From positions 5,390 through 69,389 of the forward strand of contig CAYXVY010000337.1 in assembly GCA_964468745.1 (NCBI GenBank): DNA of 64,000 nucleotides, read 5' to 3'. The DNA comes from an uncultured Planctomycetales bacterium. GTDB taxonomy: Bacteria; Planctomycetota; MHYJ01; JACPRB01. The translations under genes were made by a program, and so were the position numbers. The notes below the pieces were generated by a model. The model did not search any database, had not been told where the DNA came from, and saw only the letters and a program-made list of their open reading frames with translations. Numbering within the stretch: the first letter of the stretch is position 1; each line of letters begins with the position of its first letter. Below are positions 1 to 64,000 of this stretch, piece by piece.

Positions 1-306
1 TCGTCGCTGACGTTCGACTGGTTCCCGCGCGAGCAGAACACGGCGGCGGATGCGCTGACGAACCTCGCGTACGCGGAGTACACGGGGGCGAAGGTCAAGG
101 CGCCGACGACGGACGTGATGATGGTCGAGCTGGTCTTCGCGGCGCAGCGGGATGCGGTGGCAGCGGCGCTGAGGAAGGCGAAGATCGAGGCGACGGTGAC
201 AGCGGTGCCGGGAGGGGCGCGGGTGCAGGCGGAGCTGCCGACGAGTGCCGACGCGCTTAAGCCGCTCTTGAAACTGAAAGAGAAGCTTGAGGGATTGGGA
301 GAGTGA
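1..306 (+). CDS. 3' part of an RNase HI-like protein (runs off the window start) with a short C-terminal extension
   Basis: Frame 1 is open from base 1: SSLTFDWFPREQNTAADALTN matches the RNase HI C-terminal 'W.PREQN..AD.L.N' motif. It continues in frame into ORF 115..306. Confidence 0.7.
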   Translation, partial: SSLTFDWFPREQNTAADALTNLAYAEYTGAKVKAPTTDVMMVELVFAAQRDAVAAALRKAKIEATVTAVPGGARVQAELPTSADALKPLLKLKEKLEGLGE

Positions 307-372
307 TGGGTAGTGCGTGATGAGTAGTGCTTCCGTACCCAAAACTCATCACTCACAACTCAAAACTCATTT
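301..372. repeat. Heptamer-period intergenic stutter repeat (ACTCANN) with an inverted copy
   Basis: actcatc-actcaca-actcaaa-actcatt at ~344-371; complementary gagtgatg(a/g)gt at 301-325. Confidence 0.55.
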
Positions 373-423
373 GACTGCGTGATCAGCGAGCATCTCCGTT
401 GTCGAATTGAGCGGAGGTGGACG

Positions 424-897
424 ATGGTTGCAAAGCGCGGATTCACTCTCGTCGAGTTGCTCGTGGTGATCCTCATCATTGGCTTGCTGGCGGCGATGAT
501 CATCCCGGGTCTCACGTGGATGTTGTGTCGCGGGCGCGCGACGGCGACGCTCGCGACAATCATGGAGCTGCACTCGGCGACACAGATGTACACCCTCGAG
601 CAGGGGGTCAATCCCGCGGACGCGCCGGGGTACGGCACGAGCACGCTCGTGACGGCGCTTCAGTCGCAGAGTGCGAAGAAGGTGCCGTACTTCTGGATCG
701 ACGCGGCCCGTCTCGACACCGCGGGGGACATCAAGAACGACGTGCGGTCGGGCGAGATCATCCACTATCGCGACAACGCGAAGAACTGGCCCTCGAACGC
801 CGGTGACGCCACGGCGCACAACAGGGCGACGTACGACCTCTGGGCGATGGGATGTGCGGGGGTGCCCGACAGCGAGAACAACTGGGGCGGGGAGTGA
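424..897 (+). CDS. Type IV pilin / GspG-like pseudopilin with N-methylation motif
   Basis: MVAKRG|FTLVELLVVILIIGLLAAMIIP class III signal (G-F cleavage, E5). The start is probably ATG 424 rather than 379. Confidence 0.9.
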   Translation: MVAKRGFTLVELLVVILIIGLLAAMIIPGLTWMLCRGRATATLATIMELHSATQMYTLEQGVNPADAPGYGTSTLVTALQSQSAKKVPYFWIDAARLDTAGDIKNDVRSGEIIHYRDNAKNWPSNAGDATAHNRATYDLWAMGCAGVPDSENNWGGE

Positions 898-904
898 GGC
901 CGGT

Positions 905-1393
905 TCAATCCCGCGAGTAGAGCGTCACCTCCGCCTCGGCGAATTCGCGGACCGTTCTCCAAGTTCGCCACGCCCCCTTCTCGTACCGCGCGCGGAGTTC
1001 CGCCTCATCCAGCTCCGCTCCGAGGGGGCGGACGCCCGTCGTTGCCGCGCGAGCGTTGAAATACCGGATAAACGCCTGGAAGTCCCATGGTTCTTCGAGT
1101 CCCGTCTTGTCCCATGGAATGCTGACAAAGCCGCTTACCCACTCGTCCCTGTCAAGCCAACAGCGACTCATCTGGAAGCCGCTCACGGTGTCACGAAACC
1201 CAGGCGCTCTTGAAATGCGCCTTACAGCAGACCGAGCCTTCGATCGAGTTGAGTAGATGCCGATGGTTTTAACATCCTCTTCTCCTTGCGGCAGCGCGTG
1301 CACATGGTCGACGCGATAGAGTACAGGAGGCAGAGGCGACTTTCCTTTCGTCACTTTCACTTTCGTATTGCGGCGAGCCCTATGGTGGCGCAT
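905..1393 (-). CDS. Small hypothetical protein
   Basis: IGIYSTRSKA..A..R....PGF...GF......LDRDEW..GF pattern typical of a small conserved family of unknown function; composition looks more A/T-rich than the flanks. Confidence 0.6.
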   Translation of the reverse strand: MRHHRARRNTKVKVTKGKSPLPPVLYRVDHVHALPQGEEDVKTIGIYSTRSKARSAVRRISRAPGFRDTVSGFQMSRCWLDRDEWVSGFVSIPWDKTGLEEPWDFQAFIRYFNARAATTGVRPLGAELDEAELRARYEKGAWRTWRTVREFAEAEVTLYSRD

Positions 1394-1676
1394 GAGGTTC
1401 CCCCGTCTGCAGTACGCTCATTGTAGCCCTTCGCCATTTCTTAGTCAGTCTGCGCCGGAAACCAGAGATGTAATCCAGGGGGCGAACCGAAGTCCTCAGC
1501 CTCCATTTTCCCATCTATGCTGCTTGTAAATCGGAAAACGTTTTCCTTTTTACAAGCTGACAAGAGAGGAATATGCGCGGCCGGATGGAGCAGATCGGAA
1601 ATCGGTGGCGCCGCGACGCTTGGGCCCCGAAGAGAGCGGACCTGTACAAGCGTCCGCTCCCCCAGGAACTCGGCTG

Positions 1677-2372
1677 CTACATCGCAGCCGGCGTCGCCGA
1701 GTCGGACGGCGGAGATTCCTCCGCAGCCTTCTTCGGCTTCCGCCCGCGACGGAAGAAGCTCTCGACCTTCTTCCGGTCGCCCGGATACAGCTTGATCAGA
1801 TCGGCATAGATCGCGTCGTACGTGTCGCGCCAGCGGTCACGTTCGACGAGCTCCGCCGCAAACATCTCGGCGTGAGCCCGCTCCGCCTTCTCCCAGACGG
1901 CGAGCGCTTCCTGCAGCTTCGCGCGCTGGGCGGCCATGAGCGGCATCCAGGCCTTCACGGACGGGACGTCGGTCGAACCGACCATCACCGATTCCAGGTT
2001 CATCACGATCCCGAGCTTTCGCACCGGCGAAAGGCCCTCGTGATCGCTCACCGGAACCGGGAACAGCCGCTTGTAGCCGGCGTTCGTCCGGTCGCCGTTC
2101 GCATCCGAGCGAACCGCGAGCTGGAACTTGAACAGGAGCCTGTCCATCAGGAAATCGGCGTCATCGCGCGAGGCGAGCGCCAGATGGACCGCCCGCTGGG
2201 CCCGCCGCTCGCGATGATTCGCGGCGATGAGCGCCAGCTGGGCCTTCTCGAACGTCGCGAAGAGCCCCGCCGTTTCCGGATGGGCGCTCAGCTTCGCTTC
2301 GAGATAGACCCCGAACGTGTCGATCAGCCTCTCACTCGAGAGGGTCTTGTCCGGTCTGTACATAAAACACAC
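1677..2372 (-). CDS. Hypothetical alpha-helical protein (231 aa)
   Basis: GC-rich codon usage, amphipathic helical sequence, basic/acidic tail; no recognisable domain. Confidence 0.7.
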   Translation of the reverse strand: MCFMYRPDKTLSSERLIDTFGVYLEAKLSAHPETAGLFATFEKAQLALIAANHRERRAQRAVHLALASRDDADFLMDRLLFKFQLAVRSDANGDRTNAGYKRLFPVPVSDHEGLSPVRKLGIVMNLESVMVGSTDVPSVKAWMPLMAAQRAKLQEALAVWEKAERAHAEMFAAELVERDRWRDTYDAIYADLIKLYPGDRKKVESFFRRGRKPKKAAEESPPSDSATPAAM

Positions 2373-2555
2373 TTACCTTTCATTTGAAATCACGTGCCTG
2401 CGACGGCGAAATGCCGCCGAAGGCGTCACCTTTGACCGTCGACCACAACAAGCAGCCGACGGTTACTTCGGACTTCCTGCGGAGCGTCGTCAGCCATCTC
2501 CGGTCCATGTCGCGATTCCGATTAGGCCTGCCGGAATCAGCAGGAGGGCGTCCAG

Positions 2556-2891
2556 GAGTTCCGATATCGCTCCGGAGATTCCTCCGGACTCGTATCGGAA
2601 AGTCGACATGACTCCGGAGAATCCTCCGGACCCAAGTCGGGATTCCGATATGAGGGCAAGGGAGTGCCCTGTAGCCGTATCGGAAAGTCGATGCGACTCC
2701 GGAGATTCCTCCGCACCCATATCGGAATGTCGATACGAGTGCGGAGAATCCTCCGGACCCATGTCGGAGTTCCGATACGACACCGGAGAATCCTCCGCAC
2801 CCGCATCGGAAACTCGATACGACGCCGGAGAATCCTCCGGAGTCATATCGGAATTCCGATACGCCACCGGAGATTCCTCCGCACCCATTTC
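2556..2891. repeat. Tandem array of ~8 imperfect 42-bp units, each with two palindromes
   Basis: (c/g)CGGAG unit starts at 2572, 2614, 2699, 2741, 2783, 2825, 2867 (period 42; one degenerate unit plus 1 nt between 2614 and 2699). Palindromes are CCGGAG-N4-CTCCGG and TATCGGAATTCCGATA. Confidence 0.9.
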
Positions 2892-2980
2892 GGCCTTTGC
2901 GTTCGTGCTCATATCCCATACCTCCGGAAAATGCGCGAAATGGGGGTGCGCAATCGGCGCGCCGGCGCGAAAAAGGTGAA

Positions 2981-3155
2981 AAAGTCGGCGGGTGCCGGCT
3001 TCGACAGCGCGCGTCAGGTTGTCTCGATTCATGTCCATGTCCATGAATGGGAAGAAATCCGGACGATGGCACCGGAAATCGGCGCCAACGTGCCAGAAAC
3101 TTGGAAAAGTCCGGCGTGTGCCGGCTTCGGCGGATCGCGTCAGGTTGTTTCGATT
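2981..3155. repeat. Imperfect ~50-bp direct repeat (2 copies)
   Basis: AAAGTCGGCGGGTGCCGGCTTCG..CGCGTCAGGTTGTCTCGATT (2981-3029) vs AAAGTCCGGCGTGTGCCGGCTTCG..CGCGTCAGGTTGTTTCGATT (3106-3155). Confidence 0.75.
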
Positions 3156-3424
3156 GGTCGTCATGCCACTAACTCGTAAGGAATTCCGAAGATGACCGCC
3201 CAAAAGACGATTCGGGGATGCAGAAAGGTGAAATAGGCCCGGCACCAGGGCGGCGGCCGGAGCGGTGTGGCTCATCCGGCGGGTGCGAGTGGTCCTCATA
3301 ATCCCTAAGGTAAGGTTTCTCGCGTCCTCCTAAAAAAATCGGCCGCGACCGCGCGGAAAGGCCAAAAAGTCCTCCCCCGAGATCAGGATGACAGCGGGCC
3401 GATTTCCTGATAAACTAAGCCACT

Positions 3425-4009
3425 ATGCGGCGGGTCATCGGTTCAATTTTCGTCGTCGGCGCCGGATGGCTCCTCTACAAGTTCGCCTTGTGGGGGGCGT
3501 TCCTCGCGTCGCCCGATGCGTTCCGCGGTCCGTCCACGCCGTTCCGCGTGCTCGGCGGCAATTACCCGATGGACGTGGCCATGTTGTGCGGCGCCGCGTG
3601 GATGGCGGGCATCGGCCTGTACCTGATCCTCTTCTCACCCGGCGAGGCGAGTTCCGCGGTCCCGTCGCATGTCCCCGCCTCGAGCCGCTGGGCGCAGCGG
3701 ATGCAGGCGTCGCAAGACAACGCCCCGTCGCCGATGGCGACGATCTTCTTCCTCAATGCACTGCTGCTGATCACGACGCTTTTCGTCGCGTTCGTCGGCG
3801 TGCGGGCGCCGCAGGACACATCGCGCCTGCTCGCCACGTTCACGCTCGTTGCGGCGGCGCAGGTCGCGGTCGGCCTCTTCCTGCTCATCCTCGCCCTCTT
3901 CGAGAAACCGAAGGGGGTGATCGGACTCATCGTGGGCTTGGCGGTCTACGCGGCCGGCACGGGCGTCGGCGTCATGGTCTTCCTGTGGGGGAAGCCCATC
4001 GCGGGCTAA
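3425..4009 (+). CDS. Hypothetical membrane protein (about 4-5 TM helices)
   Basis: Several hydrophobic stretches; 6 nt from the next gene. Confidence 0.75.
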   Translation: MRRVIGSIFVVGAGWLLYKFALWGAFLASPDAFRGPSTPFRVLGGNYPMDVAMLCGAAWMAGIGLYLILFSPGEASSAVPSHVPASSRWAQRMQASQDNAPSPMATIFFLNALLLITTLFVAFVGVRAPQDTSRLLATFTLVAAAQVAVGLFLLILALFEKPKGVIGLIVGLAVYAAGTGVGVMVFLWGKPIAG

Positions 4010-4015
4010 CGCGCC

Positions 4016-5467
4016 ATGCCCATCCGCCACTGCCAGAAATGCGGCCTGAAGGTTCTCATCGACGAGACCCAGACGACGGCCAATCCGTTCTACTGCCAGC
4101 GCTGCGCCGCCACGGCGAAGGCGCAAGCCGCCGCGCCGGAGGCCAAACGCGCCGACCCGATGCCGATGGTGTCGAAGCGCGACCCCGCGTCGGCGCCGGG
4201 CAGCGCTCCCGTGACCGGGGGGGGCAAGGGCGGACCGGTGAAGGTCCTCTGCCCGTACTGCAAGGCGTCGTTCTCCGGCCGACTCCCGGCGAAGCCGGCC
4301 AAAGGCGCATGCCCGGTCTGCCAAAAGGAACTTGTCCTGCTGCCGGACGGCAAAATCAAGCCGGCGGCCACGTTCGATCTCGCAAAGTGGCAGAAGGAAC
4401 AGGAGCTCGCGAAGTACGGGGGGGACCCCGGCGTTGCCGAGCAGGCGCGCGCCGTTCAGAAGGCGCTGGAGCGGTCGAACCGCGATTTGGAGATCCCGCC
4501 GCCGGAGTCGGAGGGGATCGATCCCGAGGCGACCGCGACCTCGGACGACGGGGGGAGCTACTCGAACGAAAACGAAGCCACGCTCATCACGCCGCGCGCC
4601 TCGGCGGCGGATCCGCTGAGCGGACTTGGCGGCGAGACGATGCTCGACATGGGCCGGCCGATCGACACGGGTGACAACGCCGGTCGCCGCGCCGCACAGG
4701 AAGAGCGCGATCCGCTAGCGGTCCTCGGCGACGATGCACCGCTGGAGGGCGACCCCAACGCCGCGACAATCGTGGACGATCCGCCGCCGGTTCCCCAGGA
4801 GGCCGAGGCGATCGAACAGGAAGTTCCGACGATCAAGCAGGTTCCGGAGTCCGCGCCGGCGCTCAGCCGCCGTCCGGCCCCCGCGGCCTCCCGCTCGCCG
4901 CTGCCGCCGGTGACCGCTCCCGCCGCCGAGCCGGAGGCGAGGACGCCCGCGACGCCCGGCTCGCTGCGCTCGGGTCCGAGCGGCGCGAAGGTCGTGTTCG
5001 CGGCGCTGCTCCTCATCATTCCGGTGGCGCTCGGAGGCGTCGGGATTTTCGTGAAGAACAACGCCGAGCTGAACAAGCTGCTCGGCAAGCTGGGGCCGAT
5101 CGGATCGCAGGGCTTCCGCAAGCTGCGGGAGAAGGTCGACGCCGCAATGACGCCGCCGCCGAAGCCCGCGCCGCCCCCCAAGCCCGTAGCGCCCCCGACG
5201 ACCGCGACGGAAGCGCCGCCGCCCGTCCCCAAGCTGAGCGACGCAGACTTCAAGCGGCAGACTGAGCCGATCATCACCGACATGTGGACGACGATGCGCT
5301 TCGCGCAGCTCGAGATCAAGAAGCTGCAGCGCGACCCGACGGGGTCGCACGGCAAGGCGATCGAGTTCCAGCAGCAGAAGCACGACAGCGCGAAGAAGCG
5401 CTACGACGAGCTGCAGGCGGAGTACAAGGAGCGCTTCGGGGCGGAGTTCAAGGCGGCGGACCAGTAG
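4016..5467 (+). CDS. Zn-ribbon, low-complexity, single-TM membrane protein
   Basis: CQKC/CQRC and CPYC/CPVC pairs, Pro/Ala/acidic linker, TM VVFAALLLIIPVALGGVGIFV, C-terminal coiled coil. Confidence 0.8.
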   Translation: MPIRHCQKCGLKVLIDETQTTANPFYCQRCAATAKAQAAAPEAKRADPMPMVSKRDPASAPGSAPVTGGGKGGPVKVLCPYCKASFSGRLPAKPAKGACPVCQKELVLLPDGKIKPAATFDLAKWQKEQELAKYGGDPGVAEQARAVQKALERSNRDLEIPPPESEGIDPEATATSDDGGSYSNENEATLITPRASAADPLSGLGGETMLDMGRPIDTGDNAGRRAAQEERDPLAVLGDDAPLEGDPNAATIVDDPPPVPQEAEAIEQEVPTIKQVPESAPALSRRPAPAASRSPLPPVTAPAAEPEARTPATPGSLRSGPSGAKVVFAALLLIIPVALGGVGIFVKNNAELNKLLGKLGPIGSQGFRKLREKVDAAMTPPPKPAPPPKPVAPPTTATEAPPPVPKLSDADFKRQTEPIITDMWTTMRFAQLEIKKLQRDPTGSHGKAIEFQQQKHDSAKKRYDELQAEYKERFGAEFKAADQ

Positions 5468-5479
5468 GCCCCGGTTCTA

Positions 5480-5867
5480 AACGCCGAGAGCGCGGAGTTT
5501 GAGGAGAGGTCGCAGGCTATCCCTTGTGGGCGTTCCTCGTGCGTTCCGCATCGGACCCGGCGATCCCATCGCTTCCAGTATCCGGGTGTTTTCGAGGAGA
5601 CACGCGGAGTCTGAATCTCTCCCCCCGATTCAATCGGACGCAACACCGAGCAACCCGAGGCAGCCGAGCGCCCTTGAAGGGGATCGCTCCTCGGTTGCTT
5701 CGGATAACTCGGTGTTGATCCGCTCTCAGGGCGCGGTCGATCGCTCCTGCACGAATTGCGCGACATGTCATAACGCCGGGGGCGCAGATGAGCGTCGGCG
5801 AGCGCGCAGATGCCCCTCTATCGGAATCCTGCGTTCTCTCCGCGTTCAAGTTTGCGGCCTCGGCGTT
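5480..5867 (+). ncRNA. Putative large structured non-coding RNA (unclassified)
   Basis: Nested pairings 5480-5488/5859-5867, 5489-5497/5838-5846 and 5511-5516/5828-5833; central rod 5641-5717; several internal hairpins. G-U pairs favour the + strand. No credible ORF. Confidence 0.5.
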
Positions 5868-5872
5868 ATCCG

Positions 5873-6379
5873 TTACCGCGTGGCATGCATGACCGCTTTG
5901 ATTACTTCGTGCGGCGACGACGCTTCCATAATTTCCGCGCGCGTCGCGTCGTGCGTGAGCATCTCGCCGATCTCCCTGTAGACCTCGAGGTAGAGCTTGT
6001 CCCCGTAGGGAGGGGCGACGACGCCGAAAAAGACGTGGACCAGCGCCCCGTCGGGCGCGTCGAAGTCGATGCCCGCGGTCGATCGCGCAATGCAGATCGT
6101 GAACTCGCGCGCCTGCATCGTACGTACATGCGGGATTGCGACCCCCTGGCCGACGGCGGTGGAGGACTTCTTCTCGCGATTGATGAGATCGGTCCGGAGC
6201 TTCGTGGCGTTTGCGACCTTCTTCGACGCGACGAATAGTTCGATCAGCTCGTCGAGTACCCGCTCCTTCACATGCCAGACGAGGCGATCGTGCGACCACT
6301 CCTCTGGCACGGGGACGGGGGGCGCGGCGTCGAGCTCGAGCTTGATCTGGGCGGGCTTGAGGTAGCGCGTGAGCTGCAT
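5873..6379 (-). CDS. PTS IIA (EIIA-Ntr/fructose-type) protein
   Basis: REK..ST..G.GVAIPHVR phospho-His motif; GIDFDAPDG..VH.FF. Confidence 0.9.
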   Translation of the reverse strand: MQLTRYLKPAQIKLELDAAPPVPVPEEWSHDRLVWHVKERVLDELIELFVASKKVANATKLRTDLINREKKSSTAVGQGVAIPHVRTMQAREFTICIARSTAGIDFDAPDGALVHVFFGVVAPPYGDKLYLEVYREIGEMLTHDATRAEIMEASSPHEVIKAVMHATR

Positions 6380-7017
6380 CAGGCACGCTCGCCTTCCGCG
6401 ATGGCGACGCCGGCGCTGGTGCCGATGCGCGTCGCGCCAGCCGCGACCATGCGCCGCGCGGTTGCGATGTCTCGTATCCCACCGGACGCTTTCACGCCCA
6501 TCGAGTGCGGGACGCTGCGGCGAAGGAGCGCCACGTCCGCTTCGGTGGCGCCGCCGGGCCCGTAGCCGGTGGATGTCTTGACGAAGTGCGCGCCGGCGCG
6601 ATGCGCGAGGGTACAGCCGAGGATCTTCAGGTCGTCGCTGAGTGCCGCGGTTTCGAGGATGACTTTGACGATGCCGTCTCCGGCCGCGCGGACGACGGCT
6701 TCGATCTCGTGCGCCACGGCGGCTTCGTCGTGTGCGGCCAGGGCGGCCGGCGAGAGGACCATGTCAAATTCGATGGCGCCGGCATCGCGCGCCATCCGCG
6801 TTTCGAGTGCTTTCACGTCCGGCAGTGTAGTACCGAACGGGAAGGCGATCACGCTGCCGACGCGCACGCCGCGGTCCGCGCATGTGCGGACCCAGACGGG
6901 ATTCACGCAGACGGTGGCGAAGCGATGGCGGAGCGCCTCGTCGCAGAGTGTTTCGATTTCCGCGCGCGTCGCGTCGGGGCGGAGGAGCGTGTGATCGATG
7001 ATGGACGCGAGCGACAT
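6379..7017 (-). CDS. deoC: Deoxyribose-phosphate aldolase
   Basis: IDHTLL, FVKTSTG, VKASGGIR, RIGTS motifs; 1-nt overlap with the PTS IIA gene. Confidence 0.96.
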   Translation of the reverse strand: MSLASIIDHTLLRPDATRAEIETLCDEALRHRFATVCVNPVWVRTCADRGVRVGSVIAFPFGTTLPDVKALETRMARDAGAIEFDMVLSPAALAAHDEAAVAHEIEAVVRAAGDGIVKVILETAALSDDLKILGCTLAHRAGAHFVKTSTGYGPGGATEADVALLRRSVPHSMGVKASGGIRDIATARRMVAAGATRIGTSAGVAIAEGERA

Positions 7018-7030
7018 CCGCCCCCGGACT

Positions 7031-7345
7031 CTACCAACGTTTGTATTTCTGAAGTTCCATGCGGACGCGGCTGATCGACTCGGCCCAGCGTTCTTCGAAG
7101 AGGGGCTTGTCGACCTGTTCGGGCATCGCGACAGGCTGGATGGGCGGCTGCCCGGGCTGGGAGGTGGGCGGAGGGGGCTTGGTCGTCGCCGCTTCCATGT
7201 CGGCGAGCGCGGCGTCCACGTCGTTGCCGGGGCGCTGCGTCGAGTCGGGCGGAGGATTCGCAGGCTCGTCGCTGGAGCGGGTGCCGCTGGAACCGCCGCA
7301 GCCGGCCACGAGGACCGCGGACGCCAAGGCGATCAGGACTCTCAT
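7031..7345 (-). CDS. Small lipoprotein
   Basis: MRVLIALASAVLVAG-C lipobox, Pro-rich linker. Confidence 0.7.
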   Translation of the reverse strand: MRVLIALASAVLVAGCGGSSGTRSSDEPANPPPDSTQRPGNDVDAALADMEAATTKPPPPTSQPGQPPIQPVAMPEQVDKPLFEERWAESISRVRMELQKYKRW

Positions 7346-7454
7346 GCGAACCTCCGGATGAGATGGACGGATTGACTCTATCCCAAGCCCTCGCGATTTC
7401 GTACAAAAATATGGCGGACGGGTCTAAGATACCCCGCGCAATCCTTCTCTGGAG

Positions 7455-9083
7455 GTGCCCATGCGGCCGTTTCTCGCCATCGCGCTCGTACTTGCGGCGT
7501 TCGCGCCCGGATGCGACATAAAAAAGGGGCCTCCCGGCCGGCCGCCGGTCGTCCCGATGCTTGCCATCCAGGAAGAAGTGCTCCAGGACCGCGTCGCCCA
7601 CGCGAAGCAGCTGCTTGCAGACGCGGGCTACGCCGGAGGGAAGGGCTTCCCGAAGCTCGAGATCCTCTACAACACGGACGAGGGGCACAAGAAGATTGCC
7701 GCCGTCGTCCAGCAGATGTGGCGCAAGAATCTCGGCATCGACGTCGAGCTGCGCAACACCGAGTGGAAGGTGTATCTCGACGACCTGTCGAAGCTGCGCT
7801 ACCAGATCGCGCGCCGCGGGTGGATCGGCGACTACCGAGATCCGAACACGTTCATCGACATGTTCACGTCGCTCAGCGGAAACAACAACACGGGATGGAA
7901 GAACGCACAGTTCGACCAGCTCGTGAAGGACGCGTTCCGCGAGGCGGACAAGGTGAAGCGGCTGGCGATCCTGCGCGACGCCGAGAAGATCCTGATGACC
8001 GAGCTGCCGATCATGCCCATCTACTTCTACGTCTCGTCGAACTGCTGGACCGACAAGGTGAAGGGCGTGTACGCGAACATCCAGGACGTGCATCCGTTGA
8101 ACGAGGCGTACGTCGAGGGGAAGGACACGCTGATCATCAACAACGCCACCGAGATCCAGACGCTCGACGCCGGCCTGGCGCGCGGCGTTCCGGAGGATCG
8201 AATCATCAGCACAATGTTCGAGGGTTTGACGATTCGCGATCCGAAGACGCTCGACCCGAAGCCCGGGATCGCGCAGAGCTGGGAGGTTTCGGCCGATGGG
8301 CGCACCTACACGTTCCACCTGCGCGAGGCGCAGTGGAGCGACGGCAAGCCCGTGACGGCGGGCGATTTCGAGTACGCGTGGAAGCGCGTGCTCGATCCGG
8401 CCACGCCGACCGACTACGCGAGCCAGCTCTACTACGTCAAGGGCGCGGAGGATTACAACACCAAGAAGACGCCCGACGCTTCGAAGGTGGGGGTGCGCGC
8501 GCAGGACGATCGCACGCTGGTCGTCGAGCTCGAGAATCCGTGCGCGTACTGGCTCGATCTCTGCGCGTTCTTCACGCTCTATCCGGTGCGCAAGGATGTG
8601 ATCGACAAGCACGGCACGAACTGGACGCGCGCGGAGAACATCGTCGTCAACGGCCCCTTCAAGCTGAAGGAGCACAAGCCGAACGACTCGCTGACCGTCG
8701 AGAAGAATCCGAAGTACTACAACGCGGGCGTCGTGAAGCAGCCGATGGTCACGTTCCTGCCGATCGAGAACCGGCTGACGGCGTGGGGCCTGTACAGGGA
8801 CGGCAAGTGCGACTGGGTGACGTCGCTGCCTCTGGAGCAGATCGAGGAGATCATCAAGCGGCCGGATTATCGCGGCGACACGTATCTCGGCACGTACTTC
8901 TACTCGTTCAACGTGGAGCACGAGGCGCTGAAGGACAAGCGGGTGCGCAAGGCGCTCACGCTGGCGATCGACCGCGAAATCATCGTGAACAAGATCACCA
9001 AGCAGGGACAGAAGCCCGCGTACTGGTACGTGCCGCCGATCTGGGAGACGTTCAAGAGCCCGCGGTTCGACGTCAAGGATTGA
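7455..9083 (+). CDS. oppA: Oligopeptide ABC substrate-binding lipoprotein (family 5), circularly permuted
   Basis: Lipobox APG-C. OppA C-terminal lobe first (AKQLLADAGY..LYNT..HKKIA..RRGWIGDY), then the N-terminal part (EIQTLD..FEGL..WSDG.PVTA.DF..RVRKAL.LAIDR) from residue ~222. Confidence 0.9.
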   Translation: MPMRPFLAIALVLAAFAPGCDIKKGPPGRPPVVPMLAIQEEVLQDRVAHAKQLLADAGYAGGKGFPKLEILYNTDEGHKKIAAVVQQMWRKNLGIDVELRNTEWKVYLDDLSKLRYQIARRGWIGDYRDPNTFIDMFTSLSGNNNTGWKNAQFDQLVKDAFREADKVKRLAILRDAEKILMTELPIMPIYFYVSSNCWTDKVKGVYANIQDVHPLNEAYVEGKDTLIINNATEIQTLDAGLARGVPEDRIISTMFEGLTIRDPKTLDPKPGIAQSWEVSADGRTYTFHLREAQWSDGKPVTAGDFEYAWKRVLDPATPTDYASQLYYVKGAEDYNTKKTPDASKVGVRAQDDRTLVVELENPCAYWLDLCAFFTLYPVRKDVIDKHGTNWTRAENIVVNGPFKLKEHKPNDSLTVEKNPKYYNAGVVKQPMVTFLPIENRLTAWGLYRDGKCDWVTSLPLEQIEEIIKRPDYRGDTYLGTYFYSFNVEHEALKDKRVRKALTLAIDREIIVNKITKQGQKPAYWYVPPIWETFKSPRFDVKD

Positions 9084-9084
9084 C

Positions 9085-10020
9085 GTGCTGTCGTTCGTCG
9101 TCCGGCGCCTGTTCGGCGGGGTCATCACGCTCTTCGTGATCGCCACGCTCTGCTTCACCATCACGCGGCTTGCGCCGGGGAGCCCGTTCTCCTCGGAGCG
9201 CACGATGCACCCCGAGATCATCAAGAACTTCGAGGTGTTCTACGGCCTCGACAGGCCCATCCTTGTGCAGTACGGACGCACGATGTGGGGCTACCTGAAG
9301 GGCGACTTCGGCCCGTCGATGCACTATCGCGATCGGACGTGCAACGACTACGTGTGGCCGGGATTCAGGACGTCGGTCATCCTCGGCACGCTGGCGGGGC
9401 TGCTGGCGCTCGCCATTGGGCTGCCCCTTGGGCTCGTGGGTGCCGCGTACCAGAATCGCGCGCCGGACTACGCCGCGATGACCTTGTCCGTGATGGGCAT
9501 CTGCGTGCCGAACTTCCTCCTCGGGCCGCTGCTGGTCCTGCTCTTCACGTTCGGGCTCGGCTGGTTGCCGTCGGCACGCTGGCCGGAAGACTGGTCGCTC
9601 TCGGAGCTGCGCAAGCTCATCATGCCTGCGATCACGCTGGTCATGGTGCACGTCGCGTACATCTCACGACTCGGGCGCGCGGGGATGCTCGACGTGATGA
9701 ACAAGGACTACATCCGCACGGCGCGCGCGAAGGGGCTGTCGGAGTGGGTTGTCTTCCTCAAGCACGGGCTCAAGAACGGCGTCACGCCGGTCGTCTCGTA
9801 CGCGGGGCCGATGTGGGCGCTGATCATCACGGGTTCGATCGTCGTCGAGTCGATCTTCGCGCTGCCGGGGCTGGGGACGCACTTCGTGAAGTCCGCCATG
9901 AACCGCGACATGAACCTCATCATGGCGTGCGTGATGGTGTACAGCACGATCGTGATCTGCATGAACTTCCTTGTTGACATCGCGTACGCGTATCTCGATC
10001 CGCGGGTGAGGTTGAGCTGA
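9085..10020 (+). CDS. oppB: Oligopeptide ABC permease
   Basis: DYIRTARAKGLSE EAA loop; GSIVVESIFALPGLG. Confidence 0.95.
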   Translation: MLSFVVRRLFGGVITLFVIATLCFTITRLAPGSPFSSERTMHPEIIKNFEVFYGLDRPILVQYGRTMWGYLKGDFGPSMHYRDRTCNDYVWPGFRTSVILGTLAGLLALAIGLPLGLVGAAYQNRAPDYAAMTLSVMGICVPNFLLGPLLVLLFTFGLGWLPSARWPEDWSLSELRKLIMPAITLVMVHVAYISRLGRAGMLDVMNKDYIRTARAKGLSEWVVFLKHGLKNGVTPVVSYAGPMWALIITGSIVVESIFALPGLGTHFVKSAMNRDMNLIMACVMVYSTIVICMNFLVDIAYAYLDPRVRLS

Positions 10021-10928
10021 TGAGCCCGAGATCCTCTTTCGTGATCGACCCCGACGCCGCGCTGGCCGCGCCCGTCGGCCGCTCTCCGTCCCAGATGGCG
10101 CTGCGGAGGTTCATGAAGAACCGCCGCGCGCTCGTTTGTTTCTTCCTGCTCAGCCTGATCGGCGGGGCGACGCTCCTGGTCCCGTGGGTCACGCCGCACG
10201 ACTACCGCGACCAGGACTGGGACTACACGGGGGGCGAGCCGAACGGCAAGTACTGGATGGGGACGGACACGCTGGGGCGCGATCTGATGTCGCGCGTCTT
10301 CCTCGGCGGGCGGATCTCATTCGCGGTCGGATTCCTCGCGACCGCGGTGAGCGTCGTCATCGGCATCCTCTATGGCTCGCTGAGCGCGTTTCTCGGCGGG
10401 CGCGCGGACAATCTGATGATGCGGTTCGTCGACGTGCTGTACGGGCTGCCGTACATGCTCATCATCATCATCGTCATGGCGTTCCTGAGGACGAAAGACA
10501 TCGTCATCGTGTTCTGCGTGCTGGGCCTGTTCGGCTGGCTGACGATGGCGCGGATCGTGCGCGGGCAGGTGCTCTCGCTGCGCGAGCGCGAGTTCGTCGA
10601 GGCGGCGCGGGCGCTGGGCGCAGGCACATGGCACATCATCTTCAAGCACATGATCCCGAACATCATGGGGCCGGTGATCGTCTACACGACGCTCTCCGTC
10701 CCCGCCATGATCCTCTCGGAGTCGTTCATCTCGTTCCTGGGCCTGGGGATTTCCGAGCCCGAGACATCGTGGGGCATGCTGATCAGCGAGGGGGCGCAGG
10801 CACTCGGCGGCGACAAGAGCTACTGGTGGCTGACGACGTTCCCCGGCGCGTGCCTGGCGATCACGCTGTTCTGTCTCAACTCGATCGGAGACGGCTTGAG
10901 AGACTCCTTTGATGTCCAGCAGCGTTAG
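10020..10928 (+). CDS. oppC: Oligopeptide ABC permease
   Basis: MGTDTLGRD, REFVEAARALGA, ESFISFLGLG motifs. Confidence 0.95.
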   Translation: MSPRSSFVIDPDAALAAPVGRSPSQMALRRFMKNRRALVCFFLLSLIGGATLLVPWVTPHDYRDQDWDYTGGEPNGKYWMGTDTLGRDLMSRVFLGGRISFAVGFLATAVSVVIGILYGSLSAFLGGRADNLMMRFVDVLYGLPYMLIIIIVMAFLRTKDIVIVFCVLGLFGWLTMARIVRGQVLSLREREFVEAARALGAGTWHIIFKHMIPNIMGPVIVYTTLSVPAMILSESFISFLGLGISEPETSWGMLISEGAQALGGDKSYWWLTTFPGACLAITLFCLNSIGDGLRDSFDVQQR

Positions 10929-12492
10929 GTTTGCGCTCGTCCTTCTGCTGCTTGTCGGCTGCGACAAGTCCGGCGCCGGGCTCCCGACGACAAGCGACCC
11001 GAGGATCCTCGAGGCGCGCAAGTTGCTCGCCGACGCGGGATTCCCGGAAGGCAAGGGGTTCCCGAAGCTCGAAGTCCTGCACAACGACGCCGACTGGCAC
11101 AAGAAGATCGCCGCCGCGATCCAGGAGATGTGGCGCAAGCAGCTCGGGATCCAGGTCGAGCTGCGCAGCGAGGAGTGGAAGGTGTTCCTCGCCAATCGCG
11201 GTGCCGGGAAGTTCCAGATCGCGCGCGGCGGATTCACCGGCGAGTATCGCGACCCGCACGCGTTCCTGCGTCTCTTCGCCAGCGACAGCGGATTCAACTC
11301 GACGAAGTGGTCGAGCCCGGAATTCGACCGGCTGCTGCTCGCGGCGAACGACGAGCTCGATCCGGCGAAGCGTTACGCAATGCTGGGGAAAGCGGAGCGG
11401 CTGCTCCTCGACGAGGCGCCGACGTTTCCCGTCTTCCACTATGTAGGCCACAACTGGATGCGTCCGTTCGTAAAGGGGGTGCAGCCGAACTACCGCGACA
11501 TGCATCCGATGCAGCACGTGTGGATGGATGGCGAGGGGACTCCGAAGGACGGCGTCCTCCTCTTCTTCGCCGGCGAGGAGGCCGGGACGCTGGACCCGGG
11601 ACTCTCTCACGACATGCGCGGCCTCAAGACCGCGATGGCGCTCTTCGAGGGACTCGTGCAATACGACCCGAAGGATGCGTCGCCGATGCCCGCTGTTGCC
11701 GAGCGCTGGGAGATTTCTCCCGACGGCCGCACCTACACCTTCCATCTGCGTGACGCGAAGTGGTCGAGCGGCGACGCGGTCACGTCGGAGGATTTCGTCT
11801 GGTCGTGGCGTCGCGTCATCGATCCCGCCACGGCGTCGCAGTACAAGGACCTGATGTACTACGTGAAGAACGGCCGCGCGATCGCGAACAAGGAGAAGCC
11901 GAAGGAGGAGCTCGGCATCCGCGCGCCGGACGCGAAGACGGTCGTCGTCGAGCTGGAGCGTCCGACGCCGTACTTCCTGTCGGTGCTGTGCCTCAACGTC
12001 TTCTTTCCCGTGCATCGAGCGACGGTCGAGAAGCACGGCAAGGACTGGACGCGCGTGGAGAACATCGTCAATAACGGGCCGTTCCGCATTACGGCGTGGA
12101 GGATCAACGACCGGCAGGTGTTCGAGGCGAATCCCGCCTATCGCGCCGCGGGCGACGTGAAGCTGAAGAAGTTCGTGTGGCTCACGGGGAGCAACTTCTC
12201 GACCGCGTGGAACCAGTACATCGCGGGTGAATGTCATTGGACCTATCAGTCGCCGAACGAGCTGCTCGAGGAGGCCGTCAAGCGGCCGGATCACCAGGCG
12301 GCGCCCTACAACGCGAGCTACTTCTACGTGTTCAACGTGACGGTCAAGCCGCTCGACGACGTGCGCGTGCGTCGTGCGCTCTCGCTGGCCGTCGATCGCG
12401 ACGTGATCACGAAGCACGTGGTGAAGGGGGGCGAGACTCCCGCCGATCGCATCACGCCGAAGTCTCTGTATCCCGAGTACGAAGTGAAATGA
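10912..12492 (+). CDS. oppA: Second circularly permuted oligopeptide-binding lipoprotein
   Basis: Lipobox LVG-C, then EARKLLADAGF..RGGFTGEY.. first; EAGTLDP..FEGLV..KWSSG..VRRALSLAVDR after residue ~208. Confidence 0.9.
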   Translation: MSSSVRFALVLLLLVGCDKSGAGLPTTSDPRILEARKLLADAGFPEGKGFPKLEVLHNDADWHKKIAAAIQEMWRKQLGIQVELRSEEWKVFLANRGAGKFQIARGGFTGEYRDPHAFLRLFASDSGFNSTKWSSPEFDRLLLAANDELDPAKRYAMLGKAERLLLDEAPTFPVFHYVGHNWMRPFVKGVQPNYRDMHPMQHVWMDGEGTPKDGVLLFFAGEEAGTLDPGLSHDMRGLKTAMALFEGLVQYDPKDASPMPAVAERWEISPDGRTYTFHLRDAKWSSGDAVTSEDFVWSWRRVIDPATASQYKDLMYYVKNGRAIANKEKPKEELGIRAPDAKTVVVELERPTPYFLSVLCLNVFFPVHRATVEKHGKDWTRVENIVNNGPFRITAWRINDRQVFEANPAYRAAGDVKLKKFVWLTGSNFSTAWNQYIAGECHWTYQSPNELLEEAVKRPDHQAAPYNASYFYVFNVTVKPLDDVRVRRALSLAVDRDVITKHVVKGGETPADRITPKSLYPEYEVK

Positions 12493-12519
12493 GCCGCGGG
12501 CGGAGCGAGGATCGAACCG

Positions 12520-14232
12520 CTACTTCTCGAGTCGCACGTTCTGCAGCAGGATCCGCCCCATGGGATTCAGCGATAGCTTCACGTTGGACTTCGCGACGAT
12601 GAAGTCGCCCCCCGTGTGCAGCGGCACAATCGCGCCCCCTTCGGCGAGGAGCGACGCCTCCGCGCGCGCGAGGAGATTGAGCCGGGCCGCCGCGTTTGAC
12701 TCACGGCCGGCCTCGGCGAGCAGTTTCCCTGCATCGCCGGTCGCGAAGGGCGCCAGGAAGGCGGCGGGATCGAACGTCGGGCCGCTCCAGACGCCGTACG
12801 CGAGATCGTAGTCCGCGGCGTCGAGCGCCTCGCGATACGCCGGCCACTCGCGCAGGTCGAGCCGGATTGCAATGCCGAGGTCCTTCTCCAGCTGCTCTTT
12901 CATCGCGATCACGACACTCTGATGCGATTTCGGGCCGAGAAAATTGAGCCGAGGGAACTTCGTGAGATCGGGCTGCTCGGCGAGGAGATGACGGATCGCA
13001 GCGGTGATGTCCTGGACCGGAGCGGACGCGCCGACGTACCCGGGGCACCCCGGCGGAACGAGGCCGACTGCCGCTTCACATCCCGTACCGGCCTGCTTCA
13101 ATACCCTCGACCGGTCAATCGCGAGGGCGATGGCCGCGCGGATCTTGCTCGACGCGCACGGCCCTTTCGCTGCGTTCAGACTCAGATGCCACATCGTGAA
13201 CGTCGCGAACGGCCGCACGTCCCCCTTGCGGACGAGCTCGGGCACGCTCTCGGGCGGGACGAGATCGCGATCGATCCACTGCACCTGTCCTCGCGCGAAC
13301 GCTTCCAGCGCGCCCGCGATGTGAGCGCCGAGGACCAAGGTCACACGTTCCGGACCCGCCGGTCCCGCGCGCAGGAGCGTCAGCTCGTCTCGTGTCCACT
13401 TCTCAACCCGGTACGCGCCGTTCGTGGCGATGTTCTGCGGATGCGTCCATTGATCGAGCTTGCGCTCGACGATTTGCGCCGGCACCGGAAGAAAGGCGGG
13501 CCCGGCAAGCTCCTCGAGAAGGGTCGGGGACGTCGCCGCGAGCGTCACGCGCAGCGTCCGCGCATCGACCGCTTCCGCGCCGATCGCGCGCTCGTCCAGG
13601 TCGGGTCGCGTCGCAGCTTTCGCGGCCTCGTCGAGTGCGGCGCGGACGGCCGTCTCCCGTTCCGCCTCCGCCAGACCGCGGATGGCATTTGCATGCCGTT
13701 GGGTCGCGCGATCCTTCCAGCGGTTGGCGATCGCGAGACGTTCCGAGGCAGGCTGCGAATCGAACGTGAGCAGCTCCTGGTCGAGGCGCCGGTCTTCCCA
13801 GAACGCCAGGGCGCCGCGCACGGGCGCAAAAGCGAAGACCGTGGCGCTGCCGGTCTCCGGTCGAAGCACGCGACGCCAGGCGTAGACGAAATCGCCCGCC
13901 GTCACCGGCGCGCCGTCGGACCACTTCACGTCGCGCAGATGAAACGTCCACGTGAGGCCGTCCTGGGAAGTTTCCCAGCGCTCGGCCGCGCCCGCGATGA
14001 CGGACGTTCCGTCCGGTCCGAAGGTCGTGAGTCCCGTGAAGAGCGAGAGCGCGAGGCGGGTCGTAACGATACCGGCCCCCGCGTGCGCGGGATCGAGCGA
14101 GCGGGGCGTGCCCCAGGCGACGCGAAGCTCGTTCGACGCCGGGTCCCTGTCCTGAGCGAGCGCAGGCGAGTCGAAGGATTGCAGGAGGACGAGCAGGGCA
14201 AGCGTCGCGAATCTCATGTCTCTTATGGACAA
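12520..14232 (-). CDS. Peptide ABC substrate-binding protein, canonical domain order, with a helical insertion
   Basis: PRSLDP..LFTGLT..WSDGAPVTAGDF..IRAAIALAIDR..DYDLAYGVW; extra ~70-aa segment after the VRGA region. Confidence 0.85.
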   Translation of the reverse strand: MSIRDMRFATLALLVLLQSFDSPALAQDRDPASNELRVAWGTPRSLDPAHAGAGIVTTRLALSLFTGLTTFGPDGTSVIAGAAERWETSQDGLTWTFHLRDVKWSDGAPVTAGDFVYAWRRVLRPETGSATVFAFAPVRGALAFWEDRRLDQELLTFDSQPASERLAIANRWKDRATQRHANAIRGLAEAERETAVRAALDEAAKAATRPDLDERAIGAEAVDARTLRVTLAATSPTLLEELAGPAFLPVPAQIVERKLDQWTHPQNIATNGAYRVEKWTRDELTLLRAGPAGPERVTLVLGAHIAGALEAFARGQVQWIDRDLVPPESVPELVRKGDVRPFATFTMWHLSLNAAKGPCASSKIRAAIALAIDRSRVLKQAGTGCEAAVGLVPPGCPGYVGASAPVQDITAAIRHLLAEQPDLTKFPRLNFLGPKSHQSVVIAMKEQLEKDLGIAIRLDLREWPAYREALDAADYDLAYGVWSGPTFDPAAFLAPFATGDAGKLLAEAGRESNAAARLNLLARAEASLLAEGGAIVPLHTGGDFIVAKSNVKLSLNPMGRILLQNVRLEK

Positions 14233-15725
14233 TCAAGGGTGACTGGAAGTTTTCCGAGGAACGGGATCTCGCCGCAGAGAGAGCGCGCGGCGGCCACCTG
14301 GAGGCACGGAGCCTCGCCGTAGGCGCAGACATAGGCGGCGGCGCCGGGGATCTGGCCGATGACGTACGGATTTCCGAACGACACGACGACGAGCTTCGAG
14401 ATGGGACCCAGCGAGAGGCGCGCATCCTCGATGAGCCGCGTGTCCGCCTCGGTGCGGCCCGAAAATGAGCGGTACTTGGAGAAGATCGCGAGCACACCGA
14501 CGTGCGAATCCCCCTGGAGGCGACCTCGATCGGCGAGCGCCTTCTCGAACAGGGTCAGGTCCCCGCGCGCGCTGTCGTCGCGCATCGCCGCGTAGCGCAC
14601 GCCCTGCGCGAGAGGCAACGTCTTCGAGCGGTCGAACGCGAGCGTGATGGCGGCTTCGGCGATGCGCTTGGCCGCGTCGCGGTGCTCCACGGAGTCGACG
14701 ACACCTTCGGCGGCGGCCACGTCCACCGTCGGCGAAGCGATGACCCCTGCCTTGCATTTCGCGGCCCATATTCGCTCGATCGCCGCATCGAGCGTCTGCT
14801 CCGGGAGCCGGCCGCTCTGGACCGCCTTCGTCACGGCGTCGATCGCCTCCCACGGACCTTCCGGATAGAGCGCGATGTCCGCTCCCGCCTCCAGGGCGCG
14901 GATCACGGGCTCTTGCGGATTCGCGAGATTGCGCACGGCTCCCATCATGAGCGCGTCGGTGACGATGAGTCCGTCGAACTTCATCTCTCGGCGCAAGAGA
15001 TCGGTCGTCACCGCGCGCGACAGCGATGCAGGGCGCTCGCGGTCGAACGCCTCCACGAGGAGATGCGCGGTCATCACGGCGTCTGCTTCGGCGAGGGCCT
15101 CCTGGAAGGGCCGCAGCTCGCGGGCCCGCAGCGTCGCCGCGTCGGCGCTCACGCGAGGCAGCACGAGGTGCGAGTCCTGCGTCACGTCGCCGTGCCCGGG
15201 AAAGTGCTTGAGGCACGAGAGGCCGCCGCCCTCGCGCACGCCTCGGGCGAAGGCCGCGGCGAGGCGACCCGCCAGCGCCGGATCCTCGCCGAACGAGCGC
15301 ACGTTGATGATCGGATTCTTCGGGTTCGACTGGACGTCGGCGACGGGCGCGAGAATCCACGGCACACCGAGAGAGCGCGCTTCGCGTGCGGTGACGCGTC
15401 CCTTGAGGTTCGCCAGATCGGCGGAGGTGGTCGCGCCCACGGCCATGTTCGTCGGGAGCGCGGTCGCTCCGCGCACCTGGTAGCCGACGCCGTGCTCGTG
15501 ATCGGCGCAGATGAGCAGCGGAACGCGCGCGACGTTTTGCAGGGAATTGACGGTCGGGGGGATATCGAAGACCGATCCGCCGAAGAAGCAGACTCCGCCG
15601 ATGCCGGCGCGCGCGAGGCGGCCGAGATCTTCGTAGTCGGGCTTGTCGAACCGGAGGTCGACGAAGAGGACCTGGGCGGCCTTCTCGCGCAGCGAGAGCG
15701 ACGGCGGGCGCGTCGAGGCGATCAC
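14223..15725 (-). CDS. nagZ: GH3 beta-N-acetylhexosaminidase
   Basis: ADHEHG, KHFPGHG, VTDALMMGA motifs plus a C-terminal GH3 domain. Confidence 0.88.
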   Translation of the reverse strand: MIASTRPPSLSLREKAAQVLFVDLRFDKPDYEDLGRLARAGIGGVCFFGGSVFDIPPTVNSLQNVARVPLLICADHEHGVGYQVRGATALPTNMAVGATTSADLANLKGRVTAREARSLGVPWILAPVADVQSNPKNPIINVRSFGEDPALAGRLAAAFARGVREGGGLSCLKHFPGHGDVTQDSHLVLPRVSADAATLRARELRPFQEALAEADAVMTAHLLVEAFDRERPASLSRAVTTDLLRREMKFDGLIVTDALMMGAVRNLANPQEPVIRALEAGADIALYPEGPWEAIDAVTKAVQSGRLPEQTLDAAIERIWAAKCKAGVIASPTVDVAAAEGVVDSVEHRDAAKRIAEAAITLAFDRSKTLPLAQGVRYAAMRDDSARGDLTLFEKALADRGRLQGDSHVGVLAIFSKYRSFSGRTEADTRLIEDARLSLGPISKLVVVSFGNPYVIGQIPGAAAYVCAYGEAPCLQVAAARSLCGEIPFLGKLPVTLDCP

Positions 15726-15816
15726 GGGGACGTTCTAGCACAAACTCGGATATGGAGATGCTGCCATAGGAAATGGGTTGACGAATCCGCGCGGAATTCT
15801 ACTATTCCGTTCAGGG

Positions 15817-16992
15817 ATGGTGGATGCGAAGTCCCTGGTCAACCAGGGTAACGATCACGCCAAGCGTGGAGACGCGGCGGCGGCCATTGCGGCCTACAGC
15901 GAGGCGATCGGTATCGACGGCTCGCTCGCGAGCGCCTGGTACAACCGCGGCGTGACCCGAGCGGCCCGCGGCGAGCACGACGGCGCGATCGGGGACCTCT
16001 CGCAGGCGATCCTGCTCGCGCCGCAGCGTTCCGACGCGTTGCACCATCGCGGAAACTCTCGCACCGCCGCGGGCGACCTTCACGGTGCCATCGAAGACTT
16101 CTCCGAGGTCGTGCGGCTCGATCCGAAGGCGGCCCAGGCGTGGTCGAATCGCGCGCTCGCGAAGATCCGCCTCGGCATCGTAGATGGCGCCATCGAGGAT
16201 CTCAGCGAGGCGATCCGCCTGCGCCCTGACGCGACGTCGCTGACGAACCGCGGGCAGCTGTTCAATCAGAAGGCCGATTTCAAGGCGGCGTATGCCGACT
16301 TCGACGCGGCGGTGAAACTGGACGCGAAGAATTTCAAGGCGTGGTATTACCGCGGCTTCATCCGCATGAAGGCGCATGATCCGGGGGCCCTGGAGGACTT
16401 TGCGCGCGCGATCGCCGGCAATCCGAAGTACTTCGAGGCGTACTGGCATCGCGCACTCACGCGCATGCAGCACGAGGAGTTCGAAGGCGCCGTCGAAGAC
16501 TTTACGCAGGCGCTCTCGCTGCGCCCGAACGAGTACAAGGTGTTCTACCACAGGGCGATTGCGCGCGAGGGACAGGGCGACTTCGACGGTGTCGTTCAGG
16601 ACTACACGTCGTACCTGTATATGGAGCCCGGCAAGCTCGAGGCGCTGCAAGGGCGCGGCCGCGCCCGGCTCGCGAAAGGGGATGTCGACGCCGCGATCGC
16701 GGATTTCACCGAAGCGGTGCGCCGGGCGCCGTACATGCCCGAGACGTACGCCGAACGCGCCGACGCGCGCCTCAAGAAGGGGGACCTCAACGGGGCGCGC
16801 CAGGACTACGACGAGGCGCTGAAGATCAATCCGAACAACGGCGCGTGGCGCGCCGCGCGCGCGAGCGTGCAGTCGGCGAGCGGGAACCGCGCCGCGGTCG
16901 TGGAGGATCTCGACCGCATGTTCGGCTTCTCGATCAAGGATAAGGTCGAACAGGCGATCAAGGAACTCAGGGCGAAGGGGCAAACGCAGTAG
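15817..16992 (+). CDS. TPR-repeat protein (about 10-11 repeats)
   Basis: 34-aa repeats A(W/Y)xNRG....G....AI.D(F/Y)..AI.L.P; start at ATG 15817 or 15778. Confidence 0.9.
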   Translation: MVDAKSLVNQGNDHAKRGDAAAAIAAYSEAIGIDGSLASAWYNRGVTRAARGEHDGAIGDLSQAILLAPQRSDALHHRGNSRTAAGDLHGAIEDFSEVVRLDPKAAQAWSNRALAKIRLGIVDGAIEDLSEAIRLRPDATSLTNRGQLFNQKADFKAAYADFDAAVKLDAKNFKAWYYRGFIRMKAHDPGALEDFARAIAGNPKYFEAYWHRALTRMQHEEFEGAVEDFTQALSLRPNEYKVFYHRAIAREGQGDFDGVVQDYTSYLYMEPGKLEALQGRGRARLAKGDVDAAIADFTEAVRRAPYMPETYAERADARLKKGDLNGARQDYDEALKINPNNGAWRAARASVQSASGNRAAVVEDLDRMFGFSIKDKVEQAIKELRAKGQTQ

Positions 16993-17039
16993 GTCCCGCG
17001 TCGACGGACTGGGCGGCCGAGCCCGATCTGCGAAGCAGC

Positions 17040-18134
17040 CTACCGATTTGCCGGCACGATCTTCCCCGCGACGACCGCGCGTCGCGCTCCCGTCGCCCAC
17101 GGCGCCGTGTTCGGCCGGCCGCGCACGGCCTGCGCCGCGAGGAGCGCGAACGCCGCCGCCTCTTTTGCCATCGGGTCGATTCCGTACACGGAGAGCGGCC
17201 GCACCGGCGCCGGAAAGGTCAGCCAGTCGAGGTGCTTGACGAGCGCGGGATTGAGCGCGCCGCCGCCGGAAATCACCACCTCATCGATCGGCACGGTGAC
17301 GAATCGCGCGTACGCGTCGGCGATCGTGCGCGCCGTGAAGAACGTGAGCGTCGCGATGGCGTCGGCGGGTCGGCGCGCCAGCACGCGTCCGGCGCGCTTC
17401 ACGAGGAAGTCGCGCGAGAAGAGCTCCCGTCCCGTCGACTTGGGCGGCCGTTTCGCGAAGTACGGGTGATCGAGCAGGCGTTTCAGCAGGCTTTCGTCGA
17501 GCTGTCCCGAAAGTGCGATCTTTCCGCCGCGATCGTACTGCTGCCGTCCGTGCGTGACGATGTGAACCGCGTCGTCGATAAGCGCGTTGCCGGGGCCCGT
17601 GTCGAACGCGACGGGCTTCGCGCCGCCGCCCACGACCGTGACGTTCGCGATGCCGCCGATGTTCTGGAGCGCGCGCACATGCGGCGAGGCGCCGAAGAGA
17701 AAGTCGTCGAAGAACGGGACGAGGGGGGCGCCCTGGCCTCCGGCGGCGATGTCGCGCGGCCGGAAGTCCGCGACGACGGTGACGCCCGTCCGTTCCGCGA
17801 TGATCGACGGCTCGCCGAGCTGGAGCGTGTGTCTCCCCGGCTCGTGCCAGACCGTCTGACCGTGGGATCCGATGACGTGGACACGATGGCCCTTCGCCAC
17901 AAGCAAGGCCGCCCGTGCGAACCGCTCGCCGATCCACGCGTTCGCGGCGCTGAGCTCGGCTGTCGTCGCGTGTGCGAGCGCCAGCATGCGACGGCGATCC
18001 GGCGGCGAATAGGGAAACGTCCGATGCGCAAGGACGCGCATAAAGCGCCCGGGACCCACGTGCGTCAAGGCCGCCGTCACGCCGTCCGCCGATGTGCCCG
18101 ACATCAGGCCGAGAGCGACGATCGAATCGTTCAC
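17040..18134 (-). CDS. anmK: Anhydro-N-acetylmuramic acid kinase
   Basis: GLMSGTSADG, DFRPRDIAAGGQGAPLVP, NIGGIAN, DTGPGN. Confidence 0.96.
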   Translation of the reverse strand: MNDSIVALGLMSGTSADGVTAALTHVGPGRFMRVLAHRTFPYSPPDRRRMLALAHATTAELSAANAWIGERFARAALLVAKGHRVHVIGSHGQTVWHEPGRHTLQLGEPSIIAERTGVTVVADFRPRDIAAGGQGAPLVPFFDDFLFGASPHVRALQNIGGIANVTVVGGGAKPVAFDTGPGNALIDDAVHIVTHGRQQYDRGGKIALSGQLDESLLKRLLDHPYFAKRPPKSTGRELFSRDFLVKRAGRVLARRPADAIATLTFFTARTIADAYARFVTVPIDEVVISGGGALNPALVKHLDWLTFPAPVRPLSVYGIDPMAKEAAAFALLAAQAVRGRPNTAPWATGARRAVVAGKIVPANR

Positions 18135-18147
18135 CAGGGCGGGGATT

Positions 18148-18795
18148 CTACTCTATGCCGAGCTTTTCTTTCACGTCGTCGGGAAGCTTGCACTGTGCCT
18201 TGTTGAATTCGCTGAACTCGATGACGACGGATCCGCTCTTTCCAACCGCTTCGAATTTCTGTTCGGCGCGATAAAAGAGGTCGTCGCGACCGACGGCGAA
18301 CTGCATCGCGTTCTTCGCTTTCGTCCAATCGATGAGGCTCGCGAGCAGGGGAATGCCTCCCCCTTCGGCGGCCTTTTTCGCTTCGTCGGCGCCCGGCAGT
18401 CCGACGTAGATGTCCACGGTCGTCTGCCCGATCTTGTCGGACTTTTCACGCTTCACCAGGCCGCAGCTGTCGCTCATCTTCTTCGCCCACTCGTGCGGCA
18501 TCGTCATGTCGTCGTTGTCCTTGTCGCGCTTCTTGGGCGGCTCCTTCCATTCGTCGCCGCTCTTGAGCAGCTTTTTGTCCCCCTTGCGGGCGACTTCGAG
18601 CTTGTCCATTCGGATGTGTACGGCGTCGCTGGCGAGCATCTCGCCGTCCATCGAGAGTTTCGTTTCGCCGGCGAAGTCGATCTTGAGCGTGAAGTGGTAC
18701 GTCTTCAGCTTCGCCATGTTCTCGTTCACCGGCTTCAGGTCCTTCTTCTGATCCTGAAGAACGAGCAGGGCGAGGGCAGCGATCACGAGTCTCAT
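18148..18795 (-). CDS. Secreted hypothetical protein (possibly LolA/LppX-like beta fold)
   Basis: Signal MRLVIAALALLVL-QD; Lys-rich beta-strand pattern. Confidence 0.7.
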   Translation of the reverse strand: MRLVIAALALLVLQDQKKDLKPVNENMAKLKTYHFTLKIDFAGETKLSMDGEMLASDAVHIRMDKLEVARKGDKKLLKSGDEWKEPPKKRDKDNDDMTMPHEWAKKMSDSCGLVKREKSDKIGQTTVDIYVGLPGADEAKKAAEGGGIPLLASLIDWTKAKNAMQFAVGRDDLFYRAEQKFEAVGKSGSVVIEFSEFNKAQCKLPDDVKEKLGIE

Positions 18796-18842
18796 TCCAG
18801 TATCGCCTTAAGAAAACCGACTAACTATACTACCGCACTTCG

Positions 18843-19808
18843 ATGAATCCGGTTTTGTGCGAGGTCTGGCGCGGAGGCGTCTTGGAGTCCGTCCATCGCG
18901 GGCGGTACGCGGTCGTGAAGGACAAGCGGGTGGTCGCGAAGGCCGGGGACGTGGATGCCGTCACGTTCATGCGCTCCAGCGCCAAGCCGTTCCAAGCGAT
19001 CGCGGTCCTCGAAAGCGGCGCGCGTGAAGAGTTCGGCCTCGAGGAGGACGAAATCGCGCTCATCTGCGGTTCGCACTATGGTGAGGATATTCACGTCAAG
19101 GCGGCGCACTCGATCCTGAAAAAGGCGGGGCTCAAGCCGTCGCACCTCCAGTGCGGCGTACACCCTCCCAGTTCCGTGTCTGCCCAGAAAGCACTCCAGC
19201 GCGCAGGCAAGGAGCCGACGGTCCTGCACAACAATTGCTCGGGGAAACACGCGGGCATGGTCGCCGCTGCGAAGGCGATGGGCGCACCTCTGGACACGTA
19301 TCTATCGCCGTCGCATCCGCTTCAGCGGGCTAATCTGAAGACTGTCTCGCGGTTCGCCGGCGTCTCCCCGGGCTCGATCAAGGTCGCGACCGACGGATGC
19401 AGCGCGCCGACCTTCGGCCTGCCGTTGACGGCGATCGCGCGCGCTTTCGCCAAGCTGGCAGACCCGTGGGGCGAGGACCACGAATTCGACGTGCCCAAGG
19501 CCATGATGTGGCATCCTGAAATGGTGGGACACCCGTGCGAGGAGTTGATGCGCGCGCTGCCGCTCGAGGTCGTCGGCAAGGTCGGCGCCGAGGGGGTCTA
19601 CGGCGTCGCCATCATGGGGCAGGGAATCGGACTGGCCGTCAAGGTCGACGACGGGAATTCGCGCGCATTGCCGGCCATCGTCGTCGCACTTCTGAAGAAG
19701 CTCGGATTGTTCGACTCCAAGAAGTGCGCGGCGCTGGACGCGATCGTGAAGAGCGATCTCAAGAATCACGCCGGCAAGGTCGTCGGCACGACTCGCGCGA
19801 CGGTCTAG
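18843..19808 (+). CDS. L-asparaginase II (Rhizobium AnsA-type)
   Basis: RSSAKPFQ, NNCSGKH, DGCSAP, GKVGAEGV motifs. Confidence 0.9.
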   Translation: MNPVLCEVWRGGVLESVHRGRYAVVKDKRVVAKAGDVDAVTFMRSSAKPFQAIAVLESGAREEFGLEEDEIALICGSHYGEDIHVKAAHSILKKAGLKPSHLQCGVHPPSSVSAQKALQRAGKEPTVLHNNCSGKHAGMVAAAKAMGAPLDTYLSPSHPLQRANLKTVSRFAGVSPGSIKVATDGCSAPTFGLPLTAIARAFAKLADPWGEDHEFDVPKAMMWHPEMVGHPCEELMRALPLEVVGKVGAEGVYGVAIMGQGIGLAVKVDDGNSRALPAIVVALLKKLGLFDSKKCAALDAIVKSDLKNHAGKVVGTTRATV

Positions 19809-20707
19809 CGTCGATCGAGCGCCCCGCGCAGGAGCCCGCCGTGCTTCGCGAGCTGCTCTTCCGCTTCCTTGCGCGAGCAGCCGCGCCGGAGCATGACCAC
19901 CGCGACTTTGGTCCTGCTCCCGGAATCCGTGAGCGCCCTGTCCGCCGTGCGATCATCGACGCCGGTCAGCGTTCGCAGGATTCGTCGCGCGCGCGCGCGC
20001 AGCTTCTCGGACTTCGGCTGGAGATCGACCATCAAGTTTTCGTAAACCTTTCCGAGCCGCACCATGCTCGCGACGGTGAGCATGTTGAGGACGAGCTTCG
20101 TCGCCGTGCCCGCCTTCAATCGTGTCGAGCCGGTGATCACCTCGGGACCCGGCGAGATGCCTATGACGACATCGGCGCAGCCGGGCGGGATGTGATCGCG
20201 ATTGCACGTTACCAGGATCGTGCCGGCTTTTCGGCGCCGCGCCTGCGCGAGCGCGGATTGAACGAACGGCGTGACGCCGCTGGCGGCGATCCCGACGACG
20301 ACGTCCCTTGATTTGACGGCGCGGGTCGCGCGCGCGCCCGCCTTACGATCGTCTTCGGCCCCCTCGATGCTCCCGAAGACAGCTTTCGCCCCGCCCGCAA
20401 TGACCGCGCTCACGAGGCCGGGCGGCGTGTCGAACGTCGGCGGGCATTCCGCCGCCTCGATGACGCCGAGCCTCCCGCTCGTGCCGGCGCCCACGAAGAG
20501 GACGCGACCGTCCTGTTTGAGACGATCGACCATGAGATCGACGGCCTCAACGATGGAGGAGGACTCCGCCGCGACGGCGTGCGGGACGAGCGCGTCCTCC
20601 TGCGCCAGGAGGGACACGATTCCGCGCGTGGGAAGCCGGTCGAGATCCCATGAGCGCACGTTGCGCTGCTCGGTGGCGAGGGTGTCGAACCGGCGCGAAG
20701 TCGCCAT
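19805..20707 (-). CDS. murQ: N-acetylmuramic acid 6-phosphate etherase
   Basis: TEQRN, GAGTSGRLGV, GPEVITGSTRLKAGTATK. Confidence 0.96.
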   Translation of the reverse strand: MATSRRFDTLATEQRNVRSWDLDRLPTRGIVSLLAQEDALVPHAVAAESSSIVEAVDLMVDRLKQDGRVLFVGAGTSGRLGVIEAAECPPTFDTPPGLVSAVIAGGAKAVFGSIEGAEDDRKAGARATRAVKSRDVVVGIAASGVTPFVQSALAQARRRKAGTILVTCNRDHIPPGCADVVIGISPGPEVITGSTRLKAGTATKLVLNMLTVASMVRLGKVYENLMVDLQPKSEKLRARARRILRTLTGVDDRTADRALTDSGSRTKVAVVMLRRGCSRKEAEEQLAKHGGLLRGALDRR

Positions 20708-20720
20708 TGCGCGATTGTAA

Positions 20721-21899
20721 CTATCTGAGACTTTGAACGCGCATCTTCGCGAGGCGCTCCCCGGCCGCGCGGAGCGTCTCGGGCTTCTTACAGAAGGCGA
20801 AGCGCACCTGGCCGTAACCGTCGCGCGGATTGCGATAGAACGAACTGCCGGGGACGGCGGCGACGCCGATCGACTCGCACATCCAGCGCGCGAACTCGGT
20901 GTCGGTCTTGTAGCCGAACGGCGCGATGTCGGTCATCACGTAATACGCCCCCTCGGGCGCGCCCCCCACCGGCGCAAGCCCCGCGTTGTCGAGGCACTTC
21001 ATGAACACCGCGCGGCGCTCGCCGTACTCTTTCGCGAGCGAACGATACGAGCGGTCGCCCTGCTCCAGGAGGCTCGCGGCCGCCTCCTGCAGCGGATGAG
21101 GCGCGCCGACCGTGAGAAAGTCGTGCACCTTTCGAATCGCGCCTGCGATTCGCGGCGGGGCGATTGCGAACCCGAGCCGCCAACCGGTGACGCAGAACGT
21201 CTTGGAGAGCGCGCTCACCGTCACGGTGCGTTCGGACATGCCGTCGAGCGTGGCGATCGATACGTGGCGCCCCTCGTAGACGATGTGCTCGTAGACCTCG
21301 TCGGTGATGGCGAGCACGTCGTGCTTGCGGCAGAGCGCGGCGATGCGCGAGAGTTCGTCGCGCGTGAACACCTTGCCGGTCGGATTGTTCGGCGTGTTGA
21401 CGATGATTGCGCGCGTTCGCTTGCCGAACGCACGTGCGAGTTCGCGATCGTCGAACGTCCAGTCGGGCGGGCGGAGGCGCACGAATCGCGGCTTCGCGCC
21501 GGAGAGGATCGCGTCGGGGCCGTAGTTTTCGTAGAACGGCTCGAAGATGATAACCTCGTCGCCTGGGTCGATCGTCGCGAGGAGGGACGCGATCATGGCC
21601 TCGGTCGCGCCGCATGTGACGGTCACCATCGTTTCGGGATCGACCGTCATGCGGTTGAACGCCGCGTACTTTTTCGCCAGGGCCGCGCGCAGACGCTTCG
21701 TCCCCCACGTGATCGCGTACTGGTTGACGTCGTTCTGGATGGCCACGCAGGCCGCGCGCTTCAGTTCCTCGGGGGCGGGAAAGTCGGGGAATCCCTGCGC
21801 GAGGTTGATGGCGCCGTGCTGGTTCGCGAGCCGCGTCATCTCGCGGATGACGCTCTCGGTGAACAGGGCGGCCTTCTTCGAGACGAAGCTTCGCGGCAC
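20721..21899 (-). CDS. PLP-dependent class I/II aminotransferase
   Basis: INLAQGFPDF, NTPNNPTG, DEVY, SKTFCVTGWRLG. Confidence 0.93.
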   Translation of the reverse strand: MPRSFVSKKAALFTESVIREMTRLANQHGAINLAQGFPDFPAPEELKRAACVAIQNDVNQYAITWGTKRLRAALAKKYAAFNRMTVDPETMVTVTCGATEAMIASLLATIDPGDEVIIFEPFYENYGPDAILSGAKPRFVRLRPPDWTFDDRELARAFGKRTRAIIVNTPNNPTGKVFTRDELSRIAALCRKHDVLAITDEVYEHIVYEGRHVSIATLDGMSERTVTVSALSKTFCVTGWRLGFAIAPPRIAGAIRKVHDFLTVGAPHPLQEAAASLLEQGDRSYRSLAKEYGERRAVFMKCLDNAGLAPVGGAPEGAYYVMTDIAPFGYKTDTEFARWMCESIGVAAVPGSSFYRNPRDGYGQVRFAFCKKPETLRAAGERLAKMRVQSLR

Positions 21900-22003
21900 A
21901 GCGGTAGCTTAGAACGCACCGGGGGCGCCGCGAAGAAAGAACCGCACGCGCCAGCGCCGCGGGGCGTCCAATACCGGAACGGGACCTGGCCGCGCGGCGC
22001 GGG

Positions 22004-22009
22004 TATAAT
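22004..22009 (+). promoter_or_regulatory. Candidate -10 box for the WXG100 operon
   Basis: Perfect TATAAT 26 nt upstream of ATG 22035, which has a GGGAGG RBS; no good -35 seen. Confidence 0.35.
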
Positions 22010-22034
22010 CGATTGTCCACGGGAGGGCGAACCC

Positions 22035-22307
22035 ATGCCGAAAGCCATCGTCGACCCCGGCGAGCTGCGCCAGTTCACCGCCGAGCTCAAACGATTCAAC
22101 AACGATCTCAAGGAGCGGGCGTCCGGAATCCACCAGCGATTCATGAAGCTGGGGGAGACGTGGCAGGACCAGGAGCACGCGAAGTTCGCCGAAGTGTTCG
22201 AGCACATGGTCCGGGCGCTCACGCAGTTTGCAGACGCCGCGGACAAGCACATCCCGTTCCTGCTGCGCAAGGCGGAGAAGATCCAGGAGTACCTCGACCA
22301 GAGGTGA
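22035..22307 (+). CDS. WXG100/ESAT-6-like protein (90 aa)
   Basis: MPKAIVDPGELRQF..ETWQDQEHAKF..IQEYLDQR: helix-turn-helix with a central W-x-D; RBS GGGAGG. Hidden at the 3' end of track ORF 20733..22307. Confidence 0.88.
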   Translation: MPKAIVDPGELRQFTAELKRFNNDLKERASGIHQRFMKLGETWQDQEHAKFAEVFEHMVRALTQFADAADKHIPFLLRKAEKIQEYLDQR

Positions 22308-22313
22308 TCGCCC

Positions 22314-22814
22314 ATGTCAGGCAAGCCCGCGCGGATCGATTCCCCCGAAGTCATCAAGGAACTTCGCGTGCAGTTCGCGAAGTTCGACGAGGCCTGCCGG
22401 CAGGCGCTCTCCGGGTGCGATTCGGAAGTCAAGGCGACCGACTCGTGGCTGCGCAGCGACCAGCGGATCTTCCTGAAGATGCAGGTGCGCAAGTGCGACG
22501 AGGCGGTGAATGTGGCGCAGTCCGAATACAACGCGGCGCGCTGGGGGGCGGCGGATTTGAGCCGCTCCACCGGGATGGAGGAGAAGCGCGCGCTCGATCG
22601 GGCGAAGCGCCGCAAGGAGGAGGCGGATGGCCGCGTCGCCGCCCTCGAACGGTGGAGCGTGCGGCTGGAGGACTCCGTCGACAAGCTGAGGAAGCCCTGC
22701 ATCGTCCTGTCGAATCTGCTTAATCACAACACGCCGAGGGCGATGGCAAGCATCGACCGGATGCTCGACAGTCTCGAGGAGTACTTCAGGCCTTCGCCTC
22801 CGGAGGGCGCATGA
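22314..22814 (+). CDS. Extended WXG100-like helical protein (166 aa)
   Basis: All-helical, central W, coiled coil; directly follows the WXG100 gene. Confidence 0.75.
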   Translation: MSGKPARIDSPEVIKELRVQFAKFDEACRQALSGCDSEVKATDSWLRSDQRIFLKMQVRKCDEAVNVAQSEYNAARWGAADLSRSTGMEEKRALDRAKRRKEEADGRVAALERWSVRLEDSVDKLRKPCIVLSNLLNHNTPRAMASIDRMLDSLEEYFRPSPPEGA

Positions 22815-23032
22815 GCAGTCATACCGCCGGAGGGTACGGTCCGGCGCTGGCCGGCGCGCTCAAGGACCTCAATGCGTACTGGGAGCGCACGGCGTTCGCA
22901 TGGAACGACGCGGCGCGCGATAAGTTCGAAAAGGAGCACCTGCGGGATTTTGCGGAAGCCATCCGCTCGGCGGCCAACGCGCTCGATCAGATCGAGGCGC
23001 TCGTGCGGCAGGTGCGGAAGGAGTGCGGCTAG
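22811..23032 (+). CDS. Short WXG100-like protein (73 aa)
   Basis: W..T...WND.AR..FE motif; 4-nt overlap (ATGA) with the previous gene. Confidence 0.75.
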   Translation: MSSHTAGGYGPALAGALKDLNAYWERTAFAWNDAARDKFEKEHLRDFAEAIRSAANALDQIEALVRQVRKECG

Positions 23033-23039
23033 ACCTGCG

Positions 23040-26000
23040 ATGACCATCCACAACGTTGACGTTCTGCGCGCGCGCGTCGGCGGGCTCCAGTCGCAGCTGC
23101 AGGAGGTCCTTGCAGCGCGCGATTCCGAAAAGAACGCGTCGGCCGGCGTGCGGACGGAGGCCGAGGAGGTGCTCAACGAGGCGATCCTGAAGGCGAAGGC
23201 CGAATTCGACGAAGCCTGCGGGCGGCTCGAGGAACAGGCTTCGCGTCAGCGGGCGGAGATCGAGGCGCAGCATGCGCAGAATCTCGAGCGCGTCGAACGC
23301 GCGTTCGGTCGCACTGCCGCGCAGGCCGAGGAGAGTGCGACGCAGGAGCGCACCAGGATCGATGACGAGAGGCGTCGGGTGCGCGCGGATGCCCTGGGCT
23401 GGCCCGCCAGCGCGCGCGAGCTTTCAGACGCCCTCGAGGAGGTTGCCGGGCTCCTCGAGCGCGCCCGCAGCCTGCGCGAGGAGATCGCGGTCTTCGCGGC
23501 GACGGTGCGAATCCGGGTCCACGATTCGTCCGATGCGCGGCTTCCCGAGGGCATGCGTCCGGCGCGGATCTGCGGGACGGCGCGGACACGCCTCGACGAG
23601 ACGGAGAAGCTCTTCGCGGAACGGCGGCGCGAGTCGTGGGTGTCGCTCGTCCGGTCGAGCCGGCTCGTCACGCTCGGGTGCATCGTTCTGATGCTGCACG
23701 CGGGGATCTACTTCGCCCTGCAGAAGTTCAAGGCCGATCAGATGCAGACGATCCAGTTGATCGTCCCCATCAGCTGCTTCGGCTTCCTGCTGGTGACCGT
23801 CCTTTTCGTGCACACCATGAAGCAGCGGGCGTGGGGTGCGATCGAGCCCCTGTATAAGGACGTCGCGGAGGTGGAAGCGCTCCTTCGGCACCGCCAATCG
23901 TGGTTGAAGGACGAGGACCAGCGGAAGCGCGGGGAGCTCGAGTGGGGGAAGCAGCGCGCGCTGACTGAAGCCGAAGAGAGGCTGTCCGCGCGCGATCGCG
24001 ACGTGAGGCGCACGAGCGCGACGACCGTGGAAGCCATCGACACGCAGAAGGCCGAGGCGGTGGAACGCAGCGTCCACCATCGCGATCGCCAGTTCGCCCA
24101 GCATGCGAAGGACCAGGAGCTGGCGGTGGCCGCCACGCGCGAGCAGCACGAACGCGCCCTCGGGGAAGCGCGGGGGGCTCATGCGAACAGGCTCAAGCAG
24201 ATCGACGAGAAGGTGCTGCAGGCGACGGACGAACTGGCGCGGCGGTGGACGCAGGTGATTGAGGAATTCCAGCGCGCGTCGTCGAAGGATTGCGGGGAGA
24301 GCCGGGCCGCGCACGCGCCGTGGAGCGACCCGCGCTGGCGCGATCTGAAGATGGGCGGCTCGTTTCCGGAGGGCGTCCGTCTCGGAGAAGTGAGGTTCGA
24401 CGTCAATACGCTCGCCCCCCCGCCGGGCGACGACCCCCGCTTCGCGTGCCCGGGAGACGGCGCCGTGTCGCTGCCGCTCGATGTGGCCTTCCCCGGACTC
24501 GGAAGCCTCGTGCTCAATGCGGACGGCGCAACGCGCGACCGCGCGCTGGGCGCCCTATTCAACACGGTCCTGCGGATCCTCTGCTCCTTCCCGCCGGGCA
24601 AGGCGAAGTTCACGCTCTTCGATCCGGTGGGGCTTGGGCAGAGCTTCTCGGCGCTCATGCATCTGGCGGATCACGATGAGACGCTCGTGGGCGGGCGTAT
24701 CTGGACGGAGCCGGCGCACATCGAAAAGCGGCTCGCCGAACTGACGGAGCACATCGAGAAGGTCATCCAGAAGTACCTGCGCAACAAGTATCTCACGATC
24801 GACGAGTACAACCGCGAAGTCGGGCCGATGGCCGAGGCGTACCGCTTCCTCGTCATCGCGGACTTCCCGTCGGGATTCAGCGAACTGGCCCTGGAGAGGC
24901 TCGCAAGCATCGCGCGCAGCGGCGCGCGTTGCGGCGTGATATTGCTGATCCTGCGCGACAGGCGGCAAAAGCTGCCGGCGGCGGCGGACCGTGCGACGCT
25001 GGAAACCGGTAGCCTCCCGATCGACGCGATTGAGGGCGGATTCCTCGCCGGAGACAAGACGGTCCGGCAGGGAACCCTGACCGTCGAGGCTCCGCCTCCG
25101 CCCGAGGCGCTGAATGCGCTGCTTCGCGCCGTCGGCAAGCAGAGCGCCGATGCACGGCGCGTAGAGATTCCGTTCGAGATCATCGCGCCGAAGCAGGACG
25201 CGGCGTGGAGCCTCAGCACCGAGTCAGGGATCCGCATCCCGCTCGGTCGTGCCGGGGCGGACCGCCTGCAGCACCTCGATCTCGGCCGCGGCACCGCGCA
25301 ACACGCGCTTATCGCGGGCAAGACGGGGTCGGGCAAGTCGACGCTCTTCCACGTCGCGATCACGAACGCGGCGCTCTGGTACGCGCCGCACGAGCTGGAA
25401 CTGTATCTGATCGACTTCAAGAAGGGCGTCGAGTTCAAGACCTACGCGGTGAACGCGCTGCCGCACGCGCGGGTGATCGCGATCGAGAGCGATCGGGAGT
25501 TCGGCGTCAGCGTGCTGCGGCGCGTCTACAACGAGCTCGGCCTGCGCGCGGAGCGATTCCGCGCGAGGGAAGTGCAGGAATTCGCGGGATACCGTCTCGC
25601 ATGCCCGACGGAGCTGCTGCCGCGGACGCTCCTGATGATCGACGAATTCCAGGAGTTCTTCACGGAGGAGGACGCGATCGCGCAGGAGGCGGCGCTGCTG
25701 CTCGACCGGATCGTCCGCCAGGGCCGTGCGTTCGGTGTACACGTCGTGCTCGGGTCGCAGACGCTCGGCGGCTCGTACACGCTCGCCAAGAGCACGCTCG
25801 GACAGATGGCGGTCCGCATTGCGCTCCCCTGCAGCGAGGCGGACTCGTATCTCATCCTGAGCGACGACAACGCGGCGGCGCGGCTGCTCTCTCGGCCCGG
25901 CGAGGCGATCTACAACGACAAGGCGGGTACCATCGAGGGGAACGACCCGTTCCAGATCGCGTGGCTCCCTGACTCCGTGCGCGACGCGAAGCTCGACTGG

Positions 26001-26954
26001 GTGCGGGAGCGCGCCGCGCGGGACGGCGTGCGCGGACTGGAGCCGGTGACCGTGTTCGAGGGTAACGTCCCCGCGGATATCCGCAAGAATCCGTTGCTGA
26101 AGGAGCGCCTGGAGAAGCGCGGCGCGATCGCGGGCGAGCCGTGCGCCTGGATCGGCGAGGCGAACGCAATCAAGGGGCCGACGGAGGTGCGCTTCAAGAA
26201 TCAGCGGGGCGGCAACCTGCTGATCGTAGGTCAGCAGCGGGAGTCGGCCTTGTCGGTCGCGTGCTCGTCGATCGTGAGCCTCGCGGCCGCGCACGCCCCG
26301 TCGGCGGCGCGGTTCATCGTGCTCGACGGCAGCCCTCCCGAGCTCGGGCACGGGCAGCACTTCGCGGAGCTGGCGCAGTCGGTTCCGCACGGCGTGGAGG
26401 TGGTCGATTACGCGAACATCCCGCAGCTGATGGAGGAGCTCGACGCCGAAGTGACGGGTCGGCTCGACGGCACGAAGCCGACGGACCGGCGCATTTTTCT
26501 GTTCATCCACGACATCCAGCGATTCCGGAAACTGCGGCAGGGGGACGAGCTGGATTTCTCCTCGAGCGAGGAGAAGAAGCGAACGCCCGATAAGTGCTTC
26601 GCGAACGTGCTGGGCGAGGGGCCGGCGCTGCGCGTGCACACGATCGTGTGGTGCGACTCCCTGAGCAACCTACAGCGCATGTTGACGCGCAAGCTTACGA
26701 AGGAATTCGACATTCGCGTGCTGTTCCAGATGAGCGCGACGGATTCGTCCGAGCTGATCGACTCGCCGCAGGCGGGCAAGCTCGGGCTGTACCGCGGCCT
26801 GCTCTTCGTGGAGGAAGCGGGGACGGTCGAGAAATTCCGTCCGTACGCGATGCCGGATGCGGAGACGGTACGCGGGTTCGGGCAGGCGATGCGGGGCGGT
26901 GACGCGGCGAGTCCTCCCCGCATACCTCCGTCGGGCGAAGTCGTGAAGGGATAA
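23040..26954 (+). CDS. FtsK/SpoIIIE-family membrane ATPase, EssC/EccC-like (about 1304 aa)
   Basis: N-terminal coiled coil, 2 TMs, three tandem RecA-like domains. Intact Walker A GKTGSGKS (25317-25340) and Walker B LMIDEFQE in the middle domain; the other two look degenerate. Confidence 0.9.
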   Translation: MTIHNVDVLRARVGGLQSQLQEVLAARDSEKNASAGVRTEAEEVLNEAILKAKAEFDEACGRLEEQASRQRAEIEAQHAQNLERVERAFGRTAAQAEESATQERTRIDDERRRVRADALGWPASARELSDALEEVAGLLERARSLREEIAVFAATVRIRVHDSSDARLPEGMRPARICGTARTRLDETEKLFAERRRESWVSLVRSSRLVTLGCIVLMLHAGIYFALQKFKADQMQTIQLIVPISCFGFLLVTVLFVHTMKQRAWGAIEPLYKDVAEVEALLRHRQSWLKDEDQRKRGELEWGKQRALTEAEERLSARDRDVRRTSATTVEAIDTQKAEAVERSVHHRDRQFAQHAKDQELAVAATREQHERALGEARGAHANRLKQIDEKVLQATDELARRWTQVIEEFQRASSKDCGESRAAHAPWSDPRWRDLKMGGSFPEGVRLGEVRFDVNTLAPPPGDDPRFACPGDGAVSLPLDVAFPGLGSLVLNADGATRDRALGALFNTVLRILCSFPPGKAKFTLFDPVGLGQSFSALMHLADHDETLVGGRIWTEPAHIEKRLAELTEHIEKVIQKYLRNKYLTIDEYNREVGPMAEAYRFLVIADFPSGFSELALERLASIARSGARCGVILLILRDRRQKLPAAADRATLETGSLPIDAIEGGFLAGDKTVRQGTLTVEAPPPPEALNALLRAVGKQSADARRVEIPFEIIAPKQDAAWSLSTESGIRIPLGRAGADRLQHLDLGRGTAQHALIAGKTGSGKSTLFHVAITNAALWYAPHELELYLIDFKKGVEFKTYAVNALPHARVIAIESDREFGVSVLRRVYNELGLRAERFRAREVQEFAGYRLACPTELLPRTLLMIDEFQEFFTEEDAIAQEAALLLDRIVRQGRAFGVHVVLGSQTLGGSYTLAKSTLGQMAVRIALPCSEADSYLILSDDNAAARLLSRPGEAIYNDKAGTIEGNDPFQIAWLPDSVRDAKLDWVRERAARDGVRGLEPVTVFEGNVPADIRKNPLLKERLEKRGAIAGEPCAWIGEANAIKGPTEVRFKNQRGGNLLIVGQQRESALSVACSSIVSLAAAHAPSAARFIVLDGSPPELGHGQHFAELAQSVPHGVEVVDYANIPQLMEELDAEVTGRLDGTKPTDRRIFLFIHDIQRFRKLRQGDELDFSSSEEKKRTPDKCFANVLGEGPALRVHTIVWCDSLSNLQRMLTRKLTKEFDIRVLFQMSATDSSELIDSPQAGKLGLYRGLLFVEEAGTVEKFRPYAMPDAETVRGFGQAMRGGDAASPPRIPPSGEVVKG

Positions 26955-26962
26955 CGAGCGTC

Positions 26963-27011
26963 ATGAGTGTTGAGTGACGAGTTCTGAGTACGGACGCGCG
27001 ACTCAAGACTC
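26963..27011. repeat. Heptamer stutter repeat/hairpin between convergent genes
   Basis: tgagtgt-tgagtga-cgagttc-tgagtac followed by the inverted actcaagactc; same ACTCA family as 301-372. Confidence 0.5.
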
Positions 27012-27052
27012 TTCGCCCGCATTCCGTCCGTGTTGCATGACGCGAGCGCCGG

Positions 27053-28411
27053 CTATCCCTGCGACTTCGGGACCGTGAGCGGTTCGAAGCGCGCGTAGTC
27101 GGCGATGAAGGCGAGCTGGAATTCCCCCGTCGGCCCCGTGCGGTTCTTGGCGACAAGGACGTCGGCGATCCCTTTGCGCGTCGAGTTGGGGTCGGCCATG
27201 TCTTCGCGGAAGAGGAGCATGACGACGTCGGCGTCCTGTTCCAGCGAACCCGACTCGCGCAGGTCCGAGAGGCGCGGCTTGCGGTCGTCGCGCCCTTCTG
27301 GATTGCGGTTGAGCTGCGCGAGGACGAGCACCGGCACCTCAAGATCCTTCGAAAGCGACTTGAGTTGGTTCGAAACCATGGCGACCTCACGCTCGCGGCT
27401 GTCCGCCTTCGCGTGGACGAACTGCAGGTAGTCCACGACGATGAGCTGGATGTCGTGCTCGGCCTTCATGCGGCGCGCCCGTGCGCGCAGCTCCAGGATG
27501 CCGAGGTTCGAGCTGTCATCGATGAACAGCGGCGCTTCCGCCATGCGCCCGGCCGTGATGACGAGCCGCTGGTACTGGTCTTCCGGCACCATGCCGCGGC
27601 GCAGGTTGTGCGAGTTCACGCGTGCGCGCGAGCAGAGCATCTGCTGCGCGAGCATCTCGGCGGACATTTCGAGGCTGAAGAAGAGGACGGGCTTGTTCTG
27701 GTCCACCGCGATGCGTTCGGCGATCCCCATCGCGAGCGACGATTTTCCGACCGATGGGCGCGCGGCAATGATGTAGAGCTGGCTCTTCTGCAAGCCGCTC
27801 GTGATCTCGTCGAGCTCGTAGAATCCAGTCGGCACGCCGAGGCAGCGGTCCTTCCGGTCGCGAAACTCGCCGATTTTTCCGATGAGGTCCTTGAGGATGT
27901 CGTTGATGCCCTGGATCTTTCCGGCGCCGCGCTTTGAAACCGCTTCGAAGATGAGCTGCTGAGCCTTGTCGAGGATCGAGTCGGGGTCTTCGCGAACCTG
28001 CGTGACCTCGCGGCGGATGATGCTGCACGCGTTGAGAAGCTGGCGCAGCACCGCCTTGTCGCGCACGATCTGCGCATACGCCGCCGCGTTCGTCGACACG
28101 GGGAACTGCTCGACGAGCGACATCAGGTATTCCGCGCCGCCAACCTCGTCGAGTTTGCCGAGACGCAGGAGTTCGTCCTTTACGATGACGGCGTCGACCT
28201 GTCGCTTGCCGACGAAGAGGTGCTGGATGACGTCGAAGATGACCTGGTGGCGCCCGTCGTAGAACTCCTGCGGCTGGACATTCTCCATGACCTCGCCGAT
28301 GATCCCGGAGTCGTAGATCATCGCGCCGAGGACGGCCATCTCCGCCTCGTCGCTGTGGGGCGGGACATGATCCGACAGGATGTCGGCCACCGGGACCGGA
28401 TTGGCGGGCAT
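27053..28411 (-). CDS. dnaB: Replicative DNA helicase
   Basis: PPHS.EAE.AVLG, AARPSVGKS, IVVDYLQ, LRESGSLEQDAD; no intein. Confidence 0.98.
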   Translation of the reverse strand: MPANPVPVADILSDHVPPHSDEAEMAVLGAMIYDSGIIGEVMENVQPQEFYDGRHQVIFDVIQHLFVGKRQVDAVIVKDELLRLGKLDEVGGAEYLMSLVEQFPVSTNAAAYAQIVRDKAVLRQLLNACSIIRREVTQVREDPDSILDKAQQLIFEAVSKRGAGKIQGINDILKDLIGKIGEFRDRKDRCLGVPTGFYELDEITSGLQKSQLYIIAARPSVGKSSLAMGIAERIAVDQNKPVLFFSLEMSAEMLAQQMLCSRARVNSHNLRRGMVPEDQYQRLVITAGRMAEAPLFIDDSSNLGILELRARARRMKAEHDIQLIVVDYLQFVHAKADSREREVAMVSNQLKSLSKDLEVPVLVLAQLNRNPEGRDDRKPRLSDLRESGSLEQDADVVMLLFREDMADPNSTRKGIADVLVAKNRTGPTGEFQLAFIADYARFEPLTVPKSQG

Positions 28412-28493
28412 AACCCCTCTCTTCCCCGGATCCCGATCCCAGTCTCGATCCCGATCTAAGGACGGGGAGGGGATCCGTGCTGCTCGACTACGA

Positions 28494-28982
28494 CTACGAC
28501 TTCGGCTCTTCCTTCTTCGTTTCCGCGGACAGCGGCTTGGTCGACAGGACCCACACTTTGAGCTTCGGCTTCACGTCGCGGTGCAGGTTGATTTCGACCT
28601 CGTACGTCCCCGTCTGCTTGATGGCCTCGCTGATCTCGACGGCCTTCGCCTCGACCTTGAGGCCCTTGTCGCGCAGTGCCTCCGTGATCATGCTCGGCGT
28701 GACGGATCCGTAGAGCTGCCCGCTCTCGTTCGTATTGACCTCGATCGAGATGCTGGCGACCTCGACGAGCTTTTCGGCGACGGCCTTGGCATCGATGATG
28801 AGCTTGGCGTCGGCCTTGGACTGGCGCCGCTTCTCGATCTCGAATTCGCGCTTGGCGCCCTCGGTCTGAAGCGAAGCAAGCTTGCGCGGCAGCAGGAAGT
28901 TGCGCGCGTATCCGTCGCGGACATCGACGACCTCGCCGCGCTTACCGAGCTTATCCATGTCCTTCCACAGCATGACTTTCAT
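28494..28982 (-). CDS. rplI: 50S ribosomal protein L9
   Basis: MKVML..LGKRGEVV.V.DGYARNFLLP; LYGSVT. Confidence 0.97.
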   Translation of the reverse strand: MKVMLWKDMDKLGKRGEVVDVRDGYARNFLLPRKLASLQTEGAKREFEIEKRRQSKADAKLIIDAKAVAEKLVEVASISIEVNTNESGQLYGSVTPSMITEALRDKGLKVEAKAVEISEAIKQTGTYEVEINLHRDVKPKLKVWVLSTKPLSAETKKEEPKS

Positions 28983-29046
28983 AACCATCCTCAATTCTAG
29001 CCCAGTCTTCGATCCCCGGTCGGAATTCCCGCCGGGGGGGGACGTA

Positions 29047-29319
29047 TTAGAGCGAACCCGTGCCGACGTAGGGGATGAGCGCCATGAAACGCGCGCGACG
29101 GATGGCGCACGTGGCCCTGCGCTGGTGGAAGGCGCAGTTGCCGGAGCGCTTGCGCGAGTAGAGCTTGCCCTGTCCCGTGCAGAGCTTGAGCAGCGTCATG
29201 ACTTCCTTGTAGTCGACGTTGTCGATTTTGTCGCGGCAGAAGCGGCAGCGGTTGTCCTTGCGGAACTTGGTGTACTTCTTCTTACGATCGCGGTCGTCGT
29301 CTCTCTGCGGTTGTCTCAC
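29047..29319 (-). CDS. rpsR: 30S ribosomal protein S18 (Zn-binding type)
   Basis: CRFC..DYK..GK...R..GNC..HQR..IRRAR..ALIPY. Confidence 0.97.
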   Translation of the reverse strand: MRQPQRDDDRDRKKKYTKFRKDNRCRFCRDKIDNVDYKEVMTLLKLCTGQGKLYSRKRSGNCAFHQRRATCAIRRARFMALIPYVGTGSL

Positions 29320-29341
29320 GATATCTCCTTACGATTTCGTC

Positions 29342-29791
29342 CTAGAAAGGGATGTTCTCAGCCGGCGGATCTTCCATTGCATCGGGCGGCGGCTCCTCGG
29401 CCGGCGGCGGCGCCGACTCCTGGCCTCCGCGACCGCCCGGCGCGCCTCCCCCGCCCGCGGCGGATCCGAGGAATTGTACGCGCTCGGCGGTGACGCTCAT
29501 CTTGCTGCGCTTCTGGCCGGACTTCTGGTCCTCCCACCGGTCCTGCTTGAGCCGGCCTTCGACGAAGACGGGCCGTCCCTTCTTCAGGTACTCCGCGCAG
29601 ATTTCGGCCTGTCTCGCCCACGCGGTGATGTCTACGAAGGTGACCTCCTCGCGCTTCTCTCCCGACTTCGTCGTGTAGTTGTTGTTCACGGCGATGGCGA
29701 ACTCGCATACCGCGGCGCCCGACGGCGTGTAACGCAGTTCGGGGTCGCGCACGAGATTTCCCATCAACAGGACTTTGTTGTAACTCGCCAC
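29342..29791 (-). CDS. ssb: Single-stranded DNA-binding protein (primary)
   Basis: NKVLLMGNL.RDPELRYT; acidic tail ending ENIPF; located in rpsF-ssb-rpsR. Confidence 0.97.
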   Translation of the reverse strand: MASYNKVLLMGNLVRDPELRYTPSGAAVCEFAIAVNNNYTTKSGEKREEVTFVDITAWARQAEICAEYLKKGRPVFVEGRLKQDRWEDQKSGQKRSKMSVTAERVQFLGSAAGGGGAPGGRGGQESAPPPAEEPPPDAMEDPPAENIPF

Positions 29792-29800
29792 GTCGTTCTC

Positions 29801-30214
29801 CTAGAACCTGGGCCCCGACGGACGGAATCCGCCGCCCTCGCCGCCCGTGTCGACGACCGGCATTTCGCGGCGGACCGGAACGAGTCCCGCGGTCTCGAAG
29901 TCCTTGGGAGGGTCCTTGCGCATGAGGCCGCCGTCGTGACGGACAATGATCGAGCGGAAGACGAGCTCCGAGAGGGCGAAATCGCCCCGGATCTTTGCGA
30001 CCGACTTCTCCGGCGCCTTGAAGTACGTGACCACGTAGGTGCCGCGATTGCTCTTCTTCACCGGGTACGCGAGCTTGCGCTCGCCCCACTTGTTGAGCAG
30101 CACGACTTCACCGCCGTTTCGTTTCACGATACGGTCGATCTCGTCTGTGATCTTCGTCCATTCGCGCGCCGCCACGGTCGGATCCACGAGGAACAGGGCT
30201 TCGTACGTTTTCAC
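29801..30214 (-). CDS. rpsF: 30S ribosomal protein S6
   Basis: GTG start with GGAGG RBS; KTYEALFL..WGERKLAYPVKK..G.Y. Confidence 0.96.
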   Translation of the reverse strand: MKTYEALFLVDPTVAAREWTKITDEIDRIVKRNGGEVVLLNKWGERKLAYPVKKSNRGTYVVTYFKAPEKSVAKIRGDFALSELVFRSIIVRHDGGLMRKDPPKDFETAGLVPVRREMPVVDTGGEGGGFRPSGPRF

Positions 30215-30807
30215 TTCTTTTCGCCTCCGTCTATTTTCTCTTCTTCCGTTTTGATCACTCGATTGAATTTCGTCATGGTCTTTTCGATTCCCTCCACCGC
30301 CCAGAACTGCAGCGCCTGGACGGCGTGGCCGACGGTTTCGTCGACCAACTTCCATTCGGCCTTCGGGAACTGTCCCAGCACGTAATCGGGGTTGGGCTTG
30401 CCGCCCCCCACGCCGATGCGCAGCCGCGGGTAGTTCTCGTGCCCGAGCGTCTCGTTGATCGACTTCAGTCCGTTGTGCCCGCCGCTGGATCCGCCCTTGC
30501 GGATCCGCACGCTGCCGGTCGGCAGCGCGACGTCGTCGCACACCACCATGAAGTCATCGCCGAGGTCGCCCCAGCGCGACGTGAGCTCCGCGAGGACGCG
30601 GCCGGTCTGGTTGACGTACGTCCATGTCTTCACCAGCACCGCCTCGCCGCGTCCGAGCCGCCCTTCGGCGGCCCAGAACTCGAAGCCGGACTTCTTGAAC
30701 TTCCGGTCCATTTTTCCAGAGAGCGCGTCGAGAACCATCCACCCGACGTTGTGCCGGGTTTTCTCGTATTTCTCGTCGGGATTCCCGATCCCGAGGATCA
30801 CTTTCAT
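30211..30807 (-). CDS. pth: Peptidyl-tRNA hydrolase
   Basis: GIGNP..Y..TRHNVG, GGHNGLKS, RLRIGVG. Confidence 0.97.
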   Translation of the reverse strand: MKVILGIGNPDEKYEKTRHNVGWMVLDALSGKMDRKFKKSGFEFWAAEGRLGRGEAVLVKTWTYVNQTGRVLAELTSRWGDLGDDFMVVCDDVALPTGSVRIRKGGSSGGHNGLKSINETLGHENYPRLRIGVGGGKPNPDYVLGQFPKAEWKLVDETVGHAVQALQFWAVEGIEKTMTKFNRVIKTEEEKIDGGEKK

Positions 30808-30852
30808 GAACAGCTACTTGTAGTGAGCGAGGGCCGCAAGGCCCGAGTCGAA

Positions 30853-31569
30853 CTACTTCTTGTCTTCCTTCTTGCCGCCTTGAGCCGCGTCCTTCTTCGG
30901 GGCGGCTGCGCCTTCCTTCTTCTCGCCCTCGGCGCCGGGTTCCACCGCGCGCTCCGGCTTGATGATTTCGGGTTCCACCGCGCCCGGCACGACCGCCGCC
31001 GCGGGGACGACCTCTTCGAGCTTGTGCTCCACGACCGCCGCCAGCACGAGACCCTGATCTTGCAGGAGCTTCACGCCCGCTGGGACCTTGACGTCCTTCA
31101 GCGTGAGGCGCTCATCCTTCTTGAGGTAGACCACGTCGATCTCGATCCTGTCGGGAATCGCCGTCGCGAGGCACTCGATTTTGAGAATCTTGACGTACTG
31201 GTCCAGCACCGCGCCCTCTTCAACGACGCCGATCGGCTTGCCCTTGAGGATGAGCTCGACCTCGAGCTGGATCTTCTCGTCGAGGGCGATCTTCACGAAA
31301 TCCACGTGATAGACACGTTCGCCGAGATGGTCCCACTGGACCTCTTTGATGAAGACTCGGTCCTTTCCGGCGGGATGCGTGAGTTCGACGACGCGCGCAT
31401 GCTTCTTCAGCACCTTTTCGAAGTCGCGCTCGTTGACCTGCAGGTTCACGGGCTTTTCCTTCTTGTGCATCAGCACGCACGGGACGCTGCCCGCCTTGCG
31501 CAGGCGGATCGAGACGCGCGTCCCGAGCAGGTCGCGCTTGTCCGCCTTGAGGGTGATCGTTTCGGCCAT
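30853..31569 (-). CDS. rplY: 50S ribosomal protein L25 / general stress protein Ctc
   Basis: LRKAGSVPCV, IKEVQWD, HVDF; long Ctc form. Confidence 0.95.
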   Translation of the reverse strand: MAETITLKADKRDLLGTRVSIRLRKAGSVPCVLMHKKEKPVNLQVNERDFEKVLKKHARVVELTHPAGKDRVFIKEVQWDHLGERVYHVDFVKIALDEKIQLEVELILKGKPIGVVEEGAVLDQYVKILKIECLATAIPDRIEIDVVYLKKDERLTLKDVKVPAGVKLLQDQGLVLAAVVEHKLEEVVPAAAVVPGAVEPEIIKPERAVEPGAEGEKKEGAAAPKKDAAQGGKKEDKK

Positions 31570-31578
31570 GGCGTACCT

Positions 31579-32517
31579 CTATAGGAAAAGTGAGCTGACG
31601 GATTCGGACTTGTGGATGCGGCGGATCGCCTCGCCGAGCAGATTCGCCACGGAGAGCGCCTTGAGGTTGGCGGGCACGTCGCGACCCTCGAGCGGGATCG
31701 AGTCCGTTACGACGACCTCCTTGAGGGACGCCTTGCGCAGTTTCTCGACGGCGTTGCCCGCGAGCACGGGGTGCGTGGCGCAGATGTAGACGTCCTTCCC
31801 ACCCTTGGACTTGCACGCGCGAGCCGCTTCGCTGATCGACGTGCCCGTCGAGATCAGATCGTCCACGAGCACGATGTTCTTGCCTTCAACGTCGCCGATG
31901 ATGTGCATCACCTCGGTCTCGGTCGGGCCGCTGCGGCGCTTGTCGACGATCGCGAGCCCGGCGTTGAGGCGCTTGGCGTACGCGCGCGCCATCTTGATAC
32001 CGCCGACGTCGGGGGACACGATGACGAGATCCTGGATTTCGAGCTTGCGCAGATAGTCGACGAGCACCGGCGCGGCGTAAAGGTGATCCATCGGGATGTC
32101 AAAGAAGCCCTGGATCTGGTGCGCGTGGAGATCCATCGCGAGCGCGCGCTGGGCGCCCGCGGTCGTGATCATGTTCGCGCAGAGCTTTGCGGTGATCGGG
32201 ACGCGGCCCTCCGCCTTGCGGTCCTGGCGCGCGTAGCCGAAGTACGGCATCACCGCGGTGATGCGCTCGGCGCTGGCGCGGCGCAGGCAGTCGATGAGGA
32301 TGAGGAGCTCCATCAGGTTCTCGTTCACGGGCGGGCATGTCGGCTGGATGACGTACACATCCGATCCGCGCACGTCCTCGAGAACCTTCACGTCAATCTC
32401 GCCGTCGGGGAACTTCGAGATGTCGCAATTGCCGAGCGGCAGGTTGAGGTAGTCCGCCACGCGCTTGGCGAGCGGCTTGTTCGCGTTGCCCGAAAAGATG
32501 AGGAGAAGGTTTTTCAC
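31579..32517 (-). CDS. prs: Ribose-phosphate pyrophosphokinase
   Basis: FPDGE, YFGYARQDRK, VSPDVGG, VDDLISTGTS. Confidence 0.98.
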   Translation of the reverse strand: MKNLLLIFSGNANKPLAKRVADYLNLPLGNCDISKFPDGEIDVKVLEDVRGSDVYVIQPTCPPVNENLMELLILIDCLRRASAERITAVMPYFGYARQDRKAEGRVPITAKLCANMITTAGAQRALAMDLHAHQIQGFFDIPMDHLYAAPVLVDYLRKLEIQDLVIVSPDVGGIKMARAYAKRLNAGLAIVDKRRSGPTETEVMHIIGDVEGKNIVLVDDLISTGTSISEAARACKSKGGKDVYICATHPVLAGNAVEKLRKASLKEVVVTDSIPLEGRDVPANLKALSVANLLGEAIRRIHKSESVSSLFL

Positions 32518-33779
32518 TTCTTCCCTCCGCGTGCGCCGATGGCGCGCGCCGGGACGCCGACGACCGTGGCGCCTGCGGGAACGTCCTTCAGCACCACCGC
32601 GCCCGCGCCCGTCTTCGCGCCCTTGCCGAGCCGCACCGGCGCGACGAGCACCGTGTTCGAGCCCGTCGATGCATCGTCCTCGATCACGCTTGCATGCTTG
32701 TCACGGCCGTCGTAATTCGCGGTGATCGTCCCGGCGCCGATGTTCACGCGATCGCCGAGCGTCGCGTCGCCGAGATATGTGAGGTGCTTCGCCTTCGAAT
32801 GCTTGCCGATGCGCGACTTCTTCACCTCGACGTAGTTGCCGACTTCCGCGCCGTCGTCGAGCACAGTGCCGGGGCGCAGGTGCGAGAACGGCCCGACGTC
32901 GCAGTTTTTGCCGATGACGACGTCATGCTCGATGACGCAGAACGGCCGGATGATCGTGTCGCTACCGATGACGACGTCGTCCTCGATATAGGTCGTGGAC
33001 GGGTCGAGGATGCCGACGCCGTTGTCGAGATGCGCCTGGAGTACGCGCCAGCGGATGAGGTTGGTGGCGGCGACGAGATCGCGGCGTGTGTTGATGCCGT
33101 AGACCTCGGTGTTGTCTTCCGAGCGATAGGTGCCGACGCGTTTTCCGCCGGCCACAAGGAGCGAAATGACGTCGGTCAGGTAGTACTCGCCCTTGACGTT
33201 GTTCGGCTTGACGGCCCGCAGCGCGTCGAAGAGGTCGCGGGCGTTGAAGACGTAATGGCCCGAGTTGACCTCCTGGATCGCGCGCTCCGTCTCGTTCGCG
33301 TCGGATTCCTCGACGATCTTGAGAAAGTTCCCCTTGTCGTCGCGGACGACGCGCCCGTAGCCGTGGGCGTCGTCGAGGCACGCCGTGAGGACGGTGCACG
33401 CGGCGCCGACCTTGCGGTGGGTCTCGACCATGGTGACGATGGACTGGAGGCTGATGAGGGGGGCGTCCCCCGCGAGCACGAGGACGGGGCCGTCGTATTT
33501 CGCGAAGGCGTCGGCGCTCTGGAGAACGGCATGGCCGGTCCCCTTCTGCTCGGTCTGTCGCACGAATTCGACGCCGGTGCCGGCGGCGCGGCGGACCTCG
33601 TGCTCCTGGTGGCCGACGACGATTGTGATGTCGGCGATGCCGGCGGCGCGCACGGCCTTGAGGACATAGTGAAGCACCGGCCTGCCGAGGATCTCGTGCA
33701 GGACCTTGGCACGCTCCGATTTCATACGCACGCCTCTGCCCGCGGCCAGGACGATGGCGCGAACGCTGTCGTTAGACAC
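32514..33779 (-). CDS. glmU: Bifunctional GlcNAc-1-P uridyl/acetyltransferase
   Basis: LAAGRG.RMKS..KVLH, QKGTGHA, hexapeptide repeats, HLTYLGD; GTG start at 33779. Confidence 0.96.
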   Translation of the reverse strand: MSNDSVRAIVLAAGRGVRMKSERAKVLHEILGRPVLHYVLKAVRAAGIADITIVVGHQEHEVRRAAGTGVEFVRQTEQKGTGHAVLQSADAFAKYDGPVLVLAGDAPLISLQSIVTMVETHRKVGAACTVLTACLDDAHGYGRVVRDDKGNFLKIVEESDANETERAIQEVNSGHYVFNARDLFDALRAVKPNNVKGEYYLTDVISLLVAGGKRVGTYRSEDNTEVYGINTRRDLVAATNLIRWRVLQAHLDNGVGILDPSTTYIEDDVVIGSDTIIRPFCVIEHDVVIGKNCDVGPFSHLRPGTVLDDGAEVGNYVEVKKSRIGKHSKAKHLTYLGDATLGDRVNIGAGTITANYDGRDKHASVIEDDASTGSNTVLVAPVRLGKGAKTGAGAVVLKDVPAGATVVGVPARAIGARGGKK

Positions 33780-33890
33780 TGTCTCTATATCGCTGGGATG
33801 AGTCGTTCGAGGGGTGTCCTTCGCGGATCCGCTACCACACGGCCACCGTGAGGAGGTCACACCTTACTGCGCCACCGGAGGCGGAGCGGA

Positions 33891-33919
33891 ATGATAGGGA
33901 AGTCGGGGAGGGGAGTCAA
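33891..33919 (-). promoter_or_regulatory. Sigma70-type promoter for glmU-prs-rplY-pth
   Basis: Minus strand TTGACT-N17-TATCAT. Confidence 0.7.
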
Positions 33920-33945
33920 GCCTCGAGAGGCGACCTGAAACGAAG

Positions 33946-33969
33946 CGGGGCGGCTCGAAGGCCACCCCG
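33946..33969 (-). terminator. Hairpin downstream of the tRNA-like gene
   Basis: CGGGGTGGC-cttcga-GCCGCCCCG followed by cttcgtttc on the minus strand. Confidence 0.5.
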
Positions 33970-34073
33970 ACCCGTAGCTCATTCTCCAATCCTTTTCACT
34001 CGGATTGAAGCCTGTCTCGCGAACTGGCGTCATGCTAGTGTGCGACGATACGTGGGTCAAGGCCGTGAGCAGG

Positions 34074-34146
34074 AGCGCCCGGCGGGACTCGAACCCGCAT
34101 CTACCCGTTCGCGAAACAGGTGCTCTATTCGTTGAGCTACGGGCGC
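34074..34146 (-). tRNA. Atypical tRNA with CGC (Ala) anticodon; identity ambiguous
   Basis: GCGCCCG TA GCTC AACGAATA GAGC A CCTGT TT-CGC-GA ACGGG TAGAT GCGGG TTCGAGT CCCGC CGGGCGC T: complete 73-nt cloverleaf, followed by CCT rather than CCA. Confidence 0.8.
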
Positions 34147-34227
34147 CCTGCCTTTCAAGTGTCGGGGCGGCACAGACGATCCCGTCGAGCATGCGACGTC
34201 ATCGCGCTGCGCGCCCCTGTCGTTTCC

Positions 34228-34650
34228 CTATTCGTCGCGACTGCTGTCCTCCGGGGCCTGCTCCGCTTCCTGTCCTTCTTGTCCGTTCGGCACCGACACC
34301 GGCACTGGCACCTCGATCTTGCGGTCAAGGAACTGGATCCGGTCCGCCGTCACCTCGATCTTCGAGCGATTCTGTCCCTCCTTGTCCGACCAGCGGCTCT
34401 GACGCAGCTGCCCGACGACCATGCACGTGCTTCCCTTCTTGAGGAACTGGCAGGCGATCTCCGCTTGGTGGCGCCACACCGTGATCTCGATGAAGCTCAC
34501 GGTTTTCTTCAAGGTTCCGTCCTGCTGCGGCACCTCTTTGTTCACGGCGAGCGCGAATTTTGCGTACGGCAGCGCGCCGTTCGCGCCGTACTTGAGCTCC
34601 GGGTCGCGCGTCAGGCGCCCCACGAGAATCACGAGACTGTAGTCACGCAT
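34228..34650 (-). CDS. Second SSB paralogue lacking the aromatic C-terminal tail
   Basis: VILVGRLTRDPEL.Y, G.LRQSRW.DK.GQ.RSK..V.A; AGGAGG RBS; ends DSSRDE. Confidence 0.9.
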   Translation of the reverse strand: MRDYSLVILVGRLTRDPELKYGANGALPYAKFALAVNKEVPQQDGTLKKTVSFIEITVWRHQAEIACQFLKKGSTCMVVGQLRQSRWSDKEGQNRSKIEVTADRIQFLDRKIEVPVPVSVPNGQEGQEAEQAPEDSSRDE

Positions 34651-34963
34651 GGCCGCGCCTCCTTTTGCACACGTCGTCACCGCTCTTCGCGCGTCTCATC
34701 GCCGCGCACACAACGGGTTCCCTGCAAGCGGCATGCCACGAGGCCATGCGCAAGGCGCTGCGCGGCAACAGCCAAGCGCGTGTCGCGATAGGGCACAGAT
34801 GAAAGTGTTTCCGGGGGAAACGCGGCGTTTCCGGGAGAAACGCGGTCGCGCTCGAGCCCTCGCGCGTCGAAAGCACGCGTCGGGATGAGCCGGAGTGCTC
34901 GCCGGCGACCGTAAAGGACGAAAAGCGCGCCAAATGTATTTTTTCAGCGCGTCAAGTTTCTCG

Positions 34964-34991
34964 TTGCAGCGTTACATGCCCTGAATATAAT
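34964..34991 (+). promoter_or_regulatory. Candidate sigma70 promoter facing the 3' end of mgtE
   Basis: TTGCAG-N16-TATAAT in an A/T-rich patch; hairpin gccgaaaaacg...cgttttcggc at 35030-35073. Confidence 0.4.
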
Positions 34992-35143
34992 TCTCGTGTC
35001 GTCGTTCTTCATCGCATCCAGCGTTCACAAGCCGAAAAACGTCCCGGCCCTGGAGAGAGGGTCATTCGTTTTCGGCACTGGCGGGACCGGAATAATAAAT
35101 AGGACAGCCACCCGCACTGTCCCTGTCCGCGCATGCTTCCTGC

Positions 35144-36109
35144 TCAAAGCAGGAGCAGGTGAGCGAGGCCGAGGAAGCTGAGAAACCCGATCACATCCGT
35201 GAACGTCGTCATGATGATGGACGACGATTGCGCAGGGTCGCGGCCCAACGCCTTCATGAGGATCGGAATCCCTGCTCCGGCCACGCCCGCCGTGACCATG
35301 TTGATCACCATCGCGGCCGCCATGACCGCCGCAAGCCCCCACTGGCGATACCACGCGAAGACGGCCGCCGCGGCGACGAGAGCCACCGCGATCCCGTTCA
35401 CAAGGCCCAGCACGGCTTCCTTCATCATCACGCGCCACGCCTGTCCGCGCTTGAGCTCGTTCACTGCCAGGCCACGGATGACGACCGCGAGCGCCTGCGC
35501 CCCCGCGTTTCCGCCCTGCCCTGCGACAATCGACTGCAGAACAGCGAGCGCCGTGATGCGGCTGATCGTCGCTTCGAAGATCGCGACGACCGCCGCCGCC
35601 AGAAACGCGGTCGCCAGGTTTACCTGCAGCCATCCGAGTCGCGCGCGAATCGAAAACGTCACCGGCGAGAGCGCGCGCTCGTCGCCGCCGGCGCCGAACA
35701 TCCGCTGCATGTCCGCGCCGGCTTCCGCCTCGGCGATCTTGATCAGGTCCGAAGGGCGGATCGCGCCGACGAGTCTCCCCTCCGTGTCGACCACGGGAAA
35801 GGCGACGTACTTTTTTTCCGCCGCGAGCCTGAGCACTTCGTCGCGCGGCGTGTCGCTTTGCACTGCCACGACCTCCCGCGACATGATCGCTCCGAGGGTT
35901 TCCTGCGAGCCTGCGAGCAGGAGGTGACGCATCGACAGCACGCCCACGAGCTTGCCCTCGGCGTCGGTGACATAGAGGTAGTAGAGCGACTCGGGCGGCG
36001 CGCCGCGCAGCAAGCCGACCGCCTTGTGGATCGTCCAGTCCGATCTCAGTGCGACCACTGCCGGATCCATGATGCGGATGACGGTATCGCCCGCAGGTAG
36101 CGTGCCCAT
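35144..36109 (-). CDS. mgtE: MgtE-family Mg2+ transporter (CBS pair + TM domain, no N-domain)
   Basis: YYLYVTD..GKL.GV CBS pair; ARLGWL, GNAGAQ, P..SS..MTT.TD. Confidence 0.9.
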   Translation of the reverse strand: MGTLPAGDTVIRIMDPAVVALRSDWTIHKAVGLLRGAPPESLYYLYVTDAEGKLVGVLSMRHLLLAGSQETLGAIMSREVVAVQSDTPRDEVLRLAAEKKYVAFPVVDTEGRLVGAIRPSDLIKIAEAEAGADMQRMFGAGGDERALSPVTFSIRARLGWLQVNLATAFLAAAVVAIFEATISRITALAVLQSIVAGQGGNAGAQALAVVIRGLAVNELKRGQAWRVMMKEAVLGLVNGIAVALVAAAAVFAWYRQWGLAAVMAAAMVINMVTAGVAGAGIPILMKALGRDPAQSSSIIMTTFTDVIGFLSFLGLAHLLLL

Positions 36110-36342
36110 CGTTCCTCCCGTTTGGAGCAACGATGAGCCTACCTCATTCGAATCGTTTCGTCTCGCAACGCCACTGCGGTTTCGCCCCCTCGACCGGCCC
36201 GTCGCTTCCTCGACACAGCGACGTTCGTCGCCTTGCCGTGCGTACCGACCGGAGGCCCGTCAAGCACGTATAATCTCACGACTCATCCTCCTTCGCGGTC
36301 CGTCAGACCGAACGGAGGGGTTGGAAACGCTACGGAGGACAG

Positions 36343-38178
36343 GTGCACGCGCTTACCGCCGCAATGCTGGCTCTCGTTCTCGCGCAGGACGATCTCTCCC
36401 GCAAGTGCGGGAGCGAAATCGAGTGGATGACGGACGAGGGCGATGCGGCGGCCGCCGCGCAGAAGAAGGGCTGTCCGATCCTCTGGTACGTTTTCACCGT
36501 CGCGAACTCGCCGATGGACCGCAAGGACGTGGTCGACGACTACATGAAGTGCGGACCGTGGATGATGCGCGACGTGGTCGATCTCGTGAAGCGGCGCTTC
36601 GTCGCGTTGCGCAAGGGGGGCAGCGGCGACCTCGCGAAGAAGTGCGGGGTGGCGCGACTCGAATTCGTCGAGCCCGGGATCGTGTTCCTGACGCCCGACC
36701 TGAAGCCGATTCATCGCATTGATCGCCTCTCGACGTTCCAGGAGGATTGGCTCGTCGATCTGCTTCGTGCGGTCCTCAAGAAGGCGGGCAGGGCCGAACC
36801 GTCCTTCGAGCAGCAGCTCAAGGAGGCAAAGTCTCCGATCGATCGCGCGCGTCTCCATCGTCGCATGCGCAAGCCGGACGACGCGTGGAAGGAGCTGGAT
36901 GGAGCGGGCGATTCCGCGGAGGCGAACATCGAGCGCGGCTGGCTCGCGCTGCGTCAGGGCGACGCGGGGAAGGCGGTCGAACACTTGAAGCTCGTCGACC
37001 GTGCCGAGGCCCAGTATCTGCAAGGCGCGGCGCTCTTCATGCTCAACAAGGATGATGAGGGCATGGATCTCTGGCGAAAGTGCGCGACGGATGCGATGAG
37101 CCCGTGGGCGTGGAAGGCAGCGGCGGAGCTGTCGGGAAGGGGTCCGTTCTATCGCTGCTTCGAAGAGATGGCGTGGGTGCCTGATGCGACGGAACTCGCC
37201 ACGTCCAGCACGCGCCCCCGCACGGCGAAGGAGATCGAGCTTGTCACGAAGCGCAGCGTTGCGTTGCTGCTCCGCACCCAGCGCGCGAATGGATCGTGGA
37301 ACGACTCGAATTATGAGTTCGGCGGCAAGGACAGCCTGCCGAACGTGTACATGGCCGGTACCGCGCTCGCAGTCGCGGCGCTTCATGCGTGGCGCGACAT
37401 CGACGCGACTGGCATCGACGGCGCCATCGATCGCGCATGGGGATTCATGGTCGATGAGAAGAACATGGCGACGAATGACGAGGACGAGGTGATCTGGGGC
37501 TACGCGTATCGCCTCACGGCGTTCGCACGGCTCGCGGCCGACGCGAAGCGCAAGGATGACTGCGTCAAGAAGATGAACGAAATCGTCGGGCTGATCGAGA
37601 AACTGCAGAAGCGCACGGGCATCTGGCGGCACGAGTACGAGGCGCCATTCACGACGGCCACCGTGCTACACAGTCTCTGGGAGGCGAAGCAGGCGGGCGC
37701 GACCGTGGCGGACGCGATGATGAAAAAGGGCGCCGACGCGCTCGCGAGCTGCCGCAACAAGAAAGGCGTGATCAGTTACGAGTATCCGGCGCAGGGTCAC
37801 GTCGTCGAGCAGTCGGCGGGGCGGATGCCCATCTGCGAACTCGCGCTGCGCCTGTGCGGACAGTCCGACGAAGTGCGACTGCGAATGGCCGTGGAAAAGT
37901 CGTTCGAGCTGCACGGCCTCCTCGAACGCGTGCGGAAATACGACGACCACGCGGACCAGTACCAGAACGGGGGCTTCTTCTTCTGGTACGACATGGTCGG
38001 GCGCACCGAGGCCATCCGACGTCTGAAAGGGGAGCGTCCGAAGCTCCTGGAGAAGCAGAGGGATCTCGCACTCTCGATCACGGAGATTGACGGCTGCTTT
38101 GTAGATTCGCACGAGCTCGGCAAGACGTACGGCACGGCGATGGGGCTGCTGACGCTCAAGCTGTGCGGCAAAGACTAA
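36343..38178 (+). CDS. Secreted protein: thioredoxin-like N-domain + TPR + prenyltransferase/squalene-cyclase-like barrel
   Basis: Signal peptide; DVVDLVKRRFVALR..PGIVFLTPD (Trx-like without CxxC); QRANGSW QW-type repeats. Confidence 0.7.
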   Translation: MHALTAAMLALVLAQDDLSRKCGSEIEWMTDEGDAAAAAQKKGCPILWYVFTVANSPMDRKDVVDDYMKCGPWMMRDVVDLVKRRFVALRKGGSGDLAKKCGVARLEFVEPGIVFLTPDLKPIHRIDRLSTFQEDWLVDLLRAVLKKAGRAEPSFEQQLKEAKSPIDRARLHRRMRKPDDAWKELDGAGDSAEANIERGWLALRQGDAGKAVEHLKLVDRAEAQYLQGAALFMLNKDDEGMDLWRKCATDAMSPWAWKAAAELSGRGPFYRCFEEMAWVPDATELATSSTRPRTAKEIELVTKRSVALLLRTQRANGSWNDSNYEFGGKDSLPNVYMAGTALAVAALHAWRDIDATGIDGAIDRAWGFMVDEKNMATNDEDEVIWGYAYRLTAFARLAADAKRKDDCVKKMNEIVGLIEKLQKRTGIWRHEYEAPFTTATVLHSLWEAKQAGATVADAMMKKGADALASCRNKKGVISYEYPAQGHVVEQSAGRMPICELALRLCGQSDEVRLRMAVEKSFELHGLLERVRKYDDHADQYQNGGFFFWYDMVGRTEAIRRLKGERPKLLEKQRDLALSITEIDGCFVDSHELGKTYGTAMGLLTLKLCGKD

Positions 38179-38223
38179 TGAACTGCCGACCCGCGCCTTT
38201 ATAGAGGGACGAGGACTGAGCTT

Positions 38224-39078
38224 ATGAAGACCGTGCTTGTTGCGTTCTCGCTGATTGCCGCGTTTGCCGTTCCCGCGTACGGGCAGTGATGCCCGCCGAG
38301 TGACGGCGGGATCCCCGGCGGGGGTCCCGGTCTGATCGCGACGGGGAATTCGAATGAGTGGCTTCCCGGCGCGGGCGACAAGCAGACCAACAAGGTCGTC
38401 AACACAATCAAGATGCGGTACTACACCGCCGGCGACGTGGTCCCCACTACGCTGAAGGAGATGCTCAGGAAACTCCGTGGGGTCGAGAGCATCAAGAACG
38501 CGTCGGCCGAGCGGGCGATCCTGCTCGGATGGTCCAGGGAGTGCTCCGGACTCGCCGACCTCGAGAAGGCCGCCGGCGTGCAGGCCGTCATCATCAACCA
38601 CGCGCACGTCGACGTGCGGTTCAAGGCGACCAAGGACACCAACCTCAGGAAGCTCCAGGAGGAGATGGCAAGAGTCCCCGGCGTATTCGGCATCAAGTGG
38701 TGGGAAGGGGGGGCGTACCTCCACTCGAATCTCGACGGCCTGTCTGTGGACGCGATCTACGCGATCGCGAAGGAATGTAATTTCACGGCTACGGTTCACA
38801 ATCTCCACGAGACGACGGTCACGATCCCGCTCGACGACGATAAGACGCAGATGATCGCGGAGAACGCCCCGTTCGTCGCGGAACAGCTGCTCGAAGTGTG
38901 GTCTCGCGAAAAGGCGTGGAAGTTCAAGAACGTTCTCGAACGCCGCAAGACGGTGCTCGTGGCTCGTATCCGCGAGGGGAAAATCTCGATCCTCTCGCGA
39001 GAGCTGCTGACGACGAGCGACGTCGAGAAGGATGCCAAGGCCGCCGGCGTGACGATCGGAGAAGTCACGAAGCCCTGA
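38224..39078 (+). CDS. Candidate secreted selenoprotein (in-frame UGA at codon 22, U-C) with HMA/ferredoxin-like repeats
   Basis: GAGGA RBS, signal MKTVLVAFSLIAAFAVPAYG-Q, TGA 38287-38289, then TGC; the frame continues uninterrupted into ORF 38413..39078; downstream hairpins. Confidence 0.7.
38308..38328 (+). promoter_or_regulatory. SECIS-like hairpin
   Basis: GGGAUCCCC-GGC-GGGGGUCCC, loop G at +28 from the UGA; a competing hairpin CCCGCCG-AGUGA-CGGCGGG lies at 38292-38310. Confidence 0.45.
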
Positions 39079-39189
39079 CCGCTACTTGCCGCTACAGGAC
39101 AGCATCTCGAGCTTCTCCCTGGGCGTCGAGGTGGCGCGCGATGGTCAACGCTTTGTCGTCCGGCGGTCCGGTTGCTACGATCTGACCGA

Positions 39190-40797
39190 ATGGACACCCT
39201 GCGGAGTCGCGTCAGTGCGTCGTCCCCGGAATTTCAGGCGTCAGCGGCGCATCATCGCAAGCTTGCGGAAATGCTCCGGGAGCGCGTCGGGAAGGCGCGC
39301 GCGGGAGGTCCGGCATCGGCCGTGGAGACGCAGCGGAAGCGCGGGAAGCTCCTCGTGCGCGAGCGAATCGAGCGTTTGCTCGATCCCGAGACGCCGTTCC
39401 TCGAGCTTTCGGCGCTCGCGGCCTGGGGACGTCATGACGGAGAGGCGCCCGGAGCGGGCGTGGTCACGGGGATCGGTCGCGTTTCGGGCCGCGAAGTGCT
39501 GATCGTCGCGAACGATCCGACCGTGAAGGGGGGCACGTACTTCCCCGAGACAATCAAGAAGCACATCCGCGCGCAGGAAGTGGCGATGGATAACCGTCTG
39601 CCGTGCGTCTATCTCGTCGACAGCGGTGGCGTGTTCCTGCCGCTCCAAGCAGAGGTGTTTCCGGACAAGGAGCACTTCGGCCGCATCTTCTACAACCAGG
39701 CGGTGATGAGCGCCGCGCGCATTCCGCAGGTGTCGGTCGTGCTCGGCATGTGCACCGCCGGCGGAGCCTACGTGCCGGCGATGTCGGACGAGAACGTCAT
39801 CGTGAAGGGCGCGGGGACGATCTATCTCGGCGGGCCGCCGCTTGTGAAGGCCGCGACCGGCGAGGAAGTCACGGCCGAGGAACTTGGCGGCGGCGAGATG
39901 CACTCGCGCGTCTCCGGCGTCACGGATCATCTGGCCGAGAGCGAGGAGCACGCGCTGCGGATCGCGCGCGATATCGTGGCGAACCTCAACATCGTCAAGC
40001 GCATCGATCTAGAGCTCGTGCCGCCGGAGGAACCCGCGTACCCCGGCGAGGAACTCTATGGCGTGCTTCCGACGGAGACTCGGCACCCCTACGACGTACG
40101 CGAAGTGATCGCCAGGCTTGTCGACGGCAGCCGATTTCACGAGTTCAAGGCGAACTACGGTACCACGCTGGTCACCGGGTTTGCGCGCTGGTGGGGATAC
40201 CCGGTCGGCATCGTCGCCAACAACGGTGTCCTCTTCAGCCAGAGTGCGCAAAAGGGGGCTCATTTCGTCTCCCTGTGCTCGCAACGCCGCACGCCGCTGA
40301 TCTTTCTCCAGAACATCACCGGATTCATGGTCGGCAAGCGGTACGAAGAGGGCGGGATCACGAAGGATGGAGCGAAGATGGTGCAGGCGGTCGCAACCGC
40401 CGCGGTGCCGCGCATCACGGTCATCATCGGCGCGTCGCACGGAGCGGGGAACTACGCGATGTGCGGTCGCGGGTATCGCCCGCGATTTCTCTTCACGTGG
40501 CCGAACGCGCGCATCAGTGTCATGGGCGCGGAACAGGCGGCGAGCGTGCTCGTCCAGATAAAGCGCGAACAGCTCGCCCGCGAGGGAAAGCAACTTTCGG
40601 CCGAGGAGGCGAAGAAGATCGCGGATCCCGTGCTTGAGAAATACGAGCGCGAAGGCGATCCGTACTTCGGGTCGGGCCAGCTGTGGGACGACGGCATCAT
40701 CGATCCGGCGGAGACGCGGAAGATCGTGGCGCTCGCCCTGTCGGCGAGCCTCAACGCGCCCGTGGAGAATTCGATGGCCCCTGTTTACCGGATGTGA
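39190..40797 (+). CDS. liuB: Methylcrotonyl-CoA carboxylase beta (carboxyltransferase) subunit
   Basis: [32 protein letters not shown]. Confidence 0.92.
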
Positions 40798-40798
40798 C

Positions 40799-41569
40799 AT
40801 GGAGACGATCAAGGTCGAAACGAGCGGACCCGTCGCGCGCGTCACGCTGAACCGTCCCGACGTGAAGAATGCGTTCAACGAGGTCGTCATAAAGGAACTG
40901 CGCGACACGTTCGTTGGAATGCCGGAGGCGGTGCGCGTCGTCGTGCTCACGGGGGCAGGCGATGTCTTCTGCGCGGGCGCCGACATCAACTGGATGAAGA
41001 AGTCGAAGTCGTACACCGAGGACCAGAACGCGGCGGACGCGGCGGCGATGAGCGGCATGTTCCGCGCGATCGACGAGAGTCCTCGCGCGGTGATCGGCCG
41101 CATCAACGGTGTCGCGCTCGGCGGGGGAACCGGATTGACGGCGGTCTGCGACATGGCCGTCGCGGTGGAAGGGGCGCAATTCGGATTCACCGAGGCACGG
41201 CTCGGGATCGTCCCCGCCGTGATTTCGGCGTACGTGCTGCCGAAGGTCGATGAATCCGCGGCGCGACGCTATTTCCTGACGGGTGAGCGTTTCGGTGCAG
41301 ACGAGGCGAAGCGCATCGGACTCGTGCACGAGGTGGTGAAGCCTGAAGCGCTCGATGCAAAGGTGGACGAACTTGTGAAGGCCGTGCTCTCGTGCGGACC
41401 GAAGGCGGTCGGCATCGCGAAGCGGCTCATTCATGACGAGCGGCACATGTCGCGTGACGAGGCCGTCGCTTACACCGTGAAGACGATCTCGCGTGTCCGC
41501 GTGACGCCAGAGGCGCAGGAGGGGCTGGGCGCGTTCCTCGACAAGCGGAAACCCACTTGGGCTCAATGA
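40799..41569 (+). CDS. liuC: Methylglutaconyl-CoA hydratase (crotonase family)
   Basis: LNRPDVKNAF, FCAGAD, GGG.GL..VCD, TEARLG..P; operon context. Confidence 0.88.
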   Translation: METIKVETSGPVARVTLNRPDVKNAFNEVVIKELRDTFVGMPEAVRVVVLTGAGDVFCAGADINWMKKSKSYTEDQNAADAAAMSGMFRAIDESPRAVIGRINGVALGGGTGLTAVCDMAVAVEGAQFGFTEARLGIVPAVISAYVLPKVDESAARRYFLTGERFGADEAKRIGLVHEVVKPEALDAKVDELVKAVLSCGPKAVGIAKRLIHDERHMSRDEAVAYTVKTISRVRVTPEAQEGLGAFLDKRKPTWAQ

Positions 41570-42990
41570 AGGTACTGGTCGCGAACCGGGGCGAGATCGC
41601 ATGCCGCATCCTGCGCACGCTCCGCGAGATGGAAATCCCCTCCGTCGCCGTGTACAGCGACGTCGACAAGGACGCGCCGCACGTGGAGCTCGCCGATGAT
41701 GCTGTCGGACTCGGTGCGACAGACGGCTATCTCAAGCACGAACTTGTCATCGACGCAGCTAGAAGGACTCATTCGACGGCGATTCACCCGGGCTACGGAT
41801 TCCTATCGCAGAGCGCGCCGTTCGCACGTGCTTGCCGCGATGCCGGGCTCATGTTCATCGGGCCGTCGCCCGAGTCCATGATTGCGCTCGGCGACAAGCG
41901 GGGCTCGCGAAAGACCGCGGAGGATCTTGGCGTGCCCGTCGTGCCGGGCGTGCGCGAATGCGACACGCTGGAATTGTGCAGGGCGGCCGGCGATACGATT
42001 GGGTACCCGATCCTCATCAAGGCGGCCGGCGGCGGAGGAGGGAAGGGGATGCGGCTCGTGAATTCGGCCGCCGAGTTGACGGACGCGTTCGAGGGCGCGA
42101 AGCGGGAGGCGCAAGCGTCGTTCGCGGATGACCGGCTCATCGTCGAGAAATATGTGGCGCCGGCGCGTCATGTCGAAGTGCAGATCATCGGCGACGGGAC
42201 AGATGCAGTCGCGCTTGGCGACCGCGAGTGCAGCCTGCAGCGCCGCTACCAAAAGGTCATCGAGGAGGGTCCGTCGAGCGGAATCACCGAGAAGACGCGG
42301 CAGGGACTATTCCAGTCCGCGGTGAAGCTCGCGCGCGCGACGAAGTACGCAAATGCCGGGACCGTCGAGTTTCTCGTCGGTCCGGACGGTTCGCACTACT
42401 TCCTGGAGGTCAACACGCGCCTTCAGGTCGAGCATCCCGTGACGGAGATGTTGACGGGGCTCGATATCGTGCGCGCGCAGATCGAAATCGCGCGAGGCGG
42501 AAAGCTCCCTGCGTACGTGCCGCCGCGGGGTCACGCGATCGAGGCGCGGCTCAACGCGGAGGATCCGTACAACAGGTTCCTGCCTCAGTCCGGAAACGTG
42601 CTCGCGCTCGAGTGGCCGCAGATGCCGGGGGTGCGCGTGGACGCGGGAATCGTCCCGGGGTTCGAGGTGCGCCCGTTCTACGATCCGCTGCTCGCGAAGA
42701 TCATCGCGCTGGCGTCGACGCGCGAGGGGGCCCGGCGACGTCTCATCGAGGCCCTTAGGGGGACGACGCTGCTGGGCGTCACGACCAATCAGCCCTTCCT
42801 GATCCAGCTCCTCGAGAGCGAGTTCTTCAGGAAGGGCGAGACGTTCACATCGACGCTTGAGTCCGTCGAGTGGATGGAGCCTCCGGTACCCGAGCACGTT
42901 GTTGCAGCGGCGCGAAGGGTGCTGGCCACGCGCGTCGACGTGAAGAGCGGGGGCGCGGGCGATCGATGGTCGCCCTGGAGCACACGATGA
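41566..42990 (+). CDS. Biotin carboxylase subunit (MccA/LiuD N-terminal part)
   Basis: VANRGEIA, HPGYGFLS, GGGGKGMR, ECSLQRRYQK, EVNTRLQVEH. Confidence 0.93.
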   Translation: MKVLVANRGEIACRILRTLREMEIPSVAVYSDVDKDAPHVELADDAVGLGATDGYLKHELVIDAARRTHSTAIHPGYGFLSQSAPFARACRDAGLMFIGPSPESMIALGDKRGSRKTAEDLGVPVVPGVRECDTLELCRAAGDTIGYPILIKAAGGGGGKGMRLVNSAAELTDAFEGAKREAQASFADDRLIVEKYVAPARHVEVQIIGDGTDAVALGDRECSLQRRYQKVIEEGPSSGITEKTRQGLFQSAVKLARATKYANAGTVEFLVGPDGSHYFLEVNTRLQVEHPVTEMLTGLDIVRAQIEIARGGKLPAYVPPRGHAIEARLNAEDPYNRFLPQSGNVLALEWPQMPGVRVDAGIVPGFEVRPFYDPLLAKIIALASTREGARRRLIEALRGTTLLGVTTNQPFLIQLLESEFFRKGETFTSTLESVEWMEPPVPEHVVAAARRVLATRVDVKSGGAGDRWSPWSTR

Positions 42991-43316
42991 AACTCAGGAT
43001 CGTCCGGACGGCGACCGGCGTCTGGGTCGGTTGGTCGGGTCGCGCGAAATTCTTCGGTGCGGAGCGAACCGTGGCCGCTGCATCCGCCGCAGGTCATGAC
43101 GAGGTGCGCGCGCCCATGACGGGCAAGGTCGTGAAGCTCAACGTCGCCGTCGGCGCGAAGGTGAAGGCGAACGACGTGGTCGCCATCATGGAAGCGATGA
43201 AGATGGAGTATCGTCTCGCCGCACCGCACTCGGGTACGGTCGACGGCGTGACCTGCAAGGAAGGCGAGCTGGTCGATCTCGGGAAGCCGCTCGTTTCGAT
43301 CAAGCCCGACGGCTAG
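42987..43316 (+). CDS. Biotin carboxyl carrier protein (separate gene)
   Basis: APMTG.V..EAMKME biotin-Lys motif; ATGA overlap with the previous gene. Confidence 0.92.
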   Translation: MKLRIVRTATGVWVGWSGRAKFFGAERTVAAASAAGHDEVRAPMTGKVVKLNVAVGAKVKANDVVAIMEAMKMEYRLAAPHSGTVDGVTCKEGELVDLGKPLVSIKPDG

Positions 43317-43756
43317 ACCATCCGGCGAAGCTCGACGAGAGCGCCGGCCACGCGTTTCACGTACCAGTCGGCGCCGAGAAAGCGGACGACGCCGCCGGGT
43401 GCGAGATCGGACCGTTCGCGGCTGAGTTGCACGAGGAAGGTGTCCTTGGAGACGGCGCGCTGAGCGACGATGTCCGCGGCGGCCAAGTCATCCTTCACAG
43501 GACGGCCCGCGGCAAGTTCGTACATCCGCCGGAAGCCGCTGTCGGTGAATCCGCGGTGGGTGCGCTTGAGTTCGGGCAGCGCCTGATCGGCAGCGATTCC
43601 GTCGTCGTGCATCTTCCTCGCCGTCGCGATGACCTTCTTCATCAGCTCCTTCGTGTAGCTGATGCCGACCATCGTCATGCTCTCGCGCGGCATGCGGAGT
43701 TCGCGAGTATCGCCGAGTTTCTGCGTGCGGCGCGTCTCGTCAGCCATCGCCGACAT
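43313..43756 (-). CDS. Hypothetical protein
   Basis: Good GC3 bias; translationally coupled to rpiB. Confidence 0.65.
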   Translation of the reverse strand: MSAMADETRRTQKLGDTRELRMPRESMTMVGISYTKELMKKVIATARKMHDDGIAADQALPELKRTHRGFTDSGFRRMYELAAGRPVKDDLAAADIVAQRAVSKDTFLVQLSRERSDLAPGGVVRFLGADWYVKRVAGALVELRRMV

Positions 43757-44208
43757 TAAGGCACGGCCGTTGGCGGAAGTCCACCATCGACCATGCGGAT
43801 GCGCCGCTCGTGACGCCCGCCCTCAAATGGAGTCGCGAGCCAGATGCGCACGATCTCGAGCGCCGTGTTGATCGACATCATGCGCTGCCCAAGCGAAAGG
43901 ACGTTTGCGTCGTTGTGCGCGCGTGCGAGCCGCGCCGATTCCGCATTCCAGCAAAGCGCGCATCTCACGCCCTTCACGCGATTGGCGACGATCGCCTCGC
44001 CGTTCCCGGATCCGCCCAGGACAATGCCTCGCTCGTGGTCGCCGCGCGCGACGGATTCCGCGACAGGGCGGATGAAGAGCGGGTAGTCCACGGGCTCGGC
44101 GGAGCTTGTCCCGAAATCGCGAACGTCGTGCCCCTCACGCGCGAGAAACTCGATAAGGCGCTGTTTGTAATCGTATCCGGCGTGATCGGAACCGATGGCG
44201 AGCTTCAC
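43756..44208 (-). CDS. rpiB: Ribose-5-phosphate isomerase B
   Basis: IGSDHAG, DYP, GGSGNG, HNDANVL, FEGGRH.RR; GTG start at 44208. Confidence 0.96.
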   Translation of the reverse strand: MKLAIGSDHAGYDYKQRLIEFLAREGHDVRDFGTSSAEPVDYPLFIRPVAESVARGDHERGIVLGGSGNGEAIVANRVKGVRCALCWNAESARLARAHNDANVLSLGQRMMSINTALEIVRIWLATPFEGGRHERRIRMVDGGLPPTAVP

Positions 44209-44270
44209 CCGCGGATTGTAGCGCGCGATTCGCTTGCGCACAGCACGGCCTCGATTCCACAATCTGCCGC

Positions 44271-45119
44271 ATGATCCGGATCGTCGAAGTGGGCCCTCGC
44301 GACGGACTGCAGAACGAGCAGACGACGATTCCGACCGACGCGAAGGTGGCGTACATCGACGCGCTCTCGTCCTCGGGAGTCTCGGAGATCGAGGCGAGCG
44401 CATTCGTGTCGCCGAAGTGGATCCCGCAGCTGTCCGACGCTTCCGAAGTGTTCAAGCGGATCGTCCGCAACCCGAAGGTGGTCTACTCGGCACTCGTACC
44501 CAACATGCAGGGGCTGGACCGTGCCGTTGAGGCGAAGGTGGACAAGGTCTCGGTGTTCACGGCCGCGAGCGAGACGTTCAATCGGAAGAACATCAATGCG
44601 TCGATCGCGGAGTCGATCGAGCGGTTCGCGCCCGTCCTTCAGCGCTCGAAGCAGCTCAAGTTGCCGGTGCGGGGCTACGTTTCGACGTGCTTCTGGTGCC
44701 CCTACGAAGGGAAGATCGAGGCGCAGAAGGCGATCGACGTCGTCATGAAGCTGATCGATCTGGGCGTCGACGAGGTGTCGATCGGCGACACCATCGGCAA
44801 GGCGGACGCGAACGAAGTGCGCGATTTCGTGCAGCTGCTCGTGCCGCGGGTGCCGGTCGGAAAAGTCGCGATGCACTTCCATGACACCTACAAACACGCG
44901 CACGAGAACGCACTGCTCTCGTGGCGCTTCGGCATCACGACTTTCGACTCGAGCGCGGGGGGGATCGGCGGATGCCCGTATGCGCCCGGCGCTTCGGGCA
45001 ACGTGGCGACCGAGTCGCTCGTCTGGACGCTGCGGGAGGCCGGCGCGGCGGTGGGCGTGAATCTCGAAGCGATCGCGAAGGCCCGCGCGATCATTGCCCC
45101 GGCCCTCGGGCGAATCTAA
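44271..45119 (+). CDS. liuE: Hydroxymethylglutaryl-CoA lyase
   Basis: EVGPRDGLQNE, HFHDT, GGCPYAPGASGN. Confidence 0.95.
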   Translation: MIRIVEVGPRDGLQNEQTTIPTDAKVAYIDALSSSGVSEIEASAFVSPKWIPQLSDASEVFKRIVRNPKVVYSALVPNMQGLDRAVEAKVDKVSVFTAASETFNRKNINASIAESIERFAPVLQRSKQLKLPVRGYVSTCFWCPYEGKIEAQKAIDVVMKLIDLGVDEVSIGDTIGKADANEVRDFVQLLVPRVPVGKVAMHFHDTYKHAHENALLSWRFGITTFDSSAGGIGGCPYAPGASGNVATESLVWTLREAGAAVGVNLEAIAKARAIIAPALGRI

Positions 45120-45128
45120 CATCGCGGC

Positions 45129-46826
45129 ATGTCGCTGCCGCTGCTGGCGATCATCGTTCTCTCGGCGCTCGCGCTGGGCTACACGTTTTACGGGCGCTTT
45201 ATCGCGCGGCAGTACGCGCTCGACGACGGGGCGAAGACGCCTGCGGAACAGGTGAACGACGGCGTCGACTTCGTGCCGACGAAGCCGTTCTACCTGCTGG
45301 GCCAGCACTTCAGCGCGATCGCCGCGGCGGGTCCCATCGTCGGGCCGATCGTGGCCTGCCAGCAGTTTGGCTGGTTGCCGTGCATCCTGTGGATCGGACT
45401 GGGGGTGATCTTCGTCGGAGCGGTGCACGACTTCAGCGCGCTGGTCGCGAGCGTGCGCCACAAGGCGCGGACGATCGCCGAAATCGTGAAGGAGAATCTC
45501 GGTCGGCGTGCGTGGATCGCGATTCTCGCGTTCATCTGGATCGCGCTCGTGTATGTGATCGTCGCGTTCGCGGACGTGACAGCGTCGACATTCATGGGCA
45601 AGACTGAGGAGCTGGAGGGGAAATTGCCCTTCAATGCGGGCGGCGCGGTCGCCGCCGCCTCGATAATCTACCTGATCCTGGCGGTGGTGATGGGGTTGGT
45701 CCAGAAGCGCTTCAAGCCGCCGCTCGGCGCCATGACGGCGATCTTCGTGCCTGCCACGCTCGCGGCGGTGTGGCTCGGTACGAAAATCTCGACGCTGCTC
45801 GTCTTCTCGCACATGACGTGGGCTGTCGCGATCATGGTCTACTGCTTCGTCGCGTCGCTTATCCCGGTCTGGACCCTCCTGCAGCCGCGGGGGTATCTCG
45901 GTGGATTCGTTCTTTACATGGCGCTGGCGGTGGGCCTGATCGGCATCTTCTTCGGTGGGTTCGAGATCCTGCAGCCGGCGACGACGTCGGTGCCGCTGCT
46001 GGGATTTGAGAAGTCGCTCTTCCCGTTCCTCTTCGTGACGATCGCCTGCGGCGCGTGCAGCGGCTTCCACGGCCTGGTGTGCAGTGGAACCACGTCGAAG
46101 CAGATCGCGCGCGAGTCCGATTGCAAGCCGGTGGGATACGGCGGAATGCTGCTCGAGGGGTTTGTCGCGCTGATCGCCCTGGCCACGATCATGATCGTTG
46201 CGGTGCCGGCGAACGGAAAGTATGCGGGGCCGGGCAGGATCTACGGAGACGGCATCGCGCAGTTCCTGTGCGTGATCTTGGGGAAGGGGGCGCTCACATT
46301 CGCCATGACATTCGGCGCGATGGCATTTTCCACGTTCGTCTTCGACACGCTCGACGTTGCTACGCGGCTGGGGCGCTACATTCTGCAGGAGCTTTTCGGG
46401 TCGCACGGGACAGTCGGCGCGATCGTGGGCACGGCCGCGACTGCGGGCGTGCCGCTTCTCGTCCTGATCGGCGCGGGCGAAGGCGGGTACAAGACGTTTT
46501 GGGTACTGTTCGGAACGTCGAATCAGCTCTTGGCCGCTCTCACGCTGCTGGCCATTTCGGTTTGGCTGAAGCGGTCGGGCAGGCGCTGCTGGTTCACCGT
46601 GCTGCCCATGCTCTTCGTGATGACCATCACGCTCTGGTCGCTTGCCGGCCAGGCCCGAGGCTTCTTTCGGTCCATGAAGAACGCCGAAGGCGCGATCCAG
46701 GCCACGCCGCTCGCGAACGGAGTCGTTGCGGTGGTTCTGATTGCGCTCACGACTCTGCTGATTCTGGACGCCGTTCTCGCCTTGCGCCGTCCGCCTACCG
46801 CCCCGCCCGCGACCGTTCCAACTTAG
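45129..46826 (+). CDS. cstA: Carbon starvation protein A family transporter
   Basis: DGVDFVP, GQHFSAIAAAGPIVGP, IACGACSGFH, FG.SNQLLA. Confidence 0.93.
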   Translation: MSLPLLAIIVLSALALGYTFYGRFIARQYALDDGAKTPAEQVNDGVDFVPTKPFYLLGQHFSAIAAAGPIVGPIVACQQFGWLPCILWIGLGVIFVGAVHDFSALVASVRHKARTIAEIVKENLGRRAWIAILAFIWIALVYVIVAFADVTASTFMGKTEELEGKLPFNAGGAVAAASIIYLILAVVMGLVQKRFKPPLGAMTAIFVPATLAAVWLGTKISTLLVFSHMTWAVAIMVYCFVASLIPVWTLLQPRGYLGGFVLYMALAVGLIGIFFGGFEILQPATTSVPLLGFEKSLFPFLFVTIACGACSGFHGLVCSGTTSKQIARESDCKPVGYGGMLLEGFVALIALATIMIVAVPANGKYAGPGRIYGDGIAQFLCVILGKGALTFAMTFGAMAFSTFVFDTLDVATRLGRYILQELFGSHGTVGAIVGTAATAGVPLLVLIGAGEGGYKTFWVLFGTSNQLLAALTLLAISVWLKRSGRRCWFTVLPMLFVMTITLWSLAGQARGFFRSMKNAEGAIQATPLANGVVAVVLIALTTLLILDAVLALRRPPTAPPATVPT

Positions 46827-47823
46827 CTCGCGCGTCGCGCACCCACGATGAAAATTCGGCGTGCCTGTCGTGCGGCGGCTGAGAGAAGGCCAGGACCGTG
46901 ACCTCTGCATCGCCGAGGGCCGCGGCAATCGATGCGTGCGTCGCGCTGTCCGCGGGCGCCGTCGCGATCGTGGCGCGCAGCCGCTCGAGCGTACGGTCCC
47001 GTGCGCGCGCAATCGCAGCCGCGTGGTCCGGGAGCGCGGACAGTCGGGCGATGCCCGCGTTGCAGCGCGCTTCGACGTCGAACCCGGCGAGATACCCGCC
47101 CGTCACGAGTGCGCCGCGGACATCTTCCGCCCTCGGATGCCCGCCGATCTCCTTGAGCAGCATCTCCGCCTCTGCGATGAACGCGTCGCGATCCGTCGGA
47201 GAGAACCCCCTGCCGTCCTTGACGCGCGTCGTGCACGCACGCACGCGCGCCACGACGCCGAGCTCAGAATCATCCGCGACGCCGAGCGCCGTCTCGCGCA
47301 GCTGGCGATGCCTGCAGAGCCCTTCCATGCGGTCGGCCCACACGTCGAATTGGGCTGCCGAGCGGCACGACCGCCAGCGGCGCTCGAATTCCTCGATGCT
47401 CACGCGTTCGCCCAGTCCCTGCCGGATGCGCTGCACCAGCAGCTCAGGAAAACGTTCGACGTACTCCTGCGCACAGGGGCCTGTTGCGGTGTCCGCCCAG
47501 AACTGGTCGATTGTTTCTCCCTGCGCGTCGCGGACCACGATCCACAGCAGGTCGTCCACGACGTCGAATCTGCGGCGGAGTTCACCGGCTTCGGCGCGCC
47601 GCACGGCCGCCACCGGCACACGCGCGCACAGCTCCGCGACGTCGGGGGAGCGAAGCAGGACCGCCTCGCCGCACGGGATCAGGTCTCAGTGGACAGGGGC
47701 GTCGATCCCGATCAGCAGCACGCGCGCCAAGGCCGTGTCTCCGCTCCAGCGCGGCGCAGGCGGCACATCGACGGCCACAACGGCTCCGCCCAGCACGAGG
47801 GCCGCGATCAGTCGCGCGTGCAT
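46795..47823 (-). CDS. Candidate exported thioredoxin-like selenoprotein (in-frame UGA at codon 46)
   Basis: MHARLIAALVLGGAVVA signal, then ..DAPVH-[TGA 47686-47688]-DLIPC-GEAVLLRSPDVAELC..LRRRFDV..WIVVRDAQGE (Trx-like); in frame with ORF 46795..47619; SECIS-like hairpin. Confidence 0.72.
47650..47669 (-). promoter_or_regulatory. SECIS-like hairpin
   Basis: GCGAGGCG-GUCC-UGCUUCGC with apical G25-U26 downstream of the UGA. Confidence 0.6.
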
Positions 47824-47852
47824 CGCACCACTATACACGCAGCGGGGGCCGG

Positions 47853-48465
47853 CTATTCCAGCGCGACCTCGTGCCGAACCGCGCGGTCGCCGGCGGCGTC
47901 GTTCACGAGCGTGAGAATGGGTGCGATACGGCCCCACGCGGAGGCTCGCGGCGCCCGCAGGACGATCGTGATCGCGTGCGCGTGGATTGTTGCGAGCAAC
48001 TCGACAACGGCGGTGCGCAAGCCGTCGTCGGGATTGGAGTCGCGCGCAATTCGCACGGTCAGTTCGCACCGTGACGGTCGCGCCACCAGGTGCACGTCGC
48101 CCGAGGATCGTTCGACATCCCTCGGTGGCGGGCGGGTGTCCGGGCCGGGCATGGATCCGCGATCGGGGCGCGGCGCAAACCGCAGCGCGACGCGCGTCGT
48201 GCCGTGCGAGAGATCGAGCGCCCGCACGTCCGATCGAGCGGCCTGCTCCGCCAGCGCGCTGATTGCGGCCATCGAGACGTCGGCATCGACCGCGACCGCG
48301 ACGGCGCCCGAACGTCCCCGATCACGAAGCACGCGCGTTGCGTCGGGCAGATCGACGCTGCCCACGCGAACCATGCCGTCGCGCTCGACGCGCAGCATCC
48401 CTGCAGGCAGGGGTTCAGACTCCTGCCCGCACGCGGAGAGCAGGAGGAGCGCGATTACACTCCGG
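47853..48465 (-). CDS. Lipoprotein-like protein with ExbD/TolR-like periplasmic segments; start codon unclear
   Basis: IALLLLSA-C lipobox-like; V.V..D..V....I..L pattern; no in-frame start near the signal. Confidence 0.45.
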
Positions 48466-48961
48466 AGCGCACCAGGACGTGCGTGTCCCCCATCGACGGC
48501 GCGGAAATCTTGCGCGCTTCGATGCGGTACTTTTTCGCCTTCGCGTCGAACGTCAGCAGCAACGCCATGCGCGAGGTGCAATGCGGGCACTGGACGCGAT
48601 GGTTGTAGAGCTTCCGGGTGATCCGGAGTGGATTGCCGCAGGTGCACAGCAGCATCATATCCTCCGGCGGCTCCGGAAGGCCGGGCTGCTTGGGCTCATC
48701 GACGTAGCTGTCCACGAACATCGGCACGGCGATGGCGGCGCCCGACGCCGTATGCTGTGTGAAGACCGTGAACTTGCGGGTGCAGCCGTGGCATTCCCAC
48801 ACACGGTCGCCACCTGTGCGCGTCGCGAATACGATTTCCCCGCACAGACACGCGATCTCGACGAGCGCGTCGAGAGGATGTCCGCACGATGTGTCTCTCT
48901 CGGAATCGTACATCTCGCCTCCTACCACCTGTGCATTATCGTACCCATATGCGTCGGCCAT
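48455..48961 (-). CDS. Double Zn-ribbon protein
   Basis: CLCG..CHGC, CTCG..CPHC. Confidence 0.75.
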   Translation of the reverse strand: MADAYGYDNAQVVGGEMYDSERDTSCGHPLDALVEIACLCGEIVFATRTGGDRVWECHGCTRKFTVFTQHTASGAAIAVPMFVDSYVDEPKQPGLPEPPEDMMLLCTCGNPLRITRKLYNHRVQCPHCTSRMALLLTFDAKAKKYRIEARKISAPSMGDTHVLVRSGV

Positions 48962-48971
48962 GCAAGACGAA

Positions 48972-49415
48972 TCAGGCCATATCGGCCCGCCGTGGCCAGA
49001 GCCCGTACGTCCGCGTTTCCGGCACGTATCGCAACTGCAGGAGCAGCGGCGTTGCGCAGTCGGGGCACGGACGCGTGGTGTCGTACATCGCTCGTGAAGC
49101 GACGAGCTCCGCGTGGCACGGGGGGCAGACGAAGTGCATCACGTCCGGCACGCTCTCGCGCGGCTCCTCGCGATGGACTCCGTCTTCGACGAACAACGGG
49201 AGCACCGACTCCTCGCCTGTGGCGCGATGGGTTTGGAAGACGACCAGGAACTTGCGTTCGCAGCGCCGGCACGCCACGGGCTCGTCCGCCGCGCCGCGAT
49301 CGACCTCGACGACGAGCCCGCACAGGCACGAGACGTGCAGCGCCGATTCAATGGGTGCGTGCACCGGAACGGGCGCGCGCCGGAGCGGGGCGCGAGCGAC
49401 CTTGCGCGGCGACAT
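48972..49415 (-). CDS. Double Zn-ribbon protein (tandem paralogue)
   Basis: CLCG..CRRC, CPPC..CPDC; colinear with 48455..48961. Confidence 0.7.
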   Translation of the reverse strand: MSPRKVARAPLRRAPVPVHAPIESALHVSCLCGLVVEVDRGAADEPVACRRCERKFLVVFQTHRATGEESVLPLFVEDGVHREEPRESVPDVMHFVCPPCHAELVASRAMYDTTRPCPDCATPLLLQLRYVPETRTYGLWPRRADMA

Positions 49416-49473
49416 CCCTGCTTAGACACCACGCATCAAGCGCCCATATGGGGAATCAAGGACCCATCGCGAT

Positions 49474-50904
49474 TTACGATCCGCGTTCGGCGCTCGGGGG
49501 GGCCTTCTTCAGCTTCTGCCCCTCTTTCGTGTCCTCGACGTGCCAACCCTTCGCCTTGATCGCGTCGCGGAGTTGATCGGACTCCTTGAAGTTCTTCGCC
49601 TTTCGCGCCGCCGCCCGCTGATCCGCGAGCGCGACCACCTCGGGCGGAGCCTGGTCATCGGAGGTGTCGAGAAAGCCGAAGACCGAATTGAATCTCTCCA
49701 GGGTCTCGAGCGCGCCGGGCACCGCGGCGCCGCGGTCGAGCGAGCGGTTGACGTCCGTGACGAACTCGTGCACCGCGCCCAGGGCGCCGGCGACGTTAAG
49801 GTCGTCGTCCATCGCAGACGTGAAGGCGGCCTTCGCCTTCGTCGCCGCCTCGGCGTCCGCGCCGGGAGTCGGTACGAGGCGGGTACGGAAATCCCGGAAG
49901 CGCTGGACGGCGGCTGCCGCGTCCTCGAAGCTCTTGAGCGTGTAGTTCACCTGCATCCGGTACTGCGTGCTCGTCAGCGCGTACCGGATGGCGTGGGGCG
50001 ACCACTGCTTGAGCAGGTCCGCGACGGTGAAGAACGTCCCGTCGGACTTGGACATCTTCTTTCCATTCCAGAGCAGGTGCCGCGCGTGCATCCAGTACCG
50101 CACGAACGGCTTGCCGTTGGCGGACTCGCTCTGCGCAATCTCGCACTCGTGGTGCGGGAAAATGTTGTCCTCGCCGCCGGTGTGGATGTCGAAGGTCTCG
50201 CCGAGATACTTCTTCGACATCGCCGAGCACTCGATGTGCCAGCCCGGGAAGCCGCGTCCCCACGGCGAGTCGAATTGCATGAGGTGCCCGGGGTCGGTCT
50301 TCCAGAGCGCGAAATCGGCCGGGTGGCGCTTCTCCGGATTCACGTCGACGCGCGCGCCCGCCTTCATCTGGTCCAGCGTGTTGTTGGACAACCGCCCGTA
50401 GGACGCAAACTTCGTCACTTCAAAGTAGATGTTGCCGCCGACGCGATACGCGAGACCCTTCCCGAGCAGCACCCCGATCATCTCGATCATCTCGGGGACG
50501 TGCGCGGTGGCCTTCGGGTAGACGTGCGCGTCGAGGAATCCGAGCGTGCGCCGCGCGTCCATGTACTCCTTCGTGAAGTGCTCCGCGACTTGGTAGGGGT
50601 CGTTGACGTTGACACCCTTCTCGCGCAGCCGGCGCAGTCCCTCTTCCATCTTGTCGACGCCCGCCTCGACATCGTCGCGGGTGAGATGCCCGACGTCGGT
50701 GATGTTCATCACCTGCGTGACGGCGTGGCCGGTGTACTCGAGATACCGCCGCAGCGTGTCGGCGAAGAGAAACGTGCGGAAGTTCCCGACGTGCGGAGAG
50801 TCGTACACCGTGGGCCCGCAGTTGTAGACCCGGACCTTGCCCGCGTCGAGGGGCTGGAAGTCCTCGAGCTTGCGCGTGAGCGAATTGAAGAACCGCAGGG
50901 GCAT
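49474..50904 (-). CDS. cysS: Cysteinyl-tRNA synthetase
   Basis: CGPTVYD..HVGN, GFPGWHIECS, HHECEIAQS, KMSKS. Confidence 0.98.
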   Translation of the reverse strand: MPLRFFNSLTRKLEDFQPLDAGKVRVYNCGPTVYDSPHVGNFRTFLFADTLRRYLEYTGHAVTQVMNITDVGHLTRDDVEAGVDKMEEGLRRLREKGVNVNDPYQVAEHFTKEYMDARRTLGFLDAHVYPKATAHVPEMIEMIGVLLGKGLAYRVGGNIYFEVTKFASYGRLSNNTLDQMKAGARVDVNPEKRHPADFALWKTDPGHLMQFDSPWGRGFPGWHIECSAMSKKYLGETFDIHTGGEDNIFPHHECEIAQSESANGKPFVRYWMHARHLLWNGKKMSKSDGTFFTVADLLKQWSPHAIRYALTSTQYRMQVNYTLKSFEDAAAAVQRFRDFRTRLVPTPGADAEAATKAKAAFTSAMDDDLNVAGALGAVHEFVTDVNRSLDRGAAVPGALETLERFNSVFGFLDTSDDQAPPEVVALADQRAAARKAKNFKESDQLRDAIKAKGWHVEDTKEGQKLKKAPPSAERGS

Positions 50905-50907
50905 GAC

Positions 50908-51387
50908 CTAGGCCCCGCCTACCCGTTTCAGCAGGGCGACGGCGAGGCAGGCGATGGCTTCGCTGTGCCCGACGGGTCCGAGGCCTTCGGCGGTTTTGGC
51001 CTTGACGTTGACGGCGCCTTCCGCGAGATGCGCGAGCCGCGCGATGCTGCGCGCGATTTCCTTCTTTCGTTCGCCAAGTTTCGGTTCCTCCGCCACGATG
51101 GTGACGTCGATGTTCTCAATCGTCCAACGCCCGCGAAGTTCGTCGAGCGCGCCATTCAGGAACTGCTCGCTGGCCGCCCCCTTCCAGCGCGGATCGGTGT
51201 CCGGAAAGCGATCCCCGATGTCGCCCGCCCCGGCCGCCCCCAGGAGCGCGTCCACGACGGCATGCAGCACGACGTCGCCGTCGGAATGCCCCTCGAGTCC
51301 GCGCGGGTGATCGATGGCGACGCCGCCGAGAAGGAGGCGCCGACCGGAGACCAGCTTGTGGATGTCGAACCCGAGTCCGACCGACAT
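50908..51387 (-). CDS. ispF: 2-C-methyl-D-erythritol 2,4-cyclodiphosphate synthase
   Basis: G.GFDIH, GHSDGDV..HA..DALLGA, GDIG..FP, VKAKTAE. Confidence 0.96.
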   Translation of the reverse strand: MSVGLGFDIHKLVSGRRLLLGGVAIDHPRGLEGHSDGDVVLHAVVDALLGAAGAGDIGDRFPDTDPRWKGAASEQFLNGALDELRGRWTIENIDVTIVAEEPKLGERKKEIARSIARLAHLAEGAVNVKAKTAEGLGPVGHSEAIACLAVALLKRVGGA

Positions 51388-51405
51388 GTGAGCGGCGATT
51401 ATACT

Positions 51406-52713
51406 ATGGTCATGTCGCTCCTTCTCCTCTGTTCGCTCGCGCTGCAGGGCTCTGCCGAGCTGGACGAAACAATTGCGATCGAGCGGCGCAAGATGGCGAT
51501 TACGCTCGAGGAGATGAGGGCGTGGGGCTGGGCGCGACTGGAATACCGCAAGCTTCTGCGGCTGGCACCCAAGGACGAGGTCGCTCAGCGGAAGCTCGTC
51601 GGCACCGAGGCGATCGCGCTGACGAACGAGAAAACCACGCCGGAACTTGTCAGCAAGTATGTGTCGATGCTCGCGGAGATCGCCCGCATCGCGGCGGACG
51701 GTCACGCGGCCTTGGCAAAATCGGGCGACGATGCGGAGCGCCATTGGCGGCTTGCGCTTCTCTACGCGCCCGCGCGAGAAGACGCCCTTGCGGCGCTCAA
51801 ATTCGCCGGCGGCAGCGATCCGATCTGGAAGGACGTCCGCTGGAAAGACCTGCTCGCGAAGGCGGATTCCGGCACGCCCGTTGACGAGAAGAGCGACCTC
51901 GAGACGAAGTGGTCGATCAAGACGACGAAGCGCGACGCGCCAAGCCTCGCATGGGAGGGTGTCGACGTCGAGCAGGACCACCTGCGCCGGCTCGCGCGCC
52001 AGGCGGAGGCGTCCGCGTCGCTGCTGCGGATTGCGCTCGGCGATGCGGAACTCAAGCCGTGCGTCAAGCGGATCGTCGTCATGACCGGCAAAGCCCCCTA
52101 TTCCCGCTACATCGACGACTTCGTCGTTGCGGACGATGCGGTGAAGAAGCTGCTCAAGAAAACCGGAGGGCTGCAGAACATCCAGCGCGACGAGTTCGTC
52201 GAGTTCGCGTTCGACAAGGGCTCCGACTGGCACGACCACAACATCGCGCACGCCGTGGGTGAGTTCGTACTCGCCTCCGCGCTCGGCAAACGCGACTACG
52301 ACGACATGCCCGCGTGGCTCAAGGAAGGGGTCGGTTGCCTCTGCGACATCCTCTTCCGCGGGAGCGTGAAGGCGTCCTGTGTCGAGGTTCCGACCGGCAC
52401 GGGCGCGGGTGACGTGCCGTGGACGGACTCGACACGCTGGGATGAGAATCTGAAGGGGCTCGTCGCGAAGGGGCGCGACCCGGAGCTGACAGACGTCTTC
52501 GCGGTGACGCTCAACGCGATGAAGGGGGACCACCGCGCGAAGGCGGCGAGCGTCGTCAGGATGCTCATCTTGCGCTGGCCGGCGGGTTTTCGGGCGATCG
52601 TTGCCGGGGTGCGGAAGGAGGGGGCGATGTCTCGCGGCGCCTTCGAAGCGGCGCTCGGCATCACCATCGAAGAGCTCGACGAGTTCTGGCGACGCTGGCT
52701 GCGGGGCGCGTGA
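51406..52713 (+). CDS. Secreted hypothetical protein, possibly with a zincin-like C-terminal domain
   Basis: Signal MSLLLLCSLAL-Q; HAVGE and P.WL.EG-like segments seen in MA-clan peptidase-like domains. Confidence 0.65.
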   Translation: MVMSLLLLCSLALQGSAELDETIAIERRKMAITLEEMRAWGWARLEYRKLLRLAPKDEVAQRKLVGTEAIALTNEKTTPELVSKYVSMLAEIARIAADGHAALAKSGDDAERHWRLALLYAPAREDALAALKFAGGSDPIWKDVRWKDLLAKADSGTPVDEKSDLETKWSIKTTKRDAPSLAWEGVDVEQDHLRRLARQAEASASLLRIALGDAELKPCVKRIVVMTGKAPYSRYIDDFVVADDAVKKLLKKTGGLQNIQRDEFVEFAFDKGSDWHDHNIAHAVGEFVLASALGKRDYDDMPAWLKEGVGCLCDILFRGSVKASCVEVPTGTGAGDVPWTDSTRWDENLKGLVAKGRDPELTDVFAVTLNAMKGDHRAKAASVVRMLILRWPAGFRAIVAGVRKEGAMSRGAFEAALGITIEELDEFWRRWLRGA

Positions 52714-53090
52714 TGCTGATCGCTCTACTCGTCGCTGCAGCGTTCGGCGCGGCGCTGTCGATCTACACGTTGCGCGTGATGGCCTGCGGGGGCGACGCGT
52801 GCGATTTCGTGATGTCGAGTCGATTCGCGCGCGTCTTCGGATTCCCGAACGCGGCGCTCGCGCTGGCATACAACGTCGCGCTGATGGCGTTCGCGTCGCT
52901 GCGCCTGGCGCACATCGCTGTGCCGCTCTGGCCTGCGCTTGCGGCGTGTGCGGCAAGCCTCGTCATGACGGCCTATCTCGCGTTCGCGCTGCTCGTTCGC
53001 GTGAAGCGGACCTGACGGCTCTGAATCGCGGGCTACGCGATCAACGCGGCGGTCGCCGCGATCCTCGGCGCGCTCTGGTTCTACAGCTGA
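52713..53090 (+). CDS. Vitamin K epoxide reductase (VKOR)-family protein with U-x-x-U active site (candidate diseleno-protein)
   Basis: Loop CGGDAC.FVMSS..ARVFGFPNA.L...Y; TM; then KRT-TGA(53013)-R-L-TGA(53022)-IAGYAIN and a final TM to the TGA at 53088. Confidence 0.85.
53025..53060 (+). promoter_or_regulatory. Two tandem SECIS-like hairpins
   Basis: AUCGCG-GGCUA-CGCGAU (53025-53041) and CGCGGC-GGUC-GCCGCG (53045-53060). Confidence 0.6.
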
Positions 53091-54127
53091 AGCAGGGGCA
53101 GCAGCCTGTTGGGCGACTGCAGCATCAGGAGCGAGAGCGACGTCGCATACGCACGGCAGCAGAGGCAGTACTCGATCGTCCACGAGCCGTCGGCGTTCTG
53201 GATCTTGACGAGCTGGCCGCGCAGCTTCGGAAACCACTCCTTCCACGCCGGGCCGTTCTCGTGGAGCAGCGCCATGACGGCGTAGAATCCGCCGCAGTAG
53301 TCCCATTCCGAGATCTTGCCGCCGTAGTCGTCGCCGAGCTTCTTGCCCACGAGGACCTTCACGCCCGCCGTGACTTCCTTCATGTCGCCGCGGCCCATGC
53401 CGTACAGGATGCGCAGGCCCGCGGAGGTCGGATAGAACATCTGGCCGCCCCCGCCGCGCACCGACGGGTGCTGATCGAATCCGCCGGAGGGGTGCGCGCA
53501 GCTTTTTACGAACTTCTCGACCTTCGAGATGCTCGCGTTCTCAACGACGGCCCCCGAGTTGTGCGCCGCCCGAAGCGCCAGCCAGACATTGCACGTGATC
53601 GCCAGGTCGGAATTTCCCCCCGACCCCTGTGCGTCCCACCCGCCGTCCTTGTTCTGCTTCCTATAGAGGTAGGCGAGCGCCTTGCGAAGGGCGGCCGCGA
53701 GCGGCTCGGAATCCTCCTGCGGGTCCTGCATTCCGTAGAACTCCGCGAGCGCGAGGGTGGCGCAGGAGTGATCGTAGAAGATGCCCATTCCGGTCGAGTC
53801 GTGCTGCGTGATCTCGCCGGAATTCTTCTGGATCGCGATCATCTTCGCGATGGCGCGCGTGATGGCTTCCTTGTGCGGCCCGCGCGACGGCGTACTCCCC
53901 TCGGCGGCGAGCGCAAGCGCGGACAGGGCCGTGATGGCCGTTGAAGGCGCGCCCGAGCGTTCGCATCCCCACAGGCCGTCGGGATTCTGGTTCTTGAGAA
54001 GCCAGTCGATCCCCTTCTTGATGGACGCCTCGGCGTCGAGCGGCTTTTCGGGGACGGATTTGTCGTCCTGCGGCCACACCGATGCGGCACCCGTCACCAT
54101 CAGCAGGAGCGCCAGTCGTAGGGCCAT
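53081..54127 (-). CDS. Secreted prenyltransferase/squalene-oxidase-repeat protein
   Basis: KGIDWLLKNQNPDG.W, QNKDGGW, QNADGSW QW repeats; signal peptide. Confidence 0.85.
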   Translation of the reverse strand: MALRLALLLMVTGAASVWPQDDKSVPEKPLDAEASIKKGIDWLLKNQNPDGLWGCERSGAPSTAITALSALALAAEGSTPSRGPHKEAITRAIAKMIAIQKNSGEITQHDSTGMGIFYDHSCATLALAEFYGMQDPQEDSEPLAAALRKALAYLYRKQNKDGGWDAQGSGGNSDLAITCNVWLALRAAHNSGAVVENASISKVEKFVKSCAHPSGGFDQHPSVRGGGGQMFYPTSAGLRILYGMGRGDMKEVTAGVKVLVGKKLGDDYGGKISEWDYCGGFYAVMALLHENGPAWKEWFPKLRGQLVKIQNADGSWTIEYCLCCRAYATSLSLLMLQSPNRLLPLLQL

Positions 54128-54256
54128 ACCCTTTGGACGCCGCGGACCTCGAAAACTTCGTCGGGAACCGCGGGATTCTTCTCGACGACGCGTTGATTTT
54201 TCATGTCCCGTCGGGGTCTAATCACGGGGCAGCCGCAACCAAGAGCACAAAAGGGG

Positions 54257-57200
54257 ATGGCCTACACACTGCTTCGGGTCGTCGGTCCGGATGGGACCGA
54301 AGAGATCAATCTCAACCGCGAGCGCATCACCATCGGGCGATCGTCGGAGAGCGACCTCGTCCTGAACGAGAAGAAGGCCTCGCGCAAGCACTGCGTCATC
54401 GAAATCACCGGCGCGGGCTGGAAGGTCACCGATCTCGAGAGCGGAAACGGGACTGAGGTCAACGGCGTCGACGTCCCCAGCCAGATCCTGAAGCACGACG
54501 ACATCATCCGCATCGGCGAGCACACGCTCCGGCTGATCATCGTGACGGACGCGCTCTCGACCGCTCCGTCGCCGCCGCCGACGACGCCGGTCACGCCTCC
54601 CGCGCCCGCCGCGCAGAAGATGCGCGAGTCGCAGGACGAGACCGAACGAATCCAGGTCAAGCGACGCCGGCGGATTAACGTGAGTGCGGCCGCCGGGGGT
54701 GGCATCGCCGCGGCCATCGCGGGAGCCATCGGACTGGTCGTGCTCGCGATCATGGCGTCGGGCGGGGGCTCGAACGACGACTCGACCGCGAGGAAGAAAG
54801 ACGACGGCGTGATTTACATGCCGTACGCCGGCACGACGCCGCCTTCGGAACCGAGCTCGAAGCGAGTTGAACCGAAGAGGCGTGATCCGGTCAAGGAGAC
54901 GAACCCGAGCGACTTCAACATCCCGCGGTACGACGCCCCGCCTCCGCTCGAGAGTTCCGACTTCGCGCCGCCGCCGCGCGAATCCGGCAAGCCCGACGAA
55001 GATTTCAAGATCCCGTCGCCCGCCGCCGGCCCTCGCGAAGGTCCGAAGACGACACTCGGCCGCCTCACCGCCCTGGTGATCGAGGCCGTCGAGAAAAAGA
55101 CGATTCAGTCGCCCTACGTCCCTGTCGGCAAGGAGCAGTGGCAGATCTGCGGCGGCACGATCGAGACTGTCAAACTCGCGCGCTGGGGCAAGATCGATGA
55201 AGTCCGCTGGGATTCCATGCCGCCGGATGGACTGTACAAGGCATTCAAGGCGCTCGGCACGAAACCGGACGTGCGCCTCCTTCGCGCGGAGTACGCGCTT
55301 GAGAAAGGGCTGGTCGAAGAGGCGTTCGACGAGCTCGCGGCGCTGGCGAAAGAGAAGTCGGATGCCAAGCCGCAGATCGACGAGATGCTTGCGCGCGCGT
55401 TCGGCGAGAGCGTCCCCCCCGGCGGGTACACGTACGTGTCCGGCGACTGGATGAGCGAAGCCGACCGCCGCGCGTTCGAGGCGAAGGCGAAGGTGGCGTC
55501 GTTGCTCGCGCAGATCACGTCGCTGCCGCAGTTCGACGAGGCGCGCCGCACTGTGAAGAAGGACCTGCGCGTCCTCCAGCGAAAGGCCGTGCTGCTGATC
55601 CAGAGCGAGCAGGACTACCCGGAGCACGGCGAGGGGAAGGCGGAAGGACAGCGCAAGGTCGACGAGCTCGTCGAGCAGATCCGCGAGATCTGGCTGCGCG
55701 CGTACGAGTACGTGAAGCGCAAGCACCCCGACTGGAACGCCGGATTCCGCCAGGTGCTCGACCAGCTGATCGCGAAGGCTGTCGGGGCGGATGCTCCGGT
55801 CGATCCCGCCGATCTTGAAGTGCGCATCGCGAAGGCGTTCGACCTGCGCGAATGGCCGCTGGATGGCCAGGACAAGTCGATCATCGAGCACAACAGGAAG
55901 ATTGCCGACTACCACCGGCGGCTGTGGACGGTGGCGAATGCGGACGAGATGGAGCTGCTTGCGCGGATCAACGAGTACCGCTGGCAGCTGGGGCTTCATG
56001 CGGGCGTCATGGACGAGATGCTGATGCTGGCGGGCCGGCACCACTCGAACGAGATGGCCCGGCTCGGCTACTTCTCGCACACGTCGCCCGTGAACAAGCG
56101 GTCCGGCCCCGGCGAGCGCGCGGGGGAGGAGGGGACCTCCGGCGGCAGCGAGAACATCTCGCGAGGCGGCAGCGTCCCGAGCGCCTTCGATGGCTGGTAC
56201 GGCAGCCCGCCGCACCATCGCAACATGATCGGGGGAGGGGTGCTCGGCCAGGGCGGATGTGACGGGTACGCGACGCTTCAAGTGCGCGGCAGCCCGGGCG
56301 AGATGCCGCCGTCGCAGAAGGAAATGCTGCGGCCGGCGTGGCTGCTCGACATGAGGCTCTACCCGGTCGGCCACGAGTCGGCGGGGAAGGGCGCGTCGGC
56401 GCGACGTCAATATGTGCGCGCGCGGCTCGACGTGATTCGCTGGCTGCGGACGGGCGAGGATCTCGATGCGGTGCGCCGGTTCCGCGCAAGCGCCGAGACG
56501 TGGCTTCCGTTCATCCTGGCGGATCTCAAGGCGGCTCAAGGCGTGTGGGCGGCGGTGCTGCTCGATATCGTCGGCGCGCTCAAGGCGCGCGATGGGATCA
56601 GCGCGGCGCTTGCGTCGCTCGACAATGTCGATCCTTGGGTGAGATTCGTCGCCGCCGAGACGTGCGGCAAATTCGCGGGGATCACCGAGGCGCCGACGGC
56701 GACGGTGCGGGCGGGCGAGACGGTGGCGGAGGGGGCGGCGCTTGCAGAGCCGGCCGCCAAGCGGATCGCGCGCCGGCTGGTCGAGCAACTGACCCGCGAG
56801 GGGCACGAGGCGGTCAATGCGGCGGTCATGGCGGCGCTTGCCGAAATCGGATGGCCGGAGGGACTCGCGGCGCTCCGCCAGATTCGCGCAAGCGCGGGAA
56901 GCTGGCGATATCGGTACTGGGCGACGAAGGCGTGGACGAAGTCGAAGAGCGGCAAGGGGGAGATCGCGCTGTCGCTCAACGACGAACGCCGGGCCGTGCG
57001 CGAGATTGCCGCGTCGCTTCTCGGGTTCGATCAGAATCCCGACTTCGACAAACTCGTTCAGGAGTCGTCGGGCAAGCGGGGCGAGTACCTGCTGGTCTAT
57101 TACGCGCGCGAGCCGCAGTGGCTCGTCGTTGCGAACGCACTCGTCGGAAACCAGAACGCCGAGGTGCGCATGCATGCTGCGTGCGGGCTCGGCCGAATGC

Positions 57201-57388
57201 CGCGCAAGGAAGTCTGGCAGGTGCTGATCAAGGCGGCGACGGAGAGCAGCCCATTCGAGACGAAGCTCTTCTCGTGGCGCTCGGCGATGGATGTCGATGC
57301 GGGCCAGACGCGTCCACTTCTCGAGCAGGCGGCGGCTGCGACGGGGGACAAGGAGAAGCGGGCCAGGCTCGAAGAGCTGATCCGCTGA
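54257..57388 (+). CDS. FHA + TM + CAP(SCP) + HEAT-repeat protein
   Basis: IGRS..SRKH..DL.S.NGT (FHA); TM; IN.YR..HS..M...YFSH..ENI..W..SP.H..NM (CAP); C-terminal HEAT-like repeats. Confidence 0.85.
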   Translation: MAYTLLRVVGPDGTEEINLNRERITIGRSSESDLVLNEKKASRKHCVIEITGAGWKVTDLESGNGTEVNGVDVPSQILKHDDIIRIGEHTLRLIIVTDALSTAPSPPPTTPVTPPAPAAQKMRESQDETERIQVKRRRRINVSAAAGGGIAAAIAGAIGLVVLAIMASGGGSNDDSTARKKDDGVIYMPYAGTTPPSEPSSKRVEPKRRDPVKETNPSDFNIPRYDAPPPLESSDFAPPPRESGKPDEDFKIPSPAAGPREGPKTTLGRLTALVIEAVEKKTIQSPYVPVGKEQWQICGGTIETVKLARWGKIDEVRWDSMPPDGLYKAFKALGTKPDVRLLRAEYALEKGLVEEAFDELAALAKEKSDAKPQIDEMLARAFGESVPPGGYTYVSGDWMSEADRRAFEAKAKVASLLAQITSLPQFDEARRTVKKDLRVLQRKAVLLIQSEQDYPEHGEGKAEGQRKVDELVEQIREIWLRAYEYVKRKHPDWNAGFRQVLDQLIAKAVGADAPVDPADLEVRIAKAFDLREWPLDGQDKSIIEHNRKIADYHRRLWTVANADEMELLARINEYRWQLGLHAGVMDEMLMLAGRHHSNEMARLGYFSHTSPVNKRSGPGERAGEEGTSGGSENISRGGSVPSAFDGWYGSPPHHRNMIGGGVLGQGGCDGYATLQVRGSPGEMPPSQKEMLRPAWLLDMRLYPVGHESAGKGASARRQYVRARLDVIRWLRTGEDLDAVRRFRASAETWLPFILADLKAAQGVWAAVLLDIVGALKARDGISAALASLDNVDPWVRFVAAETCGKFAGITEAPTATVRAGETVAEGAALAEPAAKRIARRLVEQLTREGHEAVNAAVMAALAEIGWPEGLAALRQIRASAGSWRYRYWATKAWTKSKSGKGEIALSLNDERRAVREIAASLLGFDQNPDFDKLVQESSGKRGEYLLVYYAREPQWLVVANALVGNQNAEVRMHAACGLGRMPRKEVWQVLIKAATESSPFETKLFSWRSAMDVDAGQTRPLLEQAAAATGDKEKRARLEELIR

Positions 57389-57570
57389 TGCATTGAGCCG
57401 TTGAAGAGGGCCGACAGACTTCCGTAAATCGGCCCTGAACAGCCGGTGAAATCCCGCGTCCACCGGGGGTTTTCCTGCACTCGGGCTCGTTCCACACGCG
57501 CCCGGAGAGTGCACCGGACTGGCACGACGATTGCCGCAGTTATGTCAGTCCCAGCGCGGGAAGGTGCCCC

Positions 57571-58782
57571 ATGCATCGCGGCGCGCTTTTCATGCTGTTC
57601 ATTGCCGGCCTTTGCGGCTGCGGCGGCAGCGGCGGTGGGGGCGCTCCGTCCCCGAACCCCTACTGGATGCGCAACGAGGTCGCTGCGGCGGTGCAGCAGA
57701 CGACGGACGGTGGATGGGTTCTGACGGGACATGTCGTGCCCACGGAGGCGCCGGACTTCGCCGACATGTTCGCGATGAAAGTCGACGCCACCGGCGTCGT
57801 CACGTGGGCGAGGAAATTCGGCGGTGCGGGGGACGATCGCGGGCGGTCGGTCCAGCAGACGGCGGACGGCGGGTACGTCGCCGTCGGATACAGCGATTCG
57901 TTCGGCGACGGTTCGGACGACGCCTACATCGTCAAGCTGGACGCGGCCGGCGATCTCGAGTGGCAGTGGACGAGTGGCCGCGCGGGCGATGATCGCGCGC
58001 ATTCCGTGGTTCAGATCGCGGCGATCGCGCCGTCTCAGCCGTATGTGACGAGCACGATGGTCGCGGGGATCGCGAAGACGGGCGACGGGGCGGATGCGAT
58101 CTACATTCTCCGCGTGGACCCCGCTGGAACCGTGACGTCGGAGGGGATCCTGGATCCTGGGGTGCACCTGAGTTGGCGGTCGTGGACGTGGGCGAACGAG
58201 ATCGTGCAGACGTCCGACGGCGGATTCGCGATCGCCGGCGAGTGGACGAACAACGTCGGCTACCATCTCTGGCTGCTGGCGCGGCTGGACACGGGGGGTG
58301 TGCCGGTTTGGTGGAAGACGGACACGGCGGCCGGCGGCGAGGGTGCGTGGGGCCTGCGCCAGCTCGGGGACGGCGGATTCATTCTGGTGGAGACGACGAA
58401 GCTGGTCCGCACGAATGCGGTCGGCGACGTCGTCTGGAAGTACCCGTATGCGCCGACAGGAGGGTCCTACCAGTTCCGCTCGATCGATCGAGCGCCAGGA
58501 GGCGGCTTCGTCGTGTGCGGCGAGGCGTTTCCGTCGGGGGACGCGACCCTGCTGAAAACGGACGACAATGGCGCGCTGCAATGGGCGGCCCAGTATGGCG
58601 TAGTGCCGCAATCCGGCGACTTCGCCCTCGATGTGCAAGCGTGTGTTGGCGGCGGCTATATCCTCGCAGGATGGGGCGGTCTGTTCGATCACCCGTCGGC
58701 GGACATCCTCCTCATCCGGACGGATGCCTCCGGGGGCAGCGCTACGTGGTACGCGGTTTCGGACGCCATCCCGTTGGACTGA
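57571..58782 (+). CDS. Lipoprotein with ~50-aa beta-propeller-like repeats
   Basis: LCG-C lipobox; repeated Q(Q)T.DGG(Y/F)..G...D.Y..K.D..G...W units. Confidence 0.8.
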   Translation: MHRGALFMLFIAGLCGCGGSGGGGAPSPNPYWMRNEVAAAVQQTTDGGWVLTGHVVPTEAPDFADMFAMKVDATGVVTWARKFGGAGDDRGRSVQQTADGGYVAVGYSDSFGDGSDDAYIVKLDAAGDLEWQWTSGRAGDDRAHSVVQIAAIAPSQPYVTSTMVAGIAKTGDGADAIYILRVDPAGTVTSEGILDPGVHLSWRSWTWANEIVQTSDGGFAIAGEWTNNVGYHLWLLARLDTGGVPVWWKTDTAAGGEGAWGLRQLGDGGFILVETTKLVRTNAVGDVVWKYPYAPTGGSYQFRSIDRAPGGGFVVCGEAFPSGDATLLKTDDNGALQWAAQYGVVPQSGDFALDVQACVGGGYILAGWGGLFDHPSADILLIRTDASGGSATWYAVSDAIPLD

Positions 58783-59201
58783 CGACGCAGACGCGCGAAC
58801 GGCATCGTACGCAAGGTCGAGGGATGGTCCATGGGCCTTCTCCTGGCCCGAATTGTCGCGGGACTCCAGCTCGCGGTCGACGTGCTTGCGCTGCTGCAGT
58901 CGACTGAACTCCAAACTTCGCAGGGTGGGCGTAAGCGCACCATGATCGCCGCTATCGGCCCCGGGTCCGTTCGAATGCCGTTCCTGGCCCCGTTGAGTCC
59001 TCGCACGGGCCGATCCCATGCGCCCGCACAGGTCATCGCCCGAGGCTGAGCCTGTCACCCCTACGATCTCACGCCTGTTCAAATGGCTCCCCTTGTCCGG
59101 GCGCGCACCTCTGGATCCTGCTTGCGCGGCGTGATGCCGCCAGGCATGTCGACCGCGCCACCGTACCCCCGTCGCCGGGCCCGATGTAGACTGGCTGCCC
59201 G

Positions 59202-62200
59202 ATGGACCCGGCCGACTCCTCCACCTGCGTCCAGTGCGGCGGCAGCCTCGTGGGATCCATCGCGAAGAACTACTTCGACGGTCGCTGCATGGCCTGCATC
59301 CAGAAGGCGACCCCCGCCACCGCGGACGCCACCGCCGTCACGCCGGGCCGCCTCCACGACCCCGATCCGCCCCCGCCCCTCCTCGGCGCGTACGAAGTCC
59401 TCGAACCCATCGGCCGCGGCGGTATGGGCACTGTCTACCGCGCCCGACAGCGCGGACTCAACCGCATCGTCGCCATCAAGATGTTGCCGCGTTCCGTCGA
59501 ACAGCACGAGATCGACCGCTTTTTCGCCGAAGCCCGCGCCGCCGCGAAACTCCACCACCCGAACATCGTCCCCATCCACGACGTGTGCAGTCACGACGGC
59601 CGCACGTTTTACGCGATGGACCTCGTCGAGGGCGAGACGCTCGAGAAGGCCGTCAAGTCCGGCCGCCTCACGCTTGCGCAGCGACTGCAGATCGTCGCGC
59701 GCGCCGCCCGCGCCGTCCACTACGCGAACGAGAACGGCGTCGTTCACCGCGACCTGAAGCCGTCGAACATCCTCGTCAACGCAAGCGGCGATCCGATCGT
59801 CATGGACTTCGGCCTCGCCAAGGACATCTCGACGCAGGCCGGCCTCACGCAGAGCGGCCAGATCCTCGGCACCCCGAGCTACATGGCGCCCGAGCAGGCC
59901 GAGGCGCGCAAGCAGGACATCGATGCCCGCACCGACGTCTACGGCCTCGGCGCCACCCTCTACTTCTGCCTGGCGGCGCGCGCGCCGCACGAAGGGGCCG
60001 ACCCCTACAAGGTCATCTGGAGCGTCGTCAACTCCGAGCCCAAGGCGTTGCCGGAGGTTGCGCGCGACGTCGAGACGATCTGCCTGAAGGCGCTCCGCAA
60101 GGATCGCGCCTCGCGCTACGCGACCGCGGCCGCCATGGCGGACGACCTAGACCATTATCTGCGCGGCGAACCGATCCAGGCGCGACCGTCGGGAGTGCTC
60201 GAACGCTTGGCGATGCGCGCGCGACGCCATCGCATCGCCATAGCCGCGGCGGCGCTCGTTGCCGCCCTCACCGCCATCGCGGTCCTGACCTATGTTCGCA
60301 CGCGCCCCGGCCTCCTCGAGATCGACGCGCCGGCGGGCACGGCCGTCCTCGTCAACGGCGACAAGCTCGACGGACGCAGCCGCCATGTCTGGCCCGGCGC
60401 GGTGGAGATTCGCGCGGAGCGCCCCGGCCATCACGCGCTGGTGAAGGTCATCGAGGTGGGGCCGGGCTCGACGCAGTCGATCCGACTCGAGCTGCAGCCG
60501 CGGACGGGACGCGTCTCGATCCAGTCGCATCCGGTGAACGTGACGGCCACGCTTCGGCACGAGTCGGGCGTCACGACGAGCGTCACCTGCCCGGTGCGGG
60601 ACGCGGAACTGATGGTGGGGCGCTACACCGTCGTGGGGCGGCTCGAAGGGTGCGTCGACGCGCACGACGAAATCATGGTCTCGGAAGGGAGCCAGTCCCT
60701 CTACGTCTGCGCGCAGCCCCGGCTCCTGAAGTCGGGCAAGGTCAGCGAGCCCGTGCGACGGCTGCTCGCCGCGCCGCACGTCGCCGGTCTCTACGTGATC
60801 GGCGACAAGCAGTGTTGGTGCAGCTGCCCGTACACGGCCGAGTTCGACCCCACGCCGCGCGCGCTGCCGGGCGACGTGGCCGCGTTCCTACCGGACGTGT
60901 TCGACGGCGACGTCGTGGCGATCTGCCGGACCGGCGAGGATGCGGTCGAGGCGCTCGGTGCGTACTACGCCATGTTCAGGAGAAGAGTGTGGCGGTTCGC
61001 GCCCGGCACGGGACGGGTGGAGTCCCCGTTTCTGCTCGGCAACCGGGTGGCGGTGGTGAGTTCGGCCGGCCGCGGGGCCGCGCTCCGGGCAACGGTGCAC
61101 CTGCTGACCTCGAGTGACGGTACGCCGCTGTGGTCCGCCGACACCGGAGCCGACCGCAACACCGTCGGACCCGCGCTCGACATGGACGACGACGCCACGC
61201 CCGATGTCCTCGCGTGGGGCACGGGGGTGGTCGTCCTGTCGGGACAGTCCGGAGCGACGATCAAGCAGATCGACGCGCCGCAGTGCGTGCTCGCCTGCAC
61301 GCCGGCGCCGAATATGGTCGTCATCGTTACGCGTCGCGGTGCGGCCGTTCACGACATCCGCGCCGGGAGCGTGCTGGGCACCTGGAGCGGCTCGGGCGAA
61401 GTGAGCGGCGCGGCCCCTTGCGACGGCGGGATTCTCGTCGCTGATGCCGGCGGCGTGCACCTCATCGATGCGGCCACGGCGCGCGTTGTCTGGACGCGGC
61501 CGGTCACGCTGCAGCGCCCAACGCCGATGCTCGCCACGGATGTGGACGGGGACGGCATCCGCGACGCCATCGTGCCCGGAGAGGGCGCGCTCATGTGCCT
61601 CTCCGGCAAGGACGGCGCGACGACGTGGGCGTATGCGCTCGATCGCGGGCAGAACCTGACGGCGATCCTGGCGTACGAGGAGGCGGGGCGATGCATCCGT
61701 ATCGCGGCTGGATTCGAGTCGGGAGCCGTGATCGTTCTGCGTGCGGAGCCGTTCCTTGAGTCGCGTGTCCTTCCGACGCGCGACGACGGGCGGCGCCCGG
61801 CGCAGGCCATCCCCGCGGGGCGAGCCGACGCGACGTGGCCCGACGTCATTCACCTGGACGCGACGTCCGTGAAGCGCGTCGCGCTGCAGAGCGGCGTCAC
61901 GCTGTGGGAGACGCCCATGCCGGGCGGCTGGACGTACTTCGAGTGGCCGCCGGCTGGAATGTGGGCCGGCGAGCGCCTCGTCGTACGCACCGCGAAGACG
62001 CTGACGGCGGTCGATGCGATGGACGGGAGGTTGCTGTGGAGCAAGCCGACCGCGGACGGTTCGGGCGGGGAACTGGCCGATATCGGCGACGGGCTGGTCT
62101 TCATCTCCGGCGCGGGAGGGGGACGGTGCGTCGATCTGCGCACCGGCGTGGAGCGATGGACGGTGCGCGCGCCGCGGATCGCGGGGGTCGCGCGGCTGGA

Positions 62201-63782
62201 CGGCGACGCGTGCGCGATGGCGCTCTGCGACGCGGAGGCGGACCCGACGTACCCCGACCTCAACGGGCGCATTGTCGTTCTGGGGCTCGAGGACGGTCGC
62301 GAACGGCGCTCGACGCGCGCCCATGTGGCGCGAATCAAACCCTGGGGGGAGACGGCCGCATTGCAGGTGGCACGGCTGACCGAGGACGACACTCCGGATT
62401 ATGTGCTCAAGGCGGAAATGCTCACTCAGGCGATCGACGGTGCGACAGGTCGCGTGCTGTGGGTGCGCATCGATGCACTGTCCCGCGGTCCGAGCGTGCT
62501 GTTCGATTGCGACAGCGATGGCCGTTCCGAGCTGCTCATGAACGGCATTCGCGCGACGTGCCTGGACACGCGATCAGGCAAGACGCGGTGGGTCTGCCCG
62601 CCATTGCAGTCCTCGACCTCGTCCGCCGGGCCGCTGGTGGTGCCGATGGAAGACGTGTCGTGGGCCACGCTCGTGCGCGAAGTTGCGCCCGAAACCGGCG
62701 GCACGCTGCGGCACGTCGCGTGGGGACACGCGCGTTCGCAAGGACTGGAAAGTCGTCATTCGATCCGCCTCGGCACGACACCTCTGGGGGTGTTCCTCGA
62801 GAACGGGCAGGTCATTGCCCAGCGGCTAGCGATGCACGACCCCGGGCCGGTGGAGATGCGCTGGATCGACGCGCGAAGTACGAGCGTCGTGCGGTGGCCT
62901 GCGGCATCGCCGGAGAGGGCATGGATCGCGACGACTCCGGAGCTGGCCATGGAATACTTCTCGGAAGTGGTGCGGACGTCGGGAACGCGGGAGTTGTCGG
63001 ACGTGGCGGTGGTCGAGGCGTCGGACGACTGGCCGGGTCCCGCGTGGCGGGCAGTCCTCTCGCCGGAGGCGAAGGCGGGCCTGGGTTTGTGGATGCGCCT
63101 GTGCGTGCCGACGTATTCGCTGTCGCGCCCGCGTGTGCGCATTGAGACGGCCGGCAGCGACGCGCGGGCGACGCTCGCGGAGCCGTTCCTCGGGCTTCGG
63201 GAGTATCGCCTGCGACTGGTCGACGGCGTGTGGAAGGTGGTGCTGCCGCTGACGCGCGCGTTCATGAAGAGCGCCATCGAAGGAGACGCGCTGCCCGCGA
63301 ACGACGCGGCGGCGCTGCGGGCGTTGATGTCGATCGCGACCGCGCAAGCGGACTTCAGGCATAACGATCGCGATCGGGACCGGATCGCCGCCTACTGGAC
63401 AGGGGACGTGGCGGGCCTGTATGCGCTGGACGACATCCGGTTGATCGATCCGGAGGTTTCGGCGGCAGACGCGGCGCCGCTGCCGGCTCACGATCGGAAC
63501 GCAGGGAAGGGGCCGGTTGCGAGGAGCGGCTATCTCTTCCGGACGATGACGGACGATGCGGCCGGCGCGCCGTACCAGCAGGACCTGAACAAGGATGGGG
63601 CGGCGACGGAGAACCGGACGTCGTACGGCGTGTGCACGTGGCCTGTGGAGTATCCGAAGAGCGGGCGCTACACGTTCATCGTGAACCAGGACAATGTGAT
63701 CTGGAAGAGGGACACGGGGGGGCAGGTCGTGCTGCAGTTCCCGAAAGACCCGAAGGCGGAGGGGTGGACGAAGGGGGAATAG
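59202..63782 (+). CDS. Membrane Ser/Thr kinase with Zn ribbon, PEGA-like, PQQ/FG-GAP propeller and C-terminal DUF2950/pilin-like domain
   Basis: IGRGGMGTVY, VAIK, HRDLKPSN, DFGLA, GTPSYMAPEQ; TM; D.DGDG..D repeats; GY.F..WP.EY..SGR.TFIVNQ. Confidence 0.92.
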   Translation: MDPADSSTCVQCGGSLVGSIAKNYFDGRCMACIQKATPATADATAVTPGRLHDPDPPPPLLGAYEVLEPIGRGGMGTVYRARQRGLNRIVAIKMLPRSVEQHEIDRFFAEARAAAKLHHPNIVPIHDVCSHDGRTFYAMDLVEGETLEKAVKSGRLTLAQRLQIVARAARAVHYANENGVVHRDLKPSNILVNASGDPIVMDFGLAKDISTQAGLTQSGQILGTPSYMAPEQAEARKQDIDARTDVYGLGATLYFCLAARAPHEGADPYKVIWSVVNSEPKALPEVARDVETICLKALRKDRASRYATAAAMADDLDHYLRGEPIQARPSGVLERLAMRARRHRIAIAAAALVAALTAIAVLTYVRTRPGLLEIDAPAGTAVLVNGDKLDGRSRHVWPGAVEIRAERPGHHALVKVIEVGPGSTQSIRLELQPRTGRVSIQSHPVNVTATLRHESGVTTSVTCPVRDAELMVGRYTVVGRLEGCVDAHDEIMVSEGSQSLYVCAQPRLLKSGKVSEPVRRLLAAPHVAGLYVIGDKQCWCSCPYTAEFDPTPRALPGDVAAFLPDVFDGDVVAICRTGEDAVEALGAYYAMFRRRVWRFAPGTGRVESPFLLGNRVAVVSSAGRGAALRATVHLLTSSDGTPLWSADTGADRNTVGPALDMDDDATPDVLAWGTGVVVLSGQSGATIKQIDAPQCVLACTPAPNMVVIVTRRGAAVHDIRAGSVLGTWSGSGEVSGAAPCDGGILVADAGGVHLIDAATARVVWTRPVTLQRPTPMLATDVDGDGIRDAIVPGEGALMCLSGKDGATTWAYALDRGQNLTAILAYEEAGRCIRIAAGFESGAVIVLRAEPFLESRVLPTRDDGRRPAQAIPAGRADATWPDVIHLDATSVKRVALQSGVTLWETPMPGGWTYFEWPPAGMWAGERLVVRTAKTLTAVDAMDGRLLWSKPTADGSGGELADIGDGLVFISGAGGGRCVDLRTGVERWTVRAPRIAGVARLDGDACAMALCDAEADPTYPDLNGRIVVLGLEDGRERRSTRAHVARIKPWGETAALQVARLTEDDTPDYVLKAEMLTQAIDGATGRVLWVRIDALSRGPSVLFDCDSDGRSELLMNGIRATCLDTRSGKTRWVCPPLQSSTSSAGPLVVPMEDVSWATLVREVAPETGGTLRHVAWGHARSQGLESRHSIRLGTTPLGVFLENGQVIAQRLAMHDPGPVEMRWIDARSTSVVRWPAASPERAWIATTPELAMEYFSEVVRTSGTRELSDVAVVEASDDWPGPAWRAVLSPEAKAGLGLWMRLCVPTYSLSRPRVRIETAGSDARATLAEPFLGLREYRLRLVDGVWKVVLPLTRAFMKSAIEGDALPANDAAALRALMSIATAQADFRHNDRDRDRIAAYWTGDVAGLYALDDIRLIDPEVSAADAAPLPAHDRNAGKGPVARSGYLFRTMTDDAAGAPYQQDLNKDGAATENRTSYGVCTWPVEYPKSGRYTFIVNQDNVIWKRDTGGQVVLQFPKDPKAEGWTKGE

Positions 63783-63863
63783 GAGAACCGTCGCATCTGT
63801 GCGACCGGTTGTCCCGATTGCAGGGCGCTTGCTGTCATCGCCGCCACTGACAGGAGGCACGCG

Positions 63864-64000
63864 ATGCGCACTTCATTCGCACTCTTCACAACGCTGGCCC
63901 TCGCCGCCGGTTGCGCCCACGAGGGGCCCGCGCCCGACCTCAACATCACCGAGCGCAAGATGATGCACCTGCACGACGTAGAGGCGTTCGACGCGCCCGC
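63864..64000 (+). CDS. Lipoprotein, 5' fragment (truncated by the window end)
   Basis: AGGAGG RBS; MRTSFALFTTLALAAG-C lipobox. Confidence 0.7.
   Translation, partial: MRTSFALFTTLALAAGCAHEGPAPDLNITERKMMHLHDVEAFDAP

Follow-up and report, generated by a model that had tools for sequence, protein, structure and literature searches.

Within the 64-kb window, the whole stretch of DNA analysed here, the genes for two OppA-type binding proteins (A and B) flank an oppB-type and an oppC-type permease gene, and a third binding protein (C) and a NagZ-like glycosidase are encoded next to them on the opposite strand (Table 1). The A–oppB–oppC–B genes are packed tightly, with 2-nt gaps or overlaps: oppB begins 2 nt past the A stop codon, and oppC overlaps both the oppB stop and the B start. 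The likelier start of A is the ATG at 7461, with a GGAGG Shine–Dalgarno sequence upstream at 7452-7456. The C and B genes are convergent, and the GH3 gene overlaps the start of C. The A–oppB–oppC–B synteny is kept in loci L001, L003, L004, L005 and L006, and oppD/oppF ATPase genes were found neither within the window nor in the related Planctomycetota loci. In L083 and L085, AnmK and a SIS-domain (MurQ-like) gene come after the pair of C-type binding protein and GH3 gene; L086 has the C-type protein, AnmK and the SIS gene and lacks the GH3 gene. These NagZ-like, AnmK and MurQ-like neighbours suggest a peptidoglycan-recycling context.

Table 1. Features of the locus, with positions in the window (a slash marks the join of the old termini)
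Feature	Position	Strand	Description or basis
Protein A, OppA-type predicted lipoprotein, permuted	7455..9083	+	542-aa ORF
A signal peptide, lipobox ..FAPGC, tether aa 21-43	7455..7583	+	read from sequence
A front segment: canonical C-terminal ~35-40%, OppA mature 338-517	7584..8117	+	alignments
A junction of old termini, ..HPLNEAYVEG/KDTLIINN..	8091..8132	+	
A rear segment: canonical N-terminal ~60%, OppA 12-320	8118..9038	+	alignments
oppB-type permease	9085..10020	+	BPD_transp_1 + BPD_transp_1_N
oppC-type permease	10020..10928	+	OppC_N + BPD_transp_1
Protein B, second permuted OppA-type predicted lipoprotein	10912..12492	+	526 aa
B junction, ..HVWMDGEGTPKDGVLLFF..	near 11500..11545	+	
Protein C, canonical-order family-5 binding protein	12520..14232	-	one Pfam stretch
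GH3 (NagZ-like) glycosidase, context gene	14223..15725	-	Glyco_hydro_3, 266.6 bits

Segment order and predicted fold

Judged by sequence comparison, A and B are genuine natural circular permutants of OppA-type family-5 binding proteins, as an initial annotation of this DNA had proposed. The Pfam profile PF00496 (SBP_bac_5; cut-off 32.4 bits) scores 303.7 bits for A and 282.2 bits for B and, as that annotation predicted of an HMM search, covers each as two swapped stretches, with A 268-533 corresponding to profile positions 2-254 of 368. A phmmer search against PDB sequences likewise pairs A 221-531 with OppA (1b05) 10-323 (E 1e-71) and A 44-204 with OppA 338-497 (E 1e-33). The canonical colinear chain order is absent in both proteins; colinearity appears only in local alignment against a doubled mature E. 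coli OppA, where A 44-528 follows OppA 338..517 + 1..320 and B 28-517 (numbered on a 527-aa ORF) follows 336..517 + 1..319. The cut sites of A and B agree to within about 2 residues and lie, as first read, in the loop ahead of the 'EAKKLLAEAG' helix, and the old N-terminus is likewise found where it had been placed, at nt 8118 in A (residue 222) and nt ~11518-11530 in B. An alignment of A with B is colinear (45% identity over 503 aa, E 8e-155), whereas a comparison of A with C gives a swapped segment order. C itself matches SBP_bac_5 as a single stretch (3-364 of 368) and so keeps the canonical order ascribed to it; it lies outside the permutation and is usable as an internal control. The NCBIfam OppA equivalog NF011684 scores 392.6 bits for A and 344.4 bits for B, well below its cut-off of 947. 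The expectation that local aligners miss the permutation was borne out, as local aligners and annotation pipelines give partial or swapped matches and names such as 'hypothetical protein' or the equally generic 'ABC transporter substrate-binding protein'.

One detail of the earlier reading has to be revised, namely that a short G-rich linker joins the old termini. The supposed linker is what is left of the canonical C-terminal tail, which joins the old N-terminal strand directly, nothing having been inserted, and about 5 and about 11 residues are lost at the join. At the other end of A, a 14-aa tail leads from the rear segment to the stop codon.

AlphaFold2 gives confident single-domain models for both A (pLDDT 92.9, pTM 0.88) and B (pLDDT 93.6, pTM 0.89), in which the permutants keep a predicted OppA-like fold. 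The junction of A is well modelled, with mean pLDDT values of 95-98 in 10-residue blocks across residues 201-230. Foldseek superposes the rear part of A (the old N-terminal part) on 1ola/8arn with an rmsd of 1.3-1.7 Å over about 317 columns; Foldseek depends on sequence order, and its longest match to any solved structure reaches about 345 columns. Tracing the chain with domain limits that we take to be those of the published OppA structures, we envision that it starts with a signal peptide of the lipoprotein type followed by a flexible tether, enters the C-lobe (domain III) through the helix equivalent to OppA 338-352, and then reaches the old C-terminus in domain I, from which it would pass straight into the old N-terminal strand. 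It would next form domains I and II, re-cross the hinge and finish in domain III beside its own start. On this path both hinge crossings should be kept, as should the cleft that binds the ligand, with just the chain ends and hence the lipid anchor changing lobe.

Recurrence and origin of the permuted order

Database searches yielded about 245 permuted protein clusters (about 95 + 102 + 51 at 90% identity, with a few overlaps between searches), spanning Planctomycetota MAGs and cultured Bacillota. Some 200 independent clusters, drawn from many samples, have the order and cut site of A and B, and 102 of the 102 best homologues of B are permuted at B's own site. At least four distinct cut sites occur (OppA ~80, ~280, ~320-340 and ~355), and the nearest neighbours of the minor permuted classes are canonical OppAs; P0125, for instance, shares 66% and 72% identity in its two parts with the canonical P0115. 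The Planctomycetota permutants all come from MAGs or metagenomes, and complete genomes of the cultured isolates Helicovermis profundi and Fusibacter bizertensis also carry permutants. L007, L009 and L011 each have a permuted protein beside a complete oppBCDF operon. In L009 and L011, both Bacillota MAG loci, the permutant is the sole binding protein seen by oppBCDF on the retrieved contig; in L007 the permuted gene is directly followed by a canonical one. By these comparisons, the permutation arose repeatedly in bacteria. In the accessible literature the permuted OppA topology turned up in neither a paper nor a solved structure. Elsewhere, STAND/SARP regulators carry fused OppA-like modules.

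Tandem-fused OppA proteins with an N-C-N-C arrangement exist (P0121, P0124, P0129 and P0148), and the junctions keep the old C-terminal tail: B-type junctions retain the '..GGAAP' tail of their canonical relatives, and that of P0125 consists of a full canonical C-terminus and what remains of the P0115 N-terminal tether. Both observations fit permuted genes that arose when a duplicated gene was fused and then truncated. Most likely, tandem oppA genes would fuse in frame and then lose their outer halves, leaving a permuted gene, a process probably repeated within the family; the junction fossils and the fused proteins point to this route.

On the history of A and B our results part from the initial annotation, which held that the permutation predates their duplication. 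In the L083 and L085 operons, A's position is occupied by a canonical-order lipoprotein of 587-591 aa (canonical-590) and B's position by a permuted protein, and none of the 200 bootstrap replicates of an NJ tree recovers an exclusive A+B clade. Together, these findings call for at least two order-changing events. In the same tree, A lies nearer to the canonical-590 clade than to B, at mean distances of 0.74 from A to canonical-590 and 0.97 from A to B.

A single ancestral permutation preceding the A/B duplication, with the canonical proteins at A's position as secondary reversions cut at the junction, is in our judgement unlikely. It would be consistent with the near-identical cut sites and with the best matches of B beyond its own family, which are A-type permuted proteins; re-permutation is seen in this lineage in P0118, which is cut at OppA ~80, is encoded upstream of oppB and has the class-2 protein P0087 as its nearest relative, and the tree resolves its deep branches poorly. 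Against it stand the bootstraps and distances above, the ordinary canonical termini of the canonical-590 lipoproteins and a difference of 4-5 residues in junction length between A-type and B-type proteins. Moreover, Bacillota arrived at similar cut sites on their own (L009, P0234), so that the common A/B site is weak evidence of a common event.

Membrane tether, ligand binding and function

The lipoboxes of A (..AAFAPGC(20)D, Cys20 at 7512..7514) and B (..LLLVGC(17)D, Cys17 at 10960..10962) suggest that both proteins are lipidated, and Cys20 of A is conserved at 90% or more in alignment A1. Both have Asp at +2, which by the E. coli rule would keep them in the inner membrane, a rule that may not hold in Planctomycetota. 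Lipobox-like motifs occur in most homologues, with Asp at +2 in 42 of the 66 detected lipoboxes, and several permuted homologues have an ordinary cleaved signal peptide and no lipobox. The lipobox precedes a segment assigned to domain III of OppA and not to domain I, in line with the shift of the anchor to the other lobe predicted in the initial annotation. The tether of A is about 24 residues long and modelled at low confidence (pLDDT <60 for residues 1-34).

Such a shift could be adaptive, in that an anchor on the C-lobe would alter the hold on OppBC, such as which lobe stays fixed and which one swings, or let two tethered receptors share one translocator. N-terminal recognition of M. tuberculosis DppA has been proposed as a prerequisite for assembly (PMC10954201), the majority of permuted proteins in the family are lipoproteins with Asp at +2, and one operon here encodes two permuted binding proteins. 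However, canonical and permuted proteins share an operon position, and their OppB/OppC neighbours are orthologous at 57-77% identity irrespective of order, so that OppB/OppC divergence is unlinked to it. In addition, the permuted homologues that lack a lipobox resemble soluble proteins of the periplasm, the long tether is modelled at low confidence, and lineages differ in cut site. We consider an adaptive origin quite unlikely, and altered docking on OppBC is weakly disfavoured. Very doubtful, too, is the broader idea that the connectivity of OppA-type chains is an evolvable and exploited trait, the C-lobe tether changing the lobe that the membrane holds and the way in which OppB versus OppC is engaged. 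If it were true, A and B would be two tethered receptors of different specificities serving one translocator, and the canonical/permuted polymorphism at one operon position would reflect selection on docking geometry, not neutral drift.

A conserves all of the OppA residues R413, G415, W416, D419, H371, W397, Y109 and V34, whose numbering and roles we take to be those of the OppA structural literature; its front segment holds the peptide-terminus residues R120, G122, W123, D126, H78 and W104. The terminus- and backbone-binding residues are conserved in 90-95 of 95 permuted homologues. The pocket of B differs from that of A by W416F, C417T and D419E, which substitutes two terminus-binding positions (W416 and D419), and C is without the peptide-terminus residues of OppA (R413 to Y, D419 to P). 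We interpret A and B as very probably functional membrane-tethered binding proteins of an Opp-type ABC importer, built on a circularly permuted OppA chain. Most likely, A would bind short peptides through its conserved Asp, Arg, Trp and His terminus-binding residues, B has a modified pocket, and both would hand cargo to OppB/OppC, with the ATPases presumably encoded elsewhere.

That A and B are not transport receptors but, for instance, OppA-derived sensors, chaperones or muropeptide receptors devoted solely to peptidoglycan recycling seems to us highly improbable. The lack of nearby ATPase genes, the adjoining NagZ-like GH3 gene with AnmK and the MurQ-like SIS gene in related loci, and the fusions of OppA-like modules to regulators would all be compatible with such a role, and E. 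coli MppA, reportedly an OppA paralogue specialised on murein tripeptide, offers a precedent. Yet A and B are translationally coupled to oppB and oppC, A keeps the canonical peptide-terminus residues, and in the Bacillota MAG loci the complete oppBCDF operons have permutants as the only receptor seen; muropeptide uptake would still be transport and partly overlaps a function as importer receptors. Finally, an artefactual origin of the permuted order, through chimeric assembly or through two adjacent oppA pseudogene fragments read as one ORF, has, in line with the initial annotation, a practically negligible probability: most permutants come from metagenome assemblies and tandem oppA genes are common enough for mis-joins to be conceivable, for example at L007, but the same order and cut site recur across independent clusters and in complete genomes of cultured isolates, the ORFs are single and uninterrupted with a signal peptide exactly at the new N-terminus, binding-site residues are conserved, and the AlphaFold2 models are confident over the junction.

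Comparison with known systems

Both parts of the A and B chains share about 40% identity with the OppA proteins of E. coli/Salmonella (3TCH, 1OLA, 1B05) and B. subtilis (8ARN/8ARE). These cluster C, SBP_bac_5 proteins use the same residues to bind the alpha-amino group and the carboxylate of the peptide (D419, R413, H371, W397 and W416) and likewise have oppB/oppC partners, and B. subtilis OppA is also a lipoprotein. Compared with OppA, the A and B chains are rotated, with 338-517 first and 12-320 second, and their termini lie in domain III, not domain I. MppA (3O9P, 4TOZ), which binds murein tripeptide and uses OppBCDF, is an OppA paralogue sharing the Opp permease; unlike A and B it has the canonical order, and a tie of A or B to muropeptides is suggested by gene context. 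The tandem-fused OppA proteins have the same C-to-N junction as A and B and are the intermediates expected of permutation by duplication, but they hold both complete modules, whereas A and B hold one module's worth.

For the role of the tether, the cluster C lipoprotein receptors of M. tuberculosis, which sit on BC-type translocators, provide a model. In DppABCD, the lipoprotein DppA sits on the translocator via its hinge and N-lobe, and its N-terminal loop and lipid follow DppB TMH2 (PMC10954201); an OppABCD complex with a lipoprotein binding protein is mentioned in a further report (PMC12136057). The DppA tether exits the N-lobe along DppB, whereas in A and B it would have to exit the C-lobe.

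A natural permutation of a tethered ABC-transporter binding lipoprotein is also known from TpMglB-2 (Tp0684) of Treponema pallidum, a glucose-binding protein assigned to 'Cluster Bc', in which the permutation introduces a fourth crossing of the hinge and sequence conservation is poor in the permuted part (PMC4990184). Like A and B, TpMglB-2 escaped sequence searches because of its permuted order. It differs in being a cluster B, type I protein that is not sequence-homologous to the cluster C proteins A and B; these are SBP_bac_5 proteins and lie outside 'Cluster Bc', the phenomenon being common and the family not. Unlike in TpMglB-2, each of the two parts of A and B keeps about 40% identity to OppA, the number of hinge crossings is predicted to be unchanged, and permutation has recurred at several cut sites.

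Chain order of the lipoproteins beside oppB and oppC

The two lipoproteins that flank oppB and oppC, A and B, contain the two parts of an OppA-type binding protein in exchanged order, as the initial annotation had proposed. The Pfam profile SBP_bac_5 matches both strongly, each match being split into two stretches, and the first 254 of its 368 positions are matched by the C-terminal half of A and of B; such a pair of swapped partial matches had been predicted. The NCBIfam matches are split likewise and score far under the OppA equivalog cut-off; A and B thus lack the colinear order of the family and miss that NCBIfam threshold. A PDB sequence search paired residues 221–531 of A with residues 10–323 of Salmonella OppA, and residues 44–204 with residues 338–497, both highly significant. 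Against a doubled mature E. coli OppA (sequence from NC_000913), each protein aligns in a single colinear run: A 44–528 with OppA 338..517 then 1..320, and B 28–517 (527-aa ORF numbering) with 336..517 then 1..319. A and B are colinear with one another at 45% identity, whereas A and the third binding protein, C, are swapped. C was correctly described as having the canonical order (OppA 24..483, with one colinear SBP_bac_5 stretch); however, it is encoded on the other strand.

Genes and open reading frames in and around the opp-like operon
Feature	Position (nt)	Strand	Remarks
ORF, 483 aa	4016..5467	+	No Pfam match; Cys-rich, zinc-ribbon-like motif at N-terminus; long low-complexity stretches rich in Pro/Ala
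ORF, 104 aa	7031..7345	-	No Pfam match; small, Pro-rich; possibly a lipoprotein (..LVAGCGG)
A	7455..9083	+	ORF call; first gene of compact row
oppB	9085..10020	+	Pfam BPD_transp_1 + BPD_transp_1_N
oppC	10020..10928	+	Pfam OppC_N + BPD_transp_1
B	10912..12492	+	ORF call; last gene of compact row
C, third binding protein	12520..14232	-	Convergent with B; overlaps GH3 glycosidase gene
GH3 (NagZ-like) glycosidase gene	14223..15725	-	Overlaps C

The old N-terminus reappears inside the ORFs at nt ~8118 (A) and ~11530 (B), where it had been placed. The short G-rich linker that had been thought to join the old ends proved not to be an insertion: the old C-terminal tail is directly continuous with the old N-terminal strand, and ~5 and ~11 residues have been lost. 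Readings of A and B as pseudogenes or assembly artefacts, or as colinear with some already characterised subfamily, were rejected. Since GGAGG lies 5 nt upstream of ATG 7461 (window 7452..7463), A probably starts there (540 aa) rather than at GTG 7455, the choice of the ORF finder. A scan for promoters and terminators gave no signal above chance, and the G+C content of the window is 66%.

Predicted folds and predicted position of the lipid anchor

AlphaFold2, supplied with alignments of permuted homologues, returned compact models of A (pLDDT 92.9, pTM 0.88) and B (pLDDT 93.6, pTM 0.89), with confidence high through the junction and low only at the signal peptide and the ~24-residue tether. 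The top Foldseek matches in the PDB are structures of OppA, MppA and DppE; this comparison depends on sequence order, hence it covers only the ~317 columns of the old N-part (rmsd 1.3–1.7 Å), and the identity of the whole fold lies beyond its reach. No solved chain in the PDB matched the A model over its full length in Foldseek, as expected if no structure with the permuted order has been solved. The residues that we take, under our OppA numbering, to hold the termini and backbone of the peptide (D419, R413, H371, G415, W416, W397, Y109 and V34) are all present in A and are kept in 90–95 of 95 permuted homologues; B has the substitutions W416F, C417T and D419E, and C is without R413 and D419. 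A and B are OppA homologues that very probably work like OppA, and we are highly confident that they are genuine, functional, permuted Opp receptors.

Both N-termini comprise a hydrophobic signal sequence with a lipobox Cys at its end and then an Asp, and at least 90% of the sequences in the A-family alignment share the Cys; the regex-based lipobox counts in homologues are lower bounds. Taking the domains of OppA to be 1–44, 169–270 and 487–517 (domain I), 45–168 (domain II) and 271–486 (domain III), the new termini of A and B fall in domain III. On that basis the chain should still make two hinge crossings, the cleft should be unchanged, and only the chain ends, hence the lipid anchor, would pass from N-lobe to C-lobe.

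From the way in which related receptors meet their translocators, a C-lobe tether could make a difference. DppA, the lipoprotein of M. tuberculosis DppABCD, rests on the translocator via its hinge and N-lobe, with its N-terminal loop and lipid following TMH2 of DppB (PMC10954201); in E. coli DppABCDF, DppB inserts a scoop motif between the lobes, into the cleft (PMC12136057). Three results weigh against a strong effect on docking on OppBC, which had been suggested earlier as a possibility. OppB and OppC are ordinary orthologues whether they stand beside a canonical, a short permuted or a long permuted protein at A's position, with 57–77% identity between those operons and no pattern with chain order. 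Several permuted homologues, moreover, have cleaved-type signal peptides and no lipobox, and the tether is long and modelled at low confidence. We therefore regard altered docking as a minority hypothesis.

Distribution, cut-site classes and origins

Of the 120 best protein clusters (90% identity) found with A, 82 are permuted and 38 canonical, from Planctomycetes/Planctomycetota MAGs, Candidatus Methylomirabilia and Candidatus Entotheonellaceae; all of the 102 best clusters found with B are permuted, at the same site as B. A scan of GTDB species genomes, in which permuted and canonical genes were told apart by tblastn of the two halves, recovered the row A–oppB–oppC–B in five related Planctomycetota MAG loci (L001, L003–L006); a sixth (L002), on a short contig, has the A-type gene alone. 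Unexpectedly, Bacillota MAGs (loci L007–L011) carry permuted genes too.

When all retrieved proteins were mapped onto doubled OppA, at least four classes of cut site, the OppA position where the new chain ends fall, were distinguished. Class 1 (for example L007 and clusters P0149 and P0200) is cut near OppA 280 and has an N-terminal 'VRKALxLAIDR' helix. Class 2, the majority class, is cut near 320–340 and includes A and B as well as Bacillaceae L009 and P0234, and class 3 (for example L011, P0125, P0133 and P0178) is cut near 353–357, past the 'AKxLLxEAGY' helix. Class 4 is cut near 80, in domain II, and consists of P0118 only, which begins 'GRAVTAHDFVYGW', ends '..FKLRECYWT' and has the class-2 permuted P0087 as its nearest relative. 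Its sole carrier is one 2.6-kb contig (L082, 642..2444), where the gene lies directly 5' of oppB and 3' of a gene for a polytopic membrane protein.

A search with a class-1 protein added 51 further permuted clusters, including proteins of the cultured Helicovermis profundi, Fusibacter bizertensis and Clostridium grantii that are annotated 'peptide ABC transporter substrate-binding protein'. The best argument for permuted proteins as working Opp receptors comes from the Bacillota loci, where the permuted gene lies within complete opp operons and adjoins oppD and oppF; in L009 (permA–oppBCDF) and L011 (oppBCDF–permA) it is the sole binding-protein gene on the retrieved contig. A pattern of Walker A plus the [LFYM]SGG signature (oppD/oppF type, including OppD/F 'FSGG[QM]') found no ABC ATPase gene in the 64-kb window or in L001–L006, and oppD/F must therefore be elsewhere.

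Among the loci compared, chain order is polymorphic at A's position and always permuted at B's. The short permuted A precedes oppBC and B in the window, L001 and L003–L006; a canonical lipoprotein of 591 or 587 aa (canonical-590) takes its place in L083 and L085, and a long permuted protein of 598 aa in L086, each followed by oppB, oppC and a B-type gene. A neighbour-joining (NJ) bootstrap analysis of un-permuted sequences (67 taxa, 200 replicates) gives full support (100%) to B and to canonical-590 as clades, recovers an exclusive A+B clade in 0 of 200 replicates and groups A with canonical-590 in 28%; mean distances are 0.74 for A and canonical-590, 0.87 for B and canonical-590, and 0.97 for A and B. 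The initial annotation, which is partly supported overall, had proposed a single permutation before the duplication of A and B; the canonical order in L083 and L085 and the lack of an exclusive A+B clade speak against this simple form. Either A-type and B-type proteins were permuted independently at nearly one loop, or a single early permutation was afterwards reversed in the canonical-590 lineage, and under either scenario the chain order changed at least twice in this operon family. As NJ trees resolve shallow clades and leave the A-type, B-type and canonical-590 branching order unresolved, we give this lower bound and no exact number. The phylogeny is complicated by a helical insert of ~55 residues that carries a '..Q(K/R)RHA..' motif and falls between the positions matching OppA ~135 and ~150. 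By eye it is common to C, canonical-590 (P0069, for one), long permuted proteins (P0087, for one) and P0118, and it is without counterpart in A, B and E. coli OppA.

In NJ trees of un-permuted sequences, the nearest relatives of each minor class are canonical OppAs: the class-1 group adjoins OppAs of Peptostreptococcaceae and Eubacteriales, and P0200, P0178 and P0125 neighbour P0128, P0147 and P0115, respectively. Permutation therefore arose several times. The two parts of P0125 are 66% and 72% identical to canonical P0115, and its junction, reading '..VYIEK', 'GGKILPPDK' and 'QVFRFSN' in succession, joins a complete canonical C-terminus to a remnant of the P0115 N-terminal tether ('CPGGGKNTDEPNKEVEQVLRFNN'). 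B-type junctions keep the C-terminal tail of canonical relatives, '..GGAAP' or similar, and A-type junctions are 4–5 residues shorter. Single polypeptides with tandem OppA modules (N-C-N-C in P0121, P0124, P0129 and P0148; four modules in P0122 and P0123) also occur. These fusions, the junction fossils and the canonical nearest relatives fit the classical duplication–fusion–truncation route, in which tandem oppA genes would fuse in frame, the first N-part would be lost by internal deletion with the signal peptide kept, and the last C-part would then be lost.

Two Peptostreptococcaceae MAGs have, within one operon, a class-1 permuted oppA with a canonical oppA directly behind it (L007, 7839..11326; L010, 8193..11266), a tandem that could be a starting arrangement for fusions or permutations. 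P0122, P0123, P0191 and P0245, all from outside the window, are of giant size and contain between two and four OppA-like modules in tandem. In P0123 (2843 aa), BTAD and AAA_16 domains precede the four modules, and P0191 includes TPR repeats; OppA modules thus seem to have been recruited as sensor domains in STAND/SARP-type regulators.

Cargo, significance and known systems

In L083 (11182..16236) and L085 (9730..14543), AnmK and a SIS-domain (MurQ-like) gene come after C and the GH3 gene, and L086 (5403..9160) has the same row without GH3. These genes are a putative peptidoglycan-recycling cluster adjoining the opp-like operon; on this gene context, and by analogy with MppA–OppBCDF of E. coli, the transporter could plausibly carry murein-derived peptides.

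Canonical, class-2 or class-4 receptors beside the same OppBC in orthologous operons constitute a natural experiment, which can show whether docking, lobe dynamics and transport depend on chain connectivity and on where the tether sits. The making of a permuted protein through duplication, fusion and truncation is unusually clear here: intermediates in fused form can be seen, as can junction fossils and no fewer than four independent cut sites. Biosensor engineering commonly splits or permutes binding proteins, and the natural cut sites (OppA ~80, ~280, ~320–340 and ~355) would be useful there as positions tolerating new termini. Annotation pipelines call permutants 'hypothetical' or give them partial domain matches; a doubled-profile search would mend this and probably uncover permutants among further families of binding proteins.

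Within cluster C, OppA is the textbook binding protein, and A and B are not a new system; they are an unrecognised, recurrent topological variant of it. The full-text literature outside subscription-only journals yielded no account of OppA or any other cluster C protein in permuted form, and neither the PDB sequence search nor Foldseek found a solved structure with the permuted OppA topology. A comparison with OpuAC and ProX as possible circular permutants of each other was dropped, as the OpuAC paper mentions no such relation. A natural circular permutation has been described in the glucose-binding lipoprotein TpMglB-2 of Treponema pallidum, for which 'Cluster Bc' was proposed; like A and B, it is a naturally circularly permuted binding protein (PMC4990184).

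What the first reader, a model, noticed from the sequence alone, without database searches (positions are those of the whole stretch)
34074..34146. tRNA with an Ala anticodon but no alanine identity
Seen: intact cloverleaf with anticodon CGC, acceptor G1-C72, C2-G71, G3-C70, discriminator U73, D-loop AACGAAUA (no GG; A at 19, A20 present) and no encoded CCA. Known: AlaRS needs G3:U70 and A73. G1-C72/C2-G71/G3-C70/U73 is the Gly acceptor set, A20 is an Arg determinant, and staphylococcal non-proteinogenic tRNA-Gly lack the D-loop GG. Inference: a decaying or mobile-element tRNA, a mis-sense tRNA that would insert non-Ala at GCG, or a non-ribosomal aminoacyl donor. It has its own downstream hairpin and lies beside a second ssb.
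Basis: partly seen in the sequence, partly recalled or inferred. Interest (0 to 1): 0.55.

Follow-up and report, generated by a model that had tools for sequence, protein, structure and literature searches.

The report
Mismatched tRNA with own antisense RNA
This odd transfer RNA gene is real and is half of a two-RNA unit: a tRNA that should put the wrong amino acid (probably arginine) at alanine codons, switched on with the DNA-repair genes, and a small RNA made next to it that base-pairs with it and probably keeps it silent.

Summary
The tRNA is as described and is not a read error. It is not a lone mutant. Behind it lie a sigma-70 promoter (34060-34032) and an ~89-nt small RNA whose 5' end is complementary to the tRNA's anticodon arm and 5' half. 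The tRNA itself is transcribed behind ssb2 from a sigma-54 promoter with a GTTWC-N5-GWAAC site. That promoter type also precedes recA, a HEPN toxin gene and eight leucine-bodied copies of the same module in this planctomycete genome. Orthologues carry other anticodons (GCC, GAC) with a compensating small RNA; each small RNA pairs best with its own tRNA (14 of 15). The arginine-bodied family (33 clusters, several phyla) always has C36, so it reads GNN codons. The glycine-donor idea is not supported. Best reading: a damage-induced missense tRNA held off by a constitutive antisense RNA, working like an RNA-RNA toxin-antitoxin pair (0.45). The architecture is shown by sequence; charging, toxicity and induction are inferred. 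This scan has met tRNA-plus-antisense cassettes on other DNA, and one later check priced the toxin reading at 15/100. I found none in papers. The damage-regulon wiring was not in those notes.

The parts
34827..34841 (-). Upstream palindrome 1 (GTTWC-N5-GWAAC type), putative activator site
   Evidence: PWM scan; same motif upstream of recA in 12 of 16 family genomes and of ssb2 in 12 of 15. Role inferred.
34807..34821 (-). Upstream palindrome 2
34723..34739 (-). sigma-54 (-24/-12) promoter for ssb2 and the tRNA; predicted +1 near 34712
   Evidence: consensus match, conserved before ssb2 in 10 of 15 orthologues
34228..34650 (-). ssb2, second single-strand binding protein gene, first gene of the sigma-54 unit
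   Evidence: Pfam SSB, E 3e-29
34147..34227 (-). Structured leader between ssb2 and the tRNA
   Evidence: fold z = -2.6; not conserved in sequence; role unknown
34074..34146 (-). Arginine-bodied tRNA with alanine anticodon CGC (34113-34111), A20, C36-G37-A38-A39, U73, no CCA
34032..34060 (-). sigma-70 promoter of the small RNA, TTGACC-17-TAGCAT
   Evidence: one of only two hits in 1.1 kb, 0.1 expected; same position in 20 of 22 modules
33937..34025 (-). Predicted antisense small RNA, about 89 nt; first 11 nt single-stranded
   Evidence: start site predicted, not mapped
34011..34024 (-). Segment complementary to tRNA positions 27-40 (13 Watson-Crick pairs + 1 G.U), covering the anticodon
33971..33981 (-). 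Segment complementary to tRNA positions 4-14 (acceptor 5' strand and D-stem)
   Evidence: same segment in G012 and L102
33937..33969 (-). Intrinsic-terminator-like hairpin and T-rich tail shared by both transcripts
33891..33919 (-). sigma-70 promoter of glmU-prs-rplY; boundary, not part of the module
   Evidence: present in relatives that lack the module

Best explanation
A two-RNA cassette that works like a toxin-antitoxin pair made only of RNA. Shown by sequence: an identity-mismatched tRNA under a sigma-54 promoter shared with recA and ssb2, and a small RNA under its own sigma-70 promoter that is complementary to that tRNA's anticodon arm and 5' half. Inferred: (1) the small RNA is made all the time, docks on the anticodon loop with its unpaired 5' end and unzips the anticodon, D and acceptor stems; (2) DNA damage or single-stranded DNA turns on the sigma-54 unit, so tRNA exceeds small RNA; (3) free tRNA gets CCA added and is charged by ArgRS through A20 and C36-G37 (GlyRS is the second candidate for this copy); (4) it inserts Arg at GCG, the commonest codon of the genome, slowing or arresting growth. 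Unmethylated G37 might add +1 frameshifting. This copy may be weaker than the family norm (A19, no C35). Odds: architecture real about 0.93; small RNA silences the tRNA about 0.65; tRNA harms through mistranslation about 0.4.
For: Complement to own anticodon arm: 13-18 Watson-Crick pairs in the 7 odd tRNAs of the genome versus at most 10 in 69 others. Best sigma-70 site found blind in 150 nt lies 2-10 nt before the complement in 20 of 22 modules (background 8.7% of positions). With starts fixed by the promoter alone, 14 of 15 small RNAs pair best with their own tRNA, 0 of 20000 permutations as good. Non-Watson-Crick positions are G.U 14: A.C 4 (p = 0.015), pointing to RNA pairing. Orthologues behind ssb2 or before glmU have CGC, GCC and GAC with compensating partners. 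Partner found in 14 of 20 family clusters with intact acceptor stems, 0 of 13 with broken ones, 5 of 69 control tRNAs. C36 and A39 invariant in 33 of 33 clusters though not forced by the pattern. A20 is the main ArgRS determinant in E. coli, and m1G37 is what stops yeast ArgRS charging tRNA-Asp, which has C36-G37 (PMC9976931). Same promoter type before recA and a HEPN gene. Two decayed copies kept the small RNA and lost part or all of the tRNA. A relative has an AbrB/MazE + PIN pair at the same site. Natural missense tRNAs arrest E. coli (PMC5389517, PMC10404621).
Against: No expression, charging or toxicity data; the two runs laid were uninformative. About 6 of 20 intact-acceptor clusters have no partner within 350 nt (some near contig ends), one of them (L147) with a fair promoter, and two phage copies stand alone. 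This copy lacks C35 and G19 and encodes no CCA. Val-anticodon members carry ValRS determinants (A35, C36, A73) and could be charged correctly. C36-G37 as an Arg signal is documented for yeast, not bacteria. The activator and the inducing signal are not identified. A later check of a similar claim on other DNA gave the toxin reading 15/100.
Confidence: 0.45

Rival explanations
1. The pair is real and regulated, but the tRNA acts uncharged or outside decoding: as a deacylated tRNA for an abundant codon that triggers the stringent response, or as a decoy for anticodon nucleases such as the HEPN/PIN proteins of the same regulon. The small RNA gates it.
For: No cognate identity for the anticodon; C35 lost; A19; no CCA in 15 of 15 planctomycete copies; HEPN gene in the regulon.
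Against: Leu-bodied copies keep the full Leu set (A73, G18G19, long arm), and LeuRS ignores the anticodon (PMC9976931). Partners accompany only intact acceptor stems. A decoy would not need a private antisense RNA.
Confidence: 0.2
2. A selfish or hitch-hiking cassette with no benefit to the host; this copy is partly decayed and inert, kept quiet by its partner.
For: Patchy: 1 of 401 Planctomycetota genomes by pattern; absent at this site in the same-genus genome and in at least seven other relatives; some family members lie beside IS1/IS1595 transposases; A19 and U73 depart from the family.
Against: All nine copies in this genome sit behind the same host regulon promoter; three orthologues changed anticodon and partner together; every stem of this copy is intact.
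Confidence: 0.18
3. There is no separate small RNA: the complement is a tail of the sigma-54 transcript that folds back in cis and locks the precursor until 3' trimming (hok-like delayed activation).
For: Same strand and shared terminator; the whole transcript folds into the locked form; Leu-bodied copies have a second complement right after N73.
Against: A consensus promoter sits exactly before the complement, and family members have the partner divergent or convergent on the other strand (L047, L050, L051, L098 group), where cis folding is impossible. It may still operate in addition.
Confidence: 0.1
4. One reading: a glycine-charged donor for a non-ribosomal pathway, like staphylococcal tRNA-Gly.
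For: This copy has five of six bacterial Gly determinants (U73, G1-C72, C2-G71, G3-C70, C36; PMC9976931) and lacks D-loop GG.
Against: None of this is conserved in orthologues (A73, G19); T-stem pairs 49-65, 50-64 and 51-63 are ordinary; no aminoacyl-transferase gene among the neighbours scanned; does not explain the antisense RNA.
Confidence: 0.03
5. Codon reassignment, or a stand-in for a missing tRNA-Arg.
For: No complete canonical tRNA-Arg(ACG) in the first list.
Against: GCG aligns with Ala as often as GCC does (64% vs 63%); normal tRNA-Ala(CGC) is present; tRNA-Arg(ACG) is present, cut by the end of contig C92.
Confidence: 0.01

Closest known systems
tRNA-ProX dual-identity tRNAs of Streptomyces and Kitasatospora (PMC10404621; review PMC11415595)
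   Same: Natural tRNA with the body of one amino acid and the anticodon of another, including an Ala anticodon; toxic when expressed.
   Different: Proline body and a dedicated ProRSx gene next door; no antisense partner ('antisense' does not occur in the paper). Here Arg or Leu body, no synthetase beside it, a dedicated small RNA.
Allo-tRNAs (Mukai et al., PMC5389517; review PMC7609411)
   Same: Missense tRNAs of soil bacteria that kill E. coli when induced and often lie near toxin-antitoxin genes.
   Different: 8/4 or 9/3 acceptor branch with long arm and Ser/Ala identity; this one is 7/5 with a short arm. No complementary partner described.
Type VIII toxin-antitoxin systems, CreTA (PMC11610964)
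   Same: Toxin and antidote both RNA, acting on translation.
   Different: CreT sequesters a host tRNA and CreA represses its transcription through Cas proteins; here the presumed toxin is itself a tRNA and the antidote pairs with it directly.
Type I pairs, especially SOS-induced tisB / IstR-1 (own knowledge) and Hok/Sok (PMC11610964)
   Same: Logic: damage-induced toxin transcript, constitutive antisense RNA setting a threshold.
   Different: Toxin is a peptide from an mRNA and control is by LexA; here no toxin ORF and control appears to be sigma-54, with a LexA-type box found only at lexA.
Yeast tRNA-Asp mischarged by ArgRS when G37 is unmethylated (PMC9976931; alternate C36-G37 set from Sissler et al. 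1996, title in that reference list, content from memory)
   Same: C36-G37 in place of C35-G36.
   Different: An error the yeast prevents; here invariant in a bacterial family and combined with A20.

Membership tests
tRNA (structural class) | Cloverleaf, 7-nt anticodon loop, U33, purine 37, T-loop | tested here: met
   (7-nt register pairs in 37-47 of 48 per position; shifted register 16-37)
tRNA-Ala | G3:U70 and A73 | tested here: not met
   G3-C70, U73
tRNA-Arg identity | A20 | tested here: met
   forced by the first pattern, but both C36-G37-A38-A39 hits of the relaxed scan also have it
tRNA-Arg identity | C35 with U/G36 | tested here: not met
   G35-C36-G37; the C-G step lies one base 3' in all 33 clusters
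tRNA-Arg identity | Charged with Arg | not testable with these tools
   needs aminoacylation assay
Non-proteinogenic tRNA-Gly | Gly set including C35, and loss of EF-Tu pairs in the T-stem | tested here: not met
   G35; G49-C65, C50-G64, G51-C63 (PMC9976931)
Allo-tRNA | 8/4 or 9/3 acceptor branch with long variable arm | tested here: not met
   7/5, 5-nt variable loop
tRNA-ProX | Pro identity and adjacent ProRSx | tested here: not met
   neighbours are ssb2 and glmU; no G72/A73
Type I toxin-antitoxin | Toxin is a protein whose mRNA is the antisense target | tested here: not met
   target is the tRNA; no ORF is shared across modules
RNA-RNA (type VIII) toxin-antitoxin | Two adjacent RNA genes with separate promoters | tested here: met
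   by sequence only
RNA-RNA (type VIII) toxin-antitoxin | One RNA is toxic and the other neutralises it | not testable with these tools
   needs expression tests
RNA-RNA (type VIII) toxin-antitoxin | Toxin gene never stands alone | tested here: inconclusive
   all 15 planctomycete copies examined have a partner, but most were found with a model that includes it; about 6 of 20 intact clusters elsewhere lack one
Described RNA families (Rfam 15, incl. Y RNAs) | Match to a curated model other than tRNA | tested here: not met

The most novel reading that the evidence does not exclude
Some bacteria carry sets of deliberately mistranslating tRNAs, each with a private antisense RNA, wired into a sigma-54 DNA-damage regulon. 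In this genome seven such pairs would put Leu or Arg at the commonest Ala, Asp, Gly and Val codons after damage, and the Arg-bodied family would be charged through a one-base-shifted identity signal (C36-G37 with A20).
Probability: 0.3. Interest if true: 0.9.

Novelty: categorically new. Interest (0 to 1): 0.72.

Why it matters
How bacteria control natural mistranslating tRNAs is stated as an open question in the 2024 review (PMC11415595). This locus offers a concrete, testable answer: an inducible promoter for the tRNA and a dedicated antisense RNA. If toxic, it would be a toxin-antitoxin type whose toxin is a tRNA. It would also give a set of orthogonal tRNA/anti-tRNA pairs of about 200 bases, and suggest that tRNA annotators miscall these genes by anticodon. 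The label 'categorically new' refers to the published record I could search; this scan has logged the same kind of cassette on other DNA.

Tried and rejected
Read error: rejected. Codon reassignment and stand-in for tRNA-Arg(ACG): rejected. 8-nt loop register: rejected. Attenuator of downstream genes: rejected, glmU has its own promoter, also in relatives without the module, and one copy faces a convergent gene. Integration-site duplicate or DNA invertible repeat: disfavoured, the copy is inverted, skips the D-loop and shows G.U bias. RtcR/RtcB link: rtcB has no such promoter upstream and no activator could be assigned among about 16 sigma-54 activators. LexA control: box found only at lexA. 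Sequencing runs: two small-share runs, contigs only, no cover of the tRNA; uninformative. Viral scan for the Leu-bodied type: no hit. Terminator pattern across the phylum: not specific. Low-threshold ARAGORN: noise. Ten literature searches found no antisense-paired tRNA; Sissler et al. 1996 could not be opened. PIN-like and IS91-like regulon members were named by eye only; their Pfam scans failed on frame errors.

Full report
Observation. The gene lies on the minus strand at 34146-34074. ARAGORN and Rfam call it a tRNA and it folds as a cloverleaf with z = -3.9. Two Logan assemblies carry the identical region. The host is a 4.7-Mb, 65% G+C bin; a genome of the same family is titled Planctomycetota. 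The genome has a normal tRNA-Ala(CGC) and a tRNA-Arg(ACG) cut by a contig end, and GCG aligns with Ala, so no gap in decoding needs filling.

A second RNA gene follows. Positions 34024-34011 are complementary to tRNA positions 27-40 (13 Watson-Crick pairs and one G.U) and 33981-33971 to positions 4-14, with a hairpin between them and a terminator after. I first read this as a tail of the tRNA transcript. Notes from this scan on other genomes suggested a separate promoter, and I tested that. The scan tool finds only two sigma-70 sites in 1.1 kb (0.1 expected): the glmU promoter and TTGACC-17-TAGCAT, which ends 7 bases before the complement. The predicted 89-nt RNA has 11 unpaired bases at its 5' end, and co-folding with the tRNA gains about 14 kcal/mol while unfolding three stems.

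It is one of nine in this genome. Six other tRNA genes have a leucine body (long arm, A73, Leu-type D-arm), anticodons CGC, CGC, GUC, GCC, CAC and GAC, and no CCA. These six and the flagged gene have 13-18 pairs to their own anticodon arm within 130 nt; the other 69 tRNAs reach at most 10. An RNA model found a 5'-truncated copy and a copy with no tRNA left, both keeping the small RNA, and six more modules in four relatives. In 20 of 22 modules the best sigma-70 site lies 2-10 nt before the complement. With starts set by the promoter alone, 14 of 15 small RNAs pair best with their own tRNA. Mismatches are mostly G.U. Caveat: most Leu-bodied copies were found with a model that includes the partner, so their co-occurrence is not a free test; the promoter position and the pairing specificity are.

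Control of the tRNA. All nine copies lie behind a sigma-54 promoter preceded by a GTTWC-N5-GWAAC palindrome. Only about 16 such promoters exist in the genome; the others precede recA, a HEPN gene and its paralogue, a PC4-like protein and, by eye, a PIN protein and three IS91-like transposases. The palindrome precedes recA in 12 of 16 family genomes and a sigma-54 site does in 11, with none inside the genes. A LexA-type box occurs only at lexA. That this is a DNA-damage regulon is inferred from its members; the activator is unknown.

Same site in relatives. Arg-bodied modules occur before glmU in G012 (GCC) and behind ssb2 in metagenome locus L102 (GAC), each with a compensating small RNA of the same layout. 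G002, G015 and G019 have Leu-bodied modules there; at least eight relatives have none; G004 has an AbrB/MazE + PIN pair instead.

The Arg-bodied family. A pattern with a free anticodon gave 5 genome, 1 viral and 60 metagenome hits, 33 clusters at 88% identity, including named Actinomycetota. All have C36 and A39 (not forced; U33, G37, A38 and A20 were forced); anticodons are NAC, NGC or NCC, never NUC. No NGC member has G3:U70 and no intact NCC member has U73. A partner scoring at least 11.5 of 14 is found for 14 of 20 clusters with intact acceptor stems, 0 of 13 with broken ones and 5 of 69 control tRNAs, none of the controls above 12. Partners may be tandem, divergent or convergent, which argues for a trans-acting RNA. 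In a relaxed viral scan 52 phage tRNAs had no partner above 12, and the only two with G37-A38-A39 also had C36 and A20. The family is sporadic: 1 of 401 Planctomycetota genomes.

Mechanism. Positions 36-39 read as the Arg loop C35-G36-A37-A38 moved one base 3'. A20 is the main determinant of E. coli ArgRS, and yeast ArgRS charges tRNA-Asp (C36-G37) unless G37 is methylated (PMC9976931). From my own knowledge, bacterial TrmD needs G36, so G37 should stay unmodified here. This would explain why the family reads only GNN codons and predicts Arg at Val, Ala or Gly codons; for this copy at GCG, 6.9% of codons and the commonest. This copy also has five of six Gly determinants, so Gly is possible and would be milder. 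For Leu-bodied copies the complement of positions 33-38 often doubles as the -35 box, which may fix C36 there. A CCA-adding-type enzyme is encoded. Natural missense tRNAs arrest E. coli (PMC5389517; PMC10404621). The layout matches tisB/IstR-1 logic (own knowledge). Steps shown: genes, promoter-like sites, complementarity, covariation, shared regulon motif. Steps inferred: transcription, induction, maturation, charging, toxicity, neutralisation.

Against. Nothing here shows expression. About 6 of 20 intact clusters and two phage copies stand alone. Val-anticodon members could be valylated. This copy has lost G19. A later check of the toxin claim for related cassettes on other DNA gave 15/100; I did not repeat that check, and its stated ground (few loops fit to read the code) does not apply to these copies, which keep 7-nt loops, but it lowers my odds.

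Known systems. Closest are tRNA-ProX, allo-tRNAs and type VIII and type I toxin-antitoxin pairs; it fails a defining test for the first two and type I, and the functional test for type VIII cannot be run here. Rfam has no model beyond tRNA and ten searches found no antisense-paired tRNA. This scan has recorded the Arg-bodied and Leu-bodied cassettes before in other genomes; no note mentioned the sigma-54 recA regulon.

Verdict. Observation confirmed; interpretation partly supported; a real two-RNA module of an undescribed kind, most likely a damage-induced missense tRNA with an antisense antidote (0.45). Interest 0.72.

Noticed in passing
window 34723-34841; G000 C310:537; loci L165-L180: A sigma-54 promoter with a GTTWC-N5-GWAAC palindrome precedes recA and ssb2 across this planctomycete family, while a LexA-type box is found only at lexA: an apparently LexA-independent, sigma-54 DNA-damage regulon. 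Not found in one literature search. Activator unknown.
   Followed up: partly
G000 C152, C257, C141, C230, C55, C303 (L037-L042), C186 (L065), C303:17601 (L066): Six Leu-bodied tRNA + antisense modules, one 5'-truncated copy and one tRNA-less remnant; five share a conserved leader hairpin right after the sigma-54 start.
   Followed up: yes
L043 (G000 C256) 4400-11100: Array of about 30 atypical tRNA genes (D-loops often without GG, T-loops with G55), with a Band-7 gene inside and an HNH gene after; resembles the cyanobacterial trn operon (from memory). Its leader has a terminator-like attenuator. Its tRNA-Ala(UGC) has a 10-base complement downstream.
   Followed up: partly
L068-L082, 3' of ssb2: Most family members, but not this genome, have a conserved structured motif after ssb2 (a GCAGAGG core followed by a long hairpin); no Rfam match.
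   Followed up: partly
L073:603-1242 (G004): AbrB/MazE + PIN (VapBC-like) pair inserted between ssb2 and glmU, the site used by the tRNA module elsewhere.
   Followed up: yes
L099, L101, L103, L113, L123, L130, L132, L134, L137, L140, L142, L146, L154; L190, L191: A subgroup of Arg-bodied C36 tRNAs with perfect anticodon and T arms but only 3-5 acceptor pairs, often U73, no antisense partner, several in phage-like DNA. May be a different RNA class or have a bulged acceptor.
   Followed up: no
L098, L100, L105, L107, L115, L116, L121, L128: A stable copy behind a GNAT gene (mshD-like by eye) in low-G+C, probably freshwater actinobacterial contigs, anticodon AAC or GAC, with a convergent antisense gene; the most abundant form in the metagenome scan.
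   Followed up: partly
L126: Two modules in tandem, with small-RNA genes on both sides of the tRNA.
   Followed up: no
G000 C26, C30, C144: Three IS91-like transposase genes (by eye) each carry the regulon promoter, and the C30 copy has an in-frame stop after 79 codons.
   Followed up: no
G000 C60:11905-11978: The housekeeping tRNA-Arg(CCG) has an 11-base complement to its anticodon arm about 32 nt downstream, the best score among normal tRNAs; probably chance.
   Followed up: no
window 33860-34074: tRNA-Gln, which often precedes glmU/prs-rplY in bacteria (own knowledge), is not at this site; both tRNA-Gln genes are on other contigs.
   Followed up: no

Follow-up and report, generated by a model that had tools for sequence, protein, structure and literature searches.

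The window, by which we mean the whole stretch of 64,000 nucleotides that was analysed, carries on its forward strand a gene whose frame is interrupted by one TGA, at 38287, shortly after a leader that resembles a signal peptide. The features of the locus are the following:

38211..38215, + strand: Shine-Dalgarno-like GAGGA, 8 nt 5' of ATG 38224, read directly from the sequence
38224..39078, + strand: proposed full selenoprotein gene, 284 codons including the selenocysteine (Sec) codon, plus a TGA stop; a single open frame except for TGA 38287
38224..38283, + strand: signal-peptide-like leader M1-G20, with Lys2, a hydrophobic core, and A-Y-G preceding a predicted signal peptidase I site
38284..38286, + strand: Gln21, predicted first mature residue, conserved in the family
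38287..38289, + strand: in-frame UGA, proposed Sec codon (residue 22, mature position 2)
38290..38292, + strand: Cys23 (TGC), vicinal to the proposed Sec
38292..38310, + strand: alternative hairpin A, CCCGCCG 38292-38298 paired with CGGCGGG 38304-38310, loop AGUGA
38293..38400, + strand: Gly/Pro-rich disordered tether, with a Trp (NEWLPG) close to its end
38307..38329, + strand: SECIS-like hairpin B, 10-bp stem 38307-38316 / 38320-38329, loop GGC 38317-38319
38401..38592, + strand: HMA-like ferredoxin-fold domain 1, beta-alpha-beta-beta-alpha-beta in the AlphaFold2 secondary structure
38599..38796, + strand: HMA-like domain 2, opening with a conserved N-H-A-H motif, with matches to the tandem HMA domains of CopA and ATP7B
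38806..39066, + strand: HMA-like domain 3, with a window-specific helical insertion of ~23 residues
39076..39078, + strand: the gene's own stop codon, TGA, read directly from the sequence

The frame that leaves TGA 38287 stays open through the ATG at 38413, where the public gene call (P0001) begins, to the stop at 39076-39078. The leader of the window gene reads MKTVLVAFSLIAAFAVPAYG, 20 residues that are followed by Q (38284-38286), TGA, TGC and CCG CCG; every element that the original prediction had placed in one frame (the GAGGA ribosome-binding site, ATG 38224, the leader and the Q-TGA-TGC-CCG-CCG junction) is thus where it was said to be, and direct reading likewise bears out that ATG 38413 has no Shine-Dalgarno-like sequence 5' of it. 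GC3 of the frame is 0.76 in the leader, 0.83 from the TGA to ATG 38413 and 0.86 in the called ORF; with 0.53 for the intergenic spacer of 45 nt, this makes the segment from the TGA to the annotated start look coding. A separate Logan assembly (L001) from the same sample, SRR9952630, has this TGA too. The leader is called from its sequence features alone, and a comparable leader, with an [AV]-x-[AG] ending ahead of Gln, is found in every family member that has a complete N-terminus. Nearly all members, even those that have neither Sec nor Cys, carry Gln ahead of the head motif, and we infer that signal peptidase cleaves after A-Y-G and that the exposed Gln21 probably cyclises to pyroglutamate. 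A lipoprotein reading was rejected: there is no lipobox of the form L-[AS]-[GA]-C, the leader end A-Y-G-Q-U-C has Gln and Sec in front of the Cys, and the Cys-less members of the family keep the same A-x-A-Q ending.

An exhaustive protein search recovered 25 relatives, many of which start precisely at MRYY or within the Gly-rich linker. The original prediction had allowed for homologues that lack the leader and start at the equivalent of 38413. All ten homologues that looked cut at the N-terminus (P0009, P0027, P0011, P0015, P0004, P0019, P0036, P0005, P0003 and P0023; 21-35% identity) have instead a signal peptide upstream in frame, and then a TGA within 1-4 residues. A metagenome scan, blind to the N-terminus because its key was the internal motif A[YLV][VLI][LIV]NHAHV, gave eight loci with TGA (Q-U-C or Q-C-U) and three that were Cys-only (Q-C-P-S-C, Q-C-P); in the Cys-only paralogues the signal peptide is continuous with the same domain. 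By sequence comparison, the architecture of the relatives matches that of the window gene at 38224-39078. Every examined public gene call of a Sec-type member begins 3' of the TGA, so that the calls lose the signal peptide and the Sec-Cys head and the proteins look cytoplasmic and featureless. In several Sec-type relatives no ATG marks the beginning of the domain, and for this reason the callers picked TTG/GTG or linker-internal starts. In the tree the branch of the window protein is long. A word-indexed search of proteins with the complete read-through sequence returned the window's own ORF as the sole match, and the family alignment used as query scored 10 proteins. A genome contig scan with the pattern AGVPAY[VL][VLI]N gave two IspH/LytB false positives and nothing else. 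Among the paralogues, Sec-type, CxxC-type and Cys-less genes adjoin one another in arrays.

TGA occupies the same or an adjacent site in 22 of the 33 distinct full-length family genes, at mature position 2-5 and always in frame with the domain, and is therefore not the private nonsense mutation that the original prediction had named as a possible outcome. The Sec-type genes form deep branches of the tree, with a median identity of 33% and a minimum of 21%; within close pairs such as L014/L015, flanking residues differ and the TGA is retained. Since the window gene and most relatives have the head Q-U-C, one clade has Q-C-U (AQCUGDG), Cys-only paralogues have Q-C-P-S-C or Q-C-P and other members have no Cys, Sec and Cys exchange at the same two positions. 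A search for homologues with U-C or C-C at this site had been suggested; U-C was recovered, whereas a plain C-C at both head positions is absent from the homologues found, and the correspondence between Sec and Cys consequently rests on U-C versus C-U versus C-P-S-C, with a one-residue ambiguity in the alignment. In one subgroup, comprising L010 and the second copy in L006, the head is P-U-G-G, without a neighbouring Cys and without the typical hairpin. TGA is the stop of 15 of the 42 likely genes in the window, this gene included, from which it follows that the genetic code is standard; an alternative code was rejected for the same reason. Because UGA acts as the stop 263 codons beyond the proposed Sec UGA, recoding must depend on local context.

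Both of the overlapping hairpins that had been predicted downstream of UGA 38287 are present, and share positions 38307-38310 in the 5' arm of B. The first loop base of hairpin B lies 30 nt past the U of the UGA, with a gap of 17 nt between the UGA and the stem; a small G-containing apical loop directly 3' of the UGA is a hallmark of bacterial SECIS elements (PMC1088965). With a descriptor that was defined post hoc, after the data had been seen (a stem of at least 6 bp, GG early in a loop of 3-6 nt, and a loop start 20-30 nt after the UGA), such a hairpin is found in 17 of 18 Sec genes, with stems of 6-10 bp, and in none of 12 non-Sec paralogues (Fisher p = 1.5e-7), counts that are not fully independent because the Sec genes are related. 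As background, 1.9% of all positions in the window and 2.7% of its TGA trinucleotides satisfy the same descriptor. We counted covariation on a loop-anchored alignment, as MAFFT aligned by sequence and left purine-first stems off by 12 nt; each of stem pairs 1-7 is retained in 10-12 of 12 sequences and occurs as 2-5 pair types, among them flips from CG to GC and from UA to AU. The folding energy of the window hairpin is unremarkable against shuffles in this region of 64% GC (z = -1.25), and Rfam gives no match for the hairpin region, the sub-threshold hits being miRNA-type noise. When the 327 'open' in-frame TGAs of the window were scanned for coding-like flanks together with a GG-loop hairpin, 38287 was the sole qualifier; TGA 34800(+) was dismissed as antisense to an SSB gene. 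An overlapping upstream hairpin like A occurs in one other gene only (L026), so that the suggestion that competing hairpins tune readthrough finds no comparative support; only B is conserved, and the comparison indicates that A is probably incidental.

Of the post-UGA protein, AlphaFold2 models residues 1-29 at a pLDDT below 50, and the linkers of homologues are Gly/Ser-rich, 30-100 residues long and all in frame. The original prediction expected about three HMA/ferredoxin-like units beyond the linker and proposed fold prediction as a check. The AlphaFold2 model of the body (pLDDT 86.7) indeed has three beta-alpha-beta-beta-alpha-beta units, Foldseek places the tandem HMA domains of CopA and ATP7B as its best matches in the PDB, followed by MerP and CCS, and the family profile matches MerP among PDB sequences (E 1e-6). 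Pfam gives no match for the window protein, and its HMA family (PF00403) matches 11 of the 25 relatives weakly (best E 5.8e-7). Against the NCBIfam MerP model (TIGR02052) the relatives score 15-24 bits, with a cut-off of 92.6, and the window protein does not match; no Pfam or NCBIfam family fits it. None of its three beta1-alpha1 loops contains a Cys, and thus a GMxCxxC loop is missing. Domain 1, without CxxC in this loop, has a Cys (TGC 38542-38544) and a Glu that are conserved in the family; nor is the conserved body Cys present in all Sec-type members.

Neighbouring genes (a TPR/prenyltransferase-like protein, MgtE and genes of the methylcrotonyl-CoA carboxylase type) provide no functional clue, and a scan for promoters and terminators yielded nothing informative. 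The only tRNA in the window is a tRNA-Ala, and neither selA, selB, selD nor a tRNA-Sec was found in the window, Pfam scans covering ~35 of its ORFs, which are part of its genes.

The conserved TGA, the Cys in relatives and the covarying hairpin support the view, put forward in the original prediction, that the UGA-Cys fusion is a selenoprotein candidate, and these comparisons make it very probable that TGA 38287 truly encodes Sec and that the protein is exported and HMA-like. We infer that Sec is inserted at TGA 38287 itself. The overall explanation that we favour, and hold to be likely, is an exported HMA-like Sec-Cys protein, decoded through a SECIS element and SelB, with a possible role in handling soft metals. 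UGA 38287 would be decoded by the standard bacterial route, in which SelB delivers Sec-tRNA, and SelB would be recruited by the hairpin at 38307-38329 through its GGC loop. The 20-residue leader would direct the protein over the cytoplasmic membrane and be cut off after A-Y-G, and the mature protein would begin with Gln-Sec-Cys, the Gln being probably cyclised. The selenol/thiol pair would then be carried on a disordered Gly/Pro-rich tether of ~35 residues, joined to a rigid three-domain HMA-like (MerP/CopZ-like) body, and this N-terminal Sec-Cys may stand in for the in-domain CxxC that is missing from the HMA-like domains. A soft metal ion (Hg, Cu(I) or similar) might in this way be captured or handed over in the periplasm or outside the cell. 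The Gly and Ser/Ala/Pro codons of the tether (GGN pairing with NCC) also make the SECIS-like stem, and hence the RNA structure costs the protein nothing.

If Sec is genuine, capture or hand-over of a soft metal is the most likely role of the protein in our analysis, although its chance falls a little short of even; a redox role is possible at clearly lower probability, and the remainder belongs to something else. The redox alternative leaves the gene and its Sec decoding unchanged and takes the N-terminal Sec-Cys to be a redox centre and not a metal ligand. Mammalian thioredoxin reductase has a C-terminal Gly-Cys-Sec-Gly arm, and by analogy a flexible arm would bear the pair as an eight-membered selenenylsulfide ring, which would exchange electrons with substrates outside the cytoplasm, such as peroxides, disulfides or chalcogen compounds, while the HMA-like body would act as a docking scaffold. 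The two arms are alike in carrying vicinal Cys and Sec on a flexible terminal extension, and the clade with C-U-G (AQCUGDG) even has the order of the thioredoxin reductase tail; they differ in that the window protein has the pair at the opposite terminus, in the reversed order (U-C), outside the cytoplasm and with no flavin/dithiol centre to recharge it. The C-P-S-C of Cys-only paralogues is a classic redox-type CxxC, the HMA metal loop is missing from the body, and thiol-type oxidoreductases make up the majority of known bacterial selenoproteins (PMC13188914). However, CxxC and vicinal chalcogen pairs are equally good ligands for soft metals, the body shows detectable homology to metal-binding HMA proteins alone, and no thioredoxin-fold, flavoprotein, DsbD-like or cytochrome partner adjoins the gene in the window or in related loci. 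We consider this alternative rather unlikely overall.

The other alternatives concern the TGA itself. Stable structures 3' of a stop codon can stimulate readthrough, and hairpin B might therefore assist a near-cognate Trp/Cys tRNA or a suppressor tRNA in reading the UGA without Sec, as might be imagined for a window in which no Sec machinery is seen. Such readthrough is very unlikely, given that the recoded position alternates specifically with Cys and adjoins a Cys, that a low efficiency would not explain a TGA conserved over genes at 21-35% identity, and that the size, distance and small G-containing loop of the hairpin fit the description of bacterial SECIS elements (PMC1088965). Alternatively, TGA 38287 could be an ordinary stop that ends a 21-codon leader ORF, followed by a separate cytoplasmic protein from ATG 38413, as the public gene call has it, in a genome in which TGA is a normal stop and, again, with no Sec machinery seen in the window. 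This is highly improbable, because ATG 38413 has no ribosome-binding site and the 123 nt between TGA and ATG have GC3 of the coding type, because leader, TGA and a same-frame linker of 13 to ~100 codons recur in every Sec-type relative, several of which have no ATG at which a separate domain could start, and because Cys-only paralogues fuse the signal peptide to the same domain without a break. Finally, a single base change would suffice to turn TGC, TGT or TGG into TGA, and the window protein is on a long branch, but a recent pseudogene of this lineage only, in which a Cys or Trp codon became TGA, is scarcely credible and already contradicted by the comparative data, since the TGA-bearing family genes come from many samples, the hairpin is specific to them and the remaining frame is intact with strong GC3.

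Returning to the exported Sec-Cys protein, the closest known counterpart is MerP (TIGR02052; PDB 1AFI, 1OSD), a mer-operon protein that binds Hg(II) in the periplasm, is likewise exported by a cleaved signal peptide and has the HMA fold. MerP is both the best PDB sequence match of the family profile and the sole recurrent match in NCBIfam, and in both proteins a soft metal would be bound at a site of two chalcogens. In contrast to MerP, which is one domain of 72 residues with GMTCxxC in the beta1-alpha1 loop, the window protein has three domains without that loop, and its ligand pair, one member of which would be Sec, is at the mature N-terminus on a disordered tether. Alignments of the family to MerP begin just past the CxxC of MerP.

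Metal-handling selenoproteins that have been catalogued include a MerT/CopZ fusion-like protein (NF045683), a UxxU protein (NF041115) and a cation-transporting ATPase with UxxC, as well as MbdU (CU) and CopZ-family 2Fe-2S proteins with GxUC or CU (PMC13188914). The HMA/CopZ-related members of this catalogue likewise have Sec in place of Cys in a metal-binding motif, in some cases as vicinal C-U or U-C; however, their Sec is in the metal loop of a folded domain or C-terminal, and a signal peptide leading directly into Q-U-C and a tether is described for none of them. As judged from its table, no family in the 119-family selenoprotein inventory of 2026 (PMC13188914) fits, the cd10141-type CopZ (CDD) included. 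The curated selenoprotein models of NCBIfam 20.0 (e.g. NF045683, NF041115, NF045648) gave no match for the window protein at E <= 1, and relatives match the HMA part of NF045683 below threshold (20.8 bits, with a cut-off of 375). In the literature we found no exported HMA-type and no N-terminal Sec family.

The spacing between UGA and stem is 11 nt in E. coli fdhF and 11-18 nt in the family. The family hairpins resemble the canonical bacterial SECIS of the fdhF type in that they closely follow the UGA as stem-loops within the coding sequence, and in that their small apical loop contains G(G/U) (PMC1088965). They differ from it in that most loops are plain triloops, GGY or GGA, that the stem is perfect, GC-rich and made of Gly plus Ser/Ala/Pro codons, and that no bulged U is evident.

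These genes apparently constitute an undescribed bacterial selenoprotein family with selenium at the very tip of the mature protein. We lean towards a broader reading, in which a fairly widespread exported family carries pyroGlu-Sec-Cys or pyroGlu-Cys-Sec on a low-complexity tether that doubles as the SECIS, and in which the arrays of Sec-type, CxxC-type and Cys-less paralogues suggest a selenium-dependent choice among isoforms of an extracytoplasmic soft-metal/redox carrier. Gene callers miss the entire family, for whose re-annotation the Q-U-C head with the GGY-triloop hairpin provides a simple search key. If our reading is true, this is a new selenoprotein family with an unusual layout, in which a secreted protein has Sec at the very N-terminus of its mature form, and one that would provide a clean natural example of how the conflict between SECIS and protein sequence may be escaped by placing Sec ahead of a disordered linker. 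It would also mean that environmental bacteria perform selenium chemistry, be it metal capture or redox, outside the cytoplasm, a role that the adjoining Sec and Cys isoforms make directly testable.

The gene proposed to encode an exported selenoprotein reads in the window as the original prediction described it: the ribosome-binding site, the leader, the Q-TGA-TGC junction, the open frame and a called start without a ribosome-binding site are all as stated. Its features are as follows.

38211-38215 (+), Shine-Dalgarno-like GAGGA, read from the sequence, 8 nt 5' of the ATG
38224-39078 (+), reading frame MKTVLVAFSLIAAFAVPAYG-Q-TGA-C-P-P-S-D-G-G..., starting at ATG 38224, open past ATG 38413, stop at 39076-39078
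38287-38289 (+), in-frame TGA, the proposed Sec (U) codon
38292-38310 (+), hairpin A, the overlapping alternative fold
38307-38329 (+), hairpin B, SECIS-like
38353-38367 (+), Trp motif NEWLPG
38413 (+), annotated start ATG, with no Shine-Dalgarno-like sequence found upstream
approx. 38848-38916 (+), helical insertion in domain 3

In frame, GC3 amounts to 0.76 for the leader, 0.83 for the 123 nt from the TGA to ATG 38413 and 0.86 for the called ORF, with 0.53 in the 45-nt spacer 3' of the upstream gene, so that the supposedly non-coding stretch between TGA and ATG carries the coding signature of a 64% GC genome. In L001, which is a separate Logan assembly of this sample, the TGA is identical. 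A variant genetic code is ruled out, since TGA terminates 15 of the 42 likely window genes, the selenoprotein gene included, and any decoding of TGA 38287 must therefore be local recoding. Judged by eye, the leader contains Lys2, a hydrophobic core of 15 residues and A-Y-G before the Gln; the family consensus of [AV]-x-[AG] then Gln reads as a site typical of signal peptidase I, and no lipobox was seen in the family leaders.

No Pfam or NCBIfam family matches the window protein, and a word-indexed protein search returned solely the window's own ORF. An exhaustive HMMER search yielded 25 relatives of about 200-260 residues with 23-37% identity. In a few of these the signal peptide runs straight into the domain (e.g. 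P0016, ...AAPASA-QCPASGASG...), while in many the called start is the residue aligned to Met 38413 (MRYY...) or lies within a Gly-rich stretch, which is what a gene caller would be expected to produce where a stop lies upstream. We read the DNA for ten relatives that looked cut at the N-terminus (P0009, P0027, P0011, P0015, P0004, P0019, P0036, P0005, P0003 and P0023), and in all ten the frame extends 5' via a linker rich in Gly and Ser as far as a TGA, with a signal peptide ahead of it. Examples of the head, or mature N-terminus, of the window type are listed next.

Heads with TGA followed by Cys at the relatives' loci
L002, ...VDAHGQ-TGA-CGGGG
L004 (NCBI assembly), ...VPAAAQ-TGA-CDDNSSGGG
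L006, ...VDLYGQ-TGA-CGGGG
L008, ...VQAYGQ-TGA-CGSGG
L009, ...ADAHGQ-TGA-CGSSGG
L026, ...APAYGQ-TGA-CGG
L028, ...TNLYGQ-TGA-CGSGG

Three variants have TGA without a neighbouring Cys: AQ-GR-TGA-G (L025), AQ-TGA-GP (L029) and RP-TGA-GG (L010).

A metagenome scan keyed on the internal peptide A[YLV][VLI][LIV]NHAHV, and so unbiased toward any type of N-terminus, gave 12 loci, of which 11 included the N-terminus. Eight of these carry TGA, as Q-U-C in L014, L015, L016 and L017 and as Q-C-U in L019, L020, L021 and L022; the other three are Cys-only, with Q-C-P-S-C in L013 and L018 and Q-C-P-A-S in L023. A search of homologues for C-C or U-C at this position had been proposed, and the heads found are U-C, C-U, C-P-S-C and C-P; the same two positions thus appear to hold Sec or Cys in different members. 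A UGA-tolerant six-frame search with the family HMM identified paralogues, many contigs holding tandem arrays of two to four copies with differing heads (no-Cys / Q-C-U / Q-C-P-S-C / Q-C-P-A-G in L013). Among 33 distinct full-length copies, 22 have TGA, six are Cys-only and five have no head Cys. Homologues thus do have the leader, rather than starting at 38413, and the TGA is not a private nonsense mutation. The Sec-type genes form deep branches in the tree (median identity 33%, minimum 21%); the window protein itself is a long branch with 23-29% identity to every other member and retains Q-U-C, and in close pairs such as L014/L015 the flanking residues differ while the TGA is kept.

The arrays lie at L013:266-3674, L018:1-2927, L022:125-2245, L019:2431-3818 and L020:944-2587, with the recurring order no-Cys, Q-C-U, Q-C-P-S-C, then Q-C-P or Q-C-M; the window has a single family copy. 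One may speculate that neighbouring paralogues of the Sec, CxxC and Cys-less types allow a choice of isoform by selenium supply.

Hairpin B has a 10-bp stem (38307-38316 / 38320-38329) and a GGC triloop whose first base lies at +30 nt from the U of the UGA. The relatives' hairpins have 6-10 bp, a loop that begins at +20 to +30 and is mostly a GGY or GGA triloop, and a gap of 11-18 nt between UGA and stem. The stem arms are swapped among genes (GGAGGC-GGU-GCCUCC versus UUCCUCC-GGC-GGAGGAA), and in a loop-anchored alignment of 12 genes each of pairs 1-7 forms in 10-12 sequences and comes in two to five types, with flips from CG to GC and from UA to AU among them. A fixed descriptor, which requires a stem of 6 bp or more and a loop of 3-6 nt that has GG within its first three bases and begins at +20 to +30, fits 17 of 18 distinct Sec sites and none of 12 non-Sec paralogues scored from the codon equivalent to UGA (Fisher p = 1.5e-7, indicative only, in that the descriptor is post hoc and the genes are related); as background, it fits 1.9% of all window positions and 2.7% of the TGA trinucleotides there. 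The contrast with paralogues having similar Gly-rich linkers is a stronger argument than the p-values. The bacterial SECIS signature is a small apical loop with G, in the coding region just 3' of the UGA (PMC1088965); no Rfam family matches the hairpin. Within the stem, Gly codons (GGN) pair with Ser, Ala or Pro codons (NCC), and the peptide encoded there varies freely, from GIPGGGP in the window to GGGASA, GGGGSS or NSSGGGN in relatives, as expected where the peptide serves only as a flexible tether and selection acts at the RNA level. Of the two competing hairpins originally proposed, hairpin A does form a real stem, but a conserved competing pair is unsupported, a comparable overlap occurring only in L026.

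A P-U-G-G subgroup (L010:101-103, and 2557-2559 in the second copy of L006), in which a signal peptide ending ...ARAARP is followed by TGA and then GGPST, has neither the adjacent Cys nor a hairpin with a GG loop at +20 to +30. Its UGA is directly followed by a long stem, GGGGGGCC...GGCCCCCC; these genes either carry an atypical recoding signal or are decaying.

An AlphaFold2 model from a 25-sequence alignment (mean pLDDT 86.7, pTM 0.79) has 29 disordered residues after the Sec and then three beta-alpha-beta-beta-alpha-beta units. In a Foldseek comparison with the PDB, tandem HMA domains rank highest, those of B. subtilis CopA and of human ATP7B (E about 1e-4), with CCS and MerP next, and the family profile against PDB sequences finds MerP (E 1e-6) ahead of Cu-ATPase metal-binding domains and CopZ. 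The three HMA/ferredoxin-like units first suggested from the sequence are thus borne out by model and profile. Weak Pfam HMA matches occur in 11 of 25 members; NCBIfam MerP gives far sub-threshold matches only (four full-length Sec-type members with U written as C, and the Cys-only P0034), and one relative is called 'copper chaperone CopZ' in JGI's automatic annotation. No Cys is found in the beta1-alpha1 loop, the HMA metal-binding place, of any of the three domains, and alignments of the family to MerP start just past the MerP CxxC. Conserved residues of the body comprise a Cys that opens helix 2 of domain 1 and is absent from some Sec-type members, a Glu in the same helix, and the N-H-A-H with which domain 2 begins.

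Domain 3 of the window protein contains a helical insertion of ~23 residues, IAENAPFVAEQLLEVWSREKAWK, missing from all 24 aligned homologues yet modelled with high confidence. The window Trp motif, placed between Gly-rich tether and domain 1, has counterparts in the linkers of L002, L006 and L014-L017 (GGGWWSGG, AGWWTSGG, SRWWSTG, RRWWGE).

The window is ordinary chromosome in its gene content (DnaB, L9, Pth, L25, Prs, GlmU, SSB, MgtE, CysRS and methylcrotonyl-CoA carboxylase-type genes); a scan of about 35 ORFs and a tRNA search revealed no Sec-pathway gene or tRNA-Sec within the 64 kb. Neighbouring genes at this and the relatives' loci include the following.

Window 36343-38178, immediate upstream neighbour (gap 45 nt), and 53081-54127 (-), proteins with weak prenyltransferase/squalene-cyclase-repeat signatures, one also with weak TPR
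Window 15778-16992, separate TPR-rich gene with a prenyltransferase-alpha repeat
L004:2727-5784, L006:202-774 and L028:395-2394, three unrelated contigs, bacterial ubiquitin-like conjugation set (ThiF E1, YukD-type Ubl, UQ_con E2, JAB peptidase) directly 5' of the family gene
L025:2077-3405, adjoining the AQGR-U-G member, CutA1 (divalent-cation tolerance protein) and two adjacent fragments both matching Aminotran_5 (cysteine desulfurase/selenocysteine lyase class)

The ubiquitin-like genes are not adjacent to the window gene, and their position elsewhere could reflect lineage synteny or a functional link; the gene behind the two Aminotran_5 fragments may be split or interrupted.

Of the 119 families and subfamilies of prokaryotic selenoproteins in a 2026 inventory, the nearest by motif or theme are a putative mercuric transport protein, UxxC cation ATPase, UxxU metal-binding NF041115, MbdU (CU), CopZ-family 2Fe-2S (GxUC, CU) and the MerT/CopZ fusion NF045683 (PMC13188914). 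Curated models of such families do not match the window protein, and NF045683 touches the relatives solely via its HMA part, with 20.8 bits against a cut-off of 375. Neither the deep-Sep new families nor BSepDB, which is built from known families, describes anything resembling this one, and a literature search for an exported HMA-type or N-terminal Sec family found nothing.

What the comparison shows is an in-frame UGA that is kept, an exchange of Sec and Cys, a hairpin that covaries and is specific to UGA genes, a putative export signal, a predicted disordered tether and an HMA-like body. SelB and Sec-tRNA would decode UGA 38287 through the hairpin, and the protein would be exported and cleaved after Gly20, leaving a mature chain that begins Gln-Sec-Cys, its Gln probably cyclised, with the tethered selenol/thiol pair as the likely working part. 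The C-U-G and C-P-S-C heads are compatible with both a metal and a redox reading. The main alternative, somewhat less likely, is a redox arm that resembles the Cys-Sec tail in thioredoxin reductase. We tentatively favor soft-metal capture or hand-over, because the sole detectable kinship is with MerP/CopZ-type metal binders and because the domains are without the canonical ligand pair, a two-chalcogen head (U-C, C-U, CxxC) standing at the N-terminus instead. The recoding mechanism is standard; what appear to be new are the protein family, the placement of Sec at the N-terminus of a mature, secreted protein, and the SECIS encoded in its linker.
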